Below, piece by piece: positions 1-63,935 of a stretch of 63,935 nucleotides of DNA. The translations under genes and the position numbers were made by a program. Each line of letters opens with the position of its first letter. Position 1 is the stretch's first letter. Source of the stretch: a virus (lineage: Duplodnaviria > Caudoviricetes). The DNA is taken from positions 1-63,935 of the IMG/VR virus record IMGVR_UViG_3300036793_000016; one strand, written 5' to 3'. The notes beneath the pieces are model-generated. The model saw nothing but the letters and a program-made list of their open reading frames with translations. It had not been told where the DNA came from and searched no databases.

Positions 1-1
1 C

Positions 2-556
2 GACATCGAGCAGCTCTCGACGCAGTACCCGAGCCTCAAGACCCTCGCCGCGCCGCCTGGAAAGGCTCAGCAGCGGTCATGGGTGGCTGCCTTCACCACT
101 CGGCCCGAGGCGCTGGAGACGATGCTCAGCGACCTGATCAAGCAGGCGTACGCCAAGCCGGGTCGAATCGGCCAGCGACCCATGCCTAAGGAGGAGGAGG
201 TCAACCTCCACGCCCTCCTGCATGGCGAGTACACCGACGAGTCGTTGGTCGACGTGCTGACCAAGCTGGTGCCGCCCGGTCGACACAAGCAGTTCTGCGA
301 GCGCATCTTCATGAGCCGCCGCATGTACCAGCGGATGTTCTTGCCGGATCGGCACGCCGACAAGTACCACCCGGACATGAGCGACATCGAGCGGATCGCC
401 TCGGCGCTCAAGAAGCCCGCGAGCTTCTTCCTGGAGTACCGGCTCATGGCTGCCCAGGCCGCATTCGTGCGGCTGATCACCGATAAGCCCGTCATAGCCA
501 CTCGTCTGTACCGGGACTACCTGGAAGTGAGCAAGCAGAGCCCCTTCCTGCGGTAG
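2..556 (+). CDS. 5'-truncated putative HTH (XRE-like) DNA-binding protein
   Basis: Frame is open from base 2 (DIEQLSTQYPSLK...) into ORF 83..556; segment PDMSDIERIASALKKPASFFLEYR resembles the C-terminal half of an XRE HTH. Confidence 0.55.
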   Translation, partial: DIEQLSTQYPSLKTLAAPPGKAQQRSWVAAFTTRPEALETMLSDLIKQAYAKPGRIGQRPMPKEEEVNLHALLHGEYTDESLVDVLTKLVPPGRHKQFCERIFMSRRMYQRMFLPDRHADKYHPDMSDIERIASALKKPASFFLEYRLMAAQAAFVRLITDKPVIATRLYRDYLEVSKQSPFLR

Positions 557-605
557 CTGAACACTCGGTGTGGGCATACACGGCTATGACGAGAGGAGGA
601 AACAG

Positions 606-761
606 ATGTTCATCCTTGGAGTCGTGCTGCTGATTCTCGGATTCTTGTTCGGGATCGGCCTGCTGTGGACGCTCGGCATCATCCTGATCGTGCTCGGGGC
701 CGTGCTGTACCTGCTCGGCGCTGCGGGCCACGCGATCGGCGGGCGCAACCACTACTGGTAA
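606..761 (+). CDS. Small two-TM membrane protein (DUF6131-like, actinobacterial)
   Basis: GAGGAGGA RBS then ATG 606; MFILGVVLLILGFLFGIGLLWTLGIILIVLGAVLYLLGAAGHAIGGRNHYW. Confidence 0.75.
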   Translation: MFILGVVLLILGFLFGIGLLWTLGIILIVLGAVLYLLGAAGHAIGGRNHYW

Positions 762-779
762 CTGGACCTGGAAACGCGA

Positions 780-822
780 AACGCCGGGCCGTGGAGAGCG
801 AATCATCCACGAGCCCGGCGTT
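780..822 (+). terminator. Long hairpin, probable terminator
   Basis: AACGCCGGGC/GCCCGGCGTT plus inner GTGGA/TCCAC, just after the stop codon. Confidence 0.55.
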
Positions 823-896
823 CTGCATCACCCGATGTCCCAACCACGGAACACTGACCTGCAACCGCACCCGAACAGCCGAACGCTAGCAAACCC

Positions 897-925
897 TTGA
901 CCTCTACGCAATGTCCACTTACGGT
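897..925 (+). promoter_or_regulatory. SigA/HrdB-type promoter of the RNA operon
   Basis: TTGACC(897-902)-N17-TACGGT(920-925); predicted +1 near G933 coincides with the start of a 16-bp stem. Confidence 0.7.
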
Positions 926-932
926 CGCTGGC

Positions 933-1027
933 GGCGACCGGGCATGGACGGGCATGGAAGAACCCTTGGTCCACGGCCTGTAGTGGGTCGACTTGGGAAA
1001 GTCAGTGGACATCCATGCTCGGTCGTC
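933..1027 (+). ncRNA. Candidate structured ncRNA, domain 1
   Basis: 16-bp stem 933-948/1012-1027 enclosing stem 969-974/1005-1010 with two hairpins (one GGGA tetraloop). Confidence 0.6.
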
Positions 1028-1040
1028 TTAGCCTGATCTA

Positions 1041-1149
1041 GCTCGGAAACGAGCAGCCAGGTGGGAGAGTGGGCCACTGGCGGTGACTGGAGAACAGTCG
1101 CGCCCGTCACGCGGGGCGACGAAGGTCCGGGAGACCGCGATCCCCTGGT
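1041..1149 (+). ncRNA. Candidate structured ncRNA, domain 2
   Basis: GCTCG-GAAA-CGAGC hairpin; closing stem 1056-1066/1141-1149 around three further hairpins; ends 3 nt before tRNA-fMet. Confidence 0.5.
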
Positions 1150-1152
1150 CAA

Positions 1153-1226
1153 CGCGCAGTGGAGCAGCTCGGTAGCTCGGGGGACTCATAATCCTCAGGT
1201 CGTGGGTTCAAATCCCACCTGCGCAA
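1153..1226 (+). tRNA. tRNA-fMet (CAT), initiator type
   Basis: Cloverleaf; loop CTCATAA; C1xA72 mismatch, A11-U24; T-loop TTCAAAT; no encoded CCA. Confidence 0.92.
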
Positions 1227-1347
1227 CGAGTAGGAGGCGGGTAGAGACCCGCTGGCCAAACTCCGCGAGGCCCCTTATACGGCCATCGACTCCAATCGGT
1301 GGAACAACCAGTCGGGGGGTTTTTGTCTGGTGCAGGGCGATTGATGG

Positions 1348-1418
1348 TGGTCGGTAGTTCAACGGCAGGACGGCGCCTTCTGAGGGCGTAGGTGCGGGTT
1401 CGATTCCCGCTCGACAAA
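1348..1418 (+). tRNA. Atypical tRNA, anticodon CTG (Gln)
   Basis: D-stem GTTC/GGAC, anticodon stem GCGCC/GGCGT with loop TTCTGAG, T-arm GCGGG-TTCGATT-CCCGC; acceptor stem has G2xA71 mismatch. Confidence 0.7.
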
Positions 1419-1440
1419 TGCCATCAACCCTGTGCTGCAA

Positions 1441-1513
1441 TGGCTTGTAGCTCAGTCGGCAGAGCGGCGGATTGTTAATCCGCAAGTCCCTGGTTCGAGT
1501 CCAGGCGGGCCAG
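1441..1513 (+). tRNA. tRNA-Asn (GTT)
   Basis: Canonical cloverleaf, loop TTGTTAA, U1-A72, G73. Confidence 0.95.
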
Positions 1514-1515
1514 CA

Positions 1516-1614
1516 CCGTGGGTGATGGGTTCAGTTCATGGCTGATCGCCTAGTTGTCCAGCGCACGGCTTCGGCACGGCGTCCTGGAACGGAGTTTCAA
1601 TAGCTCGCCCACGG
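1516..1614 (+). ncRNA. Candidate cloverleaf-like ncRNA between tRNA-Asn and tRNA-Ala
   Basis: 10-bp closing stem CCGTGGGTGA/TCGCCCACGG with three internal hairpins, one capped by cUUCGg. Confidence 0.5.
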
Positions 1615-1618
1615 GTAA

Positions 1619-1691
1619 GGGGACGTAGCTCATCAGGTAGAGCGCCGCTTTTGCAAGGCGGATGTGGCAGGTTCGAGTCCTGTCGTCTCCA
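1619..1691 (+). tRNA. tRNA-Ala (TGC)
   Basis: Cloverleaf, loop TTTGCAA, G3.U70 alanine identity pair, A73. Confidence 0.95.
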
Positions 1692-1699
1692 CGCAGCAT

Positions 1700-1771
1700 T
1701 GGGAGCTGGGGTAATCGGCAGCCCGCGAGGTTCTGGCCCTCGTCGTCCAGGTTCGAGTCCTGGGTTCCCAG
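1700..1771 (+). tRNA. tRNA-Gln (CTG)
   Basis: Cloverleaf, loop TTCTGGC, U1-A72, G2-C71, G3-C70, G73. Confidence 0.93.
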
Positions 1772-1797
1772 CCTCTCATTCAACCCGAGCTTGACCG

Positions 1798-1826
1798 TTG
1801 CCTCGGCGTCCCCACCGGGCTATGTT
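1798..1826 (+). promoter_or_regulatory. Possible SigA-type promoter for the vWA gene
   Basis: TTGCCT-N17-TATGTT. Confidence 0.4.
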
Positions 1827-1864
1827 CGGATTTCCTCCAACCACGGAATAGGAATGGGACAGCT

Positions 1865-2533
1865 ATGACCAGTCAGCAGACGGAACCATCGGTCAACGAC
1901 CTCAGCCCGATGTTTAAGACGGGCGTCGAAAAGGAGCCGATCTTCCTGATCGACACCAGCGGCTCGATGAGCTGGCCCAACACCGAGGGCGGCGCAGCGC
2001 GCTACGTGATCCTGGGTGAGGCGATCGGCAACCTCGTCGGCGCGCTCGAAGGTCTCGACAGCCAGGCCGCGCACGAGAAGGAAGCAGGCGAGGACGCTGG
2101 CGGCGTCATGACCGTGCTGTTCTCGGACAAGACTGAGGTGCTCGGCGACCTCAGCTCGGCGAACGTGAAGCAGAAGTGGGACTCGATCGCCTGGGGCGGC
2201 GGCACCATCATCCAGCCCGGCTGGGACGCCGTGATCGAGAACTACATGGAGGAGTTCGGCGACACCCCGAAGCAGGACCGTCCGCACCTGCTCGCGGTCA
2301 TCTTCACCGACGGCGAGGCCAACGACACCGACGCCTTCGCCTCGACGATCGCCAAGTCGCAGGGTGGCACCTACGCGCTCATCGTGATCATGGGCTACGG
2401 GCCCGAGCACGACCGGGCGCTCCAGGTCTACCAGGACATCACCAAGCAGAACGATCACGTCCGCGTGGTCACGTTCGGCAACGAGACCGACCCGAAGGTG
2501 ATTGCAGACGGCCTGCTGTCAATGGTCGGCTAG
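1865..2533 (+). CDS. von Willebrand factor A (vWA) domain protein
   Basis: MIDAS motif FLIDTSGSM, GGT, VIFTDGEAN. Confidence 0.85.
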   Translation: MTSQQTEPSVNDLSPMFKTGVEKEPIFLIDTSGSMSWPNTEGGAARYVILGEAIGNLVGALEGLDSQAAHEKEAGEDAGGVMTVLFSDKTEVLGDLSSANVKQKWDSIAWGGGTIIQPGWDAVIENYMEEFGDTPKQDRPHLLAVIFTDGEANDTDAFASTIAKSQGGTYALIVIMGYGPEHDRALQVYQDITKQNDHVRVVTFGNETDPKVIADGLLSMVG

Positions 2534-2549
2534 GTAGCAATCCCGCCCC

Positions 2550-2584
2550 GGTGCCCCGCTTCATCCAGACTGGAGCGGGGCACC
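2550..2584 (+). terminator. Hairpin terminator
   Basis: GGTGCCCCGCTTCA/TGGAGCGGGGCACC after the vWA stop. Confidence 0.65.
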
Positions 2585-2603
2585 GCATGTCTGGGGAACC
2601 ATC

Positions 2604-3011
2604 GTGATCGCAGAGATTGTGGACGGCCTGCTCGGTGCCGGTGTCGGTGCCGTAGTGGGTCGTCTATCCAGGCGCAAGACGCCATCCGTGCCAACTGATC
2701 CGCCGCCCATCTGCGGCTGCGGTGACAACTACGCCCTGCACGATCCGACCACGCGGATGTGCTTCGGCACCAGGCGGCAGAGCGTCTACAACAAGCCGAC
2801 CGCGAGCTACTACGACGAGACGGTGCAGTGCCCGTGCCGCCAGTACGTGGGGCCGATCCCAGTCGACAGCTTCACCTCAATGCCGGTCTCATGGGGCACC
2901 CCGGTGGACACATCGAAACAGACGCCCGTCCAAAAGCCAGTTCAGCGTCCAGCACCGACCGTCTCGAAGCGCAAGACGCAGAAGGGCGACCCCGACTACG
3001 GTCCACCCTGA
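2604..3011 (+). CDS. Membrane-anchored Cys/His-rich hypothetical protein
   Basis: N-terminal hydrophobic helix; CGCGDNYALHD...C...CPCRQYVGP. Confidence 0.65.
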   Translation: MIAEIVDGLLGAGVGAVVGRLSRRKTPSVPTDPPPICGCGDNYALHDPTTRMCFGTRRQSVYNKPTASYYDETVQCPCRQYVGPIPVDSFTSMPVSWGTPVDTSKQTPVQKPVQRPAPTVSKRKTQKGDPDYGPP

Positions 3012-3084
3012 GCAATCTGAACATCCGTCCTCTGTTCATCCTGAGGCTCTGGATTCGTTCATATTCGTCAGCGACTCTCGCAGT

Positions 3085-3456
3085 GTGTCTGAGGGGCGTC
3101 ATCGTCGCGTAGCCGGTCAACATCGGCGCGATGTCGGGCAGCATCGCTACGTGGCACCCAAGCTGCCATCAGTCGCACCGCACCCCAGCCATGTGCCCCG
3201 GCGCGCATTGTTCACTCTTGCTGGGATCGCTGGACTCGCAGCGGCCAGTACCGTGTCGCCGGGATCGGCAGGGGCGTCGACCCACGAGGTTGAGCGTCGT
3301 TTCAAACACTGGCATGACCACCCAGATCGACATCCACCGAAACCCGTCGCGCCACTCGCCATTCCAGCCGACCTACCTGCCGACGCCACAATGAAGCAGA
3401 TCGTCGCCGCCCTCAATAGTCTGTCGGCCTACCTCCGGAGCGAGGGCGCGTCGTAA
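3085..3456 (+). CDS. Hypothetical protein with twin-arginine-like signal (start uncertain)
   Basis: 3' part of ORF 2722..3456; in-frame GTG at 3085; PRRALFTLAGIAGLAAAS...AGA. Confidence 0.45.
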   Translation: MSEGRHRRVAGQHRRDVGQHRYVAPKLPSVAPHPSHVPRRALFTLAGIAGLAAASTVSPGSAGASTHEVERRFKHWHDHPDRHPPKPVAPLAIPADLPADATMKQIVAALNSLSAYLRSEGAS

Positions 3457-3510
3457 AACCGACGAACATCCATTCCCTCTCTCGCGTCGTCCAGGCGATA
3501 TGGTTTCAAC

Positions 3511-4128
3511 ATGGGTCTGTTGAACGATCTCGGGCTGAAATACGACGCCGATAAGAGTTCCCGCTTCCACAACTACCTCGACTTCTACGAGCAGCACCTG
3601 CCCGACCGAAACTTCGCGGGCAGGCTCCTGGAGATCGGGATCATGGATGGCGTCAGCATGAAGATGTGGGCCGAGTTCTACCCGAAGGCCGAGATCGTCG
3701 GCATCGACGTGGTGGACAAGGAGCATCTCTACAACGACGACTGGCAGCTACCCAGGAGCATCAAACTGCTCACGCTCGATGGCACCAAGGCCGAGGACGT
3801 GCGACCGCTCGGCATGTTCGACATCATCATCGACGACGGCTCGCACTTCACCGCCGACCAGCAGGCCAGCTTCGAGCTGCTCTACTACGACCAGCTCAAC
3901 GAGGGCGGCATCTACATCGTCGAGGACATCTGGACCAGCCGTATGACGCAGTACGTCAACTCGGAGCTGGACATGTTCGATTGGTTGGAGAAGAAGGGCA
4001 TCACAGCGACCGTCTTCAAGCACGAGCACAACGGCATCGGCAGCATCGTGTTCCCGGAGTACCCCGAGTACAAAGACCTCGGCAGCGAGACGGCGCTGAT
4101 CCGAGCTGGCCAGAAAGGGATGGCATGA
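3511..4128 (+). CDS. Class I SAM-dependent methyltransferase (sugar O-methyltransferase-like)
   Basis: DK..FHNYLDFY, LLEIGI, IVGID, FDIIIDDGSH, GGIYIVED. Confidence 0.85.
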   Translation: MGLLNDLGLKYDADKSSRFHNYLDFYEQHLPDRNFAGRLLEIGIMDGVSMKMWAEFYPKAEIVGIDVVDKEHLYNDDWQLPRSIKLLTLDGTKAEDVRPLGMFDIIIDDGSHFTADQQASFELLYYDQLNEGGIYIVEDIWTSRMTQYVNSELDMFDWLEKKGITATVFKHEHNGIGSIVFPEYPEYKDLGSETALIRAGQKGMA

Positions 4129-4775
4129 CGATCTTTGTGGCGAATCAGAGCAAGCGCGTGTCGGACGCCGACGTGCGTGCCATGACTGCGGCCTGCGACA
4201 GTCAGGTCTTCTATCACGCAGCCCCGCTGTACGGGTACAAGCCGCGTCGCGTGCAGTTCACTGCCGATCCGAAGTCGATCACGAGCGACGCGCTGATCAT
4301 CGTGGCCGACACTCCGGACGAAGCCAACGCCCTCGGTTGGCACTCGGAGCAGGCCAGTGGCCAGTCCTACGGCTTCGTTTTCGCTGCGCCCGTACTCGAC
4401 AACGGCGGCGACGCGCTCTACAACACCAACGTCTCGGTCTCCTCGGTGCTCAGTCACGAGGTGCTGGAGACTTGCCTGAATCCAGGTGTGAACGTCAGCG
4501 CCGACGATGGGCAAGGCTGGCTCTGGGCTTACGAGGTGTGTGATCCGGTCGAGGGTGACAGCTACCCGATCTACTCCAAGATCATGGTCAGCAACTTCGT
4601 CCTTCCGGCGTTCTTCGACCAGGCAGGCAAGGGTCGCGTCGACTTCATGGGCACCGCGCCGGGGCCGTTCAGGCTCGCTCGGCATGGATATGCCGCTCGT
4701 CAGGCGAGCACCGGGAAGCAGGCGGAAATCTTCGGCGACCAGTACATCCCTTGGTACAACGGGGCCAAGGGCTAA
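4125..4775 (+). CDS. Hypothetical protein, possible zincin-like metallopeptidase
   Basis: ATGA overlap with upstream stop; ALGWH, VLSHEVLE, YEVCDPVE motifs. Confidence 0.6.
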   Translation: MTIFVANQSKRVSDADVRAMTAACDSQVFYHAAPLYGYKPRRVQFTADPKSITSDALIIVADTPDEANALGWHSEQASGQSYGFVFAAPVLDNGGDALYNTNVSVSSVLSHEVLETCLNPGVNVSADDGQGWLWAYEVCDPVEGDSYPIYSKIMVSNFVLPAFFDQAGKGRVDFMGTAPGPFRLARHGYAARQASTGKQAEIFGDQYIPWYNGAKG

Positions 4776-4804
4776 TCGGTTGACTCCTCACCTATGGTGA
4801 ACAC

Positions 4805-4843
4805 ATGACCTTCCGCTCCTGGCGACCGCGACCTCTCATCTGA
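4805..4843 (+). CDS. Putative leaderless leader peptide MTFRSWRPRPLI
   Basis: TATGGT(4793-4798)-N6-ATG; stop overlaps hairpin 4842-4869; directly upstream of tRNA-Trp and tRNA-Pro. Confidence 0.45.
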   Translation: MTFRSWRPRPLI

Positions 4844-4873
4844 GTGCAGTCGCTCGCGGCGCTGCGCTCGTAA

Positions 4874-4946
4874 TGGGGCGTAGCCAAGCGGCCAAGGCAG
4901 CGGCTTCCAAACCCGTCATTCGTCGGTTCGAGTCCGACCGCCCCAG
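4874..4946 (+). tRNA. tRNA-Trp (CCA) with a Gln-like body
   Basis: Cloverleaf, loop TTCCAAA, C31xC39 mismatch, U1-A72, G73. Confidence 0.85.
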
Positions 4947-4967
4947 CAGAATCGCGCGCAGTGCCAC

Positions 4968-5041
4968 CGGGATGTGGCGCAACTTGGTAGCGCAGCGGCT
5001 TTGGGAGCCGATGGCTGGGGGTTCAAATCCCTCCATCCCGA
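4968..5041 (+). tRNA. tRNA-Pro (TGG)
   Basis: Cloverleaf CGGGATG/CATCCCG, loop TTTGGGA, A73. Confidence 0.93.
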
Positions 5042-5104
5042 CACGATGATGAACTCATAGGGACGTGCGTTCCTATTCACCGATGCAAGGGCTATGGTGA
5101 CTCT

Positions 5105-5671
5105 GTGGCCGACCCGATCACGCGGGGCGAGTACGAATCCCTCTTGCTCACCCCAGGCGAGAAGTACATCCTGACCCAACTACGCAAGGAGATTCGATCG
5201 CTCATGTCCGCACTCACTGACCAGGTAGATGCAGCACTCGCGCTGCTCGCCACCGAGACCAGTGGCCTCCAGGGTGTCATCGACGCGCAGAACGCTGCCG
5301 CCGCTGTCCTCCAGGCAGCCCTCACCGCATCGCAGGCCAACGAGGTCGCCGACGAGGCCGAACTCCAGAAGGCTCTCGACGCTCTGAACCAGGCCAACGC
5401 CGCGCTGGCCGGTCTCCAGTCGAGCACCCCGACCACGCCGGTGGACCCGACGACTCCAGTCGACCCCACCACGCCGACCACTCCGGTCGACCCCACGACT
5501 CCCGTGGACCCGACGACCCCGACCGATCCGACCACTCCGGACCCGACCACTCCGGACCCGACCACCCCGGTCGACCCGACCACGCCGGACTTCCCGGCAA
5601 CCCCGGACCCAACGACTCCGGACCCGACCACGCCGGACCCGACCACTCCGGACGCGCCGACCGTCGTCTAG
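5105..5671 (+). CDS. Coiled-coil protein with C-terminal Pro/Thr/Asp repeats
   Basis: Ala/Leu/Gln-rich heptads then [11 protein letters not shown] repeats; alternative ATG at 5204. Confidence 0.75.
5429..5652 (+). repeat. Coding tandem repeats (15-18 bp units)
   Basis: Repeated CCGACCACTCCGGAC / CCGACCACGCCGGTGGAC units. Confidence 0.85.
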
Positions 5672-5685
5672 TCCTCGCGGCTGCA

Positions 5686-5715
5686 CAGCCCTCGTACCTT
5701 CGGGTGCGGGGGCTG
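5686..5715 (+). terminator. UUCG hairpin terminator
   Basis: CAGCCCTCGTACC-TTCG-GGTGCGGGGGCTG. Confidence 0.7.
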
Positions 5716-5752
5716 CTTGCATTTATATGGACGCGCGTCCGAACATAGAGGT

Positions 5753-7444
5753 ATGGCCGTCCTTGAAGCGTTGAGCGATGAAGAGAAGTACCTCGTCGCC
5801 ATCCTCCAGGACAGCTCAGGTGTCGACATCGCGGAGTTCCTCTGGCGCGACCCGGACCAGAAGGACAACCTGTTCCGCTGCTACGACTTCCAGATTCCCT
5901 GGTATCGCAACGACGCCAAGCAGCAGATCGACCAGTGCGCTCGCGCCATCGGAAAATCGGTGGGCATCCAAATGCGCGCCTTCGCCTTCCCGTTCTGCAA
6001 CCCCGGCAACGACATGCTCATCACGGCGCCAGAGATGATCCACCTCGACCCGGTGACCAAGAACATCGAGGACCGGCTCATGAGCACCCGTCTCTCCAGG
6101 GAGATGCTCAAGTCGGGCAACCAGTCGACCGGCATCACGCACCGCCCGTTCGAGGCGAAGTTCCGCAACGACGCCAAGATCATTGGCCGCATCCCGCAGA
6201 AGGACGGCAAGGGCGTCAAGGGTATGCACCCTCGGATGCTGGAGATGGACGAGGCGCAGGACTACCCCGCCGCTGGCTGGGTGGAACTGGTCGAGACCCT
6301 GCGCTTCGGCGACGAGACCTCACGTTGGCGGGCCCACGGCGTCTCCCGAGGCGTGCGCGACCACTACTACAAGCTCAGCCAGTCTGACGACTGGTACGTG
6401 CACCGCATCACCGCCATGCACCGGCCCGACTGGACCGACCAGGAGCGTAAGAGCAAGGCCGAGCTGTACGGCTCCAAGGAGCACCCGGACTACCGGCGCA
6501 ACATCCTGGGCCTGCACGGCGACGCGATGTCGAGCCTGTTCGTGCTGCACCGCCTCATGGCCTGCGTCGACTCGAACGAGAACTCGCCCTACAACACCCA
6601 GACCTACCAGCACATCCGCATCAACGACGAGTGGCTGCGCGACTCCGGGATGCCCATCGAGGCGCTTATCGACCTCCCAGGCGCCCACAAGTCGTTCAAG
6701 CGCGTCTGGATTGGGATGGACGTCGGTATGACCAACCACCCGTCCGAGATTCTGGTCTTCGGTGCCGAGAACAAGCCGGGCAAGAAGATCGGCGAGAAGG
6801 ACTCGGGCGAGCGGCTGCGGTGCCTGACCCGCATCCACCTGGAGCGCATCTCGGCGATGGACCAGCTCGCGGTCATGAACTTCCTGGCCGAGTTCTACGA
6901 GCCGCTGGCCTTCGGCATGGACCGCACCGGCCTGGGCCTGCCGATCTTCCAGACCGCGCAGTCGGGCGAGGGCAGCAACCACTGGCTCCAGAAGTCGATC
7001 CGTGGCTACAACTTCTCGGAGAAGATCACCGTCGGCTTCGAGCCTGCTCCCGAGGACGAGATGGAGTGGGTGGCGCCCGAGGACCGGGCCATCATGGGCA
7101 ACGTCCTGGAGTACAGCTCGGACCAGCTCCGGCTCCTCGTCGACCAGGGCGGGCTCGTGCTGCCGTGGGACATCGACATGCTCCGCGAGTTCCAGGGCCA
7201 GGCGTACTACATCAGCAAGTCAGCGACGAACCCGTATGGCAAGAAGGAGTTCAACAAGGGCAAGTTCCACGCTCTTGACGCCGCTCGGATGGCTGGCCTC
7301 GCCTACAGCCAGGAAGCGGTGGAGAAGATGCTCAAGCTCATGCCCGATCAGAGCAGCGTCATGCTCGCCTGGGCAGCCGAGGACGACTATGCCGGTGCCG
7401 TCAGTGGCGGCGGGTACGCCGACCCTATGTTCAGCGACTGGTGA
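5753..7444 (+). CDS. terL: Terminase large subunit
   Basis: Walker A-like CARAIGKS, Walker B LEMDEAQD, nuclease motifs IGMDVG, MDRTGLG, HALDAARM; first gene of the virion module; GAGG RBS before ATG 5753. Confidence 0.88.
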   Translation: MAVLEALSDEEKYLVAILQDSSGVDIAEFLWRDPDQKDNLFRCYDFQIPWYRNDAKQQIDQCARAIGKSVGIQMRAFAFPFCNPGNDMLITAPEMIHLDPVTKNIEDRLMSTRLSREMLKSGNQSTGITHRPFEAKFRNDAKIIGRIPQKDGKGVKGMHPRMLEMDEAQDYPAAGWVELVETLRFGDETSRWRAHGVSRGVRDHYYKLSQSDDWYVHRITAMHRPDWTDQERKSKAELYGSKEHPDYRRNILGLHGDAMSSLFVLHRLMACVDSNENSPYNTQTYQHIRINDEWLRDSGMPIEALIDLPGAHKSFKRVWIGMDVGMTNHPSEILVFGAENKPGKKIGEKDSGERLRCLTRIHLERISAMDQLAVMNFLAEFYEPLAFGMDRTGLGLPIFQTAQSGEGSNHWLQKSIRGYNFSEKITVGFEPAPEDEMEWVAPEDRAIMGNVLEYSSDQLRLLVDQGGLVLPWDIDMLREFQGQAYYISKSATNPYGKKEFNKGKFHALDAARMAGLAYSQEAVEKMLKLMPDQSSVMLAWAAEDDYAGAVSGGGYADPMFSDW

Positions 7445-7542
7445 GAGCAGCTCCTCGATCCGCTGCATGAGTTCATCGAAGTCCATACCCCTTATAGACG
7501 CCGAACCTCAGTCTCCTGTCCGGTTGCACCGAAGACTTCTTC

Positions 7543-7947
7543 GTGCCCGTACTGAAACTGGAAGACGCGACTAAGGGCCCGGAAGGTGCAGCTAAGCCTC
7601 CGGTAGCTCTCCCGAGCCAGATGCCGAACCGAGCAGAGGTCGTCAACCCGACGCTCGGCAGCATCGAGAGCGTTCGTCACGAGATCGACGACGCCCTCCT
7701 GGACATGAAGGAGTTCTCGAAGTTCGAGCCTGACCTGGTGATGGCTGCCGTCAGCGCCCACAGTGCGCGGCTGGTCGAGATCGTGGTCCAGATCGGACGC
7801 ATCGAGGTGGTCCGGCGCGAGTGGAAGCCCGTGCGGGAGGAATGCGACCGGGTGCTCACCGCACTCAAAGACCAGTTCCAGATCGCCTCGCGGCTCATGG
7901 CCATGCGAGAGCTTGACTGGAACATGAGCGGACGAGGACAACCGTGA
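7543..7947 (+). CDS. Hypothetical helical protein
   Basis: 134-aa ORF overlapping the portal start (GTGA). Confidence 0.65.
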   Translation: MPVLKLEDATKGPEGAAKPPVALPSQMPNRAEVVNPTLGSIESVRHEIDDALLDMKEFSKFEPDLVMAAVSAHSARLVEIVVQIGRIEVVRREWKPVREECDRVLTALKDQFQIASRLMAMRELDWNMSGRGQP

Positions 7948-9785
7948 GATACCTAGCTGGTCCCGAACCTCGCCAGATGGTCGAGCTGGCCGCGCGTCCT
8001 TCCCAGGGAGTGCTACCGCTCGATTTCGACTGGGGCGAGACCCAGGCGCCGGGAAACGCGACCTACTCCTATGTCGACGAGAGCGGCCTGCCCCAAGAAG
8101 TGGCCCAGACGGTGTGGAACCGTGGTGTCACTTTGGACGGGCGTCCGATTCGAGATGAGCTGGCCTCGTCGATGTCCCAGTGGATGTCCGGGCTCAACTC
8201 GCCGAGCATCGCCGGTGGCTCGCTGTTCTTCCGCAACCGCTTCACGCTGAGCACCAACGTCTACGACCAGATGATGCAGTGCATCGACGCTGTGGAGTGG
8301 GACGACGTGCTCGGCGCGGTCGGCGACGCCACCGAGGGCCTGGCCTTTCAGAAGGTCAGCTTCGAGCAGGTTGACCAGGACCAAGAGGACATCTGGAACC
8401 AGCTCGGCAAGAAGCTCAAGCTCCAGAAGGTCATGCAGACCGCGTGGCGCGAGCTATACAAGGTGAGCCAGGTCTACATCGGCGTGGACTGGGAACAGCA
8501 GAACATCAAGGTCCGCACGCCCACCATCCCGCTGACCAACGCCGACGACGATCCGCCTCAAGGTGACCAGCCGATCCCCGGCGCCGAAGACCTGCACCCG
8601 GACGGCACTCCGCGCCCAGGACCAAAGAAGCGCCAGCGTCGAAAGACCTTCGCCATCACGGCTCCGGCAGCTCTGACGGTCTGGGACCCAACCAAGATTC
8701 TCCCGGTCGGCCAGCTCATGTTCGGCAAGGAGCGGTTCGCCTACATCGCCAGCCAGCCTGAGCACGACGCCTTCATGAGCGTCTTCGAGGGCAAGGGTCA
8801 CGACCCGCTGGTGCTCAAGATGTTCGACGGCCCGTACCAGCCGACGCCGATGGAGATGGAAGTCCTGTCCGAGCACCACAAGGGGCCGCAGAACAAGGCG
8901 TGGCTCTGGCTGTTCAAGCGGGACGCGATCTTCCGCCACACGCTGACCAAAGCCGATTACGAGCGTTTCGCTGCACTGCGGCTCAAGTCAGCGTTGCCCG
9001 ACCTGGACATGAAGGCCCATCTGCGGGCGTCTGACCGAGCGGCGTTGATCGGCGCGACGAACTTCATCATCGTCCTCAAGCGGGGCTCGGATAAGTTCCC
9101 CGCGCGACCGGGTGAAGTCGAGCAGCTCCGAGACCAGAGTCGCGTCGTCGCGCGGATGCCGATCCTCGTTGGTGACCATCGTCTGAGTGTCGAGATCGTG
9201 ACGCCCCAGACTCAGTTCGTCCTGGATGAGAAGCGGTACAACCTCATCAACCAGACGCTGATCATGCGCGGGCTGTCGACGTTCAAGCTCGGCGCCTCGG
9301 GTCGCAGTGCTGGTGGCGCCCAGGGCCAGGCCAGCCAGGACGAGGAGATCGCTCGCGGCATCGAGGCCCGCCGCAACGAGTTGGCCGACACCATCTGGCG
9401 AAAGCTCGTCGAGGCCACGGTGCACAAGAACGAAGGCGTGCTCACCGAGACCCCGCAGATCAGCTTCCACCCCAAGCGTGTGGTCATCAACCTCGACGCC
9501 GATGTCATGAAGCTGGTTCTCCAGCTCCGCGACCGGGGCGACATCAGCCGGGAGACCGAGCTGGAGGAGTTCCAGATGGACCAGTCGGTGGAGTACGTCC
9601 GTCGCAAGCGCGAGAAGGGCATCGACGACGTGTTCAAGTCGAGCGTCCCGTTCAGCTCGCCGGACAGCAATCCGTTTCAAGCAGGCAACGCCGGAGGCCG
9701 ACCACTAGGTGGTGGGGGCTCGGGCTCGGACTCCACGCCTGCCGGTGGATCGACGGCGCCAACCAAGCCCGCTACGCCCAACTAG
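7944..9785 (+). CDS. Portal protein
   Basis: 613 aa, position after terminase, helical content, ISRET motif and low-complexity C-tail typical of portals. Confidence 0.7.
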   Translation: MRYLAGPEPRQMVELAARPSQGVLPLDFDWGETQAPGNATYSYVDESGLPQEVAQTVWNRGVTLDGRPIRDELASSMSQWMSGLNSPSIAGGSLFFRNRFTLSTNVYDQMMQCIDAVEWDDVLGAVGDATEGLAFQKVSFEQVDQDQEDIWNQLGKKLKLQKVMQTAWRELYKVSQVYIGVDWEQQNIKVRTPTIPLTNADDDPPQGDQPIPGAEDLHPDGTPRPGPKKRQRRKTFAITAPAALTVWDPTKILPVGQLMFGKERFAYIASQPEHDAFMSVFEGKGHDPLVLKMFDGPYQPTPMEMEVLSEHHKGPQNKAWLWLFKRDAIFRHTLTKADYERFAALRLKSALPDLDMKAHLRASDRAALIGATNFIIVLKRGSDKFPARPGEVEQLRDQSRVVARMPILVGDHRLSVEIVTPQTQFVLDEKRYNLINQTLIMRGLSTFKLGASGRSAGGAQGQASQDEEIARGIEARRNELADTIWRKLVEATVHKNEGVLTETPQISFHPKRVVINLDADVMKLVLQLRDRGDISRETELEEFQMDQSVEYVRRKREKGIDDVFKSSVPFSSPDSNPFQAGNAGGRPLGGGGSGSDSTPAGGSTAPTKPATPN

Positions 9786-9794
9786 GAGACCAAG

Positions 9795-10094
9795 ATGCAG
9801 GTTCAACCAGTCAAGTTCACGGCCTCGGGCGTCGTCGGCACGGCGGCGCACACCGCTACCGACGCCCAGTCGGGCGCCACGATCAGTGTCGCCGAGCAGC
9901 CGGAGATGATCGTCGGCATTGCCTACAAGGGCTTCACGGCGGTCATCGTCCACAACGGTGTCGACGCCACCGGTGATGTCGTCGCCGTCTGCGGCGCGGC
10001 GGGCACCTATTCCTGGAACTACGAGCTGGACTGCCAGCTCGGCATCTACCTGGAGTGCACCGGCAGCGGCTCCGGATCGGTCTGGTTGGTGTGA
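9795..10094 (+). CDS. Small beta-rich hypothetical protein
   Basis: AGGAG RBS; 99 aa. Confidence 0.7.
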   Translation: MQVQPVKFTASGVVGTAAHTATDAQSGATISVAEQPEMIVGIAYKGFTAVIVHNGVDATGDVVAVCGAAGTYSWNYELDCQLGIYLECTGSGSGSVWLV

Positions 10095-10720
10095 TGACGA
10101 ATCAGACGAGCGTCGATTCCGATGGGAAGGCCATGACCGACGCATCCAACCTCGCGGGCTCGACTGCCCAGGGCACCGTCTACGCGATGGTCGGCCCGTG
10201 GGCACCCCAGTACCGCAAGATCGTGAAGATCGAGATGACCGAGAACGGTCCTCAGTCGACGGTGATCCAGGACTACAAGCTCGATGGTCCGGCCAACGCG
10301 GTCATGGAGGACGCCCTCGCGGCGCTCGACCAGGCCGACTCGGACGACACCCCCGAGCAGCAGCAGCTCCTGATGGCCGCGTGGCAGGCACTGGCCATGT
10401 ACCTCTCGTCCTGCGACGACGAGGACAAGCAGGGTGCGGCGATGGCGCTCAAGCAGGTCTCGGACCTCATGAGCGACGCCGATTCCGGCGACGGCCCGTT
10501 CCCGACCGGCACCTTCGGTCGGACCACCCAGACTGCCGCCGCTCCCTCGGGCGCCGGTGGCCAGCAGACCGGCAACAGCCAGAACCAGACCGTCTATGAG
10601 TGCGCGATCGACAAGCGCAAGTTCTCCTCGCAGGCGGGCCTGATTAGCCACCTCCAGACGATGCACAAGATGTCGCCCGGCAAGGCGCAGGCGATGGCAG
10701 CCGGGAAGGCGGGCAAGTAA
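10094..10720 (+). CDS. Hypothetical protein with C-terminal C2H2-like zinc finger
   Basis: TGATG overlap; YECAIDKRKFSSQAGLISHLQTMH. Confidence 0.65.
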   Translation: MTNQTSVDSDGKAMTDASNLAGSTAQGTVYAMVGPWAPQYRKIVKIEMTENGPQSTVIQDYKLDGPANAVMEDALAALDQADSDDTPEQQQLLMAAWQALAMYLSSCDDEDKQGAAMALKQVSDLMSDADSGDGPFPTGTFGRTTQTAAAPSGAGGQQTGNSQNQTVYECAIDKRKFSSQAGLISHLQTMHKMSPGKAQAMAAGKAGK

Positions 10721-11130
10721 TGGCCACCATCGGACGCACTGGCGATCCGCTCGAAGGCACGTTCCAGGTTCCGCAGAACTACCCGGACCCGGCAGGCCAG
10801 AACGTCAACAGCCTGCCGATGGACTTCGCCTACGACCCGAACTCGAACTACCTCCTGGACACCACGGCGCCGTCCGTGCCGAGTGGGGTCAGTTCGCCGT
10901 CCCACACGGCCACCACCGTCGTGCTGTCCTGGGGCGCGAGCACCGACCGGCTCGGGGTCGACCACTACAACATCTACATCGGGACCACGCTGTCGGGCAG
11001 CACCAAGAACCTGACCGCGACGATCTCCGGGCTCGTGAGTGCCACCCCGTACAACTTCAAGGTCACGGCGGTGGACAAGCATGGCAACGAGTCGGCGAAG
11101 TCGTCGAACGTGGCGGTGACCACGAGCTAA
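10720..11130 (+). CDS. Fibronectin type III domain protein
   Basis: DTTAPSVPSGV...VVLSWGASTD..GVDHYNIY...YNFKVTAVDKHGNESAKS. Confidence 0.85.
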   Translation: MATIGRTGDPLEGTFQVPQNYPDPAGQNVNSLPMDFAYDPNSNYLLDTTAPSVPSGVSSPSHTATTVVLSWGASTDRLGVDHYNIYIGTTLSGSTKNLTATISGLVSATPYNFKVTAVDKHGNESAKSSNVAVTTS

Positions 11131-12104
11131 TGGAGACTCTCGTCATCGAGACGGCGGGGCGGCTGATGTTCACCAACGCCGCTCGCGTTGTCCGAGCGGG
11201 CGTCGAGGTCTCGGTTGACCTGGCTGCGGCCAGCAACTTCGAGGCCGAGAAGGCGAACCCGTTCATCAAGTGGATCGTCGGCGACTTCGTGGAGGCCGAC
11301 AACGCCAACTCGAACACCCAGTTCTGGACCAAGGACGACTTGGCGATGGGCGAGTACAGCATCAAGTACAGCCCGCTGAACATGCTGCACAAGCAACAGA
11401 CGCCCGTCGGTTTCTTCGCGTCGACTCAGACGATCGACCTGACCGATGGCGCGTCTCTCCAGGACGATGCGCTGGCCAAGCCCAAGAAGCACAAGCACCG
11501 CTACATCCACCCGTCCCAGGTGCACAAGACGATGGTGGTCTACGGCGGCTCGAATGCGTGCGTGGCCTGCGGTCAGCCTGCGAGCGACCCGGACCATGAC
11601 GGCGACGTGGACGCTCCTGGGGCTCCAGACACCGACGCGGCTGCTGCCAATGGCTCGGCCAAGATCGAGGCGCTGGCGGGCATGTGGAGCCACGTCTTCC
11701 CGTTCGAGAGCGCGCTAGTCGACCAGGCCGACGAGCTGGGTCAGTTGTTCTACTCGATGGAGTGCCGGGGCACCCACCTTCACTGCGCGGGCCCGAACGG
11801 TTGCGACAAGACCTTCGACTACATGGCCGTCGACACGCACTGCCAGCACCTCATGGAGCGCAGCTCGATCCGGCACATCGTCAACCCCACCTTCCGTGGC
11901 GGCGCGCTGATCATCCCGCCGACCAAGCCTGGCTGGAAGGGCGCTTCGGCGTCTGTCATCCAGGAGGCCGTGCGGGAAGAAGCGGCTCGGTATGCCGAGC
12001 AGACGGAGGCGGCATTCAACGCCCACAACGCGGCTGGCGGTGACCTCAGCGCCTCTCAGTGGGAGCACTTGATGGCCACCGTTGTGACCCTCGGACAGCG
12101 TTAG
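11130..12104 (+). CDS. Putative capsid maturation protease
   Basis: Position between portal and scaffold; N.N..F, PLNMLH...PVG, YSMEC, F.GGALI..P pattern. Confidence 0.55.
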   Translation: METLVIETAGRLMFTNAARVVRAGVEVSVDLAAASNFEAEKANPFIKWIVGDFVEADNANSNTQFWTKDDLAMGEYSIKYSPLNMLHKQQTPVGFFASTQTIDLTDGASLQDDALAKPKKHKHRYIHPSQVHKTMVVYGGSNACVACGQPASDPDHDGDVDAPGAPDTDAAAANGSAKIEALAGMWSHVFPFESALVDQADELGQLFYSMECRGTHLHCAGPNGCDKTFDYMAVDTHCQHLMERSSIRHIVNPTFRGGALIIPPTKPGWKGASASVIQEAVREEAARYAEQTEAAFNAHNAAGGDLSASQWEHLMATVVTLGQR

Positions 12105-12154
12105 TTCAAAAGGACGCGCGTCTGTTCCGAGAACCATCAATCGTGGAGGCACTC

Positions 12155-13261
12155 ATGCTCGAATCGGCCCTGGACATGCATGACGCGTTGTTGCTCAACG
12201 CGCCTGCTGGTGCTCGGCACGACGCGGACGTGTGCGTCTTCTGTACGGACTTCGCAATGACCGACGAAGGAATCCCCTCCGGGCTTGCCCGTCTGGAGTT
12301 GGCCGACGCGAAGTCTCCGTACGGCTCGGTCACCTACGCCGACCCTGGCTACCAGGCGGACAAGGTGAAGCGATACCCGATCGACACCGAGGCGCACGCC
12401 CGTGCGGCTTGGAGCTACATCCACCAGGCAAAGAACGCCGCCGCATACAGCGCGGATCAGCTTTCGACGATGCGCACCAAGATCGCAGCCGCCCTCAAGA
12501 AGTTTGGGGTCGAAGCCGAGAAGAAGGCGAACGAGGCCAACGCGCCAAAGACGCCCGCAAAACCGGCAGCGAAGAAGGGCGAGAAGGCAGAAGTTGAATC
12601 TCCCGATCTGGTCACCGATGACAGCTCAGGGACGCAAAGTGCGACCGGAACGACCAAGCCTGACGCAGCAGTGAGAGGAGGAACCAAGCACATGGAAACC
12701 GACACCGTGGAGATGATCTCCAAGGAGACGCACGAGGCTCTGCTCGACAAGGCCCTCAAGGACGGCACTGCCGCCCTGACGACCGAGCGGGACGACCTGG
12801 CGAAGCAGGTCACTGACTTGACTGCTCAGCTTTCCGCGAAGACCGAGGAACTCGCATCGGCCACCACGGAGAACGAGCGGATCAACGGCGAGCTGGACAC
12901 CGCGCAGGTGGCTCTCAAGGCTGCGCAGGACGAAGCCGAGGCACTCAAGGCCGACGCCGCCGCGAAGGCGGAAGAGGCAGCCAAGGCCGAGATCGCTTCG
13001 GCACGCACCGCGCAAGTTCGGAACCTGAGCCTGTTCACCGAGGAGTTCATCACGGAGCGCGCCTCCCGATGGGCCGAGATGGACGAGGCCGCATGGACCG
13101 AGCGGCTGGACGAGTGGAAGGTCGCCAAGGGCCAGACCCCCGGCACCTCGACCACGAACAGCACGACCGAGACCGCATCCGCGATCACGGGTACCCGCGA
13201 CACCCAGAGTGGACAGCAGCCTTCGGCTCGCCGTGCCGCCCTCGGTCTCCCCGCGCAGTAG
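12155..13261 (+). CDS. Scaffolding protein with N-terminal DUF6582-like domain
   Basis: GGAGG RBS; YADPGYQADKVKRYPIDTEAHARAAWSY domain then long Ala/Glu/Lys coiled coil; just upstream of capsid genes. Confidence 0.65.
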   Translation: MLESALDMHDALLLNAPAGARHDADVCVFCTDFAMTDEGIPSGLARLELADAKSPYGSVTYADPGYQADKVKRYPIDTEAHARAAWSYIHQAKNAAAYSADQLSTMRTKIAAALKKFGVEAEKKANEANAPKTPAKPAAKKGEKAEVESPDLVTDDSSGTQSATGTTKPDAAVRGGTKHMETDTVEMISKETHEALLDKALKDGTAALTTERDDLAKQVTDLTAQLSAKTEELASATTENERINGELDTAQVALKAAQDEAEALKADAAAKAEEAAKAEIASARTAQVRNLSLFTEEFITERASRWAEMDEAAWTERLDEWKVAKGQTPGTSTTNSTTETASAITGTRDTQSGQQPSARRAALGLPAQ

Positions 13262-13276
13262 GAAGGAGGCAAGACA

Positions 13277-13828
13277 ATGAGCTACACGCGCAACTTCGGG
13301 TTCCGCGACTTCACCGGCATCATCCGTGACGGTCGCAACAAGGTTCCCGCGTCCGGTCTGACTGGCGTTGATGCAAGCGGCTTCCTGATCGGCACCGCCG
13401 TAGTGGTCGATAGCGCCAACCCCGGCCAGCTCAAGCGTCCGACCAGTGGCGACGCGCCTACTGCGCTGAGCGGGATCGTGGTGTACGAGCACATCCAGTT
13501 CCAGGGTGTGGACCCGTTCCTGACCACGCAGTACGACGCACCGTTCCAGGTGGCTCCTCTGGGTCGTTTCGCCCAGATGGTCCACGGGCCAGGCGTCAAG
13601 GTCTGGCTCAAGAACACCGCCGACAAGCCGCTCTATGACGGTCGAGTTCAGACCGGCCAGAGCATGGTGACCGGCATCGCCATCGCCACCCCGACCATCG
13701 CGGTCGGCGACTACATCGGCCCTGGGTCCAACGGACTCTGGATCGAATGCGACGCCGCCCACGGCTGGCTCCAGGTGGAGTACGCCAACAACACGACTGG
13801 GCTTGTCGAAGCCCGGTTCACCTTTTAG
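13277..13828 (+). CDS. Putative head decoration protein
   Basis: AGGAGG RBS; 183-aa beta-rich protein between scaffold and capsid. Confidence 0.55.
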   Translation: MSYTRNFGFRDFTGIIRDGRNKVPASGLTGVDASGFLIGTAVVVDSANPGQLKRPTSGDAPTALSGIVVYEHIQFQGVDPFLTTQYDAPFQVAPLGRFAQMVHGPGVKVWLKNTADKPLYDGRVQTGQSMVTGIAIATPTIAVGDYIGPGSNGLWIECDAAHGWLQVEYANNTTGLVEARFTF

Positions 13829-13845
13829 AGAGGAGGTGGAAATCA

Positions 13846-14784
13846 ATGTCTGACATCACCAAGAAGATGGTGGATGCCTTCGGGCGTACTGCTGAGGACA
13901 AGCGCGCAAAGCGTGAGATCACCGAGCGGGCGAACGAAGACGCACGGGCCAACTGGAGCAACCCGACGTGGCGCTCCGAGTTCGCTGCCGAGATGACCGA
14001 ATCCATCCTCCTCGGTTTCGAGTACGAAACCCTGGTCGACCGGTGGATCGAAACAGAGACCACCGACTTCAACGGACGTATCTTCGTCCGTGAGGCGACC
14101 GGTCTCAAGGCGTTCTGGATGGCTCGCGGTGGTTACATCGAGGCCAGCCAGATGAGTGCCGAGGTCTCCGAGATTCCTCGGGACATGGTTGGTGTGCACG
14201 TCTCCGATTTCGAGGACAAGTTCATCAACAACTTCACCGAGTCGGCGCAGACCCTGCGCGACTTGGCCATCCAGCGGATGGACGCGGAAATCAACCGCCG
14301 CATCCACACCGTGCTGGCCGAGGCGATCCCGTCGGGTTCGCCGTACGCGGTGACGGCACCGGGTCTCTCGAAGGCCGCTCTGGACAACGCGATCCGCGCT
14401 GTCTCCGACGCTTCTCGCACGGGCGAGGTTGTCATCGTGGGTCGCCCCACGATGGTCGACCAGATCGTGGACTTCGAGGGCTACGGCATGGAAACCCTCG
14501 AAGAGATTCGGCAGAAGGGTGTTCTCGGTTCCTACCGGGGCGCGACGATCGTTCGTCTGCGCAACTACAAGGACGAGGACGGCAGCCCCTACCTGCCGGG
14601 CAACGAGATGTGGGTCATGGCCCGCGACACCGGCAAGTTCGCGTTCTTCGGCGGTCTCAAGTCGAAGGAGTTCGAGGACTTGGACAACTGGTACTGGCAC
14701 TACATCGCTCGCCGGGACACGGGCCTTCTGGTCTACCACCCCGAGCGTGCTCGTCGGATCGTCGACAGCAACCAGGCGGCGTAG
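13846..14784 (+). CDS. Major capsid protein
   Basis: AGGAGG RBS, 312 aa, position, GVLGSYRGATIV motif typical of HK97-fold capsids, followed by a terminator. Confidence 0.75.
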   Translation: MSDITKKMVDAFGRTAEDKRAKREITERANEDARANWSNPTWRSEFAAEMTESILLGFEYETLVDRWIETETTDFNGRIFVREATGLKAFWMARGGYIEASQMSAEVSEIPRDMVGVHVSDFEDKFINNFTESAQTLRDLAIQRMDAEINRRIHTVLAEAIPSGSPYAVTAPGLSKAALDNAIRAVSDASRTGEVVIVGRPTMVDQIVDFEGYGMETLEEIRQKGVLGSYRGATIVRLRNYKDEDGSPYLPGNEMWVMARDTGKFAFFGGLKSKEFEDLDNWYWHYIARRDTGLLVYHPERARRIVDSNQAA

Positions 14785-14801
14785 TTCAGCAGCTCAAGCC
14801 A

Positions 14802-14833
14802 ACAGGGCCTCTCACTTCGGTGGGGGGCCCTGT
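14802..14833 (+). terminator. UUCG hairpin terminator
   Basis: ACAGGGCCTCTCAC-TTCG-GTGGGGGGCCCTGT. Confidence 0.75.
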
Positions 14834-14845
14834 AGCTTGTTCGGT

Positions 14846-15088
14846 ATGGCTGAGCCCGACCACCTGAGCATGTGGACGATCTACGACCACCCGGACGACT
14901 ACCCCGATCACTTCATCGCCAGGGAGTGGTGGGTCACCGCTGGTCGAGTCGAGCCCTCGCCGGTTACCGTCTATAGGGACGAGTACCTGGAGAACGTACG
15001 GACGTTCGTCCGAACCGTGGCGCCGGATGCGAGCCGCCTTGTCCGCAACGAGAATGACGACCCGAAGATCATCGAATCCTGGGTGTAG
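14846..15088 (+). CDS. Small conserved phage protein
   Basis: MAEPDHLSMWTIYDHPDDYPDHFIARE...DDPKIIESWV (3' part of ORF 14429..15088). Confidence 0.7.
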   Translation: MAEPDHLSMWTIYDHPDDYPDHFIAREWWVTAGRVEPSPVTVYRDEYLENVRTFVRTVAPDASRLVRNENDDPKIIESWV

Positions 15089-15091
15089 CCC

Positions 15092-15262
15092 GTGCCGATC
15101 TTGATCCTGTGCTCCTCGTGCCGGACCACGATGAAGTTCACCTTCCAGCGGACTCCGGTGTGCGAGGCGTGCGAAGCGAGGCTGGCGGCACTCAACTGCT
15201 CAGAATCTGAGCCGCTTTTCGAGATGCCCAGACAGCAGTATGAAATCGAAGAGGAGCCGTAG
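15092..15262 (+). CDS. 56-aa zinc-ribbon protein (not in ORF track)
   Basis: MPILILCSSCRTTMKFTFQRTPVCEACEARL...EEEP; two CxxC pairs; fills the gap. Confidence 0.5.
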   Translation: MPILILCSSCRTTMKFTFQRTPVCEACEARLAALNCSESEPLFEMPRQQYEIEEEP

Positions 15263-15342
15263 CTTCCTCAAAACGAACGTCCAGCGGTATTGTTCGGCAT
15301 CGAGGCCCTCGACCGGCCCACGAATCGAGAGAGAAGAGAAGC

Positions 15343-15993
15343 ATGACCAGCAGCATGGACCTGCACGGCAGCATCAGCGCCGAGGAGAAGACCTTCATCG
15401 AGACGTGGGAAAACGTCGGTCAAGGCACCAACTACATCATCCGGGAGAACCGGCGCGGCGACGAGGTGCAGACCGGCATCACGGGCCACGGGATGAAGTT
15501 CCGCATCAGCACCTACGAGCGGATGCTGACCGAGGAGAAGGCCCTCGACCCGCGCAACAACCCTTTCAAGAACGGCGTGTTCCGGCCCGTCATCGTTCCC
15601 CAGGGCGTCGACATCGAGACCAACCCGAACGCTCTGTCCGACGACGACATCGAGCGGCTATTCGCGTCCTCTGAGATCGCCTGGGACGAGTACATGAACG
15701 TCATCGACTCCCCGGCCACGCTCAAGCGCATGATCGACATGGCCGAGAACTCAGGGCTCTCGCTGCGCCGGTTCCGCCAGCTCGAAGGCATGTACGAGGA
15801 GTTCAGCAACATCGGCAAGCGGGTGGTCAACTCCAACGCCGACATCCAGAAGCGCATCGACGACATGGGCGGTCCCGGTGGACCCCCGCCGTCGGGCACC
15901 AACCCCGGCGCCTCGGCCACCCGGTCGGTGGGCCCGACCAAGGCCGCTCCCGCGAAGGCCGCTCCTGCCGCTGCGCCGCCTGCCGCGACCTGA
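15343..15993 (+). CDS. Hypothetical protein
   Basis: 216 aa, strong GC3 codon bias, Pro/Ala-rich tail. Confidence 0.75.
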   Translation: MTSSMDLHGSISAEEKTFIETWENVGQGTNYIIRENRRGDEVQTGITGHGMKFRISTYERMLTEEKALDPRNNPFKNGVFRPVIVPQGVDIETNPNALSDDDIERLFASSEIAWDEYMNVIDSPATLKRMIDMAENSGLSLRRFRQLEGMYEEFSNIGKRVVNSNADIQKRIDDMGGPGGPPPSGTNPGASATRSVGPTKAAPAKAAPAAAPPAAT

Positions 15994-15995
15994 TC

Positions 15996-16817
15996 ATGGA
16001 CGAGCCACTACTCGACCTAGTGGCCGTCGCATATCAGGCACCGAGTGAGACCGGAAACTTCCTGGGCTCGCTCAGCCACATCGACGTGCCTTTCACGATC
16101 ACGGTGATCGACAACAACTCGCCGGACCCCGCAGTGCGGCGCACCATCGAGGCAGCTCTGCCGGTCGTCAATGAGCAGAGCAACTGCCGGGCCGCTCGGG
16201 CGGTGTTCAACGCCGAGAACGTCGGCTACGCCCGAGCGGTCAACCAGGGGATGCTGGGCAGCCGGTCGCCCTACGCCGCCATCCTGAACTGCGACGTGGA
16301 GTTCCTGCCGTCTGAGTCGATGCGCACCATCGTGAAGCACTTCGAGGCCAACCCGGATGTCGGCGTGATCGGGCCGCGCACGCACGACTCGCAGGGCAAG
16401 CTCACGCACGCTGGGATCATCACCACGCCCGACCATCCCAGGAACCACCACCGGGGCTGGCAGCAAAGGGACGTTGGTCAGTATCGGGACACGATGGAGG
16501 TCAACACCGTCTCGGGAGCGACCTACTTCGTGCGCACGAGCATGTGGCACGGCCTGGCCGAGTGCCCGGACTACCTGATGGCCGCGCCCGACGCGGACGG
16601 GGCGTTCCTGCCGACGCCGCACTTCTTCGAGGAGACCTACTGCTCCTACCACGCCAGGCACCACGGCTGGAAGGTCGTCTACCTCGGCAACGTGGCCATG
16701 ATCCACCAGTGGCACCGATCCAGTCAGGTCGGCAGCAAGGCGTTCAAGGAGCCGCAGGAGATGTTCTTCAACGCCTGTCGACTGCACGGCATCGACATCA
16801 CCGGGGAGAAGCCATGA
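15996..16817 (+). CDS. Glycosyltransferase family 2
   Basis: VIDNNSPD, ENVGYARAVNQG, ILNCDVE, VSGATYFVR, FFEET. Confidence 0.9.
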   Translation: MDEPLLDLVAVAYQAPSETGNFLGSLSHIDVPFTITVIDNNSPDPAVRRTIEAALPVVNEQSNCRAARAVFNAENVGYARAVNQGMLGSRSPYAAILNCDVEFLPSESMRTIVKHFEANPDVGVIGPRTHDSQGKLTHAGIITTPDHPRNHHRGWQQRDVGQYRDTMEVNTVSGATYFVRTSMWHGLAECPDYLMAAPDADGAFLPTPHFFEETYCSYHARHHGWKVVYLGNVAMIHQWHRSSQVGSKAFKEPQEMFFNACRLHGIDITGEKP

Positions 16818-17059
16818 CCGCGCGCAAGGCCACCACGGCTGTCACTCAGGAGCAGATCAACCACCCGCAGCACTATGGCGGCGACACGGTGTACGAGGCC
16901 ATCAAGGTCATCGAGGCGTGGGCGCTGGGCTTCTGCCTGGGCAACGCGGTGAAGTACATCAGCCGGGCGGGCAAGAAGGACGCTGCCAAGGAGCTGGAAG
17001 ACCTCAAGAAGGCGCGGTGGTACCTCGACCGCGAGATCACCCGACTGGAGCAGGCGTGA
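16814..17059 (+). CDS. DUF3310-type protein
   Basis: INHPQHY...GFCLGNAVKYISRAGKK...EDLKKARWYLDREI. Confidence 0.9.
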   Translation: MTARKATTAVTQEQINHPQHYGGDTVYEAIKVIEAWALGFCLGNAVKYISRAGKKDAAKELEDLKKARWYLDREITRLEQA

Positions 17060-17670
17060 GAACTCAGGACTTGGAGTACGGCGAGGACTACTGGGAATCG
17101 CTAGACGGCGGAGCGGGCTATCGAGATTCGCCGGTATGGGAAGACCTCGCTCATGTTCTTCAAGAAGTGTTCGGCCACAACGGGCTCAGGATGCTGGATA
17201 TTGGCTGCGCTGCTGGCTATTTGGTTCATCACATGCGCCGTCGCGGCACGGAGAGCTTCGGTTGCGACATCAGTCGGTACGCCCTCGACATGGCGCCGGA
17301 GATTGTGCAGCCGTTCCTTACGCGCCTTGACCTGACGACGCCGGGCTCGATGGGACATCAGCCGCAGCTTCCGTTCGAGCTGGTCGTCTGCCTGGAGACT
17401 CTTGAGCACATCCCGGAGGATGCCCTCGACACTTGTCTCGCCAACATCGCTCGGGCCATGCCCGAAACCGGGTTGGCTTTCTTGAGCATCTGTCTCGACG
17501 ACGTGCCCGATTGGGGGAGCGATCCGACTCATATAACGATCCATTCCCGTTCCTGGTGGTTCGACCGGCTGACTGCCTTCGGCTTCACCCAACATGATGC
17601 AACTGTGAGGGAGCTTCGCAAGTACCGAATGTTCCGTGATCACAACGGACTCTTCGTGGTGTCGAAGTGA
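17056..17670 (+). CDS. Class I SAM-dependent methyltransferase
   Basis: GTGA overlap; MLDIGCAAG, GCDIS, CLETLEHI, DPTH. Confidence 0.88.
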   Translation: MRTQDLEYGEDYWESLDGGAGYRDSPVWEDLAHVLQEVFGHNGLRMLDIGCAAGYLVHHMRRRGTESFGCDISRYALDMAPEIVQPFLTRLDLTTPGSMGHQPQLPFELVVCLETLEHIPEDALDTCLANIARAMPETGLAFLSICLDDVPDWGSDPTHITIHSRSWWFDRLTAFGFTQHDATVRELRKYRMFRDHNGLFVVSK

Positions 17671-18365
17671 CCGTCCACTGCATCATGATGGTGCGAAACG
17701 AGATGGGCCGCTACCTGTCGAAGTCTCTTGCCAGCGGCCAGGCTGTTGCCGAAGCCGGTGGTGGTTATCTAATCGTCACCGATGACCACTCAACTGATGC
17801 GACCCGCGATGTAGTCCGTCGCTACACCTCGCTCCTCCAGGAAACAGACGAGCCTCTGTTCTGGAAACACGAGGGTCAGGCCCGCCAGCGGCACCTCGAC
17901 TACGCGGCGAACTGGATCAAAGACGGCGATTGGGTGCTGAGCCTGGATGCCGACGAGACGATCAACAAGCCCGAGCTGGTGGCCGAGATCGTCAAGCAGG
18001 CCAATCCGATCGACGACGCGGTGGGCATCCCGCTCTATGAGTTCTGGACGCCGACGCAATACCGAGTCGACGGCTGGTGGTTCGGCACCATGTCGAGTCG
18101 ACTGTTTCGGTACCGCACGGGTGGGAAGATGGCCGACAAGCAGATGGCCAGCGGCAGCGAGCCAACTTATGTTGCAGACTCGGTGTTCGCTGGGCGTTGG
18201 GTGAAACAGACGGACGTTCATTTGCTACATTGGGGCTATCTCAACCCGGTTGACCGGGAGCGCAAGTACCTCGCGTACTCCAAGCGTCTGGGTGGCCACG
18301 GGCATCACTCGATGCATGTGGACAGCATCATCAAGCAGCCCCAACTGAGGGAGTACCGAGGGTGA
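17667..18365 (+). CDS. Glycosyltransferase family 2
   Basis: MVRNE, DDHSTDAT, WVLSLDADE, LLHWGY. Confidence 0.85.
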   Translation: MTVHCIMMVRNEMGRYLSKSLASGQAVAEAGGGYLIVTDDHSTDATRDVVRRYTSLLQETDEPLFWKHEGQARQRHLDYAANWIKDGDWVLSLDADETINKPELVAEIVKQANPIDDAVGIPLYEFWTPTQYRVDGWWFGTMSSRLFRYRTGGKMADKQMASGSEPTYVADSVFAGRWVKQTDVHLLHWGYLNPVDRERKYLAYSKRLGGHGHHSMHVDSIIKQPQLREYRG

Positions 18366-19060
18366 TCGTCGTCGGCGCACCGGTCCACCAACGAGGCTGG
18401 ATACTTCGGGAGTGGTTCGACGCGCTGGCGGCGCAGACCTACGGCTCGGACAACCTGATCGTCCTGCTCAACTACGGCCAGAGCGACGACGACACCTTGC
18501 AGATCATCAACGATCAGATGGAAGACGGGCGCTTCCGCTCGGTCATCACCCTCGTCGACAAGTTCGCCGACCACCGGCCTGACCGGGCGTGGAACGAGGA
18601 GCGGTACGCCACGATGGTGCGTCTGCGCAACGACCTGCTGACCAAGGTGCGCGAAATCCAGCCGGACTACTACCTGAGCTGCGACACCGACATGCTCCTG
18701 CCGCCCGACTGCATCGACCAGCTCGTCAACGACATCGGCGACTTCGAGGCCATCGCGCCGCTGACCCACATGACGCCGCAGGGCCGGTGCCCCAACGCCT
18801 TCGGGCTCGACGGCCAGCGCATGAACCTGGTCAACGTCCACCAGGTCGAGCGGATGTTCGCCGTCTTCGGCACGGTGCTCATGACACCGACGATGTACCA
18901 GCAGACCGAGTACGCGGTTCACCGCCAGGGCGAGGACATCGGCTGGGCTGTCTCGGCCTGGGGAAAGCACCTTGATATGGCCATCGACCCGCACATCATG
19001 GTCAAGCACGTGATGAACCAGCAGATGCTCGGCGAGGTCGACATCCGAGTGGGCTTCTAG
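18362..19060 (+). CDS. GT-A fold glycosyltransferase
   Basis: MVRLRN, YLSCDTD (DxD), GEDIGW. Confidence 0.8.
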   Translation: MIVVGAPVHQRGWILREWFDALAAQTYGSDNLIVLLNYGQSDDDTLQIINDQMEDGRFRSVITLVDKFADHRPDRAWNEERYATMVRLRNDLLTKVREIQPDYYLSCDTDMLLPPDCIDQLVNDIGDFEAIAPLTHMTPQGRCPNAFGLDGQRMNLVNVHQVERMFAVFGTVLMTPTMYQQTEYAVHRQGEDIGWAVSAWGKHLDMAIDPHIMVKHVMNQQMLGEVDIRVGF

Positions 19061-19074
19061 CCGATCAAGCAGCT

Positions 19075-19470
19075 ATGACCGCTCCCATCGCGCCGACCGA
19101 GACCCCTATCGAGGTGGTCCAGGGTCAGACGTTCAACATGCGGGTCACGTGGACGGACAACCAGGCCACGCCGCAGCCGATCTCGCTGTCCGGTCGCCGG
19201 TCGGTCATGCAGATCAGAACCAAGCGCAGCTACACCGGCACGCTCATGGCGGACCTGGCTTCCGACGGCACCGACCCGGCGCTGACCAATGAGCCGTCGG
19301 GCGCCACGGGCCAGGTGCAGATTCGCATCCCGGCCACCGTCACGGCGTTGCTGACCAAGACGACCTACTACTACGACCTGTTCACAATCAGCGAGAGCGA
19401 CGTGACCGACGCAGTGCGGTTGGTCTTCGGCGCCGTCACTGTCTCACCCTCGGTGAGCAACCCGACATGA
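19075..19470 (+). CDS. Virion structural protein (Ig-like adaptor)
   Basis: VVQGQTF...YYYDL...RLVFGAVTVSPSV pattern of phage fibre-attachment proteins. Confidence 0.6.
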   Translation: MTAPIAPTETPIEVVQGQTFNMRVTWTDNQATPQPISLSGRRSVMQIRTKRSYTGTLMADLASDGTDPALTNEPSGATGQVQIRIPATVTALLTKTTYYYDLFTISESDVTDAVRLVFGAVTVSPSVSNPT

Positions 19471-19862
19471 GCGAGCCGGTCGTCAATGTGACGGTCCAGC
19501 TCCCGGCGCCCCAGCATGTCGTGGTCGAGCAGGACACGCCGAACAACGTCTCGCTCGTGCAGCCTTCCCAGGTCAACACGGTCAGCTCCTCGACGCAGAC
19601 GGTCGACGTTCAGCAGCTCGGCATCGTCGGGCAGACCGGAGCAACCGGCCCGCAGGGGCCACCGGGCACCAAGTTTGCCGAGCAGTATGAACTGACGAGC
19701 GTCAGTTCTTGGAACCATGCACATGACTTCGACTACTACCCGGTGGTGCGGCTGGTGCTGCCCAGTGGCCAGGAGGTCGAGACCGACATTGAGTACCCAG
19801 ACGCTCACACGGTCTATATCAGCTTCCCCACGCCGTTCACCGGCACGGTCATTCTGAGCTAG
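19467..19862 (+). CDS. Virion protein with short collagen-like segment
   Basis: GQTGATGPQGPPG; C-terminal H..DYYPVV...ISFPTPFTGTV. Confidence 0.65.
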   Translation: MSEPVVNVTVQLPAPQHVVVEQDTPNNVSLVQPSQVNTVSSSTQTVDVQQLGIVGQTGATGPQGPPGTKFAEQYELTSVSSWNHAHDFDYYPVVRLVLPSGQEVETDIEYPDAHTVYISFPTPFTGTVILS

Positions 19863-19914
19863 TTCGCGTCCGAAGACTCAGGGGACGCCACTCGACTGAG
19901 CTGAGGGATGATTC

Positions 19915-20739
19915 ATGGCTGCAAAGAGGTTTCTCTCGGGCATCGACAACGGTTCCCAGAAGATCACGAACCTTGCCGACGGCTCGTCTGCGACCGATGC
20001 CGTCAACCTCCAGCAGCTCCAGGCGTACGTCAAGGGTCTGACCTGGAAGCAGGCCGTCCGGGTCAAGGATGGTGGCTCCAACATCACGGTGGCCTCGCCG
20101 GGTGCCACGATCAACGGCGTCACGATGGCGACCAACGACCGCGTGCTGCTGGCCAATCAGACCACCGCCTCCGAGAACGGCATCTACGTCTGGAACGGCG
20201 CTGCGGTCGCCATGACCCGCGCTCTGGACGCGACCAGCTCGGGTGGCGCTCCGGACGGCGTGCAGACCCTGCTGGGCGGCATGACGGTCTACGTCGAGCA
20301 GGGCACGACCAACGCCGACACCGCATGGACCCTGACCACCGACGATCCGATCACGCCCGGCACCACGGCGCTCACCTTCGCCCAGCTCGGCGGTGGTACG
20401 ACCTACACCAACGGCAACGGCCTGAACCTGACCTCGGGCAGCTTCTCGATCAAGCTGCCCGCCAGCTCGGGCCTGATCGTGGACGGCACCGGCCTCTACC
20501 TCGACGTGACGATCGCGGTCAAGAAGTACGCGGTCAACGTTGGTGATGGCACCAGCACGGCGATCGTGATCACCCACAGCCTTGGCACCCGCGACGTGAT
20601 CGTGGCGCTGTACGAGATCGGCTCCTCGGCCTACTACGAGGTCGAGACCGACGTGGTGCACACCAGCACCACCACGTGCACGCTGAACTTCGCCGTCGCG
20701 CCTACCTCTGGCCAGTACCGCGCTGTGGTGCACGGCTAA
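19915..20739 (+). CDS. Fibre/decoration protein
   Basis: KITNLADGSSATDAVNLQQL trimer motif; DRVLLANQTTASENGIYVW; ITHSLGTRDV. Confidence 0.7.
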   Translation: MAAKRFLSGIDNGSQKITNLADGSSATDAVNLQQLQAYVKGLTWKQAVRVKDGGSNITVASPGATINGVTMATNDRVLLANQTTASENGIYVWNGAAVAMTRALDATSSGGAPDGVQTLLGGMTVYVEQGTTNADTAWTLTTDDPITPGTTALTFAQLGGGTTYTNGNGLNLTSGSFSIKLPASSGLIVDGTGLYLDVTIAVKKYAVNVGDGTSTAIVITHSLGTRDVIVALYEIGSSAYYEVETDVVHTSTTTCTLNFAVAPTSGQYRAVVHG

Positions 20740-21896
20740 TGCGGAAGGCGCTCGGCGCCCCACCGAGCGCCGCTAACGAGGAAGCCACCAAGGGCTATGT
20801 CGACGGTGCCGTCGTCACGCTCACGGCGGCGACCTACACCGCCAACAACCGCGACATCATCCTGGCCAACTGCGCAGGCAACAGCGTCACGGTCACGGTG
20901 CCGAACTCGGCTGGTGCACAGGTCACGGTCAAGCGGGTCGACAGCTCGACCACCAACACACTGACCGTCGTCGCCAGTTCCGGCACGATCGACGGCGACG
21001 CGAACGCCACCATCATCGGCAAGGAGACCTCGGCGGTCTTCGTCGGCGATGGGACGAACGTCCAAGTCGAGGCCGTCAGCGTTGCTCAGTATTCGCAGGC
21101 CACTCCGGCACCGACGGCCAGCACGGTCATGTCGCGCGACAGCAACGGTCGTTCCCAGGTCGCCACTCCGAGCGGCAGCAGCGACATCAGCACCAAGGGT
21201 TATGTCGACGGGCTGTTCTCCGCGCTTCCGACTGGCGTCGCGGCGCTGATCACGAACTGGGATACCGCGCTCTCGATCGTCTCGACTCCCTACGTCTCTG
21301 CGCCAAGTGCGACCGGCGCCCCGACCTTGATCTGGTACTACCAGGGCACCTGCTTTAGCCCTGACGGTGGCGGCACTTATATCCAGACCGTCACTGCTTA
21401 CAGCCGTCTCAGCGCGGCGGGCATGTTCCAGCGGTACTACACAGCAGGTGCCTGGCAAGCATGGGTCATGATCGGCGGTCCTCCTACGCTCCTGGCAGCG
21501 ACCTCGTTCCCCACGACACCGGCAACGGCAGCATGGACGGAGTGCTCGTTGGCGAGCATCGTTCAGCAGGGTTGCTTGGATCGCACGAGCGTTGCGAACT
21601 ACGGCCTTCTTTTGCCCCTGGCGGGTTGGTATGACTTCTTCCTGAGCGTCGCGTGGCCCGGCAATGCCACTGGTCGACGCATTGTCGGTGTCGGCCCTCA
21701 GGGTGGCACTTCGGCTATCGCCACCGATTACGACAACCGCACGGCGGCTGGTGCCGCTGGCATGAACCAAAACGTGCACATAGGTCCGCTCTACGTGAGC
21801 GCGTTGACCAACATGACCATGTGGATTTACCAGGACTCTGGCTCCGCACTCGTTCCCGCCGTCCTCCAGATGACCGCACAGCCGGTGAGTGCCTGA
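20739..21896 (+). CDS. Fibre protein A
   Basis: TAATG overlap; shared KRVDSS..GTIDGDANAT domain, TKGYVD motifs, knob-like and C1q-like C-terminus. Confidence 0.7.
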   Translation: MRKALGAPPSAANEEATKGYVDGAVVTLTAATYTANNRDIILANCAGNSVTVTVPNSAGAQVTVKRVDSSTTNTLTVVASSGTIDGDANATIIGKETSAVFVGDGTNVQVEAVSVAQYSQATPAPTASTVMSRDSNGRSQVATPSGSSDISTKGYVDGLFSALPTGVAALITNWDTALSIVSTPYVSAPSATGAPTLIWYYQGTCFSPDGGGTYIQTVTAYSRLSAAGMFQRYYTAGAWQAWVMIGGPPTLLAATSFPTTPATAAWTECSLASIVQQGCLDRTSVANYGLLLPLAGWYDFFLSVAWPGNATGRRIVGVGPQGGTSAIATDYDNRTAAGAAGMNQNVHIGPLYVSALTNMTMWIYQDSGSALVPAVLQMTAQPVSA

Positions 21897-23035
21897 TGCC
21901 CATAATCCAGCCAGTCTCCTTGCCGCTCAACACGGTCACCACGATCACCGCCAACGCGACCGGCGTGGATGGTCAGACCCTGTTGGCCAACTGCGCGGGC
22001 GGCAACATCACCGTCACCGTGCCGCACGCGACTGGTCAGCAAGTCACGGTCAAGCGCATCGACAGCTCAACCAACACGCTCACGATCGTGGCCGACTCGG
22101 GAACTATCGACGGCGATGCGAATGCGACGCTCGTCGGAATCGAGGCGGCGGCCACCTTCGTCGGCGACGGCACCAACGTGCAGATCAGAAGCGTCAATGG
22201 CACCCAGTACCAGAACACCTCGATCGCCGGTGTGGCCAACACCCTGGCCCTGCGCGACGGCTCTGGCCGCACCAAGTTCGTCGATCCCTCTGCTGCCCAG
22301 GATGCTGCGACCAAGAACTACGTCGACACTCGCGCGCTGCCGACTTCGGTCGTGAGCGCCTTCGTGGCCTCACTGACTCCGCACGCTCGCTATATGGCCT
22401 ATGCCAACTCGGGCTCCTTCAACATCAACCTGCCAGGCAGCCCGACGGCGGGCGACGAGTGGTACATCAGCAAGACCGACAACTCACTCAACGCGGTCGG
22501 CATCGTCACCCCGCTCGGCAGTCTCTCGTGGACATCGGGCGCGATTGTCGGCAACTACACGGGTGGCCTGAGCTTCCCCGGCGACGCGCTGCACATCTAC
22601 TACGACGGCACCTACTACTACTGGGAGTACAGCAGCGCGGCGGGGCCCTACCTGCCCTGGACGCCCACGCTTATTCAGAACGGCGCGGCGCTGACCAAGA
22701 CGGTCAACTTCGCTCGGTACAACCGCATCGGTGGACGTGTGCACGCCTACTGCCAGGTGACCCCGACTCAGGCCGGGTCGGTCGGCATCATCACGCTCTC
22801 GTTCCCGGTTCAGCCAGCGAACGCCGCCCAACCGCTCAACGGCCAGTTCTGGTGGCTCCGTGGCGCGCACTACAGCGGCTTCCCGAGCGTGTTCGGGTCG
22901 GTCGGTTCCTATACCGTCATTGGCATTGGCTCGAACCCCAGCGCGCCGACCACCACGGCTATGGGCGCCGGTCTTCCCGCATTGGCCATCGTCTCCGGGG
23001 ACACCCTCGGCTACTCGATCATCTACGAGGGGTAG
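21896..23035 (+). CDS. Fibre protein B
   Basis: TGATG overlap; same N-domain; DAATKNYVD; C-terminal WTPTL...ARYNRIG domain. Confidence 0.7.
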   Translation: MPIIQPVSLPLNTVTTITANATGVDGQTLLANCAGGNITVTVPHATGQQVTVKRIDSSTNTLTIVADSGTIDGDANATLVGIEAAATFVGDGTNVQIRSVNGTQYQNTSIAGVANTLALRDGSGRTKFVDPSAAQDAATKNYVDTRALPTSVVSAFVASLTPHARYMAYANSGSFNINLPGSPTAGDEWYISKTDNSLNAVGIVTPLGSLSWTSGAIVGNYTGGLSFPGDALHIYYDGTYYYWEYSSAAGPYLPWTPTLIQNGAALTKTVNFARYNRIGGRVHAYCQVTPTQAGSVGIITLSFPVQPANAAQPLNGQFWWLRGAHYSGFPSVFGSVGSYTVIGIGSNPSAPTTTAMGAGLPALAIVSGDTLGYSIIYEG

Positions 23036-23038
23036 ACC

Positions 23039-24583
23039 GTGCCCGTCATCTACTCACCAAATCTGACGCCCGTCCATTCCGGCGTGCTGGTCACGGCGGC
23101 GACCTACTCAGCCTCGGACGGCCAGATCATTCGGGCTGACTGCACGAGCAACAACATCACCATCACGGTTCCGAACAATGCGATGGCCACGGTGGTCATC
23201 AAGCGCATCGACTCCAGCGCCAACACTCTCACGGTGGTGGCCAGCTCGGGCCTCATTGACGGCGATGCCAACGCGACGATGAATGGTGCCCAGGTTGCGG
23301 CGACCTTCATTGGCGATGGGACGAACGTCGAAATCAGCTCGGTCTACGGCACCTCGACCGGGACCGCGCTGCCGTTTACCTGGAAGGGCGCCTGGACCAA
23401 CAACACGAGCTATCTGGCCGGTGACGTGGTGTATTACACCTCGACTAGCAATGGCCGCGTCCTCTACCAGGCACTCAATAGCATCACCGCAGCCGTGCTG
23501 CCCGCAACCAACAAGAACCCGCTGTCCGACACAGCCAACTGGCTGCCGCTGAGCTACAACGCCCCAACTCGAATGGCCGAGACCGAGTGGTCCTATCCGA
23601 CCCTCCAGAACTCCTGGGTGAACTACGACAACGGGTGGAGCTATCCGCCCGCCCGCTACAGGCAGGATCGGTACGGCAAGATGCGCCTGTCCGGCCTGAT
23701 CGCTGGCGGCACCAGCACGCTCACCATCATGTCGGTCCCTAGTAACCTCGCGCCCGAGAACGCCATGTTGTTCACCGTCGCGGCCAACGGTGGCACCGCC
23801 CAGATCACCGTGCTCCCGAGTGGCGCGATCTACTGTTCGAGCTACACCAACGGTGGCACGAATGCCTACGTGAGCCTGGAGGAAATCTCCTGGTTCCCAG
23901 CCGGGACGATTACCTGGACCTATCCGACACTGCTCAATAGCTGGGTGAACTACAGCGCGTCGTCCTACGGCCAGGCGCGCTACTACATCGACCCTGATGG
24001 TGTCGTGCACTGGGACGGCCTCATCGCAAGCGGTGCCATCACCTCGTCGATTGCGACACTCCCCACCGCAGCGGCCACAGATGGCAGCAGTGAGCAAATG
24101 TGGGCCTCGGGTTGCGCTGCCGGGGTCGCGCGCATCGACGTGACTACGACCAACGTCTTCGTCTCGGCCTACAGCACGAGCGGCAATAACGGCTACCTGA
24201 GCCTGACTCAGTTGGAGTACCCAGGGGCCGGTCACTCGCTGACCTGGCACACCTGTTCGACGGCCTATCTGAACTCCTGGGTGAGCTACGGTGCGCCGTT
24301 CTCGGCAGCGCGTTTCTGCAAGTCCCCCTCCGGCCTCGTCTATTGGGATGGACTCATCAAGCTCGGGACATCTGGTGGTGGGTCTCCCATGACTGGACCA
24401 GTCCCTCCCGGTTTCCGGGGTGGCTATGGGAGTCAAATCTATATGTCCATCGCCGGAAACTTCGCCGCGCGGGTTGATGCGCTCTATGCCAGTGGGTCAA
24501 TCGCCTTGATCGCTTTTCTCGTCACGGGTGGGACTAACGGCTTCGTCAGTCTCAACAACGTGCGCTACCTCGCGGAGGGCTGA
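23039..24583 (+). CDS. Fibre protein C
   Basis: Same N-domain; WKGAW...YLAGDVV; three repeats of L.NSWV.Y...ARY...GLI..G. Confidence 0.7.
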   Translation: MPVIYSPNLTPVHSGVLVTAATYSASDGQIIRADCTSNNITITVPNNAMATVVIKRIDSSANTLTVVASSGLIDGDANATMNGAQVAATFIGDGTNVEISSVYGTSTGTALPFTWKGAWTNNTSYLAGDVVYYTSTSNGRVLYQALNSITAAVLPATNKNPLSDTANWLPLSYNAPTRMAETEWSYPTLQNSWVNYDNGWSYPPARYRQDRYGKMRLSGLIAGGTSTLTIMSVPSNLAPENAMLFTVAANGGTAQITVLPSGAIYCSSYTNGGTNAYVSLEEISWFPAGTITWTYPTLLNSWVNYSASSYGQARYYIDPDGVVHWDGLIASGAITSSIATLPTAAATDGSSEQMWASGCAAGVARIDVTTTNVFVSAYSTSGNNGYLSLTQLEYPGAGHSLTWHTCSTAYLNSWVSYGAPFSAARFCKSPSGLVYWDGLIKLGTSGGGSPMTGPVPPGFRGGYGSQIYMSIAGNFAARVDALYASGSIALIAFLVTGGTNGFVSLNNVRYLAEG

Positions 24584-26343
24584 TGCCAATCCTTACCGGC
24601 CCTCGCGCCATTGCGATCAACGTCAAGTGCCGCGTCAGCATTACGACGGCCTACACCTTCCCTGCTGGGATCGTGAAGTTTGCCAACATTGACGTCGACT
24701 CGCACGGTGCCTACAACGCGGCTCTCGGGGCATGGACATGCCCGGTCGCTGGCACCTATCTGGTCACCGCCGCGCTCAAGGATGGCTCTGTCGCCTCGGC
24801 GATGACGGTCTTCATCTGGAAGAACGGCGCGCAGTACATCATGAGCGGCAACACCTCGTCGCAATCCTTCGCGGGCAACTCGGCGACCGCCGTCATGGAC
24901 CTCGCGGTCGGCGACTACATCCAGATCGTCACTCAGGCAGTTACGGCGGCTCAGCTCGACACCCCCGCCGTTGGCAACTACCTGCACATCCAGTTCCTGG
25001 GTGGTCAGACGCTCACCAATGTCGGGTCAGGGAGCACACCCGGCACGGTGATGATGCGGGATGCAAACGGACGAGCGTCTGTTGCCGATCCGTCGGCGAG
25101 CACCGACATCGCCACCCGCAACTACGTGGACGCCAAGTACAAGGGCCCTTATATCCCAGGTAGCGCCTACAGCCGAGGCGACCAGGTGGACTATCGCGGC
25201 ACGCGCTACATTGCTGCGCTCGATCTTCCCGCCTACAGCACCGCCCCCACCCTGATCACCAGCTTCTCCTCCAGCGGCACGACGGGTGGTGCGTTCTTCG
25301 GCACGGTCGCCGTACCGGCTGGCACGGCTGCGGGCGACACGGTGATCATGACGCTGGCCAGTACCACGGCGCTCACCTTCACGCTCCGGCTGGCTGGCTG
25401 GCGTCAAGTCTGGCGCGGTGTCACTTCGACGCCGAACCTGTTCAACCTGGTGCTCACGCATGTCGTCACTGCGGGCGAGGTCACGGCTGGCAACTTCGGG
25501 CTCGGTTTCACGGCAGCCAATGGCCAGCAGAGCATCGAGATGTTCGTCTTCCGTGGCGTGTTCGACATCGACTGGGCGAACGTCCGGGCGGCTTCGGGAG
25601 CTAATGCGGCTGGCACCACGGACACCGTGGTTCCCGCGACAACCGGTGCGACTCAGGCGCCGATGTTCGTTATGACTGCCGCCTTCTTTGGTGCCAGCAC
25701 CGTCAATGCGATCAACTACATCCCGGCTGCCACCGCCTCTGGCTCCACCGGCACCCAGACCGACAGCGGCATGGCCTACTCCTCGCACACTCCAGGCACC
25801 ACGATCAACACCCAGAACATCCAGGCGACCTGGACGACCAACGGCGCGAACGCCTACTCGGTGGCGATCATCCCGCTCCTCGTCACCTACGTCGCACCCG
25901 GCACTTTCGGCTACTGGGTGGCGATTGGCAACGTCGATGTGAGCGTCTGTCGCTTCCGGGCCCAGATGCAGAGCACGACGGCGGGTACGAACATCGCGGT
26001 CAGCTCCATCACCACCGACAACGGCGGTTCGTCCACCCAGGGTGACCCTCTCTACGGGCTCGGCTGGGATTCGATCCACAGCTACTGGGTGTGTCCTCAA
26101 TCGGGCGTCTATGACCTCGACTGGCTGATCGGCAATCACTCCAGCCTTGCCACTTCACTGAACGTCTACGTGAGCAGCGTGCTGGTCTACACATCGAATG
26201 CCGTTGCGTCCCTTAGTGCGTACGCGCTTTCTCAGATGCTTGAGCTGAACTACGGCGATGTGGTGGCGATCCAAACGTCAGCCTCGTTGGGCGTGACGGC
26301 AGGCAATCACTACTTCACCATGAAGCGCATTGGGCCGCTATAG
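24583..26343 (+). CDS. Fibre protein D
   Basis: C1q-like WTCPVAGTYLV and WVCPQSGVYDL domains; RDANGR...DIATRNYVD. Confidence 0.7.
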   Translation: MPILTGPRAIAINVKCRVSITTAYTFPAGIVKFANIDVDSHGAYNAALGAWTCPVAGTYLVTAALKDGSVASAMTVFIWKNGAQYIMSGNTSSQSFAGNSATAVMDLAVGDYIQIVTQAVTAAQLDTPAVGNYLHIQFLGGQTLTNVGSGSTPGTVMMRDANGRASVADPSASTDIATRNYVDAKYKGPYIPGSAYSRGDQVDYRGTRYIAALDLPAYSTAPTLITSFSSSGTTGGAFFGTVAVPAGTAAGDTVIMTLASTTALTFTLRLAGWRQVWRGVTSTPNLFNLVLTHVVTAGEVTAGNFGLGFTAANGQQSIEMFVFRGVFDIDWANVRAASGANAAGTTDTVVPATTGATQAPMFVMTAAFFGASTVNAINYIPAATASGSTGTQTDSGMAYSSHTPGTTINTQNIQATWTTNGANAYSVAIIPLLVTYVAPGTFGYWVAIGNVDVSVCRFRAQMQSTTAGTNIAVSSITTDNGGSSTQGDPLYGLGWDSIHSYWVCPQSGVYDLDWLIGNHSSLATSLNVYVSSVLVYTSNAVASLSAYALSQMLELNYGDVVAIQTSASLGVTAGNHYFTMKRIGPL

Positions 26344-26373
26344 ACGCCCGTCCGAATCGCCGATGGAGGAATC

Positions 26374-26970
26374 ATGTCCGTTGACCTCTCCGACTACGTG
26401 GCGACGCTTCGCCGCGAGGTGACGCCGCCTGGGTCCACGACTTTCGCCACTGTCAGTGACGATGTGTTCGTGGGCTACCTTGCCGACGCCTTCTGGGAAG
26501 TCCGGCTCGACGGGTTCATGGAGCCCTACTCCAGCGATGACGCCGGGATTGTGCTGCCGGTCGGTGACGCTCAGGTCGTCGCGGGCGCCACCGACTACAC
26601 GCCGACCACCTTCGATCCGAACAAGGACATCTCGCGCTCGGACATCGCGCTGGTCTGCCTCTACGCGGGCATCAAGATCATCCGCAACCGGCTCATGGAG
26701 CAGGCCACTCGGACCAAGGCGCAGGCGGGCCCGGTCCAGTTCGAGCAGGACTTCTCGGCCAACCTGCTCACCGAGATGCTCAAGGAGCTGACGGCCACCA
26801 AGAACCGGCTGCTGTTCCTCAAGACCTACAACCAGGACGTGACGCTGATCGACGTGTTCTCGGCTCGCTCGGCCAGCGCGTCGTCCTACTCGGGCTACCT
26901 CTACGACTGGTACACCGGAGCGTTCGGGGGCAACCAGTTCGACATGTATGACGTTGGCGGGTTCATCTAG
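26374..26970 (+). CDS. Putative head-tail adaptor
   Basis: GGAGG RBS, size, position, KAQAGPVQFE motif. Confidence 0.5.
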   Translation: MSVDLSDYVATLRREVTPPGSTTFATVSDDVFVGYLADAFWEVRLDGFMEPYSSDDAGIVLPVGDAQVVAGATDYTPTTFDPNKDISRSDIALVCLYAGIKIIRNRLMEQATRTKAQAGPVQFEQDFSANLLTEMLKELTATKNRLLFLKTYNQDVTLIDVFSARSASASSYSGYLYDWYTGAFGGNQFDMYDVGGFI

Positions 26971-27422
26971 TGGCCAACGATCTCCTGGGCTTCGACGCCG
27001 ATCTCTTCCGGACCAACATCACCAACACGATGGTGATGGGCCTGCCCGTGCCTGTCGACGAGCGTCCGACTTTCTACTTCCCGGTCACGACCACCTATCC
27101 GGATGGCACGCTGCTCGACTCCGAAGGGAAGCCCATTGATCCACGGATCACCCCAACCCGTACCTCACCGGCCTCGGTTCAAGTCCCGTGTGCCGTTGAA
27201 TACGCGACGGATACATCGAACAACCAAGACCTCGTGGGAACCTTTTGGGCCACCCGAGCCACCATCACCCTCCTCGACATCCACTACGCCCTCGTCAAGG
27301 ACGCGATCGAAGTAGACCTGGCGAAGCGGCGCTACCTCATCCAGGAGCTGACCGAGGTGGGGTTGAGCACGGTGACGGTGTACTCGCTGATCTGCTTCCG
27401 CAAGGGGGTCGAGACTTCCTAA
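26970..27422 (+). CDS. Putative head closure/stopper protein
   Basis: 150-aa beta-rich protein; synteny. Confidence 0.45.
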   Translation: MANDLLGFDADLFRTNITNTMVMGLPVPVDERPTFYFPVTTTYPDGTLLDSEGKPIDPRITPTRTSPASVQVPCAVEYATDTSNNQDLVGTFWATRATITLLDIHYALVKDAIEVDLAKRRYLIQELTEVGLSTVTVYSLICFRKGVETS

Positions 27423-27973
27423 TGCCAGACACAGTGATCGACACGGGGGTCGGCGGCTATGTCCGGTGGCGGGGCCGCATGGTGCGCAGCTCGGTGTTCA
27501 ACGACCTCAAGCGCACGCTGACCGCGACCGGCTGGCTGGACACCGAGCTGGAGTACCCGTTCCAGGTGCGCGAGTTCTTCGCCGAGTTCTCGGTCTACGT
27601 GCAGGACGCCATCCACGTGAACACGATGGTCATCGACAACGGCGACCCGACGCCCATCGGCGAGTGGGAGCTGGGCGGCGACATGACCCGTACCTACCGC
27701 TTCTCCTTGGGCTTCTACGCCCAGGACGATGAGACCGGCCTGGCTGTCTTCTCCGACCTCCAGGATCGCTATGACGGGCTGACCGAAATCCCCTACGTCG
27801 CGCTCTACAACTACAACGCGGCCACCCCACCGCTGATTCGCTACATGGAGGTCGAGGGGTTTCAGTACGCCAGGGCGCCGCAAGACGCAGTGCCGTATGA
27901 GCATCACTTGTTCTTCGCAGAGCTGATGGTGCGGGACTTCATAGATGGAGACAGGACAACGATGCAGCCATGA
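27422..27973 (+). CDS. Putative tail terminator
   Basis: TAATG overlap (MPDTVIDTG...); synteny. Confidence 0.45.
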   Translation: MPDTVIDTGVGGYVRWRGRMVRSSVFNDLKRTLTATGWLDTELEYPFQVREFFAEFSVYVQDAIHVNTMVIDNGDPTPIGEWELGGDMTRTYRFSLGFYAQDDETGLAVFSDLQDRYDGLTEIPYVALYNYNAATPPLIRYMEVEGFQYARAPQDAVPYEHHLFFAELMVRDFIDGDRTTMQP

Positions 27974-28227
27974 GCATCCCGGTCAAGCAGTTCCTCAAAG
28001 CGAGACGGGATCGAGCCCTCGGCAGCATTTTGGGCTACGCGGAACGGGAAATCTTTCCGAAGCTCTCCGCCGAGGAGAAGCTCAAGTTTCGGCAGATCGT
28101 GCTCGACAGCCTCAACAGCTACCACGACTCGGCTCTCGACTTGTTCAAGAGCGACGTGGGGTCGATCCATAACGACGAGCTGATCGGCTTGCTGGAGCGC
28201 ATTGAGCAACGGCTCCCGAAGACGTAG
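27970..28227 (+). CDS. Hypothetical protein
   Basis: ATGA overlap, 85 aa helical. Confidence 0.65.
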   Translation: MSIPVKQFLKARRDRALGSILGYAEREIFPKLSAEEKLKFRQIVLDSLNSYHDSALDLFKSDVGSIHNDELIGLLERIEQRLPKT

Positions 28228-28240
28228 AGGAGAAACAGAC

Positions 28241-28414
28241 GTGCGTACGTTTGACATCATCATGCTGATCGTCGGTGGCGTGCTGTTCGTGGTCGCCGGT
28301 GCCGTGCTCACTCCGGCCCACCCCAAGGTCGCCTGGCGCGGCAATCTGATCGCCCTCGGCCTGCTGGCCGTCCTGGTCGTCATCCCACTGGTGACGCTGA
28401 TCAAGAACGGCTAA
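28241..28414 (+). CDS. Small two-TM membrane protein
   Basis: GAGGAG RBS; two hydrophobic helices. Confidence 0.65.
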   Translation: MRTFDIIMLIVGGVLFVVAGAVLTPAHPKVAWRGNLIALGLLAVLVVIPLVTLIKNG

Positions 28415-28417
28415 GCC

Positions 28418-29053
28418 ATGCCCATGACGATCAGCGCCAAGGGCAAGCGGTTCATGAACATGTCGACGCTGGCCACTCAGTTCGCGGCCAAGATCGACCC
28501 CATCACCGAGTCGGCAGCCAGGGCGGCGACCGATGCCTCTCGGCTCCAGTTCAACCGATTGGCCGGGCACCGTCCGATCGCACCGCCTCGATCGGGCCGG
28601 GCGACCACGGGCGGCGCTTTCGCCAGCCTGCTGACCTGGACGGCGGCGGGCGGCAACATCGCGTTCGACATCGGAGCATTGCCGCCGTCCTACGTCTATG
28701 TTCAGGAACTCGGGACAGGGCCGGGGGCTCGGGGCAACATCATCGACCCGATCGGTGCCGTGGTGGTGGCGACCATCGACATTCCCTCGCAGAAGGGGCG
28801 CAAGATTCCCCGCGACCTGGTGTGGGGTAGCGGTCCTGGCGGCAACGCATCCGACCCGCACAGCGGCGTGGGCCACGAGCAGCTCTACTCGAAGTCGACC
28901 CTCGATGCCAAGAGCGTGCGGGCCCTCAATGGGCGTCGACTGATCATCAAGCGCGAGATCGTGGGCAAGCACTTCATCGCGCAAGGCGGCACGATCGGCT
29001 ATCTCCAACTCCGGCGCGAGCTTGTCGATGAGGCCATACGGACTTTCCGATGA
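28418..29053 (+). CDS. Putative tail completion protein (HK97 gp10-like)
   Basis: YVYVQELGTG...IVGKHFI pattern; precedes the major tail gene. Confidence 0.5.
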   Translation: MPMTISAKGKRFMNMSTLATQFAAKIDPITESAARAATDASRLQFNRLAGHRPIAPPRSGRATTGGAFASLLTWTAAGGNIAFDIGALPPSYVYVQELGTGPGARGNIIDPIGAVVVATIDIPSQKGRKIPRDLVWGSGPGGNASDPHSGVGHEQLYSKSTLDAKSVRALNGRRLIIKREIVGKHFIAQGGTIGYLQLRRELVDEAIRTFR

Positions 29054-29118
29054 CTGCTGAGGGGCGTCGAAGGGAATCCGCCTAACCGGTCAACCGATGG
29101 CCCAAGAGAGGAGGCAAC

Positions 29119-30453
29119 ATGGCTATCAGGGCAGGTCAGATTCTGCACGCGATGAACCAGTTCATCGTCGATCGGATTCAGACGGGTGGTGCGGGTAACC
29201 TCAACATCCCTCAGAACCGTGTCTACGAGCTGGGTAACTACCAGAGCGTCGGAATCGTGCGTGACGTACCGGACCTGAGCTTCACTCTTGACGTGCTGGA
29301 CGTAGGCACTCAGGTGGAGGCTCTCGTCACCGGAGCAGTACGACCAGACAACGACACCGATCACCCACTGGGAGATGGAACGACTCCGGGTGCGAGCTAC
29401 GATCTTTCGCTCGCCATCCCGGCTGACATCATCTCGCCGTTCAAGACGGACCAGGGTGCCTACAGCGTCGTCAAGGGCGTAGCAGTACCCCAGCTCTCGC
29501 TGGAGCAAGTGCAATACACGTACGGCTTGACCGCGAATGCGGGAGAGAACTGGACCCTTCGCGGGGACAGCATCTACTACATTCCGGGCGTTCCGTTCCT
29601 GGCTGTCTACGCAGGCGACGGCACGACCACCACGTTCGTGTTCCAGACGGCGGATGCGACTCCGGTCGCGTTGCACGCGCTGCTCTACACGGAACAGGGA
29701 CAGAACCAGTACGCGCTGAACGTCTCGGTCAATGGCAAGCGCCAGCGTCGAGACGTGGATTTCACGGACACCAACACGCACGTGGTCTTCACGACCGCGC
29801 CCGCCAACGGTGCCGTCATCCGCATCACCTTCGGTGCCAACGAGAACGCGGCTTCGGCCCCGATCACGGCAACGTACTCGCAGTCGGTGCACAGCGATCT
29901 GTCGGTCAAGCCTGCTGCCATCCGTGGTCGTGACATCCGTGTCAAGATCGGCGGACTCAACATCAGTCACAAGTGGCACGACGTTCAGTCCTTCCAGGCG
30001 AACTGGCGTGTCACCCTCGACAACGACTACGAGTTCGGCGACGCGCACGCGGTGAACCGCGACTTCATCGACCCCCCGGATGTCTCGGGGACGATCGGTC
30101 TCAAGGCCATCACGGTTGCGGCACTGTTCGACAAGCTATTCCAGATCACCGGCGTTCCGACGACTGATGTCATCGGCCCGCAGTCCTCGGTGACCGTCCC
30201 GATCATCGTCGAGCTGCTCAACCCGGCCTCGGGTGGCACTTCGCACGTTGCTCAGGGCGCGGTTCTCAAGACCCTCTTCATCCCGGATGCTCGCTTCACC
30301 ATTCCGGGCTACGAGGGCCGCGTGAGCCAGAAGCTGACCTCCGATGTGGCCTACACCTCGGACAAGGGTCTGCTGTACGTCATCAAGGGCCAGGCGACTC
30401 TGGCTCAGCTCCAGGCATTCTCCGGGTCGAGCAACACGATCGTCCCGGACTAG
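29119..30453 (+). CDS. Major tail (tube) protein
   Basis: AGGAGG RBS; 444 aa; upstream of chaperones and tape measure; followed by a terminator. Confidence 0.7.
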   Translation: MAIRAGQILHAMNQFIVDRIQTGGAGNLNIPQNRVYELGNYQSVGIVRDVPDLSFTLDVLDVGTQVEALVTGAVRPDNDTDHPLGDGTTPGASYDLSLAIPADIISPFKTDQGAYSVVKGVAVPQLSLEQVQYTYGLTANAGENWTLRGDSIYYIPGVPFLAVYAGDGTTTTFVFQTADATPVALHALLYTEQGQNQYALNVSVNGKRQRRDVDFTDTNTHVVFTTAPANGAVIRITFGANENAASAPITATYSQSVHSDLSVKPAAIRGRDIRVKIGGLNISHKWHDVQSFQANWRVTLDNDYEFGDAHAVNRDFIDPPDVSGTIGLKAITVAALFDKLFQITGVPTTDVIGPQSSVTVPIIVELLNPASGGTSHVAQGAVLKTLFIPDARFTIPGYEGRVSQKLTSDVAYTSDKGLLYVIKGQATLAQLQAFSGSSNTIVPD

Positions 30454-30479
30454 AGCCTTCGGCTACTGCACGACACTGC

Positions 30480-30509
30480 TCGCGGGGGTTGGGAGACCAG
30501 CCCCCGCGA
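30480..30509 (+). terminator. Hairpin terminator
   Basis: TCGCGGGGGTTGG-GAGA-CCAGCCCCCGCGA. Confidence 0.7.
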
Positions 30510-30552
30510 CGTGGTGAGGACTGGAACCCGGACTAGCTGAGGAGTTGTCGCT

Positions 30553-31437
30553 GTGGCGACCAAAGCAAAACTGACGCGCATCGAAAAGCGGAAGAAGCTC
30601 GAAGCCCTCTTCGATCGTGGCGCGTATGTCTACTTCAACGCAGAGCCTGACGGGACCGTCGTTGTCCGCAAGGACGGCGAGGAGCAGCCCGAGGACATGC
30701 GTATCTGGGTCCGACCAGCCTCCCCATTGCAGCGCGAGATGGTCGTGCGTGAAGCCCAAGCAGCCCGCGCTCGCGCGATGGTCACGGCCCGCGACGAAGA
30801 CTCCCGCGAGTGGATCACGATCCGAGGCTTCATCGCCGCCCTGACGATGGACGGCCTCGTGGAGTACGTGATGGACCTGGACGAGGCCACGCGGCTGTCT
30901 GAGGCCCGGCGCGACGTGCTCAAGGAGAAGGAGTGGGAGGACTTCAACGCGCTGCGCGATGCCATGCGCCAGTTCGAGGAGTCCGGCGCCGAGCGGGATG
31001 ACCCCGAGTGGGCCTCGCTCATGAAGCGCGACCAAGCCTTCGGTGATCAGGTCGCTGACCGGGCCGACGAGCTGCGCGCGGACGCTCGTGAGGCGTTCAA
31101 GCTCATGCCTCGTCCCGACCTGGAGAAGCGGGCATTCGAGAAGCGCCTGGACCAGGCTGGCTCGGCGGCGTTCATGGACTCCTACGAGACGTGGATGCTG
31201 TACTACGCCTGCCGCGACGACGACGACCATCTCGTCCAATACTTCGACGACCCGGACGACCTCAAGTCCGCGCCGCAGGAGTTGCAGGACGGTCTGAGCA
31301 ACCGTCTCGCCCGGTTCATCACCGACGCTGGTGAAGCAAAAAACTCGCAGGGGGCGGTAGCTGGCTTGCCATCATCAGCGCCGTCCGACGCTCCGGAGAT
31401 TTCCGAGTCATCTACCCCCGAGGAATCAAGCGACTAG
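30553..31437 (+). CDS. Tail assembly chaperone (G)
   Basis: Between major tail and tape measure; slippery A AAA AAC near the 3' end. Confidence 0.75.
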   Translation: MATKAKLTRIEKRKKLEALFDRGAYVYFNAEPDGTVVVRKDGEEQPEDMRIWVRPASPLQREMVVREAQAARARAMVTARDEDSREWITIRGFIAALTMDGLVEYVMDLDEATRLSEARRDVLKEKEWEDFNALRDAMRQFEESGAERDDPEWASLMKRDQAFGDQVADRADELRADAREAFKLMPRPDLEKRAFEKRLDQAGSAAFMDSYETWMLYYACRDDDDHLVQYFDDPDDLKSAPQELQDGLSNRLARFITDAGEAKNSQGAVAGLPSSAPSDAPEISESSTPEESSD

Positions 31438-31700
31438 AGGACGTGCCGTGGCCGCTGCACGAGGCGATCGTGCACGGTCTGCAAATCCTGAGCTGGTACG
31501 AGAACTACGTCGAGAAGGAGATTCCCCCGGACACGATCTGGGATGACGCCGAGGGAATCGAGGAGTGGTTCAAGGCGGTCAAGATCAAGAACGACGCCAA
31601 GTACACCGACGGCGTTCCCCAGGTCGACAACGACAACGACGATCCAGAAGTAGGCAATCAAATGATCGGCAATGACCTCGCGGGCTTCTTCCGGGAGTGA
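31338..31700 (+). CDS. -1 frameshift extension of the tail chaperone (GT)
   Basis: AAAAAAC at 31338-31344; the -1 frame is open (LAGGGSWLAIISAVRR...EDVPWPLHEA) to the stop at 31700. Confidence 0.85.
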   Translation, partial: KKLAGGGSWLAIISAVRRSGDFRVIYPRGIKRLEDVPWPLHEAIVHGLQILSWYENYVEKEIPPDTIWDDAEGIEEWFKAVKIKNDAKYTDGVPQVDNDNDDPEVGNQMIGNDLAGFFRE

Positions 31701-31790
31701 TCAGAGCCGAGACAGAACACAGGACATGGGACTGCACGGGCTAGTTGGACTCGGGAACACCGTACGGAGTAGGAACGGAGCTGCCGAGTC

Positions 31791-34700
31791 GTGGCGACCA
31801 ACGACTTCTATCTGAACTTCGGCTCGGACGCCAACCCCTTCGCCAAGGAGCTAGCGACCGAGCTGGCTCCCGGTATTGCCCAGATCAACGCGCTCACCGA
31901 GGCGATCCTCAAGTACGACGAAGCGGTCGGCTCGCTGCACACCGGCAACCCGCTCGGCAACCTATTCGGCCAGCTCGATCAGGCCAGCGCCAAGCTGGAG
32001 TCGATCGGCGGGGAACTCGGCACCGCGTTCGAGAAGATCACCACCTCGCTCGGCACCCTGACCGGCCAGCTTCGTGGTGCGCTCACCGAGATCAGTCAGG
32101 CCACTCGTGCGGCTGCCGACGCGGGCAAGGTCAAGCCACCGCCGCCACGGACGCAAGCGACTCAGGTCACCGATGAGGAGCTGAGCCCGGCCAAGCTCGC
32201 GCAGACCCAGCGCACCGTCGCCGTCGCCACGACCAACGGCGATGCCGCTCGCAACGCCGTCAAGCGTGTCGCCGACATCAATGCCACCCTGGCTCGCAAC
32301 GCCGCCGACTCTGCCGACCAGCTCATCAAGCTCGGCGAGGCCATCCGCTCCCTGACCACGATGACCAAGGTCAGCACCAGGGGCGTCACCGAGGGCCGGT
32401 TCCAGCAGAACACCGTCTACGTGCAGGGCGGTGGAGCAAGTGCCGAGCATCTCGGCAACGTCAGTCCCGCCGTGGTGCAGGCCGTCCTTGCCCAGGCTGG
32501 TATCCAGGAAGCCCAGCAGGCGCCCGTCCGCGATCAGGCGCACCAGGCTCAGCGCGACGCCTCCGACGCCCAGCAGCGAGCCCAGCAGCTAGAGCGTGCC
32601 GGGTTCACCGCTGCCGCGCAGCCGGGTCTCTACCAAGTGCCGGGCGAGACCGCGACGCGCACGGTCACCAACCGGATCAACCCCGGCGAGTCCTTCGACG
32701 ACTACTTCGCGCGGGTGGCCAGTAACACCCAGGGGCTCAACCGCATCCGGCAAGAGGTCGTCCAGCGCAGCGAGTCCCGCGTAGGCATCCAGGGCAGCCA
32801 GGACATCCAGGATGTCCAGCGGCTCATCGGTCGACGTGGCCTGGAGACCCTCAGCGGGCCCGAGCACGCGGCGCTCAACGATGGCCGGACGCCGGGCTCG
32901 ATCCCGACTTCGACAATAAGGGCGTCCGTCCAAAGCGTTCTAGGTCCGTCGAACGCGCTGACCCCTGAACAATATGCACTCGTTCCGCAGGCCCTGGCTG
33001 AGTTCAAGGCGATGCAGGCGGACTTCGCCGCGTTGGCCAAGAGTGATGTGGCCTCGCGGATCAGCGCCAACCCTGCCGAGACCTTCGCCTTCGCCCCCGA
33101 GCGGGCGCCCACCGAGGCGACCACCAAGGCGGGCCGGGCTCGCGGTCTTGGTCTTTCCGATCCCTTCGGCCAGGTGCAGGACTACCGGGCTGCGGTCAGC
33201 GAGTACGACCTGGCCAACCCCGACAACCCCGGCGTCGGCGTCCGTGCTGCCGCCGAGGAGCGGATCGCCAACGGTCGGGCCAATTCTCGCGCCTACCGCC
33301 CGCTCAATGACGGGCTCAACGTCCGTCCCGAGACCGTGGTCATCGGCGACACAGGCCGGGCGCCCAAGGCTCCCGCCGACACCACGGCCAAGTACGACCA
33401 GATGGTCGAGCAGGAGATCGCCGCCGCCCGTGAGGCACGGCAAGCTGCCGAGGAGTCCGGGCAGGCTGCGGTCAAGATCACCGAGGCGGCGACCAAGCTC
33501 GAAGAAGTTGCCAGCGGTGGTGGTCGCGGGCCCCGTCCTCCTCGTCCTCCGCGTCCACCAGCAGGCGGCTCAGAAAATGAGCAGCCAGAAGAAGAACCGA
33601 CGGGCGTCAGTTCTCCGCGTGCCACGCGCCGGGGTCAGCCGTACCCGACTCCGGAGTCCTCGCCGAAGGTGGCCGAACTCCAGGCCGCACTGGATGAGAA
33701 CACGCGAGCCGTCCTGGAGGATGTCAAGGCCAAGCTGCCGGGACTCACCGGCAATGCACGGGCCGCTGAGATCGAGCGGGCCGGTACCGCGTTCGCCGCC
33801 GACCCGGCGTTCGGCAACATCGAGGGTGGTGTCCGAAACCAGCGTCGCTCGCTCGGTGGTCTGCTCGGACTGAACACAGGTGGCGCGGACTACCAGACCC
33901 TCGGCAACGTCCTGGGTGCTCAGGGCAGTGGCACGGCGCAACTGCTCGGTGGCCGGTCCAACGTCTCGGAGACCCAGCAGGCGGCTGAGGCCGAGGCGCG
34001 CTACGCGGCTGCCCTGGCTGAGACCGAGGGCAAGACGGTCGCCGAGACCAACGCGATCCTTCGCCGGTTCAAGGCACAGGAGCAGCTCAACGCGGCCAAC
34101 GCCCAGGGCAGCACGCTCCAGCGGGCATCGGCTCAGATCGGTCTCAACAACGCCGACGAGGACTTGTCCAAGACCCGTGCCAGCATCTCGGCTAGGAACA
34201 CCCCGCAGACGCTCCAGCAGGGACTGTTCGGTCAGGCTGGATTCGCGCAGAACCAGCTCCGCCACGTCGGCCTCGGGCTCGAAAACGTAGTTGGATACAC
34301 GTTAGTTTTCACGGGCTTCGACAAGCTCCAGGAACTGGCGCACACCGGCCTGGAGTCTGACGCGGCATTCGTGCGGCTCCAGGCGTCCTTGGAGGCCAAC
34401 GGGATCGCAGCGGGCAACCTGCGCACCCAGCTCGCTGGCATCTCGGCCAGCACCGCGACGCCCTTGCAGCACACCATCGAGGCCGCGTCCGAGCTGGCCG
34501 GTGTCTTCAACAACGCCGCTGACCTGGCCTTCGGCACGAAGATCGCTGCCCAGCTCGCCAACATCAGTCAGGGCACGCTCACCGCCAAGGAGGCGGCGGT
34601 CGGCCTGCGGGATGTCATCGACGCCTACGCCCAGGACTGGGCAGCGGCGGGCGTCTCGGCCAAGGACGCGATCCAGCAGACCGGCGATGAGGTCGCTCGG

Positions 34701-37700
34701 CTGTCGCAGACCACGGGTGTCGGCGTCAAGGACATCCTGGAAGGCACCACTCAGTTCGCCCAGGAAGCGCACGACTATCACCTGGACCAGAACCAGGCTG
34801 CCACCATCGCGGCCTACGCGAGCCGGGCGACTGGTGAGACCGGCGAGCAGTCGGCGTCGCAGGCGTCTCGATTCCTGGCCACGCTGCGCAACCCGAAGCT
34901 CCAGCAGATTCTGACGACCACCCAAGTTCCTGGCGAGCGCGGTGCCAACGGCGCTCCGGTCACCGTGGCCTCGGCCCAGCAGTTCGCCAGCGGTGACATC
35001 TCGGGCGTCCTGACGAGCCTGCTGACCAACTTCGACAAGCTCACCCCGTCTTCCCAGGCGGCAATCCAGCAGATCGCCGGTGTCGGCATCCAGGCGCGTG
35101 TCTTCTCCGCGATCATGCACGACGGCACGACGATCTTGCAGCAGTTCACCGACGCTCAGAACGCGGCTGGTGCCCTGGCCAAGCAGAACGCGAGCTACCT
35201 GCACACCGTTGCGGGCGAGATCAAGCAGTTCGACGAGGACTTCCAGAACCTCGGCAACACCCTGACTCGGCTCGGTGCCTTCGACTCGATCGGCCTGTTG
35301 GCCAAGGCGGCTGACGATCTGGTCAAGGCGTTCTCGGCGTTCTTCAACCTGATCGCCGACTTCGCCGACTCGAACCCGTTGACCAAGGCGCTCCTCCCGG
35401 CCCTCGTGGTGACCGGCGAGCTGGCCGTGGCGTTCAAGCTCCTTGCTGGCGTGGGGGCGTCTGTCTTCGGCAGGGCCGGTCTCCTTACTGCGGTCAACGC
35501 AAGCTCGGTTGGCAGCCCGGTCATCGGTGCTGGCGGGGTGGCCACCGGCGAACTTGTCGCGGCGCAGTACGGTCGACTTAGCCCAGGCCGCATCCTCAAC
35601 GGCACCCTCGGGGCCGGGGCTCGGGTCACGGCTTCCGATGTCGCCACCCGCGAGGAGCAAGTCCTCAGTCGCGGTGGTCTACGCGGTGTCGCGGGATCGG
35701 TTATTGGCCTACCCGGTCGGGCCTACCGGTCGGTCAGCGGTGGAATCAGTGGCATCGCTGCTGAGCAGCGCGCATCGTTCGTCGCCTCCGAGGCGTCGCG
35801 CATCGAGGCCGAGCAGGCTGCCGCTGGCTTCCGGTACAACTCGGCGGGCCGCGCGGTCAGCACGACCGGCATCGGCAGCTTCGTTCCCGTCTCCAGTATT
35901 CCGGAGAACCTCCGGGGCACGCCCGCTTCGCTGGCCGAGGAGTCCACTCAGAGTGCCGCGCGCCGCATCGGCGCCGTGGCTGGCGATGTAGGCACTCGCG
36001 GTGTCGGCGCACTGGAGAAGGGCCTCAACAGCAGCCTCGGCAAGATGATCGGTCTCGGTGCCGCACTGGCGGTCGTCGGCGTGGTCGCGGATCAGATCAT
36101 GGCCGCGCGAGCGCAGGACAAGGCCGACCAGAAGACCGGTCAGATCACCTTGGGAACCCTTGACGGAACCCAGGCGGCGAAGGACGCGGCAGCGAAGGCC
36201 AGCGCGGCGACGGGGACCAATGCCGACCCGTTGAGCGCGATTCAGCAGGCGGGAAAGCGGGCTGGCTCGGCGGGCGGTTTCGCCACGTTCGGCTCGCGGA
36301 TCATCTCCGGCGACGTGACGGCGACCGACGGGTTCCAGGGCGTCAGCGACAAGTACAGCAACGACTACATCAAGCTGGTGCTGAGCCAGAACAAGGCCAT
36401 CCGCGCGCTGCCCAAGGACGCCAGCGTCGATGACATCAACGCGGCCAAGGCTGCCAGCGACAAGGACTTCCAGAACCAGGTCGACGGGCTCGTCAAGGAG
36501 GCGGGCAACAAGAACAACCAGACCCAGGCCATTGCTGAGCTGGCCACTCTCAAGGAGCGGACGGACGAGTCCTACGCCAAGCGGCTCCTTGTCGCCCAGG
36601 GGCTGAGCGGGCTCGACGCGCTCAACGCCACCCAGGTCGGTCAGCTCGGCACCTACTACGCGCAGCTCAGTCAGTACAACAACAAGACGCTCTCCGAGAT
36701 TCAGGGGCTCAACCAGTCGCTCCAGCAAGACCTCGGACTGACGCCCGGCTCGGCGGCGGACAAGCAGAGCAAGATCGCACTCGGCCTGCCGGGATCGACC
36801 CAGCCTGCCTACACCGACGGCACGACCACCAACGCCGAGCACGCTCAGACGATCCTCCCGACCGACCAGGAGCGTCGGGACGCCGAGATCGCCAGCATCA
36901 AGTTGGGCCTGGCTCAGGACGCGACTCGACTGGCCGATACGACGGGGCAGTACGCGACCGGTGGCAAGGGCTCGGCCCGTGAGGCGTTGCAGCAGCAGGA
37001 CGCTCAGCAGGCCCAGCTTCTCCAGCAGTTGCAGACCCAGAACGACACGGTTGCGGTCAACCTGCCGCAAACGCAGGCGACGAACGCACTCAACGTCGGC
37101 AACACCGCCGACGCGGTGAAGTACCTGAATCAGACCAAGACGGCACTCCAGGCTCTGATTGCACCCGGTGGCACGTACGACTCCAGCCAGAAGGAGTATT
37201 ACGACACCCTGGCTCAGATTCAGGATGCGCAACTCAAGCTCGCCCAGCTCAAGTACCAGGAGTCGACCGACGCTGCGGCCCTCGAAGCAGCGGGTAGCAA
37301 CGACGCGGCGACCAAGGCTCGGGACGCGCAGATTCAGGCCAACAACAACCTCCAGGCGGCGAAGGACGCCGGACTCCAGGGAACGGCTCTGGCGCCGTAC
37401 CAGCAAGCTCAGGCGGCGGCAGACCTCGGCGCGCGCTCGACGCAGCAGTCGATCACCCAGGCGCAACTCGGCGCGCAGTTCGCAGGCGTGCGCAGCGGCA
37501 CCGGGCAGGCTCGGGCCGCGATCACCGAGGCGGCACAGCGCGAGAATGCCTACCGGGGTGGTGGGTCACTCGCTGATCAGGCCAGCTACTACGCGGCGGT
37601 GCAGTCCTACACCCAGGCGCAGGCTCAGTTGCGTGATGCTCTGGAGGCCGACGCGCAGGGTGCCTACGACGCTGCCTCGGCGATTCAGAAGCTGCACGGC

Positions 37701-38516
37701 GACGAGGTGGGTGCGGCGCAGACCGCGTACGCCAAGGCGCAGGCCAACTACACCTACCAAGTCAAGGAGTACGGACAGAACTCCGCGCAGGCTGAGGCTG
37801 CCTTCGCGTCGACTATCCAGGCCCAGCAGGCGGTCCAAGCTGCCGCGCTCGCGCAGATCACGGCGGGTCTGGACTTGGAGATCGCCGAGCTGAACGCTCG
37901 CGGCGTCGGGCAGGGTGGTGACGCTGGCCAGGCGGCGGCGGGTGTCGCGGTACAGAAGGCTCAGGCTGCCCTCAACAGCTACCAGGCTGCGGGTGGTCAG
38001 ACCGGCACGGCGCAGAGCGATCAACTGCAAGCCGCTCTCGTCACGGCCCAGCGCAGCCAGTTCGACACCGCGCTCAACGCCCAGCTCGACACGCTGGACT
38101 TCCAGAAGCAGACGTACCAGATCACCGGTGCACAGGAGGTCGCGGCTCTCCAGCAGATTCTCCAGAACAAGCAGCTCACGCTGGCTGAGCAGCGCAACAT
38201 CACCTTGAAGATCAAGGGGTTGCAGGACGACATCCGCAACCAGCTCACCTCGGGCGGTCTCAACATCCCGTCCGACATCAAGCTGCCCACGGCCTATGAC
38301 GTGCGGCGCTCGCTTGGTGCTGGCTTCGCGGGCAATGCGACCTCGACCAGCGTGGTCAACAACAACCAGCAGGCCACGGTCACGGTCAACCAGACGCTGC
38401 CGAACGCGGCACTGGCGGCGGCGGTGGCTGCCTCGGTGATCGCCCTGCTCAACCAGCAGACCGGCCAGCAGGTGCGGGCCAACTCCGCGACACCACGACT
38501 CGTGCCGACGGGCTGA
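31791..38516 (+). CDS. Tape measure protein
   Basis: 2241 aa, Ala/Gln-rich helical, follows the frameshifted chaperone. Confidence 0.9.
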   Translation: MATNDFYLNFGSDANPFAKELATELAPGIAQINALTEAILKYDEAVGSLHTGNPLGNLFGQLDQASAKLESIGGELGTAFEKITTSLGTLTGQLRGALTEISQATRAAADAGKVKPPPPRTQATQVTDEELSPAKLAQTQRTVAVATTNGDAARNAVKRVADINATLARNAADSADQLIKLGEAIRSLTTMTKVSTRGVTEGRFQQNTVYVQGGGASAEHLGNVSPAVVQAVLAQAGIQEAQQAPVRDQAHQAQRDASDAQQRAQQLERAGFTAAAQPGLYQVPGETATRTVTNRINPGESFDDYFARVASNTQGLNRIRQEVVQRSESRVGIQGSQDIQDVQRLIGRRGLETLSGPEHAALNDGRTPGSIPTSTIRASVQSVLGPSNALTPEQYALVPQALAEFKAMQADFAALAKSDVASRISANPAETFAFAPERAPTEATTKAGRARGLGLSDPFGQVQDYRAAVSEYDLANPDNPGVGVRAAAEERIANGRANSRAYRPLNDGLNVRPETVVIGDTGRAPKAPADTTAKYDQMVEQEIAAAREARQAAEESGQAAVKITEAATKLEEVASGGGRGPRPPRPPRPPAGGSENEQPEEEPTGVSSPRATRRGQPYPTPESSPKVAELQAALDENTRAVLEDVKAKLPGLTGNARAAEIERAGTAFAADPAFGNIEGGVRNQRRSLGGLLGLNTGGADYQTLGNVLGAQGSGTAQLLGGRSNVSETQQAAEAEARYAAALAETEGKTVAETNAILRRFKAQEQLNAANAQGSTLQRASAQIGLNNADEDLSKTRASISARNTPQTLQQGLFGQAGFAQNQLRHVGLGLENVVGYTLVFTGFDKLQELAHTGLESDAAFVRLQASLEANGIAAGNLRTQLAGISASTATPLQHTIEAASELAGVFNNAADLAFGTKIAAQLANISQGTLTAKEAAVGLRDVIDAYAQDWAAAGVSAKDAIQQTGDEVARLSQTTGVGVKDILEGTTQFAQEAHDYHLDQNQAATIAAYASRATGETGEQSASQASRFLATLRNPKLQQILTTTQVPGERGANGAPVTVASAQQFASGDISGVLTSLLTNFDKLTPSSQAAIQQIAGVGIQARVFSAIMHDGTTILQQFTDAQNAAGALAKQNASYLHTVAGEIKQFDEDFQNLGNTLTRLGAFDSIGLLAKAADDLVKAFSAFFNLIADFADSNPLTKALLPALVVTGELAVAFKLLAGVGASVFGRAGLLTAVNASSVGSPVIGAGGVATGELVAAQYGRLSPGRILNGTLGAGARVTASDVATREEQVLSRGGLRGVAGSVIGLPGRAYRSVSGGISGIAAEQRASFVASEASRIEAEQAAAGFRYNSAGRAVSTTGIGSFVPVSSIPENLRGTPASLAEESTQSAARRIGAVAGDVGTRGVGALEKGLNSSLGKMIGLGAALAVVGVVADQIMAARAQDKADQKTGQITLGTLDGTQAAKDAAAKASAATGTNADPLSAIQQAGKRAGSAGGFATFGSRIISGDVTATDGFQGVSDKYSNDYIKLVLSQNKAIRALPKDASVDDINAAKAASDKDFQNQVDGLVKEAGNKNNQTQAIAELATLKERTDESYAKRLLVAQGLSGLDALNATQVGQLGTYYAQLSQYNNKTLSEIQGLNQSLQQDLGLTPGSAADKQSKIALGLPGSTQPAYTDGTTTNAEHAQTILPTDQERRDAEIASIKLGLAQDATRLADTTGQYATGGKGSAREALQQQDAQQAQLLQQLQTQNDTVAVNLPQTQATNALNVGNTADAVKYLNQTKTALQALIAPGGTYDSSQKEYYDTLAQIQDAQLKLAQLKYQESTDAAALEAAGSNDAATKARDAQIQANNNLQAAKDAGLQGTALAPYQQAQAAADLGARSTQQSITQAQLGAQFAGVRSGTGQARAAITEAAQRENAYRGGGSLADQASYYAAVQSYTQAQAQLRDALEADAQGAYDAASAIQKLHGDEVGAAQTAYAKAQANYTYQVKEYGQNSAQAEAAFASTIQAQQAVQAAALAQITAGLDLEIAELNARGVGQGGDAGQAAAGVAVQKAQAALNSYQAAGGQTGTAQSDQLQAALVTAQRSQFDTALNAQLDTLDFQKQTYQITGAQEVAALQQILQNKQLTLAEQRNITLKIKGLQDDIRNQLTSGGLNIPSDIKLPTAYDVRRSLGAGFAGNATSTSVVNNNQQATVTVNQTLPNAALAAAVAASVIALLNQQTGQQVRANSATPRLVPTG

Positions 38517-38527
38517 GAGGAAACACC

Positions 38528-39205
38528 ATGCCAGAGCGCATCGTTCTACGTCGGGACACGGCAGCCAACTGGGCCACCGCGAACCCGGTCCTGTACCAAG
38601 GCGAGCCCGCTGTGGAAACGGACACGCATCTGTTCAAGCTCGGGGATGGCTCCTCGGTCTACACCGACCTCCCGTACGAGGAGGCCATCGACGCCAGCTT
38701 CGTCGTCTCGGGCACGCTCAACATCGCACGCATCCCGAACCTGCCGACCACCAAGATCACGTCGGGCACCTTCGATGTCGCTCGCATCCCCAACCTGCCG
38801 GGCACCATCCTGGACAGCGACATCGACGTGGCCAACGTGCCCAACCTGCCGGGCTCGATCATCACCTCGGGCACGGTCGGCGCCAGCTTCATCGCCAACC
38901 TCGACGCGGCCAAGATCACCAGCGGCACGTTCGACATTGCCCGCATCCCGACTATGGACGCCGGTCACATCCCGAACCTGGACGCAGCCAAGATCACCAC
39001 GGGGGCGTTTGCGGCAGCGCGCATCGGTGACCTGTCGGCGGTCTACGTGCCCATCGACGCAACGGCCAGCGTCCCGTCGTTCGCCGGGGCCACCGCTACC
39101 AGCGCGACCGCTGGCTCACACGGTGACGTGCCGTCACAGGTGGTCGGCTACATCGACGTGCTGGTCGGTGCGACGGCAGCCCGAATCCCTTACTACGCCG
39201 CATGA
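38528..39205 (+). CDS. Tail fibre-like protein
   Basis: RRDTAANWATANPVLYQGEPAVETDTHLFKLGDG (Mtd/hyaluronidase N-terminal type); repeated IPNL..KITSGTFD.ARIP units. Confidence 0.75.
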   Translation: MPERIVLRRDTAANWATANPVLYQGEPAVETDTHLFKLGDGSSVYTDLPYEEAIDASFVVSGTLNIARIPNLPTTKITSGTFDVARIPNLPGTILDSDIDVANVPNLPGSIITSGTVGASFIANLDAAKITSGTFDIARIPTMDAGHIPNLDAAKITTGAFAAARIGDLSAVYVPIDATASVPSFAGATATSATAGSHGDVPSQVVGYIDVLVGATAARIPYYAA

Positions 39206-39327
39206 ACCCCGCCGCCATCCTCGCCCTGATCGGCGACCTGTACCAGCAGCTCGCCGATCTCAAAGTAGAGAACGCCGCACTGCAAGCGGCCCTAGCCAAG
39301 AAGCAGGAGGAGCAGCCCAATGACTGA
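39202..39327 (+). CDS. 41-aa coiled-coil protein (not in ORF track)
   Basis: ATGA overlap; MNPAAILALIGDLYQQLADLKVENAALQAALAKKQEEQPND. Confidence 0.65.
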   Translation: MNPAAILALIGDLYQQLADLKVENAALQAALAKKQEEQPND

Positions 39328-39793
39328 TTTCATTCTGGACGGCGGCGATGCCTTCTCGTTCTCGGGCACGACCCGGTGGATTTTCTACGACTACTGGAAC
39401 GCGGGCCCGACGCCCTACTACTACCAGTGGGAGATCAACCCGAGCGACGGCGGCTCGCCTGAGGTCAGCAAGAATATGGCCATCAGTCAGAATGTCGGGC
39501 CGAACCGAATGAACCTGGTGCAAGAAGGCCAGTCGGTGGTTCCGACACTCCAGTTCTCTGGCACGATCTTGACCCAGCACCAGTACGAGACGCTGGAGCT
39601 GTGGTTCGACCGGCGCGTGCTGATCGAGATGACCGATGACCTGCATCGCCAGTTCTACGGGGTGTTCTCGAAGTTCTCGCCCAAGCGCGTCCGGCGCCCG
39701 TACAACCCCTGGTATCACACCTACGATGCGGAGTTCGCCGTCACTGCCTACGTCAACGCTTCCGGACAGCGGGTCTACGGGCGGATTCTCTAA
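39320..39793 (+). CDS. Putative distal tail protein
   Basis: WEINP...LQFSGTIL...MTDDL pattern; position before the hub. Confidence 0.5.
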   Translation: MTDFILDGGDAFSFSGTTRWIFYDYWNAGPTPYYYQWEINPSDGGSPEVSKNMAISQNVGPNRMNLVQEGQSVVPTLQFSGTILTQHQYETLELWFDRRVLIEMTDDLHRQFYGVFSKFSPKRVRRPYNPWYHTYDAEFAVTAYVNASGQRVYGRIL

Positions 39794-42462
39794 TGCGCGA
39801 TCCGTCCAACGCGAGGTTCCAGAAGGTCCAGTCCCTCATGCGCAGCGGCATGATGGTCGGCAAGGACCGTCCAGTGTCGCGCTTCACCTGGGCCAAGCAG
39901 TCGATCCAGCAAGTGAAGTCGACCAAGAACGGCATGGGCACCGTCCGCTACATCAGCAAGGACTCGCGCCACAAGGAGTTCGAGTTCACGGGCGTGCGCA
40001 CCGTGGAGATTCAGCGGTCGATCGGCCAGGACGCGGCCACGTGCACCATCACGATCTGGAACACCCACGGGACCACCTCGCAGCCCGAGGGCATCGACAC
40101 TGCCGGGCGTCGTGGCTACCTCACGCCAGGACGCGGTGACCACATCCCGGCCTACACCAGCGTCTACTCCGGGATCAACACCGACTTCGGCATGACGATG
40201 GACAACCAGCAGTTGATCTTCCCGACCAACTGGGGCTACCCGAACAACATGTACCGGGATGTCTTCATCCCCAACACGGTCATTCGCACCTACCAGGGGT
40301 ACGGCTCTGACAACTTCGACATCATGGGCAACGAAATCTATGTCCACGATCCGAGCAGCGCGGGCTACGTCCACCCCAAGGACGACACCGCGCTCTACCA
40401 GACCGGCACGTGGCTGATCGACCAGGTGACTGTCGACGCGGTGGCCGACACGATCACGCTGGAGTGCCGCGACCTGGCCAAGCTCCTGATCGAGCAGTAC
40501 ATCTACCCGCCGCTCCTGCCGCTGGAACGGTTCCCGCTGATCTACTGCCCGGCCCACAAGGCGCTCGGCCAGCACGAGAGCATCGGCGGCAACGTCGCCA
40601 CGTACCACTCGGCCAGCACCGACGCGCACTACGGTTACAACGGCTCAGTGCTCGGCCACTATGGCTCGCAGGCGTTCGACGGCAACCCCGGCACGTTCTG
40701 GCTGTCCGGGCCCAACTCGGTGGCCAGCGACTACGAGTGGATTCAAGCTCGGATCGCCGGGCCCATCAACGAGATCGTGATCAACTGCTACGGCGGCAAC
40801 TACATCGCCTACATCTGCGTGCACGAGAACGGCTCCTGGCAAGGGGTCGTGCCGGTCTCGGGCAACACGGAGAATCTGACGGAAGGCGAAAGTCCTGGCG
40901 GTGGCGCCGGTGGCATCTACGTCGTCGTGCCGGGCGACACGCTGTGGGACATCGCGGGCCGCTACTACGGTGACAACTTCAAGTGGCCGATCATCGCCAA
41001 GGCCAACTCGAACATCATCAAAGACCCGCACTGGATTTACCCTGGCCAGCGTCTGTTCATCCCCTACGTCTCGGGCACCAATCTGCCGCCACCGACCGGC
41101 TGGCCCGGCACTGGCGGGACGCGCGTCGACATCAACGCGGTGATGAGCACGACGATCCCGAGCAGCGGTGTCACCACCGTGCAGCTCCCGCGCACCTATG
41201 ACGCCGACTTCCTGCGCATCGTCTTCACGACCCTGATCCCGAGCTTCGGCGCGGGGTCGCCGTTCCGCTGTGGCGTGATCGACATCAACGCGCGCAACCA
41301 CATCCCCGACACCTACGTGCCCAGCACGATCGGCATCGGCGGCAACATCACCGACTGGACCGAGCCCATCAAGGAGATGTGTGCCTGGGCCGGGCTGACC
41401 TGGGAGAACGCCTACCCGAACCCGTACGACCCGGTGATCGGCGAGGCCACCGACCAGCTCGCCATCGTGCAGCAGCGTGACGCGCTCGTGCAGATTCAAG
41501 ACGCCGGACATCTGACCGCCGCCGAGGAGACGAACATCGAGGCGCGCATCGCCGCGCTCAATGACCAGCTCGATGACACCGCTCGCGCACCGATGCGGGC
41601 ATGGGGCGACTTCGAGATTCTCGGTGCTGGCCCGGTGGTCTGCACCCCAGGCGACTACTTCATGTCCAAGAGCTTCATGGACGGGATTCGGCTGATCGTC
41701 GATTTCATCGGGGGCATCTTCTTTGTCGACGAGAGCGGCGGCGCGCAGTTCCGGCTGCCCAACATCTGGTCGGCGGGCAACTTCATCGACGACACCGACG
41801 CGCTCTCCACGCTGGGCGCCCGGACCAGCTCGCACCCGATCGAGTTCCACGAGGATGTGAACCTCACCAGCTACTCGACGGTCATCAGCGACGCCTCGGT
41901 GCGCTCGGAAATCCTCGTGGTGGGTGGCTATCCCTCGGCCACCTCCAGCGCGGCTCCGGTCGCCGGTGGCTATGTGCTGGGCTACGACTCGGCCAGCGGC
42001 ACCACCTCGGCCATCGACTTCACCGATGTGCTCGCGGGTCAGTATCGGATCATGATCGTGCCCGGTGACGCGACCAACCTGTTCTACACCGAGACCGAGT
42101 GCCAGCGGATGGCCGAGCTGACCGCGCTGTTCATCCTGTTCACCTACCGCCAGGGACAGGCCAACATCATCGCCCACCCCGGCCTCCAGCTCGATGACCA
42201 GGTGCGTATCTTCGAGCGGTCGACCTATGAGACGAACGTCCATTACGTCAGCGGCATCGACTCCAAGCATGACCTGGAGGCGGGCAGCTACACGATGACG
42301 TGCACCGTCCACTGGCTCGGTGGCGATCCGAACACCGAGTGGTTCATCAACAAGGCGACCCTCACGCCCGCCGTGCTCCAGCTCCCCGCCGTGCTCGCGC
42401 GGGTCGGCACGCAGGCCAGCGACACAGGCGCCGCGTTCGAGCAGCCACCGTATGGGACGTGA
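39793..42462 (+). CDS. Baseplate hub/Tal-like protein with discoidin-like and LysM domains
   Basis: WLIDQV...LECRDLAKLL; AFDGNPGTFW; LysM YVVVPGDTLWDIAGRYYG...IYPGQRLFIP; PGLQLDDQVRI. Confidence 0.75.
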   Translation: MRDPSNARFQKVQSLMRSGMMVGKDRPVSRFTWAKQSIQQVKSTKNGMGTVRYISKDSRHKEFEFTGVRTVEIQRSIGQDAATCTITIWNTHGTTSQPEGIDTAGRRGYLTPGRGDHIPAYTSVYSGINTDFGMTMDNQQLIFPTNWGYPNNMYRDVFIPNTVIRTYQGYGSDNFDIMGNEIYVHDPSSAGYVHPKDDTALYQTGTWLIDQVTVDAVADTITLECRDLAKLLIEQYIYPPLLPLERFPLIYCPAHKALGQHESIGGNVATYHSASTDAHYGYNGSVLGHYGSQAFDGNPGTFWLSGPNSVASDYEWIQARIAGPINEIVINCYGGNYIAYICVHENGSWQGVVPVSGNTENLTEGESPGGGAGGIYVVVPGDTLWDIAGRYYGDNFKWPIIAKANSNIIKDPHWIYPGQRLFIPYVSGTNLPPPTGWPGTGGTRVDINAVMSTTIPSSGVTTVQLPRTYDADFLRIVFTTLIPSFGAGSPFRCGVIDINARNHIPDTYVPSTIGIGGNITDWTEPIKEMCAWAGLTWENAYPNPYDPVIGEATDQLAIVQQRDALVQIQDAGHLTAAEETNIEARIAALNDQLDDTARAPMRAWGDFEILGAGPVVCTPGDYFMSKSFMDGIRLIVDFIGGIFFVDESGGAQFRLPNIWSAGNFIDDTDALSTLGARTSSHPIEFHEDVNLTSYSTVISDASVRSEILVVGGYPSATSSAAPVAGGYVLGYDSASGTTSAIDFTDVLAGQYRIMIVPGDATNLFYTETECQRMAELTALFILFTYRQGQANIIAHPGLQLDDQVRIFERSTYETNVHYVSGIDSKHDLEAGSYTMTCTVHWLGGDPNTEWFINKATLTPAVLQLPAVLARVGTQASDTGAAFEQPPYGT

Positions 42463-42465
42463 GAG

Positions 42466-42939
42466 ATGCCTACTCAGGGAACCGCAGGAATCCATGCCGC
42501 ACTGAATCGACAGGCGGGCCGAGCGAGGGAGAACAACCAAGCCCAACCCAGACCAGCTCGTGTCCGCTTCGCGGTCAAGACCCAAGGCATCGGAGAGAGC
42601 CGACTGATCGGCGCTTCGGCCATCGGGTTCGGTGCCAACATGCTGGACGAGCCCACGTTCTCCTGGGGGGTGGTGGCTCTGGACTCTCTCAAGGTCGGCG
42701 AGCTTCCCATGTGCACTGCGTCCGTGCTCAACTGGCAGACCACCGCTCAGGGCCTGTACGTCGGTGCGGAGGTCGGCTTTAAGGTCGAGTCCATGCTCTA
42801 CACGGTGAGACTCAAGTTCACTCTCACGTTCGAGGCGAGCACGATGCGGACGACCGTCGGGACCGGTACAACGACGATCACCGCACCGACATCCAACGAC
42901 TACAAGGGTGCGGCCACCTACCTACAGACGGACATCTAA
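42466..42939 (+). CDS. Minor tail protein
   Basis: 157 aa in the tail operon. Confidence 0.6.
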   Translation: MPTQGTAGIHAALNRQAGRARENNQAQPRPARVRFAVKTQGIGESRLIGASAIGFGANMLDEPTFSWGVVALDSLKVGELPMCTASVLNWQTTAQGLYVGAEVGFKVESMLYTVRLKFTLTFEASTMRTTVGTGTTTITAPTSNDYKGAATYLQTDI

Positions 42940-44235
42940 ATGGTCAACGTCATCGCCAACCCGCCGATCTTCGACACCGACGTGCCGACGAGCGAGAACT
43001 ACTTCACGCACACGATCGGCGCGAGCACTGGCGGCGCGATCCCGGCGCACAACTTCACCCATCCGTACGCGCAGCAGAACCCCGGCTTCATCGCGCAGGA
43101 CAACGCGCCGCTCGGCCACGGCCAGAACGGGCAGGGCATCTATGGGCTGACGTTCACCAAGGACGACAGCTACTACGGCTACTACGCGCTGCGGCTGGCC
43201 TTTCACAAGCAGTCGGGCAACGTGATCGACTACCAGACCGGGTGGCGCGTCAGCGATCCCGCGCTGGCCTCGACCACGCCGAGCAGCGGCGCTTTCGATT
43301 ACCGGACGTATGGCAACCTGGCGGCTCAACGGCTGGGCGATTACGTCTACGTGATCACCTGGAACTCGACGCGCACCGGCTCCATGCCGGACGGCTTCGG
43401 GTTCCCGACCAGGTTCGACACGAACGGCAACTTCAAAATCTTCAAGGTGGGGCCCTCGGGAAATCGGACGACCGTCCTTAATCAAACGATCAGCACGGTC
43501 AGCGAAGACCCGGCCATCGGAATCACCCAGTGCCCGCTGCCTGGGCTGATCAGCGGCTACGGCGCGGGGTCAGGCTCGCGCACCGAGCTGTTCGTGAGCG
43601 ACGACGCGACGCCGTTCATCTGGCACACCTCGGGCGACATCTCGAACCTCTGGGTCGGTGGCAACCCGGTGTGGACGTGCGCCTTCCAGGAGAGTGGTGG
43701 CTCGCCGGGAAGCTGGAAGGACAGCAACGACGGCAAGCATCACCTGACCGGCCAGATCGGCGCCTACGCCCAACAGAGCCATCTGCCAGCCGGGCAGTAC
43801 GGCTTCGGCCCCTACCTCGTCCACCCGTGGTCAGCGGGCAACTACGGTCCACCGGAGCAGTGGTACTTCATCTGCCGAGGCGCTGGCAAGCAGTGCGCGT
43901 TCGACATCTACCGCTCGGTCTGGGCGCGGGGTCAGTACGTGCGCGACTCCAGCATCGTGCTGGCCGACGACTCGGCGTTCATGGCCAACTCGCGCCAGTA
44001 TCCCGCAGGCAATCCGGACGGCTGGGCGTTCGACCACGACTGGTATCAGGCCAGCAAGAAGGTCGGCACGTGCGGGCCATTCCCGGACGCCGACGTGCTC
44101 AACCGAGCGGACGCCCACGGCAACTCGATCGTCTACCCGTACTTCCGGGTACTGCGCGACCGCAAGCGCATCGGCCAACTGCACATCGTCTTCGGCGACG
44201 GCAAGCCGATCAGCGGGGGAGGTGTGACCTTTTGA
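42940..44235 (+). CDS. Minor tail protein
   Basis: 431 aa, Gly/aromatic-rich. Confidence 0.65.
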   Translation: MVNVIANPPIFDTDVPTSENYFTHTIGASTGGAIPAHNFTHPYAQQNPGFIAQDNAPLGHGQNGQGIYGLTFTKDDSYYGYYALRLAFHKQSGNVIDYQTGWRVSDPALASTTPSSGAFDYRTYGNLAAQRLGDYVYVITWNSTRTGSMPDGFGFPTRFDTNGNFKIFKVGPSGNRTTVLNQTISTVSEDPAIGITQCPLPGLISGYGAGSGSRTELFVSDDATPFIWHTSGDISNLWVGGNPVWTCAFQESGGSPGSWKDSNDGKHHLTGQIGAYAQQSHLPAGQYGFGPYLVHPWSAGNYGPPEQWYFICRGAGKQCAFDIYRSVWARGQYVRDSSIVLADDSAFMANSRQYPAGNPDGWAFDHDWYQASKKVGTCGPFPDADVLNRADAHGNSIVYPYFRVLRDRKRIGQLHIVFGDGKPISGGGVTF

Positions 44236-44609
44236 GCTACTACGCCAATCCGGACCTCGACAACCTCTGGATCACGAGCACCGGCACCGATGGCAAGACC
44301 TGGAACGATCCGATCAAGGTCATCAAGAAGGCTGCCGACACCTACACCGATGGCACGCCGTTGCGCGTGACCAGCGGCTTCTACTTCGTGACGATGTGCG
44401 CCGTGCGGACCTACGACGACCTGATCCTGGTGGCCATCGAGCACATCAACACCAAGACCGACATCAACGATCCGGTGGGCTTCTACGCGGGCCCGCTCAG
44501 CTCGGGCGCTCGTGTTGCCCAGGTGATCATGAACTACCTCGCGGTTGGCGCCGGACAGCCAGACAAGTCCTCCGTCGTCTTCAAGGGCACCCGTCCGGAC
44601 TTCATATGA
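44232..44609 (+). CDS. Minor tail protein (TTG start)
   Basis: GGAGG at 44218-44222 then TTG overlapping the upstream TGA; MSYYANPDLDNLW... Confidence 0.6.
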   Translation: MSYYANPDLDNLWITSTGTDGKTWNDPIKVIKKAADTYTDGTPLRVTSGFYFVTMCAVRTYDDLILVAIEHINTKTDINDPVGFYAGPLSSGARVAQVIMNYLAVGAGQPDKSSVVFKGTRPDFI

Positions 44610-45262
44610 CCGACAACGTGGTGCTCCCGATCAGCAAGGCGCCGGTGGGTATGGGCGTGCCCAACCTCGGGACGCAAGTGCCGTTCTCGACATTTCAGGT
44701 CACTGCGCTCGGCGGTCGGGACACTCAGATCGCCAGCGCCTTCTCGGTGGATTTCCTTATTGCCGCGTGTCTGAATCTGCTGCTGGTCAAGAACACCGGC
44801 AACTCCTCGGGCGCGAGCCCGGTGCTCAAGGAGTTCATGCAGGAGAGCGGCTACGTCTACACGGTGACCCGTGAGATTTTCGACGACGGCGACAGCGCCG
44901 AGCACCGGGGCGGCAACGCCATCGACGTGGCCAGCACCGACCTGCCCTCGATCGCGCGGTTCCTGGTCCAGGTGCCCGAGCTGTTCCACTCGGCCTACTA
45001 CACCAACGTCGACTACGCGAACGAGAGCGTCTACATCCAGGACGGCGTGATCGTCAGCTCGTCGACTTTCCCGGAGGCGACCTCGGACACCATCCACCTC
45101 AGCTCATCGCTCCAGCGGATGCGCCAGGCCCTGCTGCTGACCGATGTGCGGGCGGCGTTAGGCGCGGCTGCGCTGAGTCCGTTCACCAATCGGGATGTCT
45201 ACGCGGCCCCACCCAGCACGCAGCTCGCCGCTCATGAGCCGCAAGGGGTGGACTTCTGGTGA
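44606..45262 (+). CDS. Hypothetical virion-associated protein
   Basis: ATGA overlap; SAEHRGGNAIDV...IHLS weakly recalls a peptidase M15-like H..G.A.D...H motif. Confidence 0.6.
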   Translation: MTDNVVLPISKAPVGMGVPNLGTQVPFSTFQVTALGGRDTQIASAFSVDFLIAACLNLLLVKNTGNSSGASPVLKEFMQESGYVYTVTREIFDDGDSAEHRGGNAIDVASTDLPSIARFLVQVPELFHSAYYTNVDYANESVYIQDGVIVSSSTFPEATSDTIHLSSSLQRMRQALLLTDVRAALGAAALSPFTNRDVYAAPPSTQLAAHEPQGVDFW

Positions 45263-45780
45263 CCCTTGCGACCGTCGAGATCATGGAGGCGATCGGCTAC
45301 GGGCCAGACTCTGAGACGCTGGCCCAGAGCCCGATCAACCTGATCGCCGTGGACCGGCACTCAGACATCTTCGCCCAGCTCCAGCGCAACGCTGACGGCA
45401 CGGCGGTGTACTCGTGCGAGCGGTGGCTCCGGCTGCGCTTCACGGGCGGCTCGATCGCAGCCAGCGCCGTGCGCTTCTGGATTCCGAATCTGTCGCCGAG
45501 GCCCGGCTGGGCGCTCTACTACGGCAAGAGCGAGACGTACCGGAAACCGACGAACGTCCGTTCCGACATTGCCATCTTCCCCGTGCCCACGGCGGACCCC
45601 GGCTACGACGCGCCGAACCTGTTCCCGTTCGCGGTGAGCACTTCGGTCGAGCTGGACACCACGGCCACCTTCACCCAGTACAGCCCGTGGTTGGTGCTCC
45701 AGACCCAGTGGCAGGCCGACAACGACGACACCTTTCAGGACACCGAGTGGGAGTTCGACTTCGCCTGGGATGAGTCATGA
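45259..45780 (+). CDS. Minor tail protein (paralogue 1)
   Basis: YSCERWLRLRFTG...YSPWLVLQ...FAWDES. Confidence 0.65.
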   Translation: MTLATVEIMEAIGYGPDSETLAQSPINLIAVDRHSDIFAQLQRNADGTAVYSCERWLRLRFTGGSIAASAVRFWIPNLSPRPGWALYYGKSETYRKPTNVRSDIAIFPVPTADPGYDAPNLFPFAVSTSVELDTTATFTQYSPWLVLQTQWQADNDDTFQDTEWEFDFAWDES

Positions 45781-46307
45781 GCGCAACGTTGCAGATCGTC
45801 GAGCGCATCGGCGACGAGACCGAGCTGCTGACGAGTGGTGGCTACGTGCACCTGCTCAACTCCGACGTGCATTCGCCGCAGACTCCGGACGGCTACTCAC
45901 CGCTGCTGCTCAGCCACCGGAACCCCTACAGCTACGAACGGTGGATCAGGGCGCGCTTCACCGGGACATATCTCTCGGTGCGTGCGACCAAGTTCTGGGC
46001 CGACAACCTGGTGGTGCCGAGCGGGTGGGCGGTCAAGTACGGGATCACCGACACCTGGGCGCCTCCGGTGGCCACGGCCTCCTCCATCGCCACGACGAAT
46101 GTGCCGAGGACTATCCCGAGCACCTCCAACGTGGACGACACGGGCGTGCTCACTGGACCTGGAGAGAACTACTCGAAATGGATCGTGATCCAGGCGCACG
46201 TGACCAACTTTTCGGCCATCACGCCTGGGCCACTCTTGGGAAGCACTGGAACCGAAGTGGTCATCCCGACGATGATCCACTACCACTTCGGCTGGATTGA
46301 GAGCTGA
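45777..46307 (+). CDS. Minor tail protein (paralogue 2)
   Basis: YSYERWIRARFTG...YSKWIVIQ...FGWIES. Confidence 0.65.
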   Translation: MSATLQIVERIGDETELLTSGGYVHLLNSDVHSPQTPDGYSPLLLSHRNPYSYERWIRARFTGTYLSVRATKFWADNLVVPSGWAVKYGITDTWAPPVATASSIATTNVPRTIPSTSNVDDTGVLTGPGENYSKWIVIQAHVTNFSAITPGPLLGSTGTEVVIPTMIHYHFGWIES

Positions 46308-46313
46308 GGAATC

Positions 46314-46742
46314 ATGGCCAGTGGCAAGTGTCAGTACCTCCAGCAGGCCATCGCGGACTTCATGCTGGGTCAGACCAGCTACACCCCGCCGACGGACCTC
46401 TACATCGCACTGAGCACCGCCGCGTGGTCTCGCACCGCGACCGGTGCCGGGTTCAGCGAGGTCAGCGCGTCAGGCACCGCGTACGCCCGCATTCACGTCG
46501 TCAATGACGGCACCAACTGGGGTGCTGCTGACTCCACCGGCCAGAAGGCCAACCTGCTCGACCTGGCCTACGCCACGGTGACCGCCACGTACGGCACGGT
46601 GCGCAGCTTTTACCTCTTGGACGGCAACGCCGGGACCAGCTCGGACCACTGCCTCTATGGCTCAGACATCACGCCCGTGGTCATCGGCACCGGCCCTGGG
46701 CCTGTCTTCGCGGCGGGTGCGCTCGTCGTCAAGGAGACGTGA
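46314..46742 (+). CDS. Minor tail protein
   Basis: LYIALST...EVS....YARI...FAAGAL, a common phage tail module. Confidence 0.7.
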   Translation: MASGKCQYLQQAIADFMLGQTSYTPPTDLYIALSTAAWSRTATGAGFSEVSASGTAYARIHVVNDGTNWGAADSTGQKANLLDLAYATVTATYGTVRSFYLLDGNAGTSSDHCLYGSDITPVVIGTGPGPVFAAGALVVKET

Positions 46743-47170
46743 TGTCGAACGTCCTCTTCTACGACAAGTTCTTCAACGTCGACCGCACATACTGGGGCAG
46801 CTTCGAGGTCTGGCTGCTCACCTCGGCCTACACATTCAGCGCGACCCACACCTCGGCGACCTCAGACTTGCAACCGCACGAGGTGGCCGACTCGGGCTAC
46901 GCGCGCATCACCGGCTGTGATCTCCACAACGCCCTGACCGGTACGGGTCACGTTGGCGACTGGGTGCTGGCCAACAGCGGCGCCGATTCTGCCTTCGGCG
47001 CCTTCACCACCACCGACTGGGAGTTCATCGCCCTCGTGGGTGACGACGGCATGGGCGCCGGGACCGACATCCCGTACATGGTGATCGACGCTGGCTCGGC
47101 CCAGTCGCTGACTGCCGAGGCGCTCACCATCCCAAGCACGGTGCCGATCTTCACGATCACTGGGCCGTAG
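46742..47170 (+). CDS. Minor tail protein
   Basis: VWLLTSAY...EVADSGYARI. Confidence 0.6.
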   Translation: MSNVLFYDKFFNVDRTYWGSFEVWLLTSAYTFSATHTSATSDLQPHEVADSGYARITGCDLHNALTGTGHVGDWVLANSGADSAFGAFTTTDWEFIALVGDDGMGAGTDIPYMVIDAGSAQSLTAEALTIPSTVPIFTITGP

Positions 47171-47173
47171 CGC

Positions 47174-50100
47174 ATGGCCACTTTCTCCCCGATAGCGGAA
47201 AACCTCGCCCTCGGCCCAGGGACGATGACCTGGACGACGCCGGTCGGCCCGACCAAGCACACTCCGTCGCCTCCGGTCATCGACCGCGAGGGGATGCTGC
47301 TGCTGGACTTCGTGTTCGCCGCGCTCAATGGCTCCCTGGACGATGTGTCCGACACGATCGTCGTAGACGACGCCAGCCAGTTCCCGGTCAACGAGCTGCT
47401 GGTCAAGGCGCCGCTGTACCTGACTATCGAGTCTTCACTGGTTCACCCGCCGACCTTCGAGATTCTGAAACTGACGAGCGTCGATTTCGGAACGAACACT
47501 CTGACGGTCGAGCGCGGCGCTCAGGGCACCACGCCCCAGGCGCACGACGACAACACGTTGGTCAAGGGTGCCCTGACGGCAGAGATAGCGCGTCGACTTC
47601 GGGGCACCACGATGCAGCAGGGTCGCAGTGGCCCGCCCGAGCCCGACAGTGACATGTGGTCACTCGGCGACCGCTTCCTGGACACGTCGACTGGCACCTG
47701 GTTCCGCTTCGGCGGCAACAGCAACTTCTATCAGAACGACTTCCTGGTCGACGCCAACAACCTCGACGACACTCACTACCTGTCCTCGATCCAGTGTTTC
47801 CCGACCAGCGGCTCGGAGTTCAGCCGGTCCATGCTGCACTGGCGACCCCTCAAGGGCGCGTTCGGTTGCAAGCCGGGCCAGAACACCGCGTCGGTCAGGG
47901 CGCAGGACGGCTCGAACGTCGCTCTCACGATGCTCAACCTGGGCGATCCCGACTACTGGTCGTTCGACTCCAACATGACCGCAGCCACCGACAGCAGCGT
48001 CGAGGCTGGCTACTGGTTCGGCATGGACGCCCAGGGCGCCAACGGCTACTACCTCCAGTACGTGGTGGGCGAATACCCCAAGCTCTACCGGGTGCTGGCC
48101 ACTGACGGCGGCACACACACTCTCCTGCACACGTTCAACGAGAGCGCCGTTGTCGCATCGGCGGATGCCACCTTCATGGCCGTGGCGCGGACTCCTGCTG
48201 GGATGACGGTGTGGGTGCAGTGCGGCGCCGACGCGAGCAATAGCTTCTTCCGTTTCACTGACGTGACCCTCGATGCTGGCCCGCAAGGGTGCAACATGGG
48301 CTTCTACGCCAAGGGCGCCAACGCGATCACCGATGTCAACCTGCGCTGGACCTACGTGGAGCAGTGGGTCGCCGTCCGCGACCCGTGGCCTCGCAACACC
48401 AGCACCGTCTTCAACCTCCGTGACAACACTGGCACCGAGTACGACAGCACCACCTGGGATTTGCGTCAGATCAGCTCCTATGCACAGCAGTGGGAACAGC
48501 TCATCGGCGTGTGGGCGATCAAGGCGAACGCCTTCGCTACGCCCGATCCACAGATGCTCCAGTACGACTCGGGTGCGGTCGACGGCGTTGCGTTGGTCGG
48601 GGTGGATGTGGGCACCAAGGACTTCTCTGTCCAGGTGCAGTTTCGGCTGCCGGATGACACCACCGCCGACTGGGGTTTCTTCATCCGAGGCTCGGAAAAC
48701 GGCCAGAACGGGCTCTACCTGCGCTTCAAGGACGGCACCACATCGGTGTGGCCGATCCTTGACGGCGCGATTCCGCGCACGTCTCTCGGCTCGGTCGGCA
48801 GCCTTCCAGGAATCCAGGTCGGTCCCAGTCTCGCCTACCTCAATATCAGCCTCACGGGCAACATGCTCGTTGTCGGTGACATAGCGCCGGGCAACACCCC
48901 GATCGACAACTGGCTAGAGGTCGAGATTCCTCAGCCTTACCAGGACATCGGCGGCACCTTCTTCGGTTACATGTACCGCAACGACGCGGCCCAGACCGAC
49001 ACCAAGATCGGCCTCTACCAGTATTTCTGGCGAATGGACGACCATCCAATGGGATGGATTCCTGAGCCGCGCTACCGCAGGGATGGGGTCCAGCCCGACC
49101 TTGCCGCGCCACTGGGCAGCATCTACTTCGACCAGAGCAACGGCGACACCGGCACCGTCTTCATGTCGCTCGGCGACGAGTACCCCAACTGGAAGGCGAT
49201 CAGCGTCTCCTCGGGTTCGGGCGCTCCGACGATCCGGTCTCAAGGCGCCCAGTTGTACGTCGATGTCTCCACGCCCAAGCTCTACTTCTCAGCCGGTGGC
49301 GGCGGCTCCTGGGTCGAGGTCGCCAACGACGCAACCGGGGGCGGCGGCACCTACACCCCGGACTACCCGGTCTACCGAGGCGATGTCAACAACCCCAGCG
49401 GCGACCACCAAGCGTTCCCGTACGGCGTGGACCAGCGCGGCGACTTCGCCACGGCCAATGGTGGTCTGTTCGAGAGTGTCATTGCGCCCTTCGCAGGCCC
49501 GCCGATCCCTGATCCGAACAACTACCTCTACCTCGTGCGTGATCCGGAATCCAGCGGCGGCACCGAGAGCAACTGGGTGTTGATCGAGGATGCGACGCAG
49601 GACACCTCGACCGGCATCATCACGCTCACCCATGCGACGGACGACTCCGCTGGTGGGTTCCTTGCGACCAACGGCGGCGTCGCGTTCGATGAGCTGCACT
49701 TCTCGTTCACGATGGAGACCCACGGTGACGGCTTTGCGCTGACCTTCCTGCCAATCACCGGCACGGTGCCGAGCACGGCCACCCTTAGTCACACTGCTGA
49801 CGGCAACGGCGCGGGCGATGCATCGGCCAAGCCGCTGAGCGGCGTCACGATCAACTTCAACGACCGCACGGGCGACATCACCATGTGGGTCGATGAGGCA
49901 TCGACGAACTACTACATCGGCTCCTGGGCGACCGGCGCGGTGACGCCCGGCTCACACGACTGGGAAATCTACTTCACCCAGATTTATCAGTGGAGCGGGC
50001 ACGACTACCGCATCGACATCTGGTGCGATGGCGTGTACCTGCCGACCAACTACTTCTACACGAGCAACCGTTTCCCCAAGGCTGGCAACCTGTTGATCAG

Positions 50101-50518
50101 CTCGCTCACGCACGCCTCGGGCACCACGGCGGCGAACGTGATGAGCAACTTCCACTGGATTTACGCCAGCATGATGCGGCGCATTCTCGTGGATGCGAAC
50201 ATCCCACCCAAGCAGCCGCTGCACTTGCTCAATGGCTGGACCGACGCGAGCACCGCTGGTCTGCACCCGCCAGGAATCTTCTTCGAGAACGGGCGATTGA
50301 AGCTGCGCGGCAAGATCACCGGAGGCACCGGCAAGATCATCGACCTCGGCTTCTACGGCTACTACCCGGCTGTAGACACGGTGGCTATGGCCGTCTTCGA
50401 GACCAGCGGCACCAAGTCGGTGGGGGTGTTGGATATCGGGTCGAGTGCGGGCGTGACGCCCGTGGGTTCGCCGACCACGATCTACCTCGACGGCATCGAG
50501 TGGATACCGGCTGAGTAA
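47174..50518 (+). CDS. Large multidomain tail/receptor-binding protein
   Basis: 1114 aa; LTVERGAQGTTPQAH N-domain, several beta-sandwich/lectin-like regions, C-terminal LLNGW...YLDGIEW domain. Confidence 0.7.
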   Translation: MATFSPIAENLALGPGTMTWTTPVGPTKHTPSPPVIDREGMLLLDFVFAALNGSLDDVSDTIVVDDASQFPVNELLVKAPLYLTIESSLVHPPTFEILKLTSVDFGTNTLTVERGAQGTTPQAHDDNTLVKGALTAEIARRLRGTTMQQGRSGPPEPDSDMWSLGDRFLDTSTGTWFRFGGNSNFYQNDFLVDANNLDDTHYLSSIQCFPTSGSEFSRSMLHWRPLKGAFGCKPGQNTASVRAQDGSNVALTMLNLGDPDYWSFDSNMTAATDSSVEAGYWFGMDAQGANGYYLQYVVGEYPKLYRVLATDGGTHTLLHTFNESAVVASADATFMAVARTPAGMTVWVQCGADASNSFFRFTDVTLDAGPQGCNMGFYAKGANAITDVNLRWTYVEQWVAVRDPWPRNTSTVFNLRDNTGTEYDSTTWDLRQISSYAQQWEQLIGVWAIKANAFATPDPQMLQYDSGAVDGVALVGVDVGTKDFSVQVQFRLPDDTTADWGFFIRGSENGQNGLYLRFKDGTTSVWPILDGAIPRTSLGSVGSLPGIQVGPSLAYLNISLTGNMLVVGDIAPGNTPIDNWLEVEIPQPYQDIGGTFFGYMYRNDAAQTDTKIGLYQYFWRMDDHPMGWIPEPRYRRDGVQPDLAAPLGSIYFDQSNGDTGTVFMSLGDEYPNWKAISVSSGSGAPTIRSQGAQLYVDVSTPKLYFSAGGGGSWVEVANDATGGGGTYTPDYPVYRGDVNNPSGDHQAFPYGVDQRGDFATANGGLFESVIAPFAGPPIPDPNNYLYLVRDPESSGGTESNWVLIEDATQDTSTGIITLTHATDDSAGGFLATNGGVAFDELHFSFTMETHGDGFALTFLPITGTVPSTATLSHTADGNGAGDASAKPLSGVTINFNDRTGDITMWVDEASTNYYIGSWATGAVTPGSHDWEIYFTQIYQWSGHDYRIDIWCDGVYLPTNYFYTSNRFPKAGNLLISSLTHASGTTAANVMSNFHWIYASMMRRILVDANIPPKQPLHLLNGWTDASTAGLHPPGIFFENGRLKLRGKITGGTGKIIDLGFYGYYPAVDTVAMAVFETSGTKSVGVLDIGSSAGVTPVGSPTTIYLDGIEWIPAE

Positions 50519-51051
50519 TGGGCAACCTCCTCGGCGACTTCTTCACCGGCTCCACGATGGTCGGTGGCGACCCTGACACGCCCACCAACCCGTTCGCGGT
50601 CACCATCACGGGCAAGACCCGGTTCTCCGGACGCCTGCTCGTCACATCGGTGCAGCTCGGGGCGACCATCATCGGGCACACGGTCGTTACGGGAACGATC
50701 GTCCAGCTCGCACGGGACGAACTGACGGGCGTCATTATTGGCAAGACCGACTTCACCGGTACGGTGCTCTCTGGCGGTGCGCCGACTTTCGAGGGCGAGA
50801 TCGACGGGCACACCATCGTGACCGGCTCGTTGACGATCCCGGCCATCCCGCAACTCAGTGGCTCGATCGTGGGGAAGTCTCGGTTCATCAACCCAGGCTT
50901 CGCCACAGCCATGCAGGCCGACTTCTTTGGTGAGGTCGGTGCACAGGGAGAGCGCACCATGACGACGCATGGCGAAGTGCTCTCGGGAACTGGAGCGAAG
51001 TACCCGACCATCTATGAGGACGAGCGTCAGCCCGTCCCGCACTTCGTGTAG
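50518..51051 (+). CDS. Minor tail protein
   Basis: Repeated G.I.G.T..TG units. Confidence 0.6.
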   Translation: MGNLLGDFFTGSTMVGGDPDTPTNPFAVTITGKTRFSGRLLVTSVQLGATIIGHTVVTGTIVQLARDELTGVIIGKTDFTGTVLSGGAPTFEGEIDGHTIVTGSLTIPAIPQLSGSIVGKSRFINPGFATAMQADFFGEVGAQGERTMTTHGEVLSGTGAKYPTIYEDERQPVPHFV

Positions 51052-51062
51052 AGGATCAGACC

Positions 51063-52784
51063 ATGACCAGTGCCGTCACCCCGCAGAGCAACCACTTCGG
51101 GTTCACCCGCATCAACGCTGGCGAGGCGTTCAGCAAGAACGGCTGGGCGTTCTCGGATGCCGATCGGGTGAAGCTCGACGATCTGCTCTACGCGCTGAGC
51201 ACGCACAAGCACACAGGCGAGCCAGCACTGGGTGACCCGACCAACGCCCCGACCTTCGTGGCAGTTTCGACGGGCGGCCATTTGCCAGCAGCCACCACGT
51301 TCTACTACCGCGCTTCTTTCGTGGACGTGTTCGGACTGGAGACGGCGGCGAGCCCCGAGGGGTCAGTCTCGACGCCGAATCCGATCGGCCCGCCCTCGGC
51401 TCCCGCCGCCACGGTTGAGACGAGTGCGGGCACGATCACGCCGGGGGTGTACTCCTACCTGGTCACCTACTACGACCCGTACGGCGGTGAGACCACGCCG
51501 AGCCCGGTCAACAACGTCCAGGTGGCCACCGGCACGACCAACCGCATCCGGCTCGACTTCGGTGGCCTGCCGACCGGGGTGACCGGCATCCGGGTCTATC
51601 GCTCTCGTCCAGGACAGAGCCAGTTCTACTACCTGGGAACTTTGACGAGCGGCAGTTTCTACGACGACGGAAGCGCCGAGGACCAGACGGTCACCGTGCC
51701 GCGCGTCAACACGACCAACGCGGCCAACTCGATCGAGGTCACGATCCCGCTCGACTTCATCCCGCTCGGCTGCGTGGCGTGGCGCATCTACCGGGCCACC
51801 AGCTCGGGCGGCTATGACGGCAACTCGCTCGTGCACAACGTGGTCGAGGGCTTCACCGACGACTCGATCGTCCCGCGCACGACCTGGATCGACACCGGCG
51901 ACGTGCTGACCGCTGGGTTCCCGCAGAACAAGTCGGCAACCATCGGCGGTGGCGAGCACCTGGACCTGGGCGAGCTGAGCGGCACGCTGCCGTTGTCGGT
52001 CATCCCGAGGGGCACTCGCGTGCTCAACGTCTACAAGGCTGGGGTGGTGGCCGACGGCGACATCATCTCGGTGACCGAGAGCCCGACCGACATCAAGCCG
52101 GTGCGCCTGACCGCCTTCTTCAAGACGCCGCCAGACATGGGGACGACCGTCACTATCCACATCACGGGTGACGCGGCGACCCCGGCCTCGGTCGATCTGG
52201 TCTGCTACCCGCCAGGAGCGAGCCCGCTGGACCCGGATGGCTACTACCACATCGAGTGGCCGCTGGCCGAGGCGTTGTTGCGCTACTTCTCCGACACCGG
52301 CTACCTCACGGTGAGCAGTGGTGCCGACATCGGGCTCATCACCGACCAGGTGAGCGACACCGGCCAGTCGATGTTGCTGCACGTCAACGGGTCGTGGGGC
52401 GAGCTGAATGTCGACACCCTGGACTTCGGCCACTACACGGCCTACGCCGCCTTGCGCACCAACGAGGGGACGACCAGCGCGAACGACGTGACCATCAGTG
52501 TGATCCGCCTGGACACGAACGCTGTTATCGCAACCCAGACCTACACTGTGACAAATGAGATTGGGTTCGCGGAACCTGCGGGCCTGGCGTTTATCGCGCC
52601 TGGGAACTGCCAAGTAGCAATCCGCGTCACGAAGTCCACGAGTGCGACCCAAACCTACGAGGTTGAGTATGTGCGGTACGCCACGACGGTTCCCCGTCTG
52701 GCCGCTGGGCTGCTCACCTTCGCCGCCGAAGTCAGTGGTGGGACCACTGCGGCTGCGGACGCCAACATCGCACTCTGGTTCTAG
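51063..52784 (+). CDS. Minor tail protein with Fn3-like repeats
   Basis: FYYRASFVD..GLET.ASP / YSYLVTYYD..GGETTPSP; IRVYRS / WRIYRA. Confidence 0.7.
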   Translation: MTSAVTPQSNHFGFTRINAGEAFSKNGWAFSDADRVKLDDLLYALSTHKHTGEPALGDPTNAPTFVAVSTGGHLPAATTFYYRASFVDVFGLETAASPEGSVSTPNPIGPPSAPAATVETSAGTITPGVYSYLVTYYDPYGGETTPSPVNNVQVATGTTNRIRLDFGGLPTGVTGIRVYRSRPGQSQFYYLGTLTSGSFYDDGSAEDQTVTVPRVNTTNAANSIEVTIPLDFIPLGCVAWRIYRATSSGGYDGNSLVHNVVEGFTDDSIVPRTTWIDTGDVLTAGFPQNKSATIGGGEHLDLGELSGTLPLSVIPRGTRVLNVYKAGVVADGDIISVTESPTDIKPVRLTAFFKTPPDMGTTVTIHITGDAATPASVDLVCYPPGASPLDPDGYYHIEWPLAEALLRYFSDTGYLTVSSGADIGLITDQVSDTGQSMLLHVNGSWGELNVDTLDFGHYTAYAALRTNEGTTSANDVTISVIRLDTNAVIATQTYTVTNEIGFAEPAGLAFIAPGNCQVAIRVTKSTSATQTYEVEYVRYATTVPRLAAGLLTFAAEVSGGTTAAADANIALWF

Positions 52785-52869
52785 CCTCTCACTCACGGTG
52801 TGTTCAGCGTCAAACTGAACGAACCGATGGCTCCTTTGTGACGCCCGCTGGGGTTATTTGAGGAGTTCC

Positions 52870-53163
52870 GTGAGTAAGCAAGAGCCCGAGAACAACGATC
52901 GGCTCATCCTGCTATTCCTGGGATCAGTCGCCATCGTCTGCATCATGGGCATCGTCGTGCTCGCGGCATTCAAGGTGGATGCCCAGCCTCTCGTGGCCAT
53001 CGCCTCGGCTGCCACCGGTGCCTTGGCCACCAAGATCACCGGGCGCAGTGGCGGCAACTACAACAACGACCAGGACGACGACTTCGCCATTCTCGGTCGA
53101 GCCGCCACCAAGAGCATCATCGCGGAAGCGATGCGACAGATGGGTGCAGGGGAAACACCATGA
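52870..53163 (+). CDS. Two-TM membrane protein, holin-like
   Basis: GAGGAG RBS, GTG 52870; two hydrophobic helices. Confidence 0.55.
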   Translation: MSKQEPENNDRLILLFLGSVAIVCIMGIVVLAAFKVDAQPLVAIASAATGALATKITGRSGGNYNNDQDDDFAILGRAATKSIIAEAMRQMGAGETP

Positions 53164-53984
53164 ACTGGAGTTGGCCCGTACTAGGGGACGCTCACTCGGC
53201 CAGTCTGTTCTGGGGTTGGGCGCAGGTGCTTCTTGCCATGCTCAACTTCACCATCCTGGGCGTGTTTTTCGGTTTCGACGTGTATCCATATCTGCGTAGA
53301 CGCCAGCCCAAGCCTGCGATGTTCGGCGTCTCCTTTGTGCTGATCTCGGTGACCAGTGGACTGCACGCCCTGTTCCGGGGCATCTACACGATCAACATGC
53401 AGCTCACTCCGACCGGGCCCAAGCCGTTGGACATCGCCTCCTTGATCGTGGCGTTCGGCCCGCTGCCGATCTTCGGCTACTGCCGACTGCGCAACCTGCG
53501 CGGCAAGCCCGACATCCTGATCGCCGGGACGCCGACCTGGGTCATCGTGATGGTCGGTGTGCTCTCGGCCTACACCGGCGCCTTCGTCATGCGCTTCATC
53601 GACGCGGTGCGCTTCACCCACACCAAGCTGCAATGGGCGCGTTTCGACTCGGACTACAACCTGATCCTCTGGGGTCTCTACCTCGTGATCGCAATCCTGT
53701 GGCTGCGCTTCCAGGTTCGCTCGCGCCGGACTTCGGGTAGTTGGAACCTATTGGGAGTATCCCTCGGTCTCACCTTCGTCACTATGAGTTTCCACCGCCT
53801 GGGACAGGCGATTGAGGTTTCAGCCGGGGCCTACAAGGTCCGAGATAACTTCGAGACAACGTATTTCTGGATCGACATCGCGTCCATCGCTGCCACGGTG
53901 TTGTTCCTTGGAGTCGCAATGTCACTCATGAGCCAGGGCTCCGGCTCAGGCGCTGGCCAACCGGTCAAGGCGTCCGTGGAGTGA
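53160..53984 (+). CDS. Polytopic (~7 TM) membrane protein
   Basis: Seven hydrophobic segments; internal two-fold similarity. Confidence 0.7.
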   Translation: MNWSWPVLGDAHSASLFWGWAQVLLAMLNFTILGVFFGFDVYPYLRRRQPKPAMFGVSFVLISVTSGLHALFRGIYTINMQLTPTGPKPLDIASLIVAFGPLPIFGYCRLRNLRGKPDILIAGTPTWVIVMVGVLSAYTGAFVMRFIDAVRFTHTKLQWARFDSDYNLILWGLYLVIAILWLRFQVRSRRTSGSWNLLGVSLGLTFVTMSFHRLGQAIEVSAGAYKVRDNFETTYFWIDIASIAATVLFLGVAMSLMSQGSGSGAGQPVKASVE

Positions 53985-53999
53985 GGGAAATGAGATGTC

Positions 54000-54233
54000 A
54001 TGGCCGAAGGGTTGCGCATCGTCAGCGACGGCACCCGTGAGGGGACGCACGTCTTCCTCGACGACGCCGAGGTTCACGACGTTACGGCGGTGACCTGGAA
54101 CTTCTCGCCGAAGGCACGCAAGACGACCGTCACGCTGGAGATCAGCAACGTCGGCATGGACTCCCTCACTCACGCGAGTCCGGACCTTCGAGATCAGGTC
54201 ACTGCGATGATGGAGCACGCTACACCGCACTGA
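54000..54233 (+). CDS. Hypothetical protein
   Basis: 77 aa, LRIVSDGTREGTHV. Confidence 0.6.
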   Translation: MAEGLRIVSDGTREGTHVFLDDAEVHDVTAVTWNFSPKARKTTVTLEISNVGMDSLTHASPDLRDQVTAMMEHATPH

Positions 54234-54255
54234 TCGGTTTGCCGAAGAGAGAGTC

Positions 54256-54723
54256 ATGCAAACTGCCAACCTCGCGTTCAGCACGGCGGGCGTGATTTCG
54301 CTGCTCGTCGGTTTCGTCTTGCCGATCCTCGTCGGCTACTTCACCAAGGCGTCTCTCAACCCTGGACTCAAGGCTGCGATCCTCGCCGCCACTGCCGGTC
54401 TGTCCGGTGTGCTGACCCAGTGGCTCGACGCGATCAACAACAACCAGCACTTCGCGTGGCAGGCCGCAGTGCTCAGTGCCGTGGCCACATGGATCACCGC
54501 CGAGGCGAGCTATCTGCGAATCTGGAAGCCCTCGGGCGTGAGCGATGTTGTGCAGGCCGCTGGCCCGATCGCCGATCCTCCGACCACCACCACGGCCAAG
54601 CACGCGGCCACCGATTCCGTCACCCAGGAACAGATCGACACTGGCCCGAGCTACAAGCCCGCACCGGACCCCGCTCCCCCTGTGCCCACAGGCTCGTCCA
54701 CAGCGTCGACAACTACCGTCTGA
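54256..54723 (+). CDS. Holin
   Basis: LVGFVLPILVGYFTK...KAAILA...YLRIWKPSGV; three TM helices, actinophage holin pattern. Confidence 0.65.
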   Translation: MQTANLAFSTAGVISLLVGFVLPILVGYFTKASLNPGLKAAILAATAGLSGVLTQWLDAINNNQHFAWQAAVLSAVATWITAEASYLRIWKPSGVSDVVQAAGPIADPPTTTTAKHAATDSVTQEQIDTGPSYKPAPDPAPPVPTGSSTASTTTV

Positions 54724-54931
54724 TCGTCGACAGGCAGAGGAAACTCTGTCCACAGCCTGCGAACAGACGAACGTCTGAATGACCTTCTAATCCGAACAAA
54801 ACTGGGGTTTGTGGCACCCCAAAATGGGTGCTAGCTTTCGAGCACCGCATCACGATTCCCTTGTGATTGTTCGGTTTCCCAAGGTCTAAGCCATCCACTT
54901 TTTTGTCAGTGGTCGGTGGGATGGTGGTCGA

Positions 54932-55741
54932 GTGCAGTTTCGACAATCGTCCATCAAGTTGTTCATGGAATGCGCACTGCGCTATCGGTTCCAAGCCGAG
55001 GGCGCGGAGCGCGAACAGAGCAGCGCGATGTCCTTCGGGACGGCCATTCACGATGCCGTGATGCAGATGGAGCTGGCCTACGACCCTCAGGTCGGAGTGG
55101 ACAGGTTCGAGGCGATCTGGAACGACCTGCCCGCCTTCGACCTGGACTACAGCTACATCCTCCCGCGCAACTCGCACTCGGGTTACATGGACATGGGCCA
55201 CAAAATCCTTCGGGACTGGTGGGCACTCATCCAATGGGAGTCGGACGTTGTGCTCGCCCGCGAGTACGAGTTCGAGGTCGACATCGGCAATGGCAACACT
55301 CTCGCGGGGATCGCCGACAAGGTGGCTCTGCGACCACAGAAGGACGGCTCGTTCAGCGTCCTGATCAGCGACTACAAGACCGGCAGCAAACCGCCGACGC
55401 GGGAGTACCTGGCCCACGACGTGCAGTTCTCCGCCTACTGCTACGCGACGACGAAGCCCGAGTTTTGGACGAACATTCAAAACGGGGCACACATCTTCGG
55501 CGAGATGCAAGACGCTCCCCGCGAGGGCGAGTGGGTTCACCTGCGGCAGACCAAGCGCATCCCGGCTGGCTTCCGCTACCAGTACCACTACAACCGCTTG
55601 ATGTACGCGATCGAGCAGATCGAGGAGTCCGTTGCGATGGGCATCTTCGTTCCTGACCTGACCGGCGCCAAGTGTGAGTTCTGCGAGTACCGCAAGGTGT
55701 GCGGTCTCCCGTCCAGGACGGAGGAGGGCCTCGATGAGTGA
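54932..55741 (+). CDS. PD-(D/E)xK exonuclease (RecB/Cas4-like)
   Basis: C.LRY, FGTAIH, GIADKV, SDYKTG, QFSAY, CEFCEYRKVC (Fe-S staple pattern). Confidence 0.88.
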   Translation: MQFRQSSIKLFMECALRYRFQAEGAEREQSSAMSFGTAIHDAVMQMELAYDPQVGVDRFEAIWNDLPAFDLDYSYILPRNSHSGYMDMGHKILRDWWALIQWESDVVLAREYEFEVDIGNGNTLAGIADKVALRPQKDGSFSVLISDYKTGSKPPTREYLAHDVQFSAYCYATTKPEFWTNIQNGAHIFGEMQDAPREGEWVHLRQTKRIPAGFRYQYHYNRLMYAIEQIEESVAMGIFVPDLTGAKCEFCEYRKVCGLPSRTEEGLDE

Positions 55742-55961
55742 TGACCGCAAACCTCTCGATGGTCGGCAACAGAAGATAGTGACGTTCGTCAGTTTGTATA
55801 TCGAAGCTCATGGCTTCTCGCCCACCATCCGTGAGATCGGAGAGGGTTGTGGCATCAAGTCGACGAGCACCATCGCCGAGCAGCTCGTGATCCTGGAGGC
55901 GAGGGGCTACGTCACCCGAGGCATCCACGGATCGCAGCGAGCATTAGGGATCATCCCGTGA
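55734..55961 (+). CDS. LexA-type winged-helix DNA-binding protein (DNA-binding domain only)
   Basis: RQQKIVTFV..YIEAHGFSPTIREIGEGCGIKSTSTIAEQL..LE.RGYV.R. Confidence 0.85.
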   Translation: MSDDRKPLDGRQQKIVTFVSLYIEAHGFSPTIREIGEGCGIKSTSTIAEQLVILEARGYVTRGIHGSQRALGIIP

Positions 55962-56419
55962 CCGCGCCCACCTTGATCCGTCTCCTATGCGTGAAGTGCA
56001 AGACCTACTCTGGCACCCATCAGGACACCGAGCTGGTCAACGGCGTGCCCATCCTGGAGTGGTTCGTCAAGCAGCGGCAGGAGCTGTGCAAGAACTGCTG
56101 GACGCCGCCAATCATCGTTCAGCCAACACCGGGCTTCGTCACGATCCAAGACAAGTTCGAGGAGTTCCACCGCCTGAATCCCTGGGTGTACTGGGAGCTG
56201 GTGGTGCTCACTCGTGATCTTGTGCAGCGCGGCAAGCGGAAGATCGGTATCGGGATGTTGTTCGAGGTTCTGCGTTGGCAGTACATCCGCTCAACCATTG
56301 ATCCGTCGAGCGACTTCAAGCTGAACAACAACTACCGGAGTCGCTATGCGCGACTCATAGAAGCACAGGAACCGGACCTGGCTGGCAAGTTCGAGACCCG
56401 GCAGCTCCAGACCCCATAG
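55958..56419 (+). CDS. Conserved phage protein with N-terminal CxxC pairs
   Basis: CVKC...CKNC; FHRLNPWVY...FEVLRW...FKLNNNYRSRYAR. Confidence 0.75.
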   Translation: MTAPTLIRLLCVKCKTYSGTHQDTELVNGVPILEWFVKQRQELCKNCWTPPIIVQPTPGFVTIQDKFEEFHRLNPWVYWELVVLTRDLVQRGKRKIGIGMLFEVLRWQYIRSTIDPSSDFKLNNNYRSRYARLIEAQEPDLAGKFETRQLQTP

Positions 56420-56448
56420 GCCCCGACCGGCCAGAGAGAGAGACAGAG

Positions 56449-57960
56449 ATGACGCAGTTCGCGTTCAAGAGGACCGGCGATGCCGACTACCCGAGGCATC
56501 TGAAAATCCTGCTGCAAGGCCCACCCAAGAGCGGGAAAACGACGTTCATCAGTACGGCGCCCAACGTCATCGTCGCGGCGGTGGAGGCGGGCCTGATGTC
56601 CATCGCTCACCTGGACGTGCCGTACGTCGAGATCGACGGCACCGACAAGCTCCAGACCTTGCAGATGACGTTGAAGGACGACTCGCTGCGCGCGATGGCG
56701 GCGAAGAACCTCGGCCTTCCCAGCATCGACACGGTGGCCATCGACACGCTCGATGCCTGGCAGGAGATGCTCAAGAAGGAAATCATGAAGGAGAACCGCC
56801 GCACGCAGATGCAGCAGGCGGACTGGGGCACGCTCAAGGAGCGCATGGCCACCATCATGAAGGCGTTCGTGGCGCTCCCGCTCAACGTGATCTTCACGGT
56901 GCACACGTCGACTTCCCAGGACGACGAGAGCCGCATCATCCAGAACCCTGCACTCCAGGGTGGCATCAAGGATGAGGTCGCGGGCTACGTCGACTTCTCG
57001 CTGCTCGCCTTCCGGGATCGCCAGGTGGATACGAACGGCATCCCGCACATCAACTACTACCTCAAGAACGAAGGCGACCTCAAGAACCCGAGCCTGGGCA
57101 ACCGGGCGGCGGGGCGCGTGCCCGAGATTTGCGAGCCGAGCTTCCGCATCCTGCACGACGCGGTGTTCAAGGGCATCGTGCGCGACACCCCGAGCCAGAA
57201 TCCGACCGAGATCACGGTCGAGGAGGCCAAGCCGGTGGCTCAGCCGGTGGCTACCAAGGGTGTAGTGGTGGCCAACCTGCCGGAGCCAGAAGTAGCTGCT
57301 CAAAACCTGAGCACGCCCTCTCCTCAACCGGCAGCCGAACAAGCTCCCCCGACCGTTCTGCCGCCCGTCCAAACACCGGCCACCCCGGAGCCGACCGGCA
57401 CCCCGCTCAGCGACGAGGGCGATCCCATCAACGCGACCGGCCTCGCGGTGCTCACCAAGAACTATCTGGCCCAAGGACTCAAGCTTCCGGACGATGTGAA
57501 CACCTGGACGCTAGGCAAGGCGCGCACCGTCGCCAAGTGGTTCGGTGCCGTGAAGGCCGACAAGGCGGCGGGCCAAGATGTGCCGCGCGAGGACACGGTG
57601 GCCTACCTGGAGGCGATGGAAGCCTACGCTGGTGACCTCCCAGGAGTTCAGACGGGCGTCGAAAATGTTCCGACCCCGCCGAAGCCACCCGTCGAGCCCG
57701 TAGAGGAGGTGACAACTCCCGAACCCCAGGCCGATGCAACACCCACGCCCACTGAGGACCAGATCGAATCCGAGGCAATCGCCCTCATCGAGAAGGAACT
57801 TGGTGGTGTGCAGATTGGCCACAACGTTGAGCCGGGCGCCAAGTGCGAGGTGTGCGGCAACGAAGTGGACGACCTCGACATCGCCAATCTGGGCCTGACC
57901 CGTTTCAAGAAGGTGCTCTGCGTCGCTGACTACAAGTCGCAGGGCAAGGTCAGCGTCTAA
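56449..57960 (+). CDS. Sak4-like AAA ATPase (recombinase) with C-terminal zinc ribbon
   Basis: GPPKSGKTT, VAIDTLD, DWG, NVIFTVH, P.LQG; C-terminal CEVC...LC. Confidence 0.8.
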   Translation: MTQFAFKRTGDADYPRHLKILLQGPPKSGKTTFISTAPNVIVAAVEAGLMSIAHLDVPYVEIDGTDKLQTLQMTLKDDSLRAMAAKNLGLPSIDTVAIDTLDAWQEMLKKEIMKENRRTQMQQADWGTLKERMATIMKAFVALPLNVIFTVHTSTSQDDESRIIQNPALQGGIKDEVAGYVDFSLLAFRDRQVDTNGIPHINYYLKNEGDLKNPSLGNRAAGRVPEICEPSFRILHDAVFKGIVRDTPSQNPTEITVEEAKPVAQPVATKGVVVANLPEPEVAAQNLSTPSPQPAAEQAPPTVLPPVQTPATPEPTGTPLSDEGDPINATGLAVLTKNYLAQGLKLPDDVNTWTLGKARTVAKWFGAVKADKAAGQDVPREDTVAYLEAMEAYAGDLPGVQTGVENVPTPPKPPVEPVEEVTTPEPQADATPTPTEDQIESEAIALIEKELGGVQIGHNVEPGAKCEVCGNEVDDLDIANLGLTRFKKVLCVADYKSQGKVSV

Positions 57961-57965
57961 CTAGA

Positions 57966-58001
57966 CAGCCGAACCAGCCGACACAGCCGAACCAGCCGAA
58001 A
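57966..58001 (+). repeat. Four tandem 9-bp direct repeats
   Basis: CAGCCGAAC CAGCCGACA CAGCCGAAC CAGCCGAAA. Confidence 0.9.
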
Positions 58002-58012
58002 GAGAGAGACCA

Positions 58013-58582
58013 ATGCCCGTATTGAAGCTAGAAGAAGCCAAGGAGTATGGCGTCCTGCCTGTGGACACCATGATTCTGATCGAGGTGGAATCCCTCAGCG
58101 AGCGCAACGTGCCCGGCAAGAACGGGAACGAGGGATGGACCAAGCTGGAGTTCAAGTGCATCATCCGCGACATCCCAGCGGCGCTCAAGGCAGACCCGGA
58201 CTACGCCGAGATGATCGGCAGCCCGATCTGGGGCTCGGTGAACATGCGATTCACCATGCACCCCGACAACAAGCTCCGCGCATGGACCGAGGCTCTGCTC
58301 AACATGGGCGAGCTGGACGCCGGGTTCGAGTTGGACACTGATCTGCTGATCGGTCGCCAGGCGAAGGCCGTCGTCACTCAGTACGACAGCAAGTTCGGGA
58401 ACAAGAAGCACCAGATCGACTCGATGCTGCCGCCCGGCCCGCTCGGTGGTGGCTCAGGTCCGGTGCCGTCGTTCCTGACGGATCGCGCGCCTGCCGCTCA
58501 GCCGGTGGCGCAGGCTCAGCCCGAGCCGCAGCTCCAGACCGTCCCAGCACAGGCCGCGTTGGACGACGACCCACCGTTCTAA
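58013..58582 (+). CDS. Single-stranded DNA-binding protein-like
   Basis: Follows the Sak4-like gene; DLLIGRQAKAVV; acidic tail DDDPPF. Confidence 0.75.
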   Translation: MPVLKLEEAKEYGVLPVDTMILIEVESLSERNVPGKNGNEGWTKLEFKCIIRDIPAALKADPDYAEMIGSPIWGSVNMRFTMHPDNKLRAWTEALLNMGELDAGFELDTDLLIGRQAKAVVTQYDSKFGNKKHQIDSMLPPGPLGGGSGPVPSFLTDRAPAAQPVAQAQPEPQLQTVPAQAALDDDPPF

Positions 58583-58588
58583 CCCCGA

Positions 58589-58640
58589 GAGATGCAGAGG
58601 GGGCGCTGCCTCGACCGCAAGCGCCCCCTCACAGCATCTC
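58589..58640 (+). terminator. Long hairpin after the SSB gene
   Basis: GAGATGC.GAGGGGGCGCT / AGCGCCCCCTC...GCATCTC. Confidence 0.6.
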
Positions 58641-58679
58641 GCACGATCATCGCCCCGAGAGAGAACAGAAGGACAAGAC

Positions 58680-60959
58680 GTGGCCCGTTTGATGCTGGTG
58701 CAGGACAAGCGTAGCTCCCATTCCGAACAAAGGGCAAGCGGTCCAAAGAACGAGGGAGAGGCGGCTCGACAGCTCCTGGAGAAGTTCGACTTTCAACCAC
58801 GTCGGACCCAAGCTCAGAACGGCCAGTACGAGTTCTTCTGCCCTTTCCACGAGGAGGCGGGCAAGCCTGCCGTCAAGGACAAGACCAACTTCTATCTGAA
58901 CTCCACGACCTCGCAGTATTACTGCCAGGCGGCGTCGTGCGGCGAGTCAGGCAACTATCAGACGCTGCGCAAGTTCTTCGACGTGAACGACGACCCGCAG
59001 CTCCTGGTCACCTACAAGTCCAAGAACGCCGACCTCCAGAAGTTCCAAGCCCGGCTCACCGCCGACCTCCGGCAGACCCTGTACCACAAGGGTCTCAACG
59101 ATGAGACGATCGACCGCTTCCGCATCGGCTGGCACTACGTGCAAGAGCCCACCGAGCATATGAGCGACGAGGAGGCCGAGGCAGCCAAGGCCAAGGGTGG
59201 CTACTACGTCATCCCCTACCTCGAAGGCCGTCGACCGGTCGCGTTCCGCTTCTACGACCCGACCCTCAAGCACGGGCCGAACGGCTCGAAGTATTGGTGG
59301 GAGCAGGCCAAGCACTCGATCCAGACCGACGAGGCCGTGCTGCGGCTGTTCAACCCAGGCAACGCGGCTGGGGATGAGAACGGACGGGTGTTCATTTGCG
59401 AGGGCGAGTTCAAGGCGATGCTCCTCGCGCGCAACGGCAAGGCTGCGGTGTCCATCCCAGGCGTCACCAGCTTTAAGCCGGAGTGGGCCCAGTTCTTCAT
59501 GCACGCCAAGGATGTCGTGATCCTGATGGACAACGACAACCCGGACCACCACCGCCACGGGCCGTGCCGCAAGTGCGGGACCACCGAGAAGGCCGACTGC
59601 TCGGGCCACAACCCAGGTCAGGACGGCGCTGACAAGCTGCTGGACTTCTTCGGTCACCGGGCCCGCAAGGTGGTCCTACCGCTGCCCACAGGCGAGGAGC
59701 CAGGGCGCGAGAACGACGACCTCAAGACCTACAAGAAGACCGACATCAACGAGTACATCATGAGAGATGGCCACTCGTTCCTGGAGTTCGACGAGCTGAT
59801 CGACGGCCCGGCCAAGGTGAGCCCGTTCCTGGTTCGGACGTTCGCCCAAATCCGTGAGGAGCCACCGGACGAGACGGTGTTCCTCGTCGACCAGGGCCTC
59901 CTCCCGAAAGGCGGTCGACTGCTCGTCACCGGCGCGCCCAAGGTCGGCAAGAGCATCTTCGCTCAGAACCTCGCGCTCTCGATCGCCAGCGGCATTCCGT
60001 TCCTGGCCCGAGGTGGCTTCGCCGGGTTCAAGATCGCCTGGGATGACCCACAGCACCGCGCGCCAGGCCACCGAGTGCTGCTGCTGGACCGCGAGCTGAG
60101 CAAGCGCAGTTTGTACGACCGTCTGAACACGCTGATGGACGGTCGACCTGGCTACCAAGCCGCCGAGGACAAGCTGCTCATCGACCACGACTTCGCCCTG
60201 CGGCTCGACGCCGATAACGCGGCGGGCCAGCTCATCAACCTCATCCAGGCCAACTCAGCCGAGGTCATCATCCTCGACACGGCCTACAAGTTCTTCGCGG
60301 GCGACATGGAGAACGCCAAGAGCGTCGCCACCGCCTTCGCCGCGCTCGACAAGGCGATCCAGGAGACCGGCGTCAGCGTCGTGCTCACCCACCACCACCG
60401 CAAGGGAGGGAGCAACGGCGCACGCAGCGAGGCGCCTAGTCCCGATCAGGTCATGGGCTCGTTCCTCTGGACCGGCTGGCCCAACGGCACCGTGCTGCTC
60501 AACTTCAAGGAGCGCAGCGTCTCCAATCCGTACGACGTGATTGCGAGCTTCGCAGCCTTCCGTGACGCCGCCGCACCCGAGCCGTTGCTCCTGTCCAGGA
60601 CGAAGGAGTCGATCTGCTACAGCGAGATCAAGTCGTTCAGCTACGAGGCGTTCGAGGAAGAGAGCGGCACCACTGCTGCCTACGCCCGAGTGCACGCCAA
60701 CCGACTGCCGCTCACCACCGAGAACGTGGCCAACGCTCTCTTGGAAGCACAGCCGGTGATCGAGGACGAGTTCATGCACATGGTCAGCGCCCGCTTCGGG
60801 TGCAAGCCAGACCGCATCAAGATTCATCTGCTCGACATTCTCGACACGCGCAAGGACTTCGTGCGTGACGGGAACGGCAGCCGCCAGAGCCCGTACAAGT
60901 GGCGGTATGCGTTCGACAAGCAAGAGGAGAAATACGACCAGCCCGAGCTAGCAATCTGA
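58680..60959 (+). CDS. DNA primase-helicase
   Basis: Zn finger CPFH...C...C; TOPRIM ICEGEFKA, MDND; RepA/SF4-like GAPKVGKS, IILDT, LTHHHRK. Confidence 0.88.
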   Translation: MARLMLVQDKRSSHSEQRASGPKNEGEAARQLLEKFDFQPRRTQAQNGQYEFFCPFHEEAGKPAVKDKTNFYLNSTTSQYYCQAASCGESGNYQTLRKFFDVNDDPQLLVTYKSKNADLQKFQARLTADLRQTLYHKGLNDETIDRFRIGWHYVQEPTEHMSDEEAEAAKAKGGYYVIPYLEGRRPVAFRFYDPTLKHGPNGSKYWWEQAKHSIQTDEAVLRLFNPGNAAGDENGRVFICEGEFKAMLLARNGKAAVSIPGVTSFKPEWAQFFMHAKDVVILMDNDNPDHHRHGPCRKCGTTEKADCSGHNPGQDGADKLLDFFGHRARKVVLPLPTGEEPGRENDDLKTYKKTDINEYIMRDGHSFLEFDELIDGPAKVSPFLVRTFAQIREEPPDETVFLVDQGLLPKGGRLLVTGAPKVGKSIFAQNLALSIASGIPFLARGGFAGFKIAWDDPQHRAPGHRVLLLDRELSKRSLYDRLNTLMDGRPGYQAAEDKLLIDHDFALRLDADNAAGQLINLIQANSAEVIILDTAYKFFAGDMENAKSVATAFAALDKAIQETGVSVVLTHHHRKGGSNGARSEAPSPDQVMGSFLWTGWPNGTVLLNFKERSVSNPYDVIASFAAFRDAAAPEPLLLSRTKESICYSEIKSFSYEAFEEESGTTAAYARVHANRLPLTTENVANALLEAQPVIEDEFMHMVSARFGCKPDRIKIHLLDILDTRKDFVRDGNGSRQSPYKWRYAFDKQEEKYDQPELAI

Positions 60960-60975
60960 GAGAGAGTGGAACAGA

Positions 60976-61323
60976 ATGACCAGCACACTGGAACAGGATC
61001 AGGACCAGCACCAGCCCGCACCAACCACCGTCATCAACAACTACGCCAGCGGCCTCGGCGAGCAGGACGCCGCTGGCTGGGTGCTCAAGCTGACACCGAA
61101 GCACAACTGCATCAAGCCTCCGATCGACAATCAGACGTTCGTCGGTTCGATCTGGCGTTGCGGTCAGTGCGGGCAGAACTGGCTCGTGTACGAGCAGCGC
61201 GGCAAGAATCAGGGCACCAAGAACCTCCGTCGCATCAACCAGGACAACGCGGCCAGCAAGATCAAGGCAGCGAAGGCTCTGGGCGACATGGACGACCCCG
61301 AAGAGACTGACACTGGCGAATGA
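60976..61323 (+). CDS. Hypothetical protein (HxC...CxxC)
   Basis: HNCIKP...GSIWRCGQCGQNW. Confidence 0.7.
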   Translation: MTSTLEQDQDQHQPAPTTVINNYASGLGEQDAAGWVLKLTPKHNCIKPPIDNQTFVGSIWRCGQCGQNWLVYEQRGKNQGTKNLRRINQDNAASKIKAAKALGDMDDPEETDTGE

Positions 61324-61550
61324 TCCACCCCGAGTCGGCGCGGCTCAGCGAAGACGAGCTTCGTCAGCGGATGCGCAAGGTGATATTGCCCAACCCGCTG
61401 ATCCACGTCGGCCCGGCGTACCCGATCCAGACCTTCGAGCACTGGGATAACCCCTACCCCGGCTACTACCACGGCGCTGTCGTCGTGGTGGATAGCTGGC
61501 TCGGCGAGGAGGTCTGGGTCGAGGAGCGTGCTCAGACTATGAGCAGCTAG
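61320..61550 (+). CDS. Hypothetical protein
   Basis: ATGA overlap, 76 aa. Confidence 0.55.
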   Translation: MIHPESARLSEDELRQRMRKVILPNPLIHVGPAYPIQTFEHWDNPYPGYYHGAVVVVDSWLGEEVWVEERAQTMSS

Positions 61551-61808
61551 TTTCTGACCTCTAGGGAGAACCGACGGATGTCCATAATCACTACCACCAA
61601 GGCCAGTCCTTTCGTACGATCGCTCGCGGGGGCCGTGAACCAGGAACGCGCGACAGTCAGCCAACCGCCGAGCCAGCGACAGGGTGGCAACCTGCCCACA
61701 AATAGCCACATCTCTCTGGGTGTTATGCCGACAAGCAGAATGCCCCTGCAATAGGCGTGATCGTGCTCGACCCACGATCCGTCTAACTAGAGAGAGAAGG
61801 CCCTGAAA

Positions 61809-63863
61809 ATGCTGAGCTTCAAGCTCACTGACTCATTCGTGAACAGCTACAAGGATCGCAAGGTCGACTGGGGGTATCAGGACGCAGGCGGGAACAGTCT
61901 GGGTGAGATCACCTTCCTGCGTACCTACTCCCGAATCAAAGAGGACGGCACCAAGGAGCGGTGGTACGAGGTCTGCCGCCGAGTAGTCGAGTGGATGTTC
62001 CACGAGCAGAAGCACCACTCCAAGATCAACCGAATCCCGTGGAACGACCACAAGGCGCAGCGTTCGGCACAGGATGCCTTCGAGCGGATGTTCACCTTCA
62101 AGTGGACGCCGCCCGGTCGTGGCCTGTGGGTGGCCGGTACGCCTCTGGTCAACGACCAGCGCAACTCAGCGGCGCTCCAGAACTGCGGCTTCGTCAGCAC
62201 CGCCGACATGTCCAAGATCGACCCGGCTGCCCCGTTCAAGTGGCTGATGGAGGCGTCCATGCTGGGCGTCGGCGTGGGCTTCGACGACAAGGGTGCCGAC
62301 AAGGACTTCTCGATCTACGAGCCAGGTTCTAACGTCCGTCAGTTTGTCATCCCGGACACCCGCGAGGGCTGGGTCGACTCGATGGGGATGCTCCTGGAGA
62401 GCTACCTCATGCCCGACAAGCAGACCCTGGACTTCGACTACTCGCTGGTGCGTCCAGCCGGTGCGCCGATCAAGACCTTCGGTGGCACGGCGGCGGGCCC
62501 GGAGCCGCTGATGAAGCTGCACCGGATGATCCGCAACAAGTTCGACGGCAGGGCTGGCTCTCCTCTCACCAGGACAGACATCGCCGACATCGGAAATCTG
62601 ATAGGTGTCTGTGTCGTCAGCGGCAACGTGCGGCGCAGTGCCGAGCTGCTGATCGGTCGCATCGACGACAAGGAGTTCGTGCAGCTCAAGAACCCGGAGT
62701 TCTTCCCGGAGCGCAACTTCTGGACCAGCGACGACAACGACACCCGTGACCGTGGCTGGGGCTGGATGAGCAACAACTCCGTCGAGGCCGAGGTGGGCAG
62801 CAACTACGACCACCTAGTCGACGCCATCGCGCTCAACGGCGAGCCGGGCATCGTCTGGATGGACATGTCCCGTCAGTACGGTCGACTGATCGACCCGCCG
62901 ACCAACAAGGACTGGCGCGTGGCCGGGTACAACCCGTGCGCCGAGCAGTCCCTGGAGAGCTACGAGATGTGCACGTTGGTCGAGACCTACCTCAACCGGC
63001 ACGACGATCTGGACGACTTCAAGCGCACCCTCAAGTACGCCTTCATGTACGCCAAGACGGTCACCCTGCTCCCGACCCACTGGGAAAAGACGAACGCGAT
63101 CATGCAGCGCAACCGTCGCATCGGATGCTCCGTCAGCGGCATCGCCAACTTCGCGGACAACAAAGGCATGACCGAGCTGCGAACGTGGCTCAATGAGGGC
63201 TACGAGACCGTGAAGCGGTACGACCAGGTGTACTCGGAGTGGCTCTGCATCCGGGAGTCGATCAAGACCACCACGGTGAAGCCGAGCGGCACGGTCAGCA
63301 TCCTCGCTGGCGAGTCGCCGGGTGTGCACTGGGCGCCCGGTGGTGAATACTTCAACCGCGCCATGCGACTGGCCAAGGACAACGCGCTCGTCCCGCTGAT
63401 CCAGCAGGCGGGCTACGTCATCGAGACCGACGTGATGGACCCGACCAACACGGTGGTCGCGTACTTCCCGATCCACTCGCAGGCCAGGCGTGCAGAGAAG
63501 GCCGTCACGATCTTCGAGAAGGCCAACCTCGCGGTCATCGCGCAGCGGTACTGGTCGGACAACAGCGTCAGCGTGACGCTGAGCTTCGACGCAGCCGAGG
63601 AGGCCAAGCACGTCGGCACGGTTCTGCACATGCACGAGGGCCAGCTCAAGACGGTGAGCTTCTTGCCAATGGGCAACAAGGTCTACCCGCAACAGCCCTA
63701 CACCGAGATCACCCAAAACGAATGGACGGACGCCAGTATGGCGCTGTTCCGCATCGACCTGGAGCCCATGTACCTGGGCGTCACGGCGAGCGAGGCAGTC
63801 GGCGAGGCGTACTGCTCCACTGACAGTTGCGAGGTTAAGGAAGTTGCCCTCAACGCAGGATGA
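61809..63863 (+). CDS. nrdJ: Adenosylcobalamin-dependent (class II) ribonucleotide reductase
   Basis: FLRTYSR, PPGRGLW, NCGF, GNVRRSAE, NPCAEQSLE..EMCTLVE, TTVKPSGTVS, C-terminal CSTDSC. Confidence 0.95.
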   Translation: MLSFKLTDSFVNSYKDRKVDWGYQDAGGNSLGEITFLRTYSRIKEDGTKERWYEVCRRVVEWMFHEQKHHSKINRIPWNDHKAQRSAQDAFERMFTFKWTPPGRGLWVAGTPLVNDQRNSAALQNCGFVSTADMSKIDPAAPFKWLMEASMLGVGVGFDDKGADKDFSIYEPGSNVRQFVIPDTREGWVDSMGMLLESYLMPDKQTLDFDYSLVRPAGAPIKTFGGTAAGPEPLMKLHRMIRNKFDGRAGSPLTRTDIADIGNLIGVCVVSGNVRRSAELLIGRIDDKEFVQLKNPEFFPERNFWTSDDNDTRDRGWGWMSNNSVEAEVGSNYDHLVDAIALNGEPGIVWMDMSRQYGRLIDPPTNKDWRVAGYNPCAEQSLESYEMCTLVETYLNRHDDLDDFKRTLKYAFMYAKTVTLLPTHWEKTNAIMQRNRRIGCSVSGIANFADNKGMTELRTWLNEGYETVKRYDQVYSEWLCIRESIKTTTVKPSGTVSILAGESPGVHWAPGGEYFNRAMRLAKDNALVPLIQQAGYVIETDVMDPTNTVVAYFPIHSQARRAEKAVTIFEKANLAVIAQRYWSDNSVSVTLSFDAAEEAKHVGTVLHMHEGQLKTVSFLPMGNKVYPQQPYTEITQNEWTDASMALFRIDLEPMYLGVTASEAVGEAYCSTDSCEVKEVALNAG

Positions 63864-63935
63864 CCCGAGATGGGATGTCGTCGAGGAAGACCTTCGATGG
63901 CTCATCTCTAACGGTGTGACGGACGGTGAGTCCCT

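Follow-up and report, generated by a model that had tools for sequence, protein, structure and literature searches.

In rRNA operon precursors and in the precursor of the T4 tRNA-Gln, helices formed between leader and trailer are cut by RNase III, and YrlA and other Y RNA-like RNAs join a tRNA-like module to a long terminal stem. Extra RNAs without an assigned role have long been recorded in phage tRNA clusters. The tRNA gene region of bacteriophage T4 yields two small stable RNAs, RNAC and RNAD, which have no known role (PMC3014915). In E. coli, a fragment of a tRNA external transcribed spacer (ETS; Lalaouna et al. 2015, cited in PMC9514646) is summarized in the citing paper as a stable, functional by-product of tRNA precursor processing, and this sponge precedent, as outlined there, supports the view that the leader or trailer of a tRNA can be more than filler. 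GOLLD and ROOL are described as structured RNAs of unknown function from phages and prophages (10.1101/2024.12.08.627333; PMC5737381).

Here we analyse a tRNA cluster of a tailed phage in a stretch of 63,935 nucleotides (the window), a 63.9-kb record estimated to be 43% complete; the features described below lie on its plus strand. The nearest precedent for structured extra RNA made with phage tRNAs is T4 RNAC/RNAD, a likeness by description, with no Rfam family matched. Whereas T4 is an AT-rich coliphage, the present locus belongs to an uncultured high-GC soil phage, in which the element is joined, as 5′ leader, to a single initiator-like tRNA and has its own predicted promoter and terminator. 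The ETS fragment, as described in the citing paper, is a short 3′ spacer that base-pairs with Hfq-dependent sRNAs, whereas the candidate here is a 5′ three-way junction of ~95 nt for which no pairing target was found. GOLLD and ROOL, which are associated with phage tRNA regions, are far larger than the elements of ~95–110 nt at this locus, and neither family was matched at the gathering score or at E ≤ 10. All 4227 models of Rfam 15, these two and YrlA included, returned tRNAs only at the gathering score, as they did on nine related loci, so the full match to a known RNA family that would have removed the novelty did not occur. With the threshold relaxed to E ≤ 10 over positions 700–1900, the best non-tRNA match was to YrlA at 1387–1472, at 20 bits against a gathering score of 69, accompanied by antisense-tRNA artefacts. 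The YrlA match begins in the T arm of tRNA-Gln1 and ends in the D arm of tRNA-Asn, and is therefore plain tRNA likeness. The long stem found here also differs from that of the YrlA/Ro system in continuing the acceptor stem of an intact tRNA, and the record had no match to a TROVE/Ro gene (PF05731) in a search that detected its controls.

By synteny, the cluster sits in an insertion hotspot, with a conserved 184-aa gene on one side and the large terminase gene (TerL) on the other. These two genes are 5.1 kb apart in the window as against 1.6 kb in its closest relative, represented by loci L002 and L003, and the 184-aa gene directly adjoins TerL in most of the relatives listed (e.g. L004, L005 and L008–L013). 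The TerL of L002/L003 is 81% identical to that of the window, and none closer was found among the 56 viral and 49 metagenome loci, largely the same contigs, that the TerL search returned; in the comparison with cultured phages the best match, at 40% identity, was an uncultured mangrove-soil record. Near the cluster are genes for a vWA protein, a methyltransferase and proteins of unknown function, and the vWA neighbour used as a query retrieved no related viral locus. A minus-strand zinc-ribbon gene of L003 has no counterpart at 762–1040 of the window. The tRNA-Met unit is the only part of the cluster that L002/L003 retain.

The cluster holds five tRNA genes, as had been proposed in the preliminary description of this DNA, and both ARAGORN and the Rfam tRNA model (RF00005; 49.1–66.1 bits, gathering score 29 bits) recover all five. 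They are an initiator-like tRNA-Met (CAT; 1153–1227; 60.6 bits), the lower-scoring tRNA-Gln1 (CTG; 1348–1418; 49.1 bits), which carries a G2.A71 mismatch, tRNA-Asn (GTT; 1441–1514; 66.1 bits), tRNA-Ala (TGC; 1619–1692; 63.9 bits) and tRNA-Gln2 (CTG; 1700–1773; 49.7 bits), whose sequence is unrelated to that of tRNA-Gln1. The hallmarks of initiator tRNA (fMet) we take to be a C1xA72 mismatch, A11:U24 and three G:C pairs at 29–31:39–41. The acceptor stem of tRNA-Met (CGCGCAG/CUGCGCA) contains the C1xA72 mismatch, where L003 has G1.U72 instead, and the D stem (GAGC/GCUC) provides A11:U24 in the window and in L003 alike. In the anticodon stem, G29:C41 and G30:C40 are followed by A31:U39, as in L003; all three G:C pairs are present in the tRNA-Met of locus L022. 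Since the third G:C pair is missing, we refer to this tRNA as initiator-like and do not file it as fMet. Its gene does not encode the CCA end. The view that the region has no convincing open reading frame also held: those of at least 30 aa within 897–1771 are short or cross tRNAs, and of five that were scanned none had a Pfam match at E ≤ 0.1 and one had a 15-bit PHROG match (E 0.03).

The preliminary description held that every long spacer of the cluster folds into a self-contained unit. Folding energies were expressed as z-scores against 200 dinucleotide shuffles, and 176 segments of 110 nt taken elsewhere in the record served as background (mean z −0.29, sd 1.05); of these, five reached −2.15 or lower, two −3.07 or lower and none −4.0 or lower. 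For segments drawn around the proposed folds, z was −4.97 at 933–1027 (−5.23 on the minus strand), −3.64 at 1041–1149 (minus strand −1.22), −1.18 at 1237–1325, −1.95 at 1329–1435 and a marginal −2.15 at 1516–1614. For unbiased spacers bounded by the tRNAs, the plus- and minus-strand values were −4.04 and −4.06 (926–1040), −3.07 and −1.52 (1041–1152), −0.37 and −0.68 (1228–1347) and −2.15 and −1.33 (1515–1618). Against this background, two of the four long spacers, 926–1040 and 1041–1152, are clear outliers, 1515–1618 is marginal and 1228–1347 is ordinary. The stronger idea that each spacer is a self-contained functional RNA fails for 1228–1347, which folds ordinarily and is accounted for by a trailer hairpin and a terminator-like element, and meets a marginal value at 1515–1618. 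The latter spacer has a closing stem of 9–10 bp (1516–1525/1605–1614), a cUUCGg loop and the inverted repeat I5; with a GAAA loop at 1041–1054, it bears out the GNRA and UUCG loops that had been reported. Attractive folds within high-GC spacers are weak evidence by themselves.

Homologues were sought at several levels. A blastn search with 850–1850 against 50,697 phage records matched 357 of them; among the 40 matches listed, all fell on tRNA-Met, tRNA-Asn or tRNA-Gln2 and none covered 80% of the query. When the spacers were compared with the related loci (blastn at word size 7, and nhmmer), the leader of tRNA-Met alone matched, in L002/L003 and duplicate records (E 0.024), and nothing was found for 925–1040, 1228–1347 or 1515–1618. 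Across 164 related loci (1.66 Mb, duplicates included), 933–1027 and 1515–1618 had no homologue. In viral contigs the 5′ motif of the leader occurred in 59 stretches. Two were the records of L002/L003; of the remaining 57, none runs on into a leader or tRNA within 110 nt, and most share one coding-like context. The 3′ pattern of the leader gave eight stretches, two from L002/L003 and six that scored at most 13.6 bits with the leader model and had no tRNA, while the trailer pattern gave two, both from the L002/L003 records. A covariance model of the leader (R1) searched against 95 sources (1.12 Mb) found the window, L002 and L003 only, the next best hit scoring 18.6 bits (E 0.16), and nothing further came from five whole virus records.

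The leader, at 1056–1149, is a conserved three-way junction of ~95 nt whose 3′ end lies 3 nt upstream of tRNA-Met. Helix P1 closes the junction, P1a is a small hairpin, helix P2 is formed by GCGGU/ACCGC, P2 and P3 are set apart by an internal loop (GA opposite GAG or AAG), and P4 is capped by an invariant UCACG loop. L002 and L003 are identical here, so that two distinct leader sequences only are available. Folded independently by minimum free energy, the window and L003 leaders adopt the same P1/P1a/P2/P3/P4 layout, with P1a out of register between them and P1 not placeable in common alignment columns. Both sequences form all 15 core pairs, four of them retained through two-sided changes, as compared with 23–50% pairing for slid partners; the structure used in this test was derived from the same sequences, and 30 of 500 shuffles did at least as well. 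RNAalifold returned 25 pairs, seven of them compensatory. In the leader core, 51 of 80 columns (64%) are identical; four-fold sites in three neighbouring genes give 41–61%, so that the leader barely exceeds the best neutral proxy, the TerL four-fold sites at 61%. The differences fall in helices, and identity is concentrated in invariant runs of 12, 9 and 7 nt, namely GGGAGAGUGGGC, GCGGUGACU and AGACCGC. The fold is strand-specific (z −3.07 on the plus and −1.52 on the minus strand). Together, these sequence comparisons support RNA-level constraint on the leader, and the selection on RNA structure that had been proposed for the spacers at large is borne out here, by the plus-strand fold and the compensatory changes between window and L003, and not at 933–1027 or 1515–1618, where homologues were lacking.

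Two other readings of the leader were set aside. As coding sequence, it shares no peptide between the two phages, and the mismatches show no three-base periodicity (13/9/7). A perfect 9-nt complement between leader and tRNA appears in the fold of the window; L003 lacks it, and we treat it as chance. Immediately before the leader, a stem-loop (GCUCG-GAAA-CGAGC, 1041–1054) stands at the predicted start of the transcript, where it may have a protective role; it is missing from L003.

Two promoter-like sites were found with a loose pattern. One, P1 (TTGACC-17-TACGGT, 897–925), would direct a start at ~932–934, which is the 5′ end of the long hairpin described below. The other, P2 (TGGACA-17-TAGCCT, 1006–1034), has its predicted start at ~1041. 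At the aligned place (8965–8993), L003 reads TGGACA-17-TAATGT, and TGGACA-17-TANNNT thus lies upstream of the leader in both phages. The pattern T[TG]GACN-16..18-TANNNT matches three times on both strands of the whole window as against 3.7 expected, and is not enriched. The hexamers of what the preliminary description called a clean SigA-type promoter are present at 897–925, but a stricter consensus scan (TTGACA/TATAAT) over 500–2200 calls no promoter.

On the other side of tRNA-Met, the trailer (1228–1263) consists of an outer helix, GAGU/ACUC, around the hairpin GGCGGGU-AGAG-ACCCGCU. The trailer of L003 has the same architecture, with GAGGC/GCCUC around GGCAGCU-AGAGA-GGCUGCU, and three pairs, read from the folds, are altered on both sides; the blocks ACGAG, UAGAGA and CUCCGCGAG are invariant. 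A terminator-like element, CCCC...GGGGGG UUUUU GUCU, follows at 1264–1330, placed by alignment with L003. Its G6 U5 tract at 1313–1325 is homologous to the L003 terminator 3′ of the tRNA-Met trailer. In L003 a clean hairpin (z −3.54) precedes UUUUGUCUU, whereas the stem of the window version is expanded by an inner branch (z −0.41) and a simple terminator pattern scan does not call it. Promoter-like site, leader, tRNA-Met, trailer hairpin and terminator-like element (1006–1330) recur as a set in one other phage lineage, that of L002/L003. The idea that the cluster is one operon does not survive this arrangement: a terminator-like element follows the tRNA-Met trailer, so that the cluster is not one simple operon, and a second promoter-like site lies at 1006–1034.

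The strongest fold of all is the long branched hairpin at 933–1027. Its closing stem is 16 bp long and includes two G.U pairs, an inner junction lies within it, and folding is about equally good on both strands. The hairpin holds CGGGCATGGA twice in tandem (939–958) and once as an inverted copy (1012–1021; repeats D3, I1 and I4). The −35 element of P2 falls within an arm of this hairpin, and CGGGATGGAC, which is similar to CGGGCATGGA, overlaps the −35 element of the L003 promoter. The hairpin may act as RNA or as DNA.

The claim of structured flanks within 1329–1435 was confirmed around tRNA-Gln1. Its acceptor stem is extended by a helix of 8 + 9 bp with a 3-nt bulge, between arms at 1330–1347 and 1419–1435, and the duplex (−22.2 kcal/mol, z −3.35) is reached by two of 1000 shuffles. 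Flank helices surround two of seven tRNAs, tRNA-Gln1 and tRNA-Trp. As in the leader–trailer helices that RNase III cuts, 5′ and 3′ flanks pair around the tRNA; compared with those precursor helices, the ones here, of 17–18 bp with a bulge, are predicted from sequence. A 19-mer from the 5′ flank arm of tRNA-Gln1 had no match in viral contigs.

The explanation that we favour, and to which as a whole we would give about an even chance, is that an initiator-like phage tRNA has in its leader and trailer a conserved precursor scaffold, and that the downstream tRNAs were added later, in a region that is a mosaic of accessory insertions beside the terminase of an uncultured high-GC soil phage of ~145–150 kb. 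The conserved core would be a self-contained transcription unit for tRNA-Met, extending from P2 (1006–1034) to the terminator at ~1330 and ordered as P2, 5′ stem-loop, three-way-junction leader, tRNA-Met, trailer hairpin and terminator. Leader and trailer may have been selected as a scaffold that gives the transcript protected, structured ends and flanks the tRNA with a compact domain on either side. Cleavage by RNase P 3 nt past the leader would free the leader as a structured by-product RNA of ~110 nt, and the trailer hairpin and terminator could hold off 3′ exonucleases until the end is trimmed and CCA is added. The other four tRNAs would have joined behind the terminator, with the spacers between them as junction sequence, and the flank helix of tRNA-Gln1, like that of tRNA-Trp, would be a leader–trailer processing stem. 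The invariant unpaired blocks, the 12-mer and the UCACG loop, exceed what is needed to stabilise the leader and suit a trans-acting or protein-binding RNA better. The scheme also assigns no particular part to the hairpin at 933–1027.

It is possible, if on the unlikely side, that the leader at 1056–1149, and perhaps also the hairpin at 933–1027, is such a trans-acting small RNA, with the tRNA as an RNase P handle that sets its 3′ end; binding to a protein of host or phage, or base-pairing through its invariant single-stranded blocks, would be its mode of action. The unpaired GGGAGAGUGGGC, the UCACG loop and the GA//RAG internal loop next to covarying helices point this way, as does the compact junction abutting the RNase P site. 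Precedents are the two small RNAs of the T4 tRNA region, which have no known role (PMC3014915), and the tRNA external transcribed spacer that serves as an sRNA sponge (PMC9514646). Translation-initiation or defence factors are plausible partners because of the link to an initiator-like tRNA, but no partner gene emerged: TROVE/Ro has no match in the record, and the neighbours are the vWA, methyltransferase and unknown genes. Sites complementary to the 12-mer with at most two mismatches number six in the window, one being the motif itself, against 12.9 expected, and the model search placed the leader in just two phage lineages among the 95 sources. We regard as unlikely the more specific proposal that the leader (~95–110 nt) constitutes a new class of small phage RNA, made by way of the initiator-like tRNA as RNase P handle and binding a host factor through GGGAGAGUGGGC, UCACG and GA//RAG. 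If it did, the host factor might be a component of translation initiation or a defence nuclease that targets tRNA, and the phage would deliver the companion RNA and the A31:U39 variant of an initiator tRNA as one module.

The conserved blocks and inverted repeats might instead act as DNA, as operators or other regulator-binding sites around the two promoters or as packaging-related sites near the terminase, with the RNA folds incidental. Equal folding of 933–1027 on either strand fits this, and so do the tandem and inverted copies of CGGGCATGGA, the similar CGGGATGGAC over the −35 element of the L003 promoter, the −35 element of P2 within the hairpin arm, and the position between the 184-aa gene and the terminase. 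The leader, however, folds strand-specifically, and two-sided changes that keep pairs are not required of DNA-binding sites; we judge a DNA-level role quite improbable for the region, and it would concern mainly 933–1027. Only a very slim chance is left for the original suggestion that all the long spacers and the flanks at 1329–1435 are separate excised non-coding RNAs acting as decoys for anticodon nucleases or RNA-binding defence proteins. Two spacers do fold far beyond background and a third marginally, the flank helix of tRNA-Gln1 is non-random, and phage tRNAs are a known counter to tRNA-targeting defences (PMC10264068). Against this reading, 1228–1347 folds ordinarily and is accounted for as trailer and terminator-like element, the folds at 933–1027 and 1515–1618 have no homologue in related loci, the terminator-like element divides the supposed operon, and the closest relative retains the tRNA-Met unit alone. 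Relaxed ARAGORN searches and Rfam tRNA models also found no tRNA-like remnant in the spacers, which therefore do not mimic a nuclease substrate. Degenerate tRNAs had been considered there as well: the ARAGORN settings -ps and -ps80 added just two complement-strand calls, which overlap other features, and no extra RF00005 match appeared in the spacers at E ≤ 10.

With two distinct sequences, the evidence for the scaffold reading is thin, and we offer it as a lead and not as a discovery. The locus nevertheless provides a compact, testable example of leader and trailer co-varying with an initiator-like tRNA, in a unit for which a promoter and a terminator of its own are predicted. A stable and functional leader would amount to a new RNA motif and would connect a companion RNA with the way phages control the initiation of translation. 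If the leader has no such function, the locus still shows tRNA cassettes accumulating at an insertion hotspot beside the terminase.

The record (63,935 bp, IMG/VR; G+C about 60–66%) has an estimated completeness of 43%, and complete relatives are 144–148 kb. The five tRNAs of the preliminary description were confirmed by ARAGORN and by Rfam (49.1–66.1 bits); they lie on the + strand at 1153–1773 (Met-CAT, Gln-CTG, Asn-GTT, Ala-TGC and Gln-CTG). Trp and Pro tRNAs follow at 4874–5042 and the large terminase (TerL; PHROG) at 5717–7444. tRNA was the only Rfam family reaching threshold in the whole window, and at E ≤ 10 no meaningful non-tRNA match was obtained for the region 700–1900, spacers included. 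Rfam model searches ruled out GOLLD, ROOL and YrlA; the YrlA match (20 bits against a gathering score of 69) covers parts of two adjacent tRNAs, and YrlA/Ro also lacked a TROVE gene in this partial (43%) record. The absence of a convincing ORF was likewise borne out: overlapping ORFs are short or run through tRNAs, and among the five that were scanned Pfam supported none and PHROGs gave a single 15-bit match (E 0.03), from which no family support was drawn.

A conserved gene encoding 184 aa, with no family match, lies at 2–556. It abuts terminase in most relatives gathered via TerL (for example L004, L005 and L008–L013). The gap between the two measures 5.1 kb in the window (556–5717), 1.6 kb in L002/L003, two viral records of one related lineage, and 0.45–1.6 kb across L006, L016, L021, L024, L045, L120 and L002/L003. 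Judged from these spacings, the junction is an insertion hotspot. In L024 the terminase match itself is interrupted: some 0.9 kb separates its two pieces (2121–2705 and 3594–4835), suggesting that an intein, an intron or another gene has been inserted there. Common to the window and L002/L003 is a cassette in which the tRNA-Met unit is accompanied by a coiled-coil-like gene and by a gene for a small membrane protein, assigned to DUF6131 in the window. Beyond the terminator-like element of tRNA-Met the window carries 3.8 kb more, in which the Trp and Pro tRNAs join four other tRNAs, a gene for a vWA protein, one for a methyltransferase and further uncharacterized genes. Because this extra stretch follows a putative terminator at the hotspot, the proposed single operon does not hold, and the array is better described as a stack of insertions; the non-conserved spacers are what insertion joints would leave. 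The gene just before terminase (5105–5671) combines an N-terminal coiled-coil-like part with a long Pro/Thr-rich repeat (TPVDPTTP...), where G+C reaches 0.73.

At the five coordinate sets originally proposed as structured RNAs, folding z-scores were −4.97, −3.64, −1.18, −1.95 and −2.15. Since those coordinates had been chosen to close helices, the spacers were refolded as bounded by tRNAs, giving −4.0 on both strands for 926–1040, −3.07 on the + strand and −1.52 on the − strand for 1041–1152, −0.37 for 1228–1347 and −2.15 for 1515–1618. In 176 background windows (110 nt each) taken from elsewhere in the record (mean z −0.29, sd 1.05), values at or below −2.15, −3.07 and −4.0 occurred in 5, 2 and 0 cases, respectively. 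The claim that every spacer folds is thus upheld for 926–1040 and 1041–1152, which are real outliers, is marginal for 1515–1618 and fails for 1228–1347, which is ordinary. Relaxed tRNA searches found no degenerate tRNA in any spacer.

Among the matches listed from 50,697 deposited phage genomes, none extended beyond the tRNAs themselves, and for the terminase, identity to the nearest deposited record is no more than 40%. Terminase-based searches yielded 56 viral and 49 metagenome loci, in which blastn and nhmmer found no counterpart of 925–1040, 1228–1347 or 1515–1618. L002/L003 are the exception: identical to each other in the region and with TerL 81% identical to that of the window, they have a lone tRNA-Met located about 0.9 kb ahead of terminase; its flanks align with window 1020–1345 and supply the leader (1056–1149, 5' of tRNA-Met) with a relative bearing compensatory pairs. 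Searched with a leader covariance model, 1.12 Mb of related loci and five whole virus records gave no matches other than the window, L002 and L003, and the true matches of three IMG/VR pattern scans were the L002/L003 records only. The comparison therefore rests on two distinct sequences, with limited statistical support.

Folded separately, the leaders of the window and L003 adopt the same layout. Helix P1 (about 8 bp, quite different in sequence between the two phages) closes the structure; after it come the small hairpin P1a and then P2 (GCGGU/ACCGC), an internal loop with GA opposite GAG or AAG, P3, and P4, whose UCACG loop is invariant. All 15 core pairs (P2, P3 and upper P4) of the MAFFT alignment are paired in both sequences, four of them changed on both sides; with partners slid by 1–3 columns 23–50% were paired, and 30/500 shuffles reached the observed value. 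RNAalifold, without a supplied structure, returned the same helices, with 7 compensatory pairs of 25. The 29 core mismatches in 80 ungapped columns are distributed 13/9/7 over codon positions, showing no codon periodicity, and no peptide is shared between the two leaders. Core identity (64%) is little above that of four-fold degenerate sites in flanking genes (TerL 61%, the 184-aa gene 41%, the gene after the unit 54%); identical positions cluster in invariant stretches (12, 9, 7 and 5 nt), and the helices take up the differences. Leader CAGGUGGGA (1058–1066) is perfectly complementary to UCCCACCUG (1213–1221) in the T and acceptor strands of tRNA-Met, and this pairing replaces the cloverleaf in the minimum-free-energy fold of the full precursor; it is probably due to chance, as complementarity in L003 is limited to about 5 bases.

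In both phages the trailer (1228–1263 in the window) consists of a 7-bp hairpin with an AGAG(A) loop inside an outer helix that begins 2 nt past the discriminator base; three pairs, read by eye from the two folds, differ at both positions between the phages. Next come an invariant CUCCGCGAG block and a putative terminator. In L003 the latter is a clean hairpin followed by a U tract (z −3.54); the window keeps the CCCC...GGGGGGUUUUUGUCU frame with an inner branch inserted (z −0.41). Both phages also have a promoter-like TGGACA, 17 nt, TANNNT (window 1006–1034; L003 8965–8993), from which transcription would start at or just before the leader. The supposedly clean SigA-type promoter at 897–925 does fit a loose pattern, but a strict scan called none, and the loose pattern is not enriched (3 matches on both strands of the whole window against 3.7 expected, 897–925 and 1006–1034 being two of them).

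The tRNA-Met of the window (1153–1226) has a C1xA72 mismatch and A11:U24, which we take to be initiator hallmarks; in its anticodon stem A31:U39 replaces the third G:C pair. L003 tRNA-Met (9104–9177) shares A11:U24 and A31:U39 and has G1.U72. L022, a more distant relative of 147.7 kb, encodes a canonical initiator tRNA at another genomic place and without this leader; given A31:U39, the tRNA-Met is called initiator-like. VapC-type toxins cut initiator tRNA near the base of the anticodon stem, and A31:U39, lying beside that site, could be a defence-evasion variant. Within L022 20050–20460 that tRNA is flanked on both sides by dense short repeats of the GGCAGGG, CTTGGCA and CTAGGC type, unlike the window leader.

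For two of the seven tRNAs of the record, Gln (1348–1418) and Trp, the 5' and 3' flanks are complementary, to a degree matched in each case by 2/1000 shuffles; those of Trp (4854–4873/4947–4966) form a duplex of −24.5 kcal/mol. By analogy with RNase III substrates, they look like leader–trailer processing stems.

A DNA-level role is unlikely and comes into question chiefly for the long hairpin at 933–1027, which folds equally on both strands and contains CGGGCATGGA twice in tandem (939–958) and once inverted (1012–1021). L003 carries a similar CGGGATGGAC (8960–8969) across the −35 of its putative promoter, and the window has 10 copies of GGCATGGA where 2.8 are expected; these repeats may represent a regulator-binding site. 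A 19-nt direct repeat, 79% identical (923–941/1072–1090; GGTCGCTGGCGGCGACCGG/GGCCACTGGCGGTGACTGG), connects the leader's conserved GCGGTGAC block with the beginning of the hairpin. At the place of the hairpin L003 has a 57-aa CxxC...CxxC zinc-ribbon ORF (8761–8934, − strand), divergent from the tRNA-Met unit and with no counterpart in the window. The original proposal of five decoy RNAs, with one spacer folding ordinarily and one marginally, is very improbable. The main rival, to which we give a fairly low probability, is that the tRNA serves as a processing handle and the leader is what the unit is there to make, a small RNA that acts in trans or binds a protein; its invariant unpaired blocks favour this, but searches of the record for a TROVE gene and for complementary sites found no partner or target. 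The nearest precedents are two small RNAs encoded in the tRNA region of phage T4, whose role is not known (PMC3014915), and a tRNA external transcribed spacer that works as an sRNA sponge (cited in PMC9514646).

The preliminary observation is thus partly confirmed, in that the region holds one real, thinly supported candidate RNA element. We put at about an even chance the reading that selection has kept leader and trailer as a precursor scaffold for a phage initiator-like tRNA. The tRNA-Met unit would be transcribed from its own promoter into an RNA with structured ends; RNase P would cut 3 nt past the leader, freeing it as a structured by-product, and the trailer hairpin and terminator would set and protect the 3' end. 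The other spacers would be junction sequence with local processing helices.

Follow-up and report, generated by a model that had tools for sequence, protein, structure and literature searches.

What is the 95-nt segment at positions 933 to 1027 of this phage DNA, whose two ends are complementary to each other and which lies between two promoter-like sites, upstream of a tRNA gene? The window that we analysed is an entire IMG/VR virus record (IMGVR_UViG_3300036793_000016; 63,935 nt; estimated 43% complete; G+C 63.7%). An earlier note, made from its sequence, had taken the segment to be either a discrete small RNA or a switch. Our analysis points elsewhere: the element is most likely not a new kind of small RNA and is best understood as a protective leader between tandem promoters.

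The + strand of the window carries every gene-like open reading frame that passes the GC3 filter, together with all seven tRNAs predicted by ARAGORN. The large terminase is encoded at 5717-7444, and we read the frame at 31791-38516 (2,241 aa) as the tape-measure gene from its size and position. Further genes code for glycosyl- and methyltransferases, a PD-(D/E)XK nuclease and a class II ribonucleotide reductase. The nearest deposited phage, judged by the best TerL match, has a terminase of 40% identity. The sole sequencing run containing the full stretch is labelled soil metagenome and may be the source sample; three other runs cover the tRNA-Met part only, and the runs listed as containing the stretch include none recorded as RNA. 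Our guess for the host is a soil bacterium of high G+C, possibly an actinobacterium.

About 5 kb (557-5716) separate the large terminase from a terminase-associated gene (2-556) and constitute a hyperplastic insertion site, with a DUF6131 protein, the seven tRNAs, a VWA protein (1865-2533), a methyltransferase-like protein and others. We collected 55 related loci anchored on TerL; the VWA protein used as an anchor yielded none. In 16 of the 22 related loci that strongly match the terminase-associated gene, this gene and the large terminase are at most 85 nt apart, and gaps between the two are seen in L002, L003, L006, L014, L020 and L026. Upstream of the terminase in a further relative of 144 kb, L018, there is a tRNA with the anticodon CUA (6605-6677; ARAGORN; labelled Pyl, amber-suppressor type).

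The element itself sits on the coding strand in a 390-nt gap without genes. The gap is preceded by the DUF6131 membrane-protein gene (606-761, + strand), a family matched in none of 14 control genomes. GC3 across the gap is flat in the three frames (0.62-0.64, as against at least 0.79 in genes that pass the GC3 filter), and by the same measure a 41-aa frame at 911-1036 was rejected as a gene (GC3 0.50). After the DUF6131 gene, RNA folding predicts a terminator-like hairpin (779..822, + strand) with a counterpart in the same place in L002 (6630-6667). This hairpin is devoid of a U-tract and is unreported by a simple terminator scan; it probably ends upstream transcription, as judged from the modelled fold. 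Downstream, the tRNA array includes, besides tRNA-Met, two tRNA-Gln (CUG) genes (1348-1418 and 1700-1773), and its spacers of about 100 nt (1515-1618 and 1774-1864) display moderate folding.

As predicted by RNAfold, the element (933..1027, + strand) has three parts: a 16-bp terminal stem, a 20-nt asymmetric loop (949-968) and a three-way junction. In the terminal stem GGCGACCGGGCATGGA (933-948) pairs with TCCATGCTCGGTCGTC (1012-1027) through 16 contiguous pairs, of which two are G.U pairs (G934.U1026 and G941.U1019). Both the sequence and the fold bear out this stem as the earlier note had drawn it, and RNAfold also recovers the asymmetric loop and the three-way junction that it had placed inside. 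The junction is formed by helix P2 (969-974/1005-1010, + strand; GUCCAC/GUGGAC), hairpin P3 (975-989, + strand; GGCCU-GUAGU-GGGUC) and hairpin P4 (990-1003, + strand; GACUU-GGGA-AAGUC, in which GGGA is a GNRA loop), with A1004 as its sole unpaired base. The middle hairpin is present as the note had it, except that its 6 bp and triloop become 5 bp and a pentaloop in RNAfold, which is a trivial difference.

The minimum free energy of the element is -49.7 kcal/mol, as against -33.2 +/- 3.3 kcal/mol in 200 dinucleotide shuffles (z -4.97), none of which folds as well. The pairs of the terminal stem have probabilities of 0.84-1.0, and the fold persists within the longer folded contexts 933-1152 and 762-1152. 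The reverse complement reaches -40.8 kcal/mol with a similar z of -5.23; it is weaker by about 9 kcal/mol because the G.U pairs turn into A-C mismatches. Across the whole record, taken at a step of 8 on both strands, 40 of 15,960 segments of 95 nt attain -49.7 kcal/mol or lower, and these are mostly plain hairpins or coding sequence rich in G+C. Several near-perfect tetraloop hairpins of 11-19 bp at or near gene ends (5686-5715, ~30480-30515, ~61459-61500 and ~58589-58640) rank with the most stable segments of this length in the record and are probably terminators. With G.U pairs allowed and a span of at most 160 nt, the window has one uninterrupted stem of at least 16 pairs on the + strand, that of the element, and four on the - strand. 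Twenty dinucleotide shuffles produce a mean of 0.5 such stems per strand and a maximum of 3. Hence, given the shuffles and the four stems of the - strand, the 16-bp stem alone is within genome-wide chance; it is the complete fold, together with its location in a gene-free gap of the coding strand, that is unusual.

A 9-nt word is duplicated in tandem as GGGCATGGA-C-GGGCATGGA (940..958, + strand), with one copy in the 5' arm (940-948) and the other in the loop (950-958). The duplication is present in the sequence just as the earlier note had reported it. The switch that it had envisaged through an alternative register does not hold up: pairing via the other GGGCATGGA copy yields -38.6 rather than -49.7 kcal/mol, i.e. 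11.1 kcal/mol worse, with a pair probability of 0.0. With this register essentially unpopulated and no aptamer family matching, an intrinsic two-state switch or riboswitch is unsupported; one driven by a bound factor is conceivable. In a different part of the window, a stretch at 2619-2667 (within the frame 2604-3011) contains ACGGCCTG and, at a distance of about 20 nt, GTAGTGGGTCG, two words that both occur in the middle hairpin of the element (973-990). This stretch forms its own 14-pair stem, and the common words could reflect chance or be a trace of common origin.

Does the element belong to a known class of RNA? At gathering scores Rfam finds only the seven tRNAs in the whole window. At E up to 10, a search of 760-1360 (601 nt) returns no match over 933-1027, and one of 925-1035 (111 nt) returns a sole match to mir-432 (11.7 bits, E 6.7). 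As far as the Rfam models reach, this excludes the following: SRP, Y RNA/YrlA, 6S, Ms1, riboswitches, ribozymes, GOLLD and ROOL. The SRP Alu, Y RNA/YrlA and 6S/Ms1 models, with which the earlier note had suggested comparison, are therefore all silent up to an E of 10. The UGUNR turn of the SRP Alu domain joins two helices, the loops of which pair with each other. The element has the word UGUAGU in common with this domain, but here the word lies partly in the loop of one hairpin (975-989) and partly beside it, and not between two helices; with no Rfam SRP match either, the suggested resemblance to the UGU turn is unsupported. With Y RNAs it shares the pairing of the 5' and 3' ends into a terminal stem, again without a covariance-model match. 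The 37 frames of the window that were scanned against Pfam include no TROVE/Ro gene, the VWA protein at 1865-2533 standing alone.

Several further classes were rejected on other grounds. A tRNA, tmRNA or tRNA-like structure is disfavored by ARAGORN, which reports the seven tRNAs, zero tmRNAs and nothing at 933-1027, and by the Rfam tRNA model, which is negative on 925-1035. An intrinsic terminator or attenuator does not fit: the stem is followed by UUAGCCUGAUC, not by a U-tract, and no + strand terminator is reported in 500-2000. PeSLs of T4-type phages are conserved motifs that recur within a genome. The element, considered as a MITE or another repeated mobile cassette, PeSLs included, is present as a single copy in the record and in 0 of 39 related records, and its flanks (...GCTGGC / TTAGCC...) are without duplication.

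Searches for homologues gave a consistent picture. In the 55 terminase-anchored loci blastn obtained one 25-nt match (E 0.29) and nhmmer zero. A covariance model, R1, which was built from the single sequence and is insensitive to distant relatives, recovered the window's own record as a positive control (120.6 bits); on the 55 loci only the window itself and plain hairpins scored, and on whole related viral records there were no matches (0/5 and 0/34, or 0/39). Nothing matched 880-1060 by blastn among 50,697 phage records. Among cultured phages, megablast of 560-1900 matched 46 nt of tRNA-Met only and tblastn of the upstream protein had zero matches. Three exact words of the element were found 0 times in IMG/VR viral contigs, as was one exact word in 185,579 species genomes. 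Such searches detect close relatives or relatives of the same architecture; within the databases searched, the element appears to be an orphan found in this phage alone.

The local arrangement of the window is seen in just two of the related loci, L002 and L003, whose terminase is 81% identical to that of the window and which are identical to each other in this region as aligned. The order common to all three is: the DUF6131 membrane protein, a hairpin, a non-coding stretch, tRNA-Met and a terminator-like hairpin with a U-tract. L002 and L003 keep the tRNA-Met unit without the element: the best local score of the element against the L002 stretch is 17, compared with a shuffle mean of 17.3. What they do conserve is a structured leader of 94 nt just 5' of tRNA-Met (1056..1149, + strand; 6985-7082 in L002). 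Its local alignment between the window and L002 scores 33 as against 18.4 +/- 2.7 for shuffles (0 of 200 as good), and the two copies adopt similar folds. Of 25 consensus pairs, 7 have changed on both sides with the pair kept, a count drawn from two sequences. This leader matches no Rfam family and is better supported as a functional RNA than the 95-nt element. Patterns made from the leader and the trailer re-found only the L002/L003 contigs among viral contigs; in species genomes they had four matches, none of which is beside a tRNA-Met and which we read as chance. Short contigs from two runs of a second study, X2 and X3, contain tRNA-Met with 5 differences in 79 nt (window 1152-1230). The tail 5' of their tRNA-Met includes GGGAGACCG, as in the leader of the window, a hint that more relatives exist.

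A non-standard first acceptor pair of the C1-A72 type is a mark of the bacterial initiator tRNA. The phage tRNA-Met (CAU; 1153..1227, + strand; ARAGORN; Rfam tRNA 60.6 bits, with the first pair flagged as non-standard) has C1-A72 as its first acceptor pair and is initiator-like by this feature. Initiators are expected to have three consecutive G-C pairs in the anticodon stem, of which the phage tRNA-Met has only two. The L002 copy has G1.U72. The trailer of the tRNA (1228-1326) is conserved with L002 7161-7245: it comprises a hairpin with a UAGAGA-containing loop and changed stem bases, followed by CTCCGCGAG, a terminator-like stem and UUUUGU. In the window this terminator-like site (1271..1326, + strand; RNA fold) is a CCCC...GGGGGG stem followed by UUUUUGU, alignable with the hairpin and UUUUGU of L002. 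The folded model suggests that it closes the tRNA-Met unit, a place where the simple terminator scan is silent.

Two sigma-70-like sites are found in the gap. The first, P1 (897..925, + strand), is TTGACC (897-902), 17 nt and TACGGT (920-925), with a predicted +1 at ~932/933. It is the sole match in the window to TTGACN-16..18-TANNNT, of which 0.84 are expected by chance. The second, P2 (1006..1034, + strand), is TGGACA, 17 nt and TAGCCT, with a predicted +1 at ~1041. A -10 core of the form TANNNT is typical of high-GC bacteria. A relaxed scan (TTGACA matched at 5 or more of its 6 positions, 16-18 nt of spacer, TANNNT) has three matches on the + strand of the 63,935 nt and none on the - strand, with 1.9 per strand in shuffles. 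Two of these three are P1 and P2, which are 109 nt apart in the 390-nt gap, where ~0.012 would be expected; these counts are for patterns of our own choosing, the relaxed one chosen after the first site had been seen. An E. coli-type consensus scan reports nothing at P1 or P2. In L002 the relaxed scan of 6300-7400 finds only a counterpart of P2 (TGGACA-17-TAATGT, 6948-6976), with an identical hexamer and spacing and an unrelated spacer sequence, and does not find P1. Thus, promoter P2, the leader and the tRNA are conserved and the element is not. Since L002 and L003 are without P1 and without detectable homology to the element, their sequences suggest that the tRNA-Met unit works without it.

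A structural feature recurs at the predicted starts: in three of three cases they lie at most ~2 nt from where a stem begins (P1, 933; P2, 1041; L002, ~6983-6985). For P1 this is the foot of the 95-nt element, so that the claim of the earlier note that the element begins at the first base after a plausible promoter is supported with respect to the predicted +1. For P2 it is a GCUCG-GAAA-CGAGC hairpin (1041..1054, + strand; RNA fold), which starts at the predicted +1, and in L002 the outer stem of the leader begins at 6985. A boxA-like word is absent from 760-1350 (a 13-nt E. coli boxA word, with up to 3 mismatches).

We propose, at a probability of roughly 40%, that the element is a lineage-specific 5'-clamping leader of the P1 transcript in a tandem-promoter operon of an initiator-like tRNA. 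The operon would have the order: P1, the element, P2, the GNRA hairpin, the conserved leader, the initiator-like tRNA-Met and the terminator. It would produce two transcripts, with the element as the 5'-terminal domain of the longer one. If P1 fires and transcripts start at ~933, their first 95 nt would fold immediately into a closed domain. The 16-bp stem would then leave zero unpaired 5' nucleotides, and neither RppH-type pyrophosphohydrolases nor 5'-end-dependent RNase E/J would act well on such an end. At the same time the additional 108 nt, being folded on themselves, would be less free to mispair with the conserved leader and the tRNA. Cleavage by RNase P at 1152/1153 would free the leader, and after 3' trimming the clamped hairpin might linger as a by-product.

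Several lines of evidence favor this reading of the element as a 5' clamp: the fold is strong and survives in longer contexts; it is stronger by ~9 kcal/mol on the + strand, the strand of the genes and tRNAs; the promoter-like sites cluster in the gap; each of the three predicted starts is at the base of a helix; and 5'-terminal pairing is an established stabilizer. On the last point, the part of PMC3997798 available to us describes RppH and RNase E as requiring single-stranded 5' ends, 5'-terminal pairing as stabilizing RNA, and B. subtilis RppH as requiring at least two unpaired nucleotides. It also counts in favor that the upstream hairpin and the conserved terminator-like site after the tRNA bound the gap and so delimit a short stable-RNA unit. 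The clamp reading is weakened, in turn, by the nearest relative having neither the element nor P1, by the fast processing of tRNA precursors, for which a stabilizing benefit is not obvious, by the chance occurrence of stems of at least 16 pairs at ~0.5 per strand, and by the promoter patterns being self-chosen and the E. coli-type scan silent.

The alternative that survives best, though we regard it as somewhat unlikely, is that the element is a DNA-level feature that has little, if any, function as RNA. In one version it is a lineage-specific inverted duplication, born of template switching or slippage, and the hypervariable spacer in which it arose precedes the conserved promoter P2. In the other it is a pair of protein-binding sites coupling P1 and P2, with one arm at +1 to +16 of P1 and the other in the P2 spacer. 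The layout of promoter P2 lends itself to such a reading: its spacer consists of the 3' arm of the 16-bp stem plus T1028, and its -35 is the 3' strand of helix P2, which covers most of the hexamer, plus A1011. Between a conserved GAACAG-type block and the -35, the window and L002 are non-homologous, which implies fast turnover, and the 9-nt tandem duplication and the lack of homologues in the 39 related records agree with such an origin. The reverse-strand z of -5.2 is likewise what any inverted repeat would give. L002 has its own, unrelated segment closed by 11 bp just upstream of the -35 (marginally better than shuffles: z -1.92; 3 of 200 as good), which counts among the points for a DNA-level origin but fits a clamping leader equally well. 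The interior, however, is more than a spacer separating repeats, as it folds into a compact three-helix junction with a GNRA loop, and 63 bp between the arms is unusual for an operator, for which we found no candidate protein. On the coding strand the two arm mismatches are G.U pairs, which also speaks against a DNA-level feature, if weakly, there being two events.

We consider it improbable that the element is a discrete phage small RNA acting in trans, made from P1, trimmed to the 16-bp stem and sequestering a host protein or nuclease as a decoy or sponge. Its closed-end architecture would strongly resist nucleases, and the GNRA loop and the 20-nt open loop could be bound. The tRNA cluster of T4 yields two small stable RNAs, species 1 and 2. 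Phages also place the non-coding RNAs GOLLD and ROOL beside tRNA islands, according to the portion of PMC12286853 at our disposal. Against this, position 1027 has neither a terminator nor a defined 3' end (UUAGCC comes next, with no U-tract), and hence the discrete 95-nt RNA of the earlier note finds no 3'-end signal, the sequence continuing into promoter P2, the conserved leader and tRNA-Met; there is no family match and no conservation even in the nearest relative. A more specific form, a 95-nt RNA with its ends locked in the 16-bp helix that is freed from the leader of the initiator tRNA and acts in trans, e.g. as a decoy for a host 5'-end-sensing nuclease or a tRNA-targeting defence protein, is a long shot.

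RNase III usually requires about two helical turns. A processing stem for an enzyme of this type, in which the 16-bp helix stacked on helix P2 is cut so that the leader-tRNA precursor loses its P1-specific 5' extension, would resemble the flanking stems of pre-rRNA and the hairpins of T7 early mRNA and would account for a stable-RNA operon beginning with a long, almost perfectly paired duplex, but sixteen pairs are short for the enzyme and the cut creates no needed end, RNase P already setting the 5' end of the tRNA, which makes this quite improbable.

If the element is indeed a clamping leader, the design is that of an ordinary operon, in which a phage tRNA gene has two transcripts and one of them bears a 5' clamp. 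The element would then be of value as another example of the small stable-RNA operons of uncultured soil phages, with tandem promoters and structured leaders. It would gain in importance if the hairpin accumulates as a stable RNA or if clamped leaders prove general in phage tRNA operons. In the latter case they would offer a handle on how phages protect their tRNA precursors from the ribonucleases of the host and from defences aimed at tRNA, or set these precursors out as bait. A better-supported by-product of this study is the covarying conserved leader at 1056-1149: it lies beside an initiator-like tRNA, has a relative available for comparison and is without an Rfam family.

Among known systems, the PeSLs are promoter/stem-loop cassettes of T4-type phages (PMC2839356 and PMC4122927, as far as the parts available to us go). 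The element likewise combines a promoter and a stem-loop in a hyperplastic phage region, but is single-copy in the 64-kb record and absent from relatives. The T4 stable RNAs, species 1 and 2, may be likened to it as non-coding RNAs beside phage tRNA genes. GOLLD and ROOL are again structured non-coding RNAs beside phage tRNA genes and probably co-transcribed with them, as the element would be. They are conserved families, and many GOLLD RNAs exceed 800 nt (PMC12286853, in the same portion), whereas the element is small, an orphan and matches neither Rfam model. Similar in presumed function are the 5'-terminal stabilizer hairpins of ompA and papA, which in the available part of PMC3997798 likewise have the stem at the first base, here a predicted one, and no single-stranded 5' end. 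The element differs from these hairpins in being far larger (16 bp closing a three-way junction), in preceding a tRNA rather than an mRNA and in being unconserved, and its protective role would be by analogy with them. Operons of rRNA and tRNA have tandem P1-P2 promoters. The present unit resembles these stable-RNA operons in its two sigma-70-like sites ~109 nt apart before a stable-RNA gene, of which only the downstream one is conserved in the relative; it departs from them in having no boxA-like word and in that its inter-promoter segment forms one closed hairpin domain.

Follow-up and report, generated by a model that had tools for sequence, protein, structure and literature searches.

What is the function of the 69 nt that precede the tRNA-Trp gene of a soil phage of the Caudoviricetes? 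We analysed the whole stretch of 63,935 nt deposited as IMG/VR record IMGVR_UViG_3300036793_000016 (hereafter the window). The genes for tRNA-Trp (anticodon CCA, 4874–4947; Rfam tRNA score 55.2 bits) and tRNA-Pro (anticodon UGG, 4968–5042; 64.1 bits) lie on the + strand, as do all features of the unit described below, and tRNA-Pro is the second gene of a unit that is conserved in a related phage. The tRNA genes are followed by a gene for a 188-aa protein and then by the gene for the terminase large subunit (TerL). The 188-aa product has no family hits in Pfam or PHROGs and is conserved in the closest relative. A sequence-only reading of this DNA had proposed that the region in front of the tRNAs is a leader-peptide attenuator controlling both of them.

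The short ORF on which this proposal was built is present at 4805–4843 (ATG at 4805, TGA ending at 4843). It comprises 12 codons and, as a predicted ORF, reads MTFRSWRPRPLI before its stop. Codons 6–10 encode Trp, Arg (CGA), Pro, Arg (CGA) and Pro, with codons 6–9 reading UGG CGA CCG CGA, and the mini-ORF as a whole contains one Trp, two Pro and two CGA codons; CGA makes up 10% of the Arg codons in 30 long ORFs. The codon composition of the complete mini-ORF is unremarkable: 4.7% of open 11-codon stretches have at least one Trp and at least two Pro codons, as do 8.3% of 769 short ORFs. Only its core of four to five codons is somewhat unusual, as Trp and Pro together inside four codons (as in codons 6–9) are found in 2.3% of stretches, and Trp with at least two Pro inside five codons in 0.5%. 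The mini-ORF displays neither the enrichment nor the tandem run of sensed codons seen in classical attenuators. The other tRNA unit in the window (tRNA-Met, at 1153) is without a comparable ORF.

One orthologous leader was found, in a related phage represented by the contig G001. The TerL proteins of the two phages share 81% amino acid identity, and the leader, tRNA-Trp and tRNA-Pro recur together in G001 at a different place in its genome (E = 7e-42); the tRNA genes of G001 were confirmed. The G001 mini-ORF, MTFRCWRPRPLY followed by a stop, is identical at 35 of 39 nt, with equal length, the same stop position and no indel. Conservation of the ORF, which had been put forward as a check on the attenuator proposal, is thus found in the only orthologous leader recovered, and the idea of a plain promoter with an incidental, non-conserved ORF was dropped once the G001 unit was found. 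Between the phages one codon change is synonymous and two are non-synonymous, giving the peptide differences S5C and I12Y. Non-synonymous changes are as many as synonymous-type changes, and third positions are conserved like the rest. The constraint therefore acts on nucleotides, and the mini-ORF could be incidental. The identity between the window and G001 is 59/69 in the leader, 63/74 in tRNA-Trp and 55/75 in tRNA-Pro, making the leader better conserved than the tRNA-Pro gene. On either side of the unit, identity is at an about random level (27/50 in the upstream 50 nt and 30/50 in the downstream 50 nt), and the leader is therefore constrained no less strongly than tRNA-Trp. Alignment is poor in the inter-tRNA spacer, and just 5' of the ATG an 11-nt gap is required. 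The first 13 nt of the leader are identical in both phages, nt 1–9 being unpaired in the consensus fold, and the sole indel in the leader falls outside the mini-ORF.

The start of the mini-ORF looks used, judging by the arrangement of the DNA in front of it. A -10-like hexamer, TATGGT, is located at 4793–4798, 6 nt upstream of the ATG. It occurs three times on the + strand of the window (3499, 4793 and 5093) and not at all on the - strand. Each occurrence lies between genes, and six nucleotides separate it from an ATG or GTG, which begins a real gene in two cases and the mini-ORF in the third. We infer that transcription starts at 4805; leaderless translation of the mini-ORF is assumed by analogy with an actinobacterial rule, which may not be that of the phage's host. 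A consensus promoter scan called no promoter ahead of the mini-ORF, and across 56 related loci there is no enrichment of TA[CT]GGT ahead of a start codon. A -35-like hexamer, TTGACT (4780–4785), lies within a patch, AATCGGTTGAC-TCCTC, that is also present in G001 (alignment A1). In the window it is probably unused as a -35 element because its spacing to TATGGT is only 7 nt. The upstream layout of G001 is TTGATG-N18-TAGCCT-N7-ATG, and both phages have a -10-like hexamer 6–7 nt upstream of the ATG (TATGGT-N6-ATG in the window, TAGCCT-N7-ATG in G001). The ATG of the G001 mini-ORF overlaps the TGA of an upstream HNH gene as ATGA.

Searches for further orthologs covered phage, metagenome and genome collections. 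In INPHARED, megablast with the window gave no match, and blastn with the window matched only inside the tRNA-Pro gene. With the G001 leader and tRNA-Trp as the blastn query, the tRNA body was matched and the leader was not. The tblastn search of INPHARED with TerL found two records (best identity 40%), and that with the ORF called upstream of the leader found none. The scan of IMG/VR with the upstream protein yielded no relatives; the scan with TerL yielded 56 loci, in none of which a Trp or Pro tRNA gene lies close to TerL. Five DNA patterns searched in IMG/VR recovered G001 alone as a real match, and a pattern match in L082 was rejected as a chance occurrence in AT-rich coding DNA. A metagenome scan with the 188-aa protein produced five loci, the best of them the G001 contig, and a scan of genome contigs with TerL produced no prophage relative. 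The leader pattern in two Armatimonadota MAGs was judged to be chance, since it lies in apparent coding DNA with no adjacent tRNA. The DNA search of the whole records behind the loci (5 + 50 records) returned only G001. Applied to 25 records, covariance model R1 recovered G001 and a hairpin-only match in a further record, G043; applied to the window, it matched only itself. The palindrome pattern, searched in 50 records, recovered G001, G043 and one coding-region site in G004. In G043 the palindrome, GAGCGCAG-N11-CTGCGCTC, is positioned 3' of a gene stop, with ORF and tRNA absent nearby. Inspected by eye, the tRNA-Trp genes of Streptomyces phage Celia and Arthrobacter phage KeAlii have no analogous leader. 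Pfam hits to the late and replication genes gave nothing decisive on the host.

The stop codon of the mini-ORF adjoins a hairpin in both phages. In the window the hairpin occupies 4842–4869, its arms GAGTGCAG (4842–4849) and CTGCGCTC (4862–4869) forming eight pairs, one of them G.U, and it ends four nucleotides (GTAA) before tRNA-Trp, in agreement with the earlier description. As a 30-mer it folds with -19.1 kcal/mol, a stability that just 11 of the 21302 30-nt windows sampled attain. About 65 sites in the window reach -17.5 kcal/mol or lower in a 34-nt scan, many within coding DNA. The whole intergenic region is not unusually stable (z = -1.46; 14 of 200 shuffles equal it). By its sequence features the hairpin is not a terminator. 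It is followed by GUAAUGGGG in the window and by CCAAGGGGG in G001, neither of which contains a U-tract, and a terminator scan of the window found no terminator-like site at the hairpin; the caveat about the missing U-tract in the sequence-only reading was correct. In both phages a T-run is absent after this hairpin as well as after the alternative helix with the tRNA described below. The terminator-like hairpins of the window have energies of -25 to -29 kcal/mol, and T-rich DNA follows in both tails inspected (5683 and 14801).

The hairpin competes with a second pairing. Segment 1 (4821–4837), composed of the tandem 6-mer GGCGACC GCGACC and CUC, can pair with segment 2 (4842–4854), composed of the 5' arm GAGUGCAG and UCGCU, which in turn can pair with segment 1 or segment 3. 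A competing pairing had been proposed between 4822–4831 and 4854–4862. An alternative to the hairpin does exist, but this register has a pair probability of only ~0.04; a better one joins 4821–4826 with 4849–4854 and 4828–4830 with 4845–4847, plus neighbours. In the window the anti-hairpin state has an energy of -20.9 kcal/mol versus -22.8 kcal/mol for the hairpin state. The 1:2 alternative exceeds chance only marginally in the window: its energy is reached by 6.5% of 1000 shuffles, and the small gap to the hairpin state by 3.1% of 1000 shuffles and by 2 of 41 natural hairpin controls. The 1:2 pairing of G001 is not above chance, being matched by 28.5% of shuffles. All 15 consensus 1:2 pairs are kept in the window and G001. 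An Rfam search of 4600–5200 at E up to 10 gave zero matches within the leader (4776–4873); four weak, sub-threshold matches sit on the tRNA genes or just 3' of tRNA-Pro.

Segment 3 (4861–4869), which consists of G-CUGCGCUC and forms the 3' arm of the hairpin, is identical in both phages. It can pair with segment 2 or with segment 4, nt 3–11 of tRNA-Trp itself (4876–4884). Segment 2 and tRNA-Trp nt 3–10 (GAGUGCAG vs GGGCGUAG in the window, GAGCGCAG vs GGGUGUAG in G001) differ by transitions only, with pairing to segment 3 preserved. The complementarity to tRNA-Trp nt 3–11 runs past the acceptor stem.

The 3:4 complementarity is exceptional. The local fold, computed on the first 14 nt of the tRNA together with the 15 nt that precede them, has an energy of -16.6 kcal/mol in the window and -18.8 kcal/mol in G001, ranking 2 and 1 of 103 distinct tRNA contexts, the next best of which reaches -12.1 kcal/mol. 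The two phages likewise hold ranks 1 and 2 among the 45 contexts with GC-rich upstream DNA, and no comparable leader-to-acceptor pairing is found in the remaining 101 contexts. The window value is reached by 0.34% of shuffles and by 0.29% of random 15-mers from the window, and the G001 value by 0.05% of random genomic 15-mers. The 3:4 register is the same in both phages, and the C6 to U6 change in the tRNA retains the pair as G.U.

The pairing scheme is one of mutually exclusive states, 1:2 and 3:4 versus 2:3; segment 1 contains the codons that would be sensed, and the stop precedes segment 2. The RNAalifold consensus of the leader and the 5' part of the tRNA consists of 1:2 plus 3:4, and 24 of 24 pairs are kept in both sequences. 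The minimum free energy structure of leader plus tRNA is the state with the tRNA trapped, at -55.0 kcal/mol in the window and -60.1 kcal/mol in G001; the hairpin plus cloverleaf alternative has -51.3 and -49.8 kcal/mol, respectively. The trapped state is possibly overrated, because RNAfold ignores the tertiary structure and modifications of tRNA. Twelve of the 14 variable columns fall outside consensus pairs. This substitution pattern is biased as a test because the structure was derived from the same sequences; with structures taken from a single sequence, the test gave P = 0.025 for the window and P = 0.23 for G001. No double-sided pair changes (covariation) are seen across the two sequences (n = 2). 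When the ribosome footprint was masked with the A site on codons 6–9 (window) or 7–9 (G001), the predicted fold was the hairpin with a full cloverleaf. With the A site on the stop codon, or with the ribosome absent, it was 3:4 with a trapped tRNA. Masking at the Trp codon of G001 left 3:4 in place under this simple footprint model.

These pairings bear on the proposed ribosome-mediated attenuation, which holds in part. As a termination device it lacks a U-tract, and its logic would be inverted, since with a ribosome stalled on Trp, Arg or Pro codons the anti-hairpin strand is occluded and the hairpin becomes the favoured structure. The attenuation idea is rescued because the 3' arm of the hairpin also pairs with tRNA-Trp nt 3–11, and through this 3:4 pairing its logic fits. 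Our best explanation, based on two sequences and folding predictions and held tentatively, is that the 69 nt before tRNA-Trp form a conserved, trp-attenuator-like regulatory leader whose output would be the fold of the tRNA instead of termination. Segment 1 would lie inside the 12-codon ORF, which would begin at or beside the 5' end of the RNA; segments 2 and 3 would form the hairpin, and segment 3 could alternatively bind segment 4. The 3:4 pairing would destroy the acceptor and D stems and hide the RNase P site. A ribosome that reaches the UGA would cover segment 2, and segment 3 would then seize the emerging 5' strand of the tRNA; if no ribosome is present, segment 1 would hold segment 2, with the same result for the tRNA. 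The captured precursor would be a poor substrate for RNase P. A ribosome stalled on codons 6–9 would instead cover segment 1 and free segment 2, and the resulting 2:3 hairpin would act as an anti-sequestor, allowing the tRNA-Trp cloverleaf to fold and mature. A shortfall in decodable tRNA for Trp, Arg or Pro would in this way yield more phage tRNA, and rising supply would shut the leader off. Control would be exerted on the folding and 5' processing of the tRNA and not on termination. We are slightly more hesitant about this full mechanism, a natural ribosome-operated tRNA maturation switch in which a stalled ribosome frees a decoy strand that strips the inhibitory strand off the acceptor stem, and with which the phage would mature its spare tRNA-Trp only when Trp, Arg or Pro decoding fails, for example upon depletion or cleavage of host tRNA.

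The leader may alternatively act as RNA only, its helices serving precursor folding, processing order or stability, with the ATG and the ORF incidental; the hairpin could, for example, guard the 3' end that RNase P cleavage leaves on the upstream RNA, or slow maturation. Such a role would account for conservation at the nucleotide level that includes third codon positions, for the non-conservative S5C and I12Y changes, for the location of variable positions in loops and for the palindrome of G043, which has neither ORF nor tRNA nearby. We nevertheless consider it rather unlikely, since an RTG follows a -10-like hexamer by 6–7 nt in both phages though the promoter DNA is unalignable, the identical first 13 nt include nine unpaired ones (nt 1–9), the only indel avoids the ORF, and both phages have the stop codon adjoining segment 2. 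Permanent trapping of the phage's own tRNA would, moreover, require a releasing factor. A classical transcription attenuator, in which the hairpin at 4842–4869 terminates transcription if the Trp-Arg-Pro-Arg codons are not paired with it, is very improbable. The ORF, the hairpin and the competing pairing that it calls for are present and conserved, but there is no U-tract in either phage, the scan is blank at the hairpin, the terminator-like hairpins of the window are much stronger, with T-rich DNA in the two inspected tails, and a stall on codons 6–9 masks the anti-hairpin strand, such that starvation would lead to termination, which is the wrong sign.

Two further explanations appear improbable. 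The inverted repeat (8-bp arms, spacer of 11–12 bp) and the tandem GCGACC could be a DNA-level element, a protein-binding or recombination site of a mobile tRNA cassette linked to homing-type HNH genes. The cassette occupies differing genome positions in the two phages, an HNH gene adjoins it in G001, HNH genes flank tRNA-Trp in Streptomyces phage Celia and Arthrobacter phage KeAlii, and the arms are conserved and not covarying. On the other hand, the spacer of 12 bp in one phage and 11 bp in the other shifts the helical phase, the sole arm change (G.U to G-C) is relevant in RNA only, and the complementarity to tRNA nt 3–11 is left unexplained. It is similarly doubtful that the leader has no function, its similarity in the two phages reflecting a fairly recent transfer of the cassette and its pairings reflecting chance in GC-rich DNA. 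This would agree with a sample of n = 2, with the readiness of GC-rich DNA to fold, with the non-significant 1:2 pairing and with the region z-score of -1.46. It is opposed by the contrast between a leader that is 86–90% identical and the poorly aligning inter-tRNA spacer, the 11-nt gap and the flanks (27/50 and 30/50), and by 3:4 ranking 1 and 2 of 103 contexts.

The tRNA maturation switch that we favour would share several features with the trpL-type attenuators of E. coli: a short leader ORF with the sensed codons within segment 1, a stop just before segment 2, and 1:2 plus 3:4 opposed to 2:3, with stalling favouring 2:3. It would differ from them in that 3:4 has no U-tract and is formed with nt 3–11 of the product tRNA, that the leader has a single Trp codon and no run, and that the regulated genes are phage tRNAs. 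The erm and cat leaders work by translational attenuation through arrest peptides, and +x+ is a macrolide motif. The phage leader resembles them in having a short R-x-R leader ORF and in that the position of the ribosome would remodel the downstream RNA. The suggestion of macrolide arrest made in the sequence-only reading finds its R-P-R motif here, but tRNA genes follow, and there is neither a resistance gene nor a ribosome-binding site that could be unmasked, nor any hint of an antibiotic.

Leader peptides precede trpE, leuA, ilvB and aroF in Corynebacterium glutamicum, according to PMC3890552, where a spacer of 3–11 nt between the -10 element and the start is reported for this bacterium. 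For mycobacteria, an RTG at the 5' terminus of the RNA is described as necessary and sufficient for translation, and leaderless cysteine-rich uORFs have been put forward as attenuators (Shell et al. 2015, PMC4633059). The phage leader resembles these uORFs in its mini-ORF at what we infer to be the RNA 5' end, in having no Shine-Dalgarno sequence and in its proposed cis-regulation. The mycobacterial uORFs control protein-coding genes and have strong codon enrichment, whereas the phage leader has a tRNA target and weak enrichment.

A synthetic RNase P riboswitch provides an example of a structured leader that gates RNase P (Ender et al. 2021, PMC7897497), and that article states that direct riboswitch control of access to the cleavage site had not previously been demonstrated. 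As in the phage, the structure of the 5' leader there decides maturation of a tRNA by RNase P. The riboswitch, as described, is designed and ligand-driven, and sequesters the single-stranded leader only. The phage leader is natural, would be driven by the ribosome and would sequester the acceptor strand. A full-text literature search for a precedent found none, returning only unrelated reviews (judged by title) and synthetic switches.

Phage tRNAs have been discussed as a counter to host defences that target tRNAs (PMC10264068, PMC11555353); the excerpts of this literature at hand contain nothing on how the supply of such tRNAs is regulated. If the proposed switch is true, it would extend attenuation beyond termination and the masking of ribosome-binding sites to the maturation of tRNA. 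It would also be a natural counterpart of the RNase P riboswitch, which, according to PMC7897497, has so far been built only synthetically. For the soil phage itself, it would represent a feedback loop, open to testing, in which the supply of a tRNA follows demand.

The mini-ORF, the hairpin and the two tRNA genes described in the sequence-only reading are all present in the sequence at the coordinates claimed. The 12-codon mini-ORF runs from ATG 4805 to TGA 4843 and reads MTFRSWRPRPLI. The hairpin (4842–4869) has the arms GAGTGCAG and CTGCGCTC and ends 4 nt before tRNA-Trp (4874–4947, + strand), which directly follows the leader and is itself followed by tRNA-Pro (4968–5042, + strand). Taken alone, most of this observation is weak. 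As a 30-mer the hairpin folds at -19.1 kcal/mol, a stability matched by 11 of 21302 sampled 30-nt windows (top 0.05%); about 65 sites in the window reach -17.5 kcal/mol or lower in a 34-nt scan, and the folding z of the whole intergenic region is -1.46. The Trp and Pro codons are indeed present in the mini-ORF, but their content is matched by 5–18% of comparable open stretches. The pairing proposed to compete with the hairpin is minor in the register claimed (probability ~0.04), while a better register exists, at -20.9 kcal/mol versus -22.8 kcal/mol for the hairpin state and marginally better than shuffles.

A search of the whole records behind five related loci recovered the unit of leader, tRNA-Trp and tRNA-Pro in G001, an IMG/VR record of 149 kb with three tRNAs in total (Met, Trp and Pro), ~86 kb away from its terminase large subunit (TerL) gene. 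The mini-ORF, which the sequence-only reading proposed to look for before homologous tRNA pairs, is kept in G001 with unchanged length and stop; there it reads MTFRCWRPRPLY, and of its codon changes one is synonymous and two are non-synonymous. Identity between the window and G001 is 35/39 nt in the mini-ORF, 59/69 nt in the whole leader, 63/74 nt in tRNA-Trp and 55/75 nt in tRNA-Pro, compared with 27/50 in the 50 nt upstream of the mini-ORF ATG and 30/50 in the 50 nt downstream of tRNA-Pro; the spacer between the tRNAs aligns poorly, and the DNA 5′ of the ATG does not align. The sole indel of the leader is in the hairpin loop, and the hairpin arms are conserved with one change, from G·U to G-C. 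Judging from these identities by segment, selection on the leader is at least as strong as on tRNA-Trp. Since third codon positions are also conserved, the constraint acts on nucleotides and not on the peptide alone. Both tRNA-Trp copies (window 4900–4916) have, by eye, an apparent U32 and a C31–C39 mismatch closing the anticodon stem, which may be relevant to anticodon nuclease resistance.

The leader and the beginning of tRNA-Trp comprise four segments: mini-ORF codons 6–11 (segment 1), the hairpin 5′ arm with UCGCU (segment 2), the hairpin 3′ arm (segment 3) and tRNA-Trp nt 3–11 (segment 4). Pairings 1:2 and 3:4 compete with the hairpin, 2:3, and the mini-ORF stop abuts segment 2. Folds of the leader with tRNA-Trp predict an identical 3:4 helix in both phages, in which the 3′ arm (G)CUGCGCUC pairs with tRNA-Trp nt 3–11 in the window and 2–11 in G001, with local fold energies of -16.6 and -18.8 kcal/mol, respectively. 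For comparison, 139 ARAGORN tRNAs in 89 sources were reduced, by removal of one near an end and 35 duplicates, to 103 distinct contexts. The top two of these are the two leaders, the next context being at -12.1 kcal/mol, and this order holds when only the 45 contexts whose upstream DNA is GC-rich are compared. The 3:4 energy is reached by 0.29% of random 15-mers drawn from the window and by 0.05% of those drawn from G001. Since the pairing continues beyond the acceptor stem into nt 8–11, duplication of a tRNA 3′ end does not explain the helix. The hairpin 5′ arm resembles tRNA nt 3–10 apart from three pairing-preserving transitions, and at one position G-C and G·U are swapped between the competing helices across the two phages.

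RNAalifold, applied to the leader and the 5′ part of the tRNA, returns 1:2 plus 3:4, with both sequences retaining 24/24 pairs, none of which is changed on both sides in this two-sequence alignment. With the full tRNA, the minimum free energy structure is the trapped state, in which 3:4 is formed (-55.0 kcal/mol in the window and -60.1 in G001), against -51.3 and -49.8 kcal/mol for the hairpin plus cloverleaf. We mimicked the ribosome footprint by masking nucleotides in the folds. A masked A site at codons 6–9 (window) or 7–9 (G001) yields the hairpin and a complete cloverleaf; at codon 10 the result is a shortened hairpin and cloverleaf for the window and 3:4 for G001; and with the A site at the stop, or with no ribosome, 3:4 forms in both phages. 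Stalling on the mini-ORF would thus favor the hairpin, and the hairpin would be the structure that releases tRNA-Trp. That stalling favors the hairpin could be raised as an objection, but turns into the purpose of the design if the hairpin is taken to free the tRNA. A ribosome at the stop would hand segment 3 to tRNA-Trp even without 1:2, so that the model would hold without this pairing; in that case the untranslated state would be ON, not OFF. A ribosome-gated switch acting on the folding and maturation of tRNA-Trp is our best explanation of the leader, and a tentative one. The earlier proposal of a leader-peptide attenuator sensing Trp and Pro is partly supported: its logic stands, but the roles it gave to the hairpin and to the output are not upheld.

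The main rival explanation, in which these RNA helices form but the mini-ORF is incidental, we consider less likely. Several points weaken the ribosome-gated switch. Pairing 1:2, which involves the mini-ORF codons, is not beyond chance. Substitutions fall in paired columns in 2 of 14 cases (P = 0.002, biased by taking the structure from the same sequences), and with single-sequence structures the test gives P = 0.025 and 0.23. Nearest-neighbor folding underestimates the real stability of tRNAs. The Trp codon of G001 lies just outside the responsive range of the simple footprint model, so CGA-CCG-CGA may be sensed as much as UGG. The 3:4 helix would not trap tRNA-Pro, which lies downstream. In a further IMG/VR record, G043 (locus L084 ~1510–1545, - strand), the palindrome arms of the leader hairpin recur as GAGCGCAG-N11-CTGCGCTC, a 10-bp stem 13 nt past a gene stop, with no tRNA, mini-ORF or U-tract at the site. 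Its position after an ordinary gene suggests that the hairpin module may exist in its own right.

The sequence TATGGT occurs at only three sites in the window (3499, 4793 and 5093), all on the + strand and intergenic, and each is followed after exactly 6 nt by ATG or GTG (3499–3513, 4793–4807, 5093–5107). For TA[CT]GGT in the window, no other gap length from 0 to 10 yields a start codon. Two of the linked starts are the earliest possible starts of real genes, the methyltransferase-like gene (3511) and the 188-aa gene (5105), with no Shine-Dalgarno sequence seen before either; the third is the mini-ORF ATG. Conservation of the 188-aa gene with a relative starts at residue 7, and the relative has TACGGT-N7-GTG at this gene. 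The three sites look like promoters of leaderless transcripts. Published work describes actinobacterial promoters with TAnnnT, a weak -35 and a 3–11 nt spacer (PMC3890552), and a 5′ RTG as both required and enough for leaderless translation in mycobacteria (PMC4633059). The TATGGT-N6-start layout would fit this promoter type and leaderless translation. A consensus scan called no promoter at the leader, and the TA[CT]GGT-before-start motif is not enriched among the 56 related loci. G001 has TTGATG-N18-TAGCCT-N7-ATG upstream of its mini-ORF.

The record (63,935 bp, linear, ~43% complete by CheckV, 63.7% G+C) looks like one of soil origin from its one associated sequencing run. Its + strand carries every long high-GC3 ORF. 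Megablast and INPHARED revealed no close cultured phage, and the best INPHARED match of TerL (ORF 5717–7444, + strand, PHROG 2; likely start ATG 5754, preceded by AGAGG) has 40% identity. The single upstream gene of the ORF list (3666–4775) is a frame-overlap artifact; GC3 resolves it into a methyltransferase-like gene of 205 aa (3511–4128, + strand; weak Pfam matches) and a 216-aa gene of no recognized family (4125–4775, + strand), overlapping by ATGA. The 188-aa gene ahead of the terminase (5105–5671, + strand) has no Pfam or PHROG match; the N-terminal half of its protein is conserved and the C-terminal half consists of Pro/Thr-rich repeats (PTTPVD, PTTPD units). At the right end, a class II (B12-dependent) ribonucleotide reductase-like gene (61809–63863) is preceded by genes for a PD-(D/E)XK nuclease and two AAA-domain proteins.

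The TerL query recovered 56 related IMG/VR loci, in none of which a Trp or Pro tRNA gene lies near TerL. At that place L002 and L003, the closest relatives (81% aa), carry tRNA-Met alone, in a region homologous to window 1160–1273. Relative to L002 (4206–4341), the window has ~3.8 kb of extra DNA (roughly 1340–5100), spanning from the tRNA-Met terminator to the 188-aa gene and containing tRNA-Gln, Asn, Ala and Gln, a VWA-domain protein, other ORFs, the methyltransferase-like gene and the Trp-Pro unit. In both phages a canonical hairpin and T-run terminator follows tRNA-Met (window 1153–1340; L002 4086–4240), so that tRNA-Met seems to form a transcription unit by itself; in the window, the next four tRNAs come after this terminator. 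A good promoter-like match, TTGACC-N17-TACGGT (897–925), lies ~220 nt upstream of tRNA-Met. In G001 an HNH endonuclease gene (L064 1728–2258, - strand; Pfam HNH 22.3 bits versus a 21.4 cutoff) adjoins the leader, its TGA overlapping the mini-ORF ATG (ATGA). Streptomyces phage Celia and Arthrobacter phage KeAlii (L104, L105) likewise have HNH genes adjoining tRNA-Trp, a pattern that suggests mobile tRNA-Trp cassettes. No third copy of the unit was found in IMG/VR scans with five patterns, metagenome and genome scans or INPHARED, nor by DNA, covariance-model and pattern searches of at least 50 records. Matches to the leader pattern in two Armatimonadota MAGs (L080 1259–1308, L081 2373–2422), with GCGACCGCGACC and then the palindrome arms, lie in an apparent shared coding region with no adjoining tRNA and were judged chance.

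The leader shares with the trp attenuator the geometry of 1:2 and 3:4 versus 2:3 and the stop abutting segment 2. It would work like leader-peptide attenuators but has neither a U-tract terminator nor a run of cognate codons, and because these two defining features are missing we do not class it among them. Rfam has no match within the leader. The nearest functional analogue of the proposed output is an engineered RNase P riboswitch (PMC7897497), whose authors describe direct riboswitch-based control of cleavage-site access as undemonstrated as of 2021. In their constructs RNase P is still somewhat hampered with 4–5 unpaired leader residues, so even the hairpin state of this leader, which leaves 4 nt free, may be a sub-optimal substrate. 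Judged by titles and abstract openings, full-text literature searches gave no natural precedent for leader-peptide or stalling control of phage tRNA or RNase P maturation. If true, the switch would be a new form of attenuation, of clear interest.
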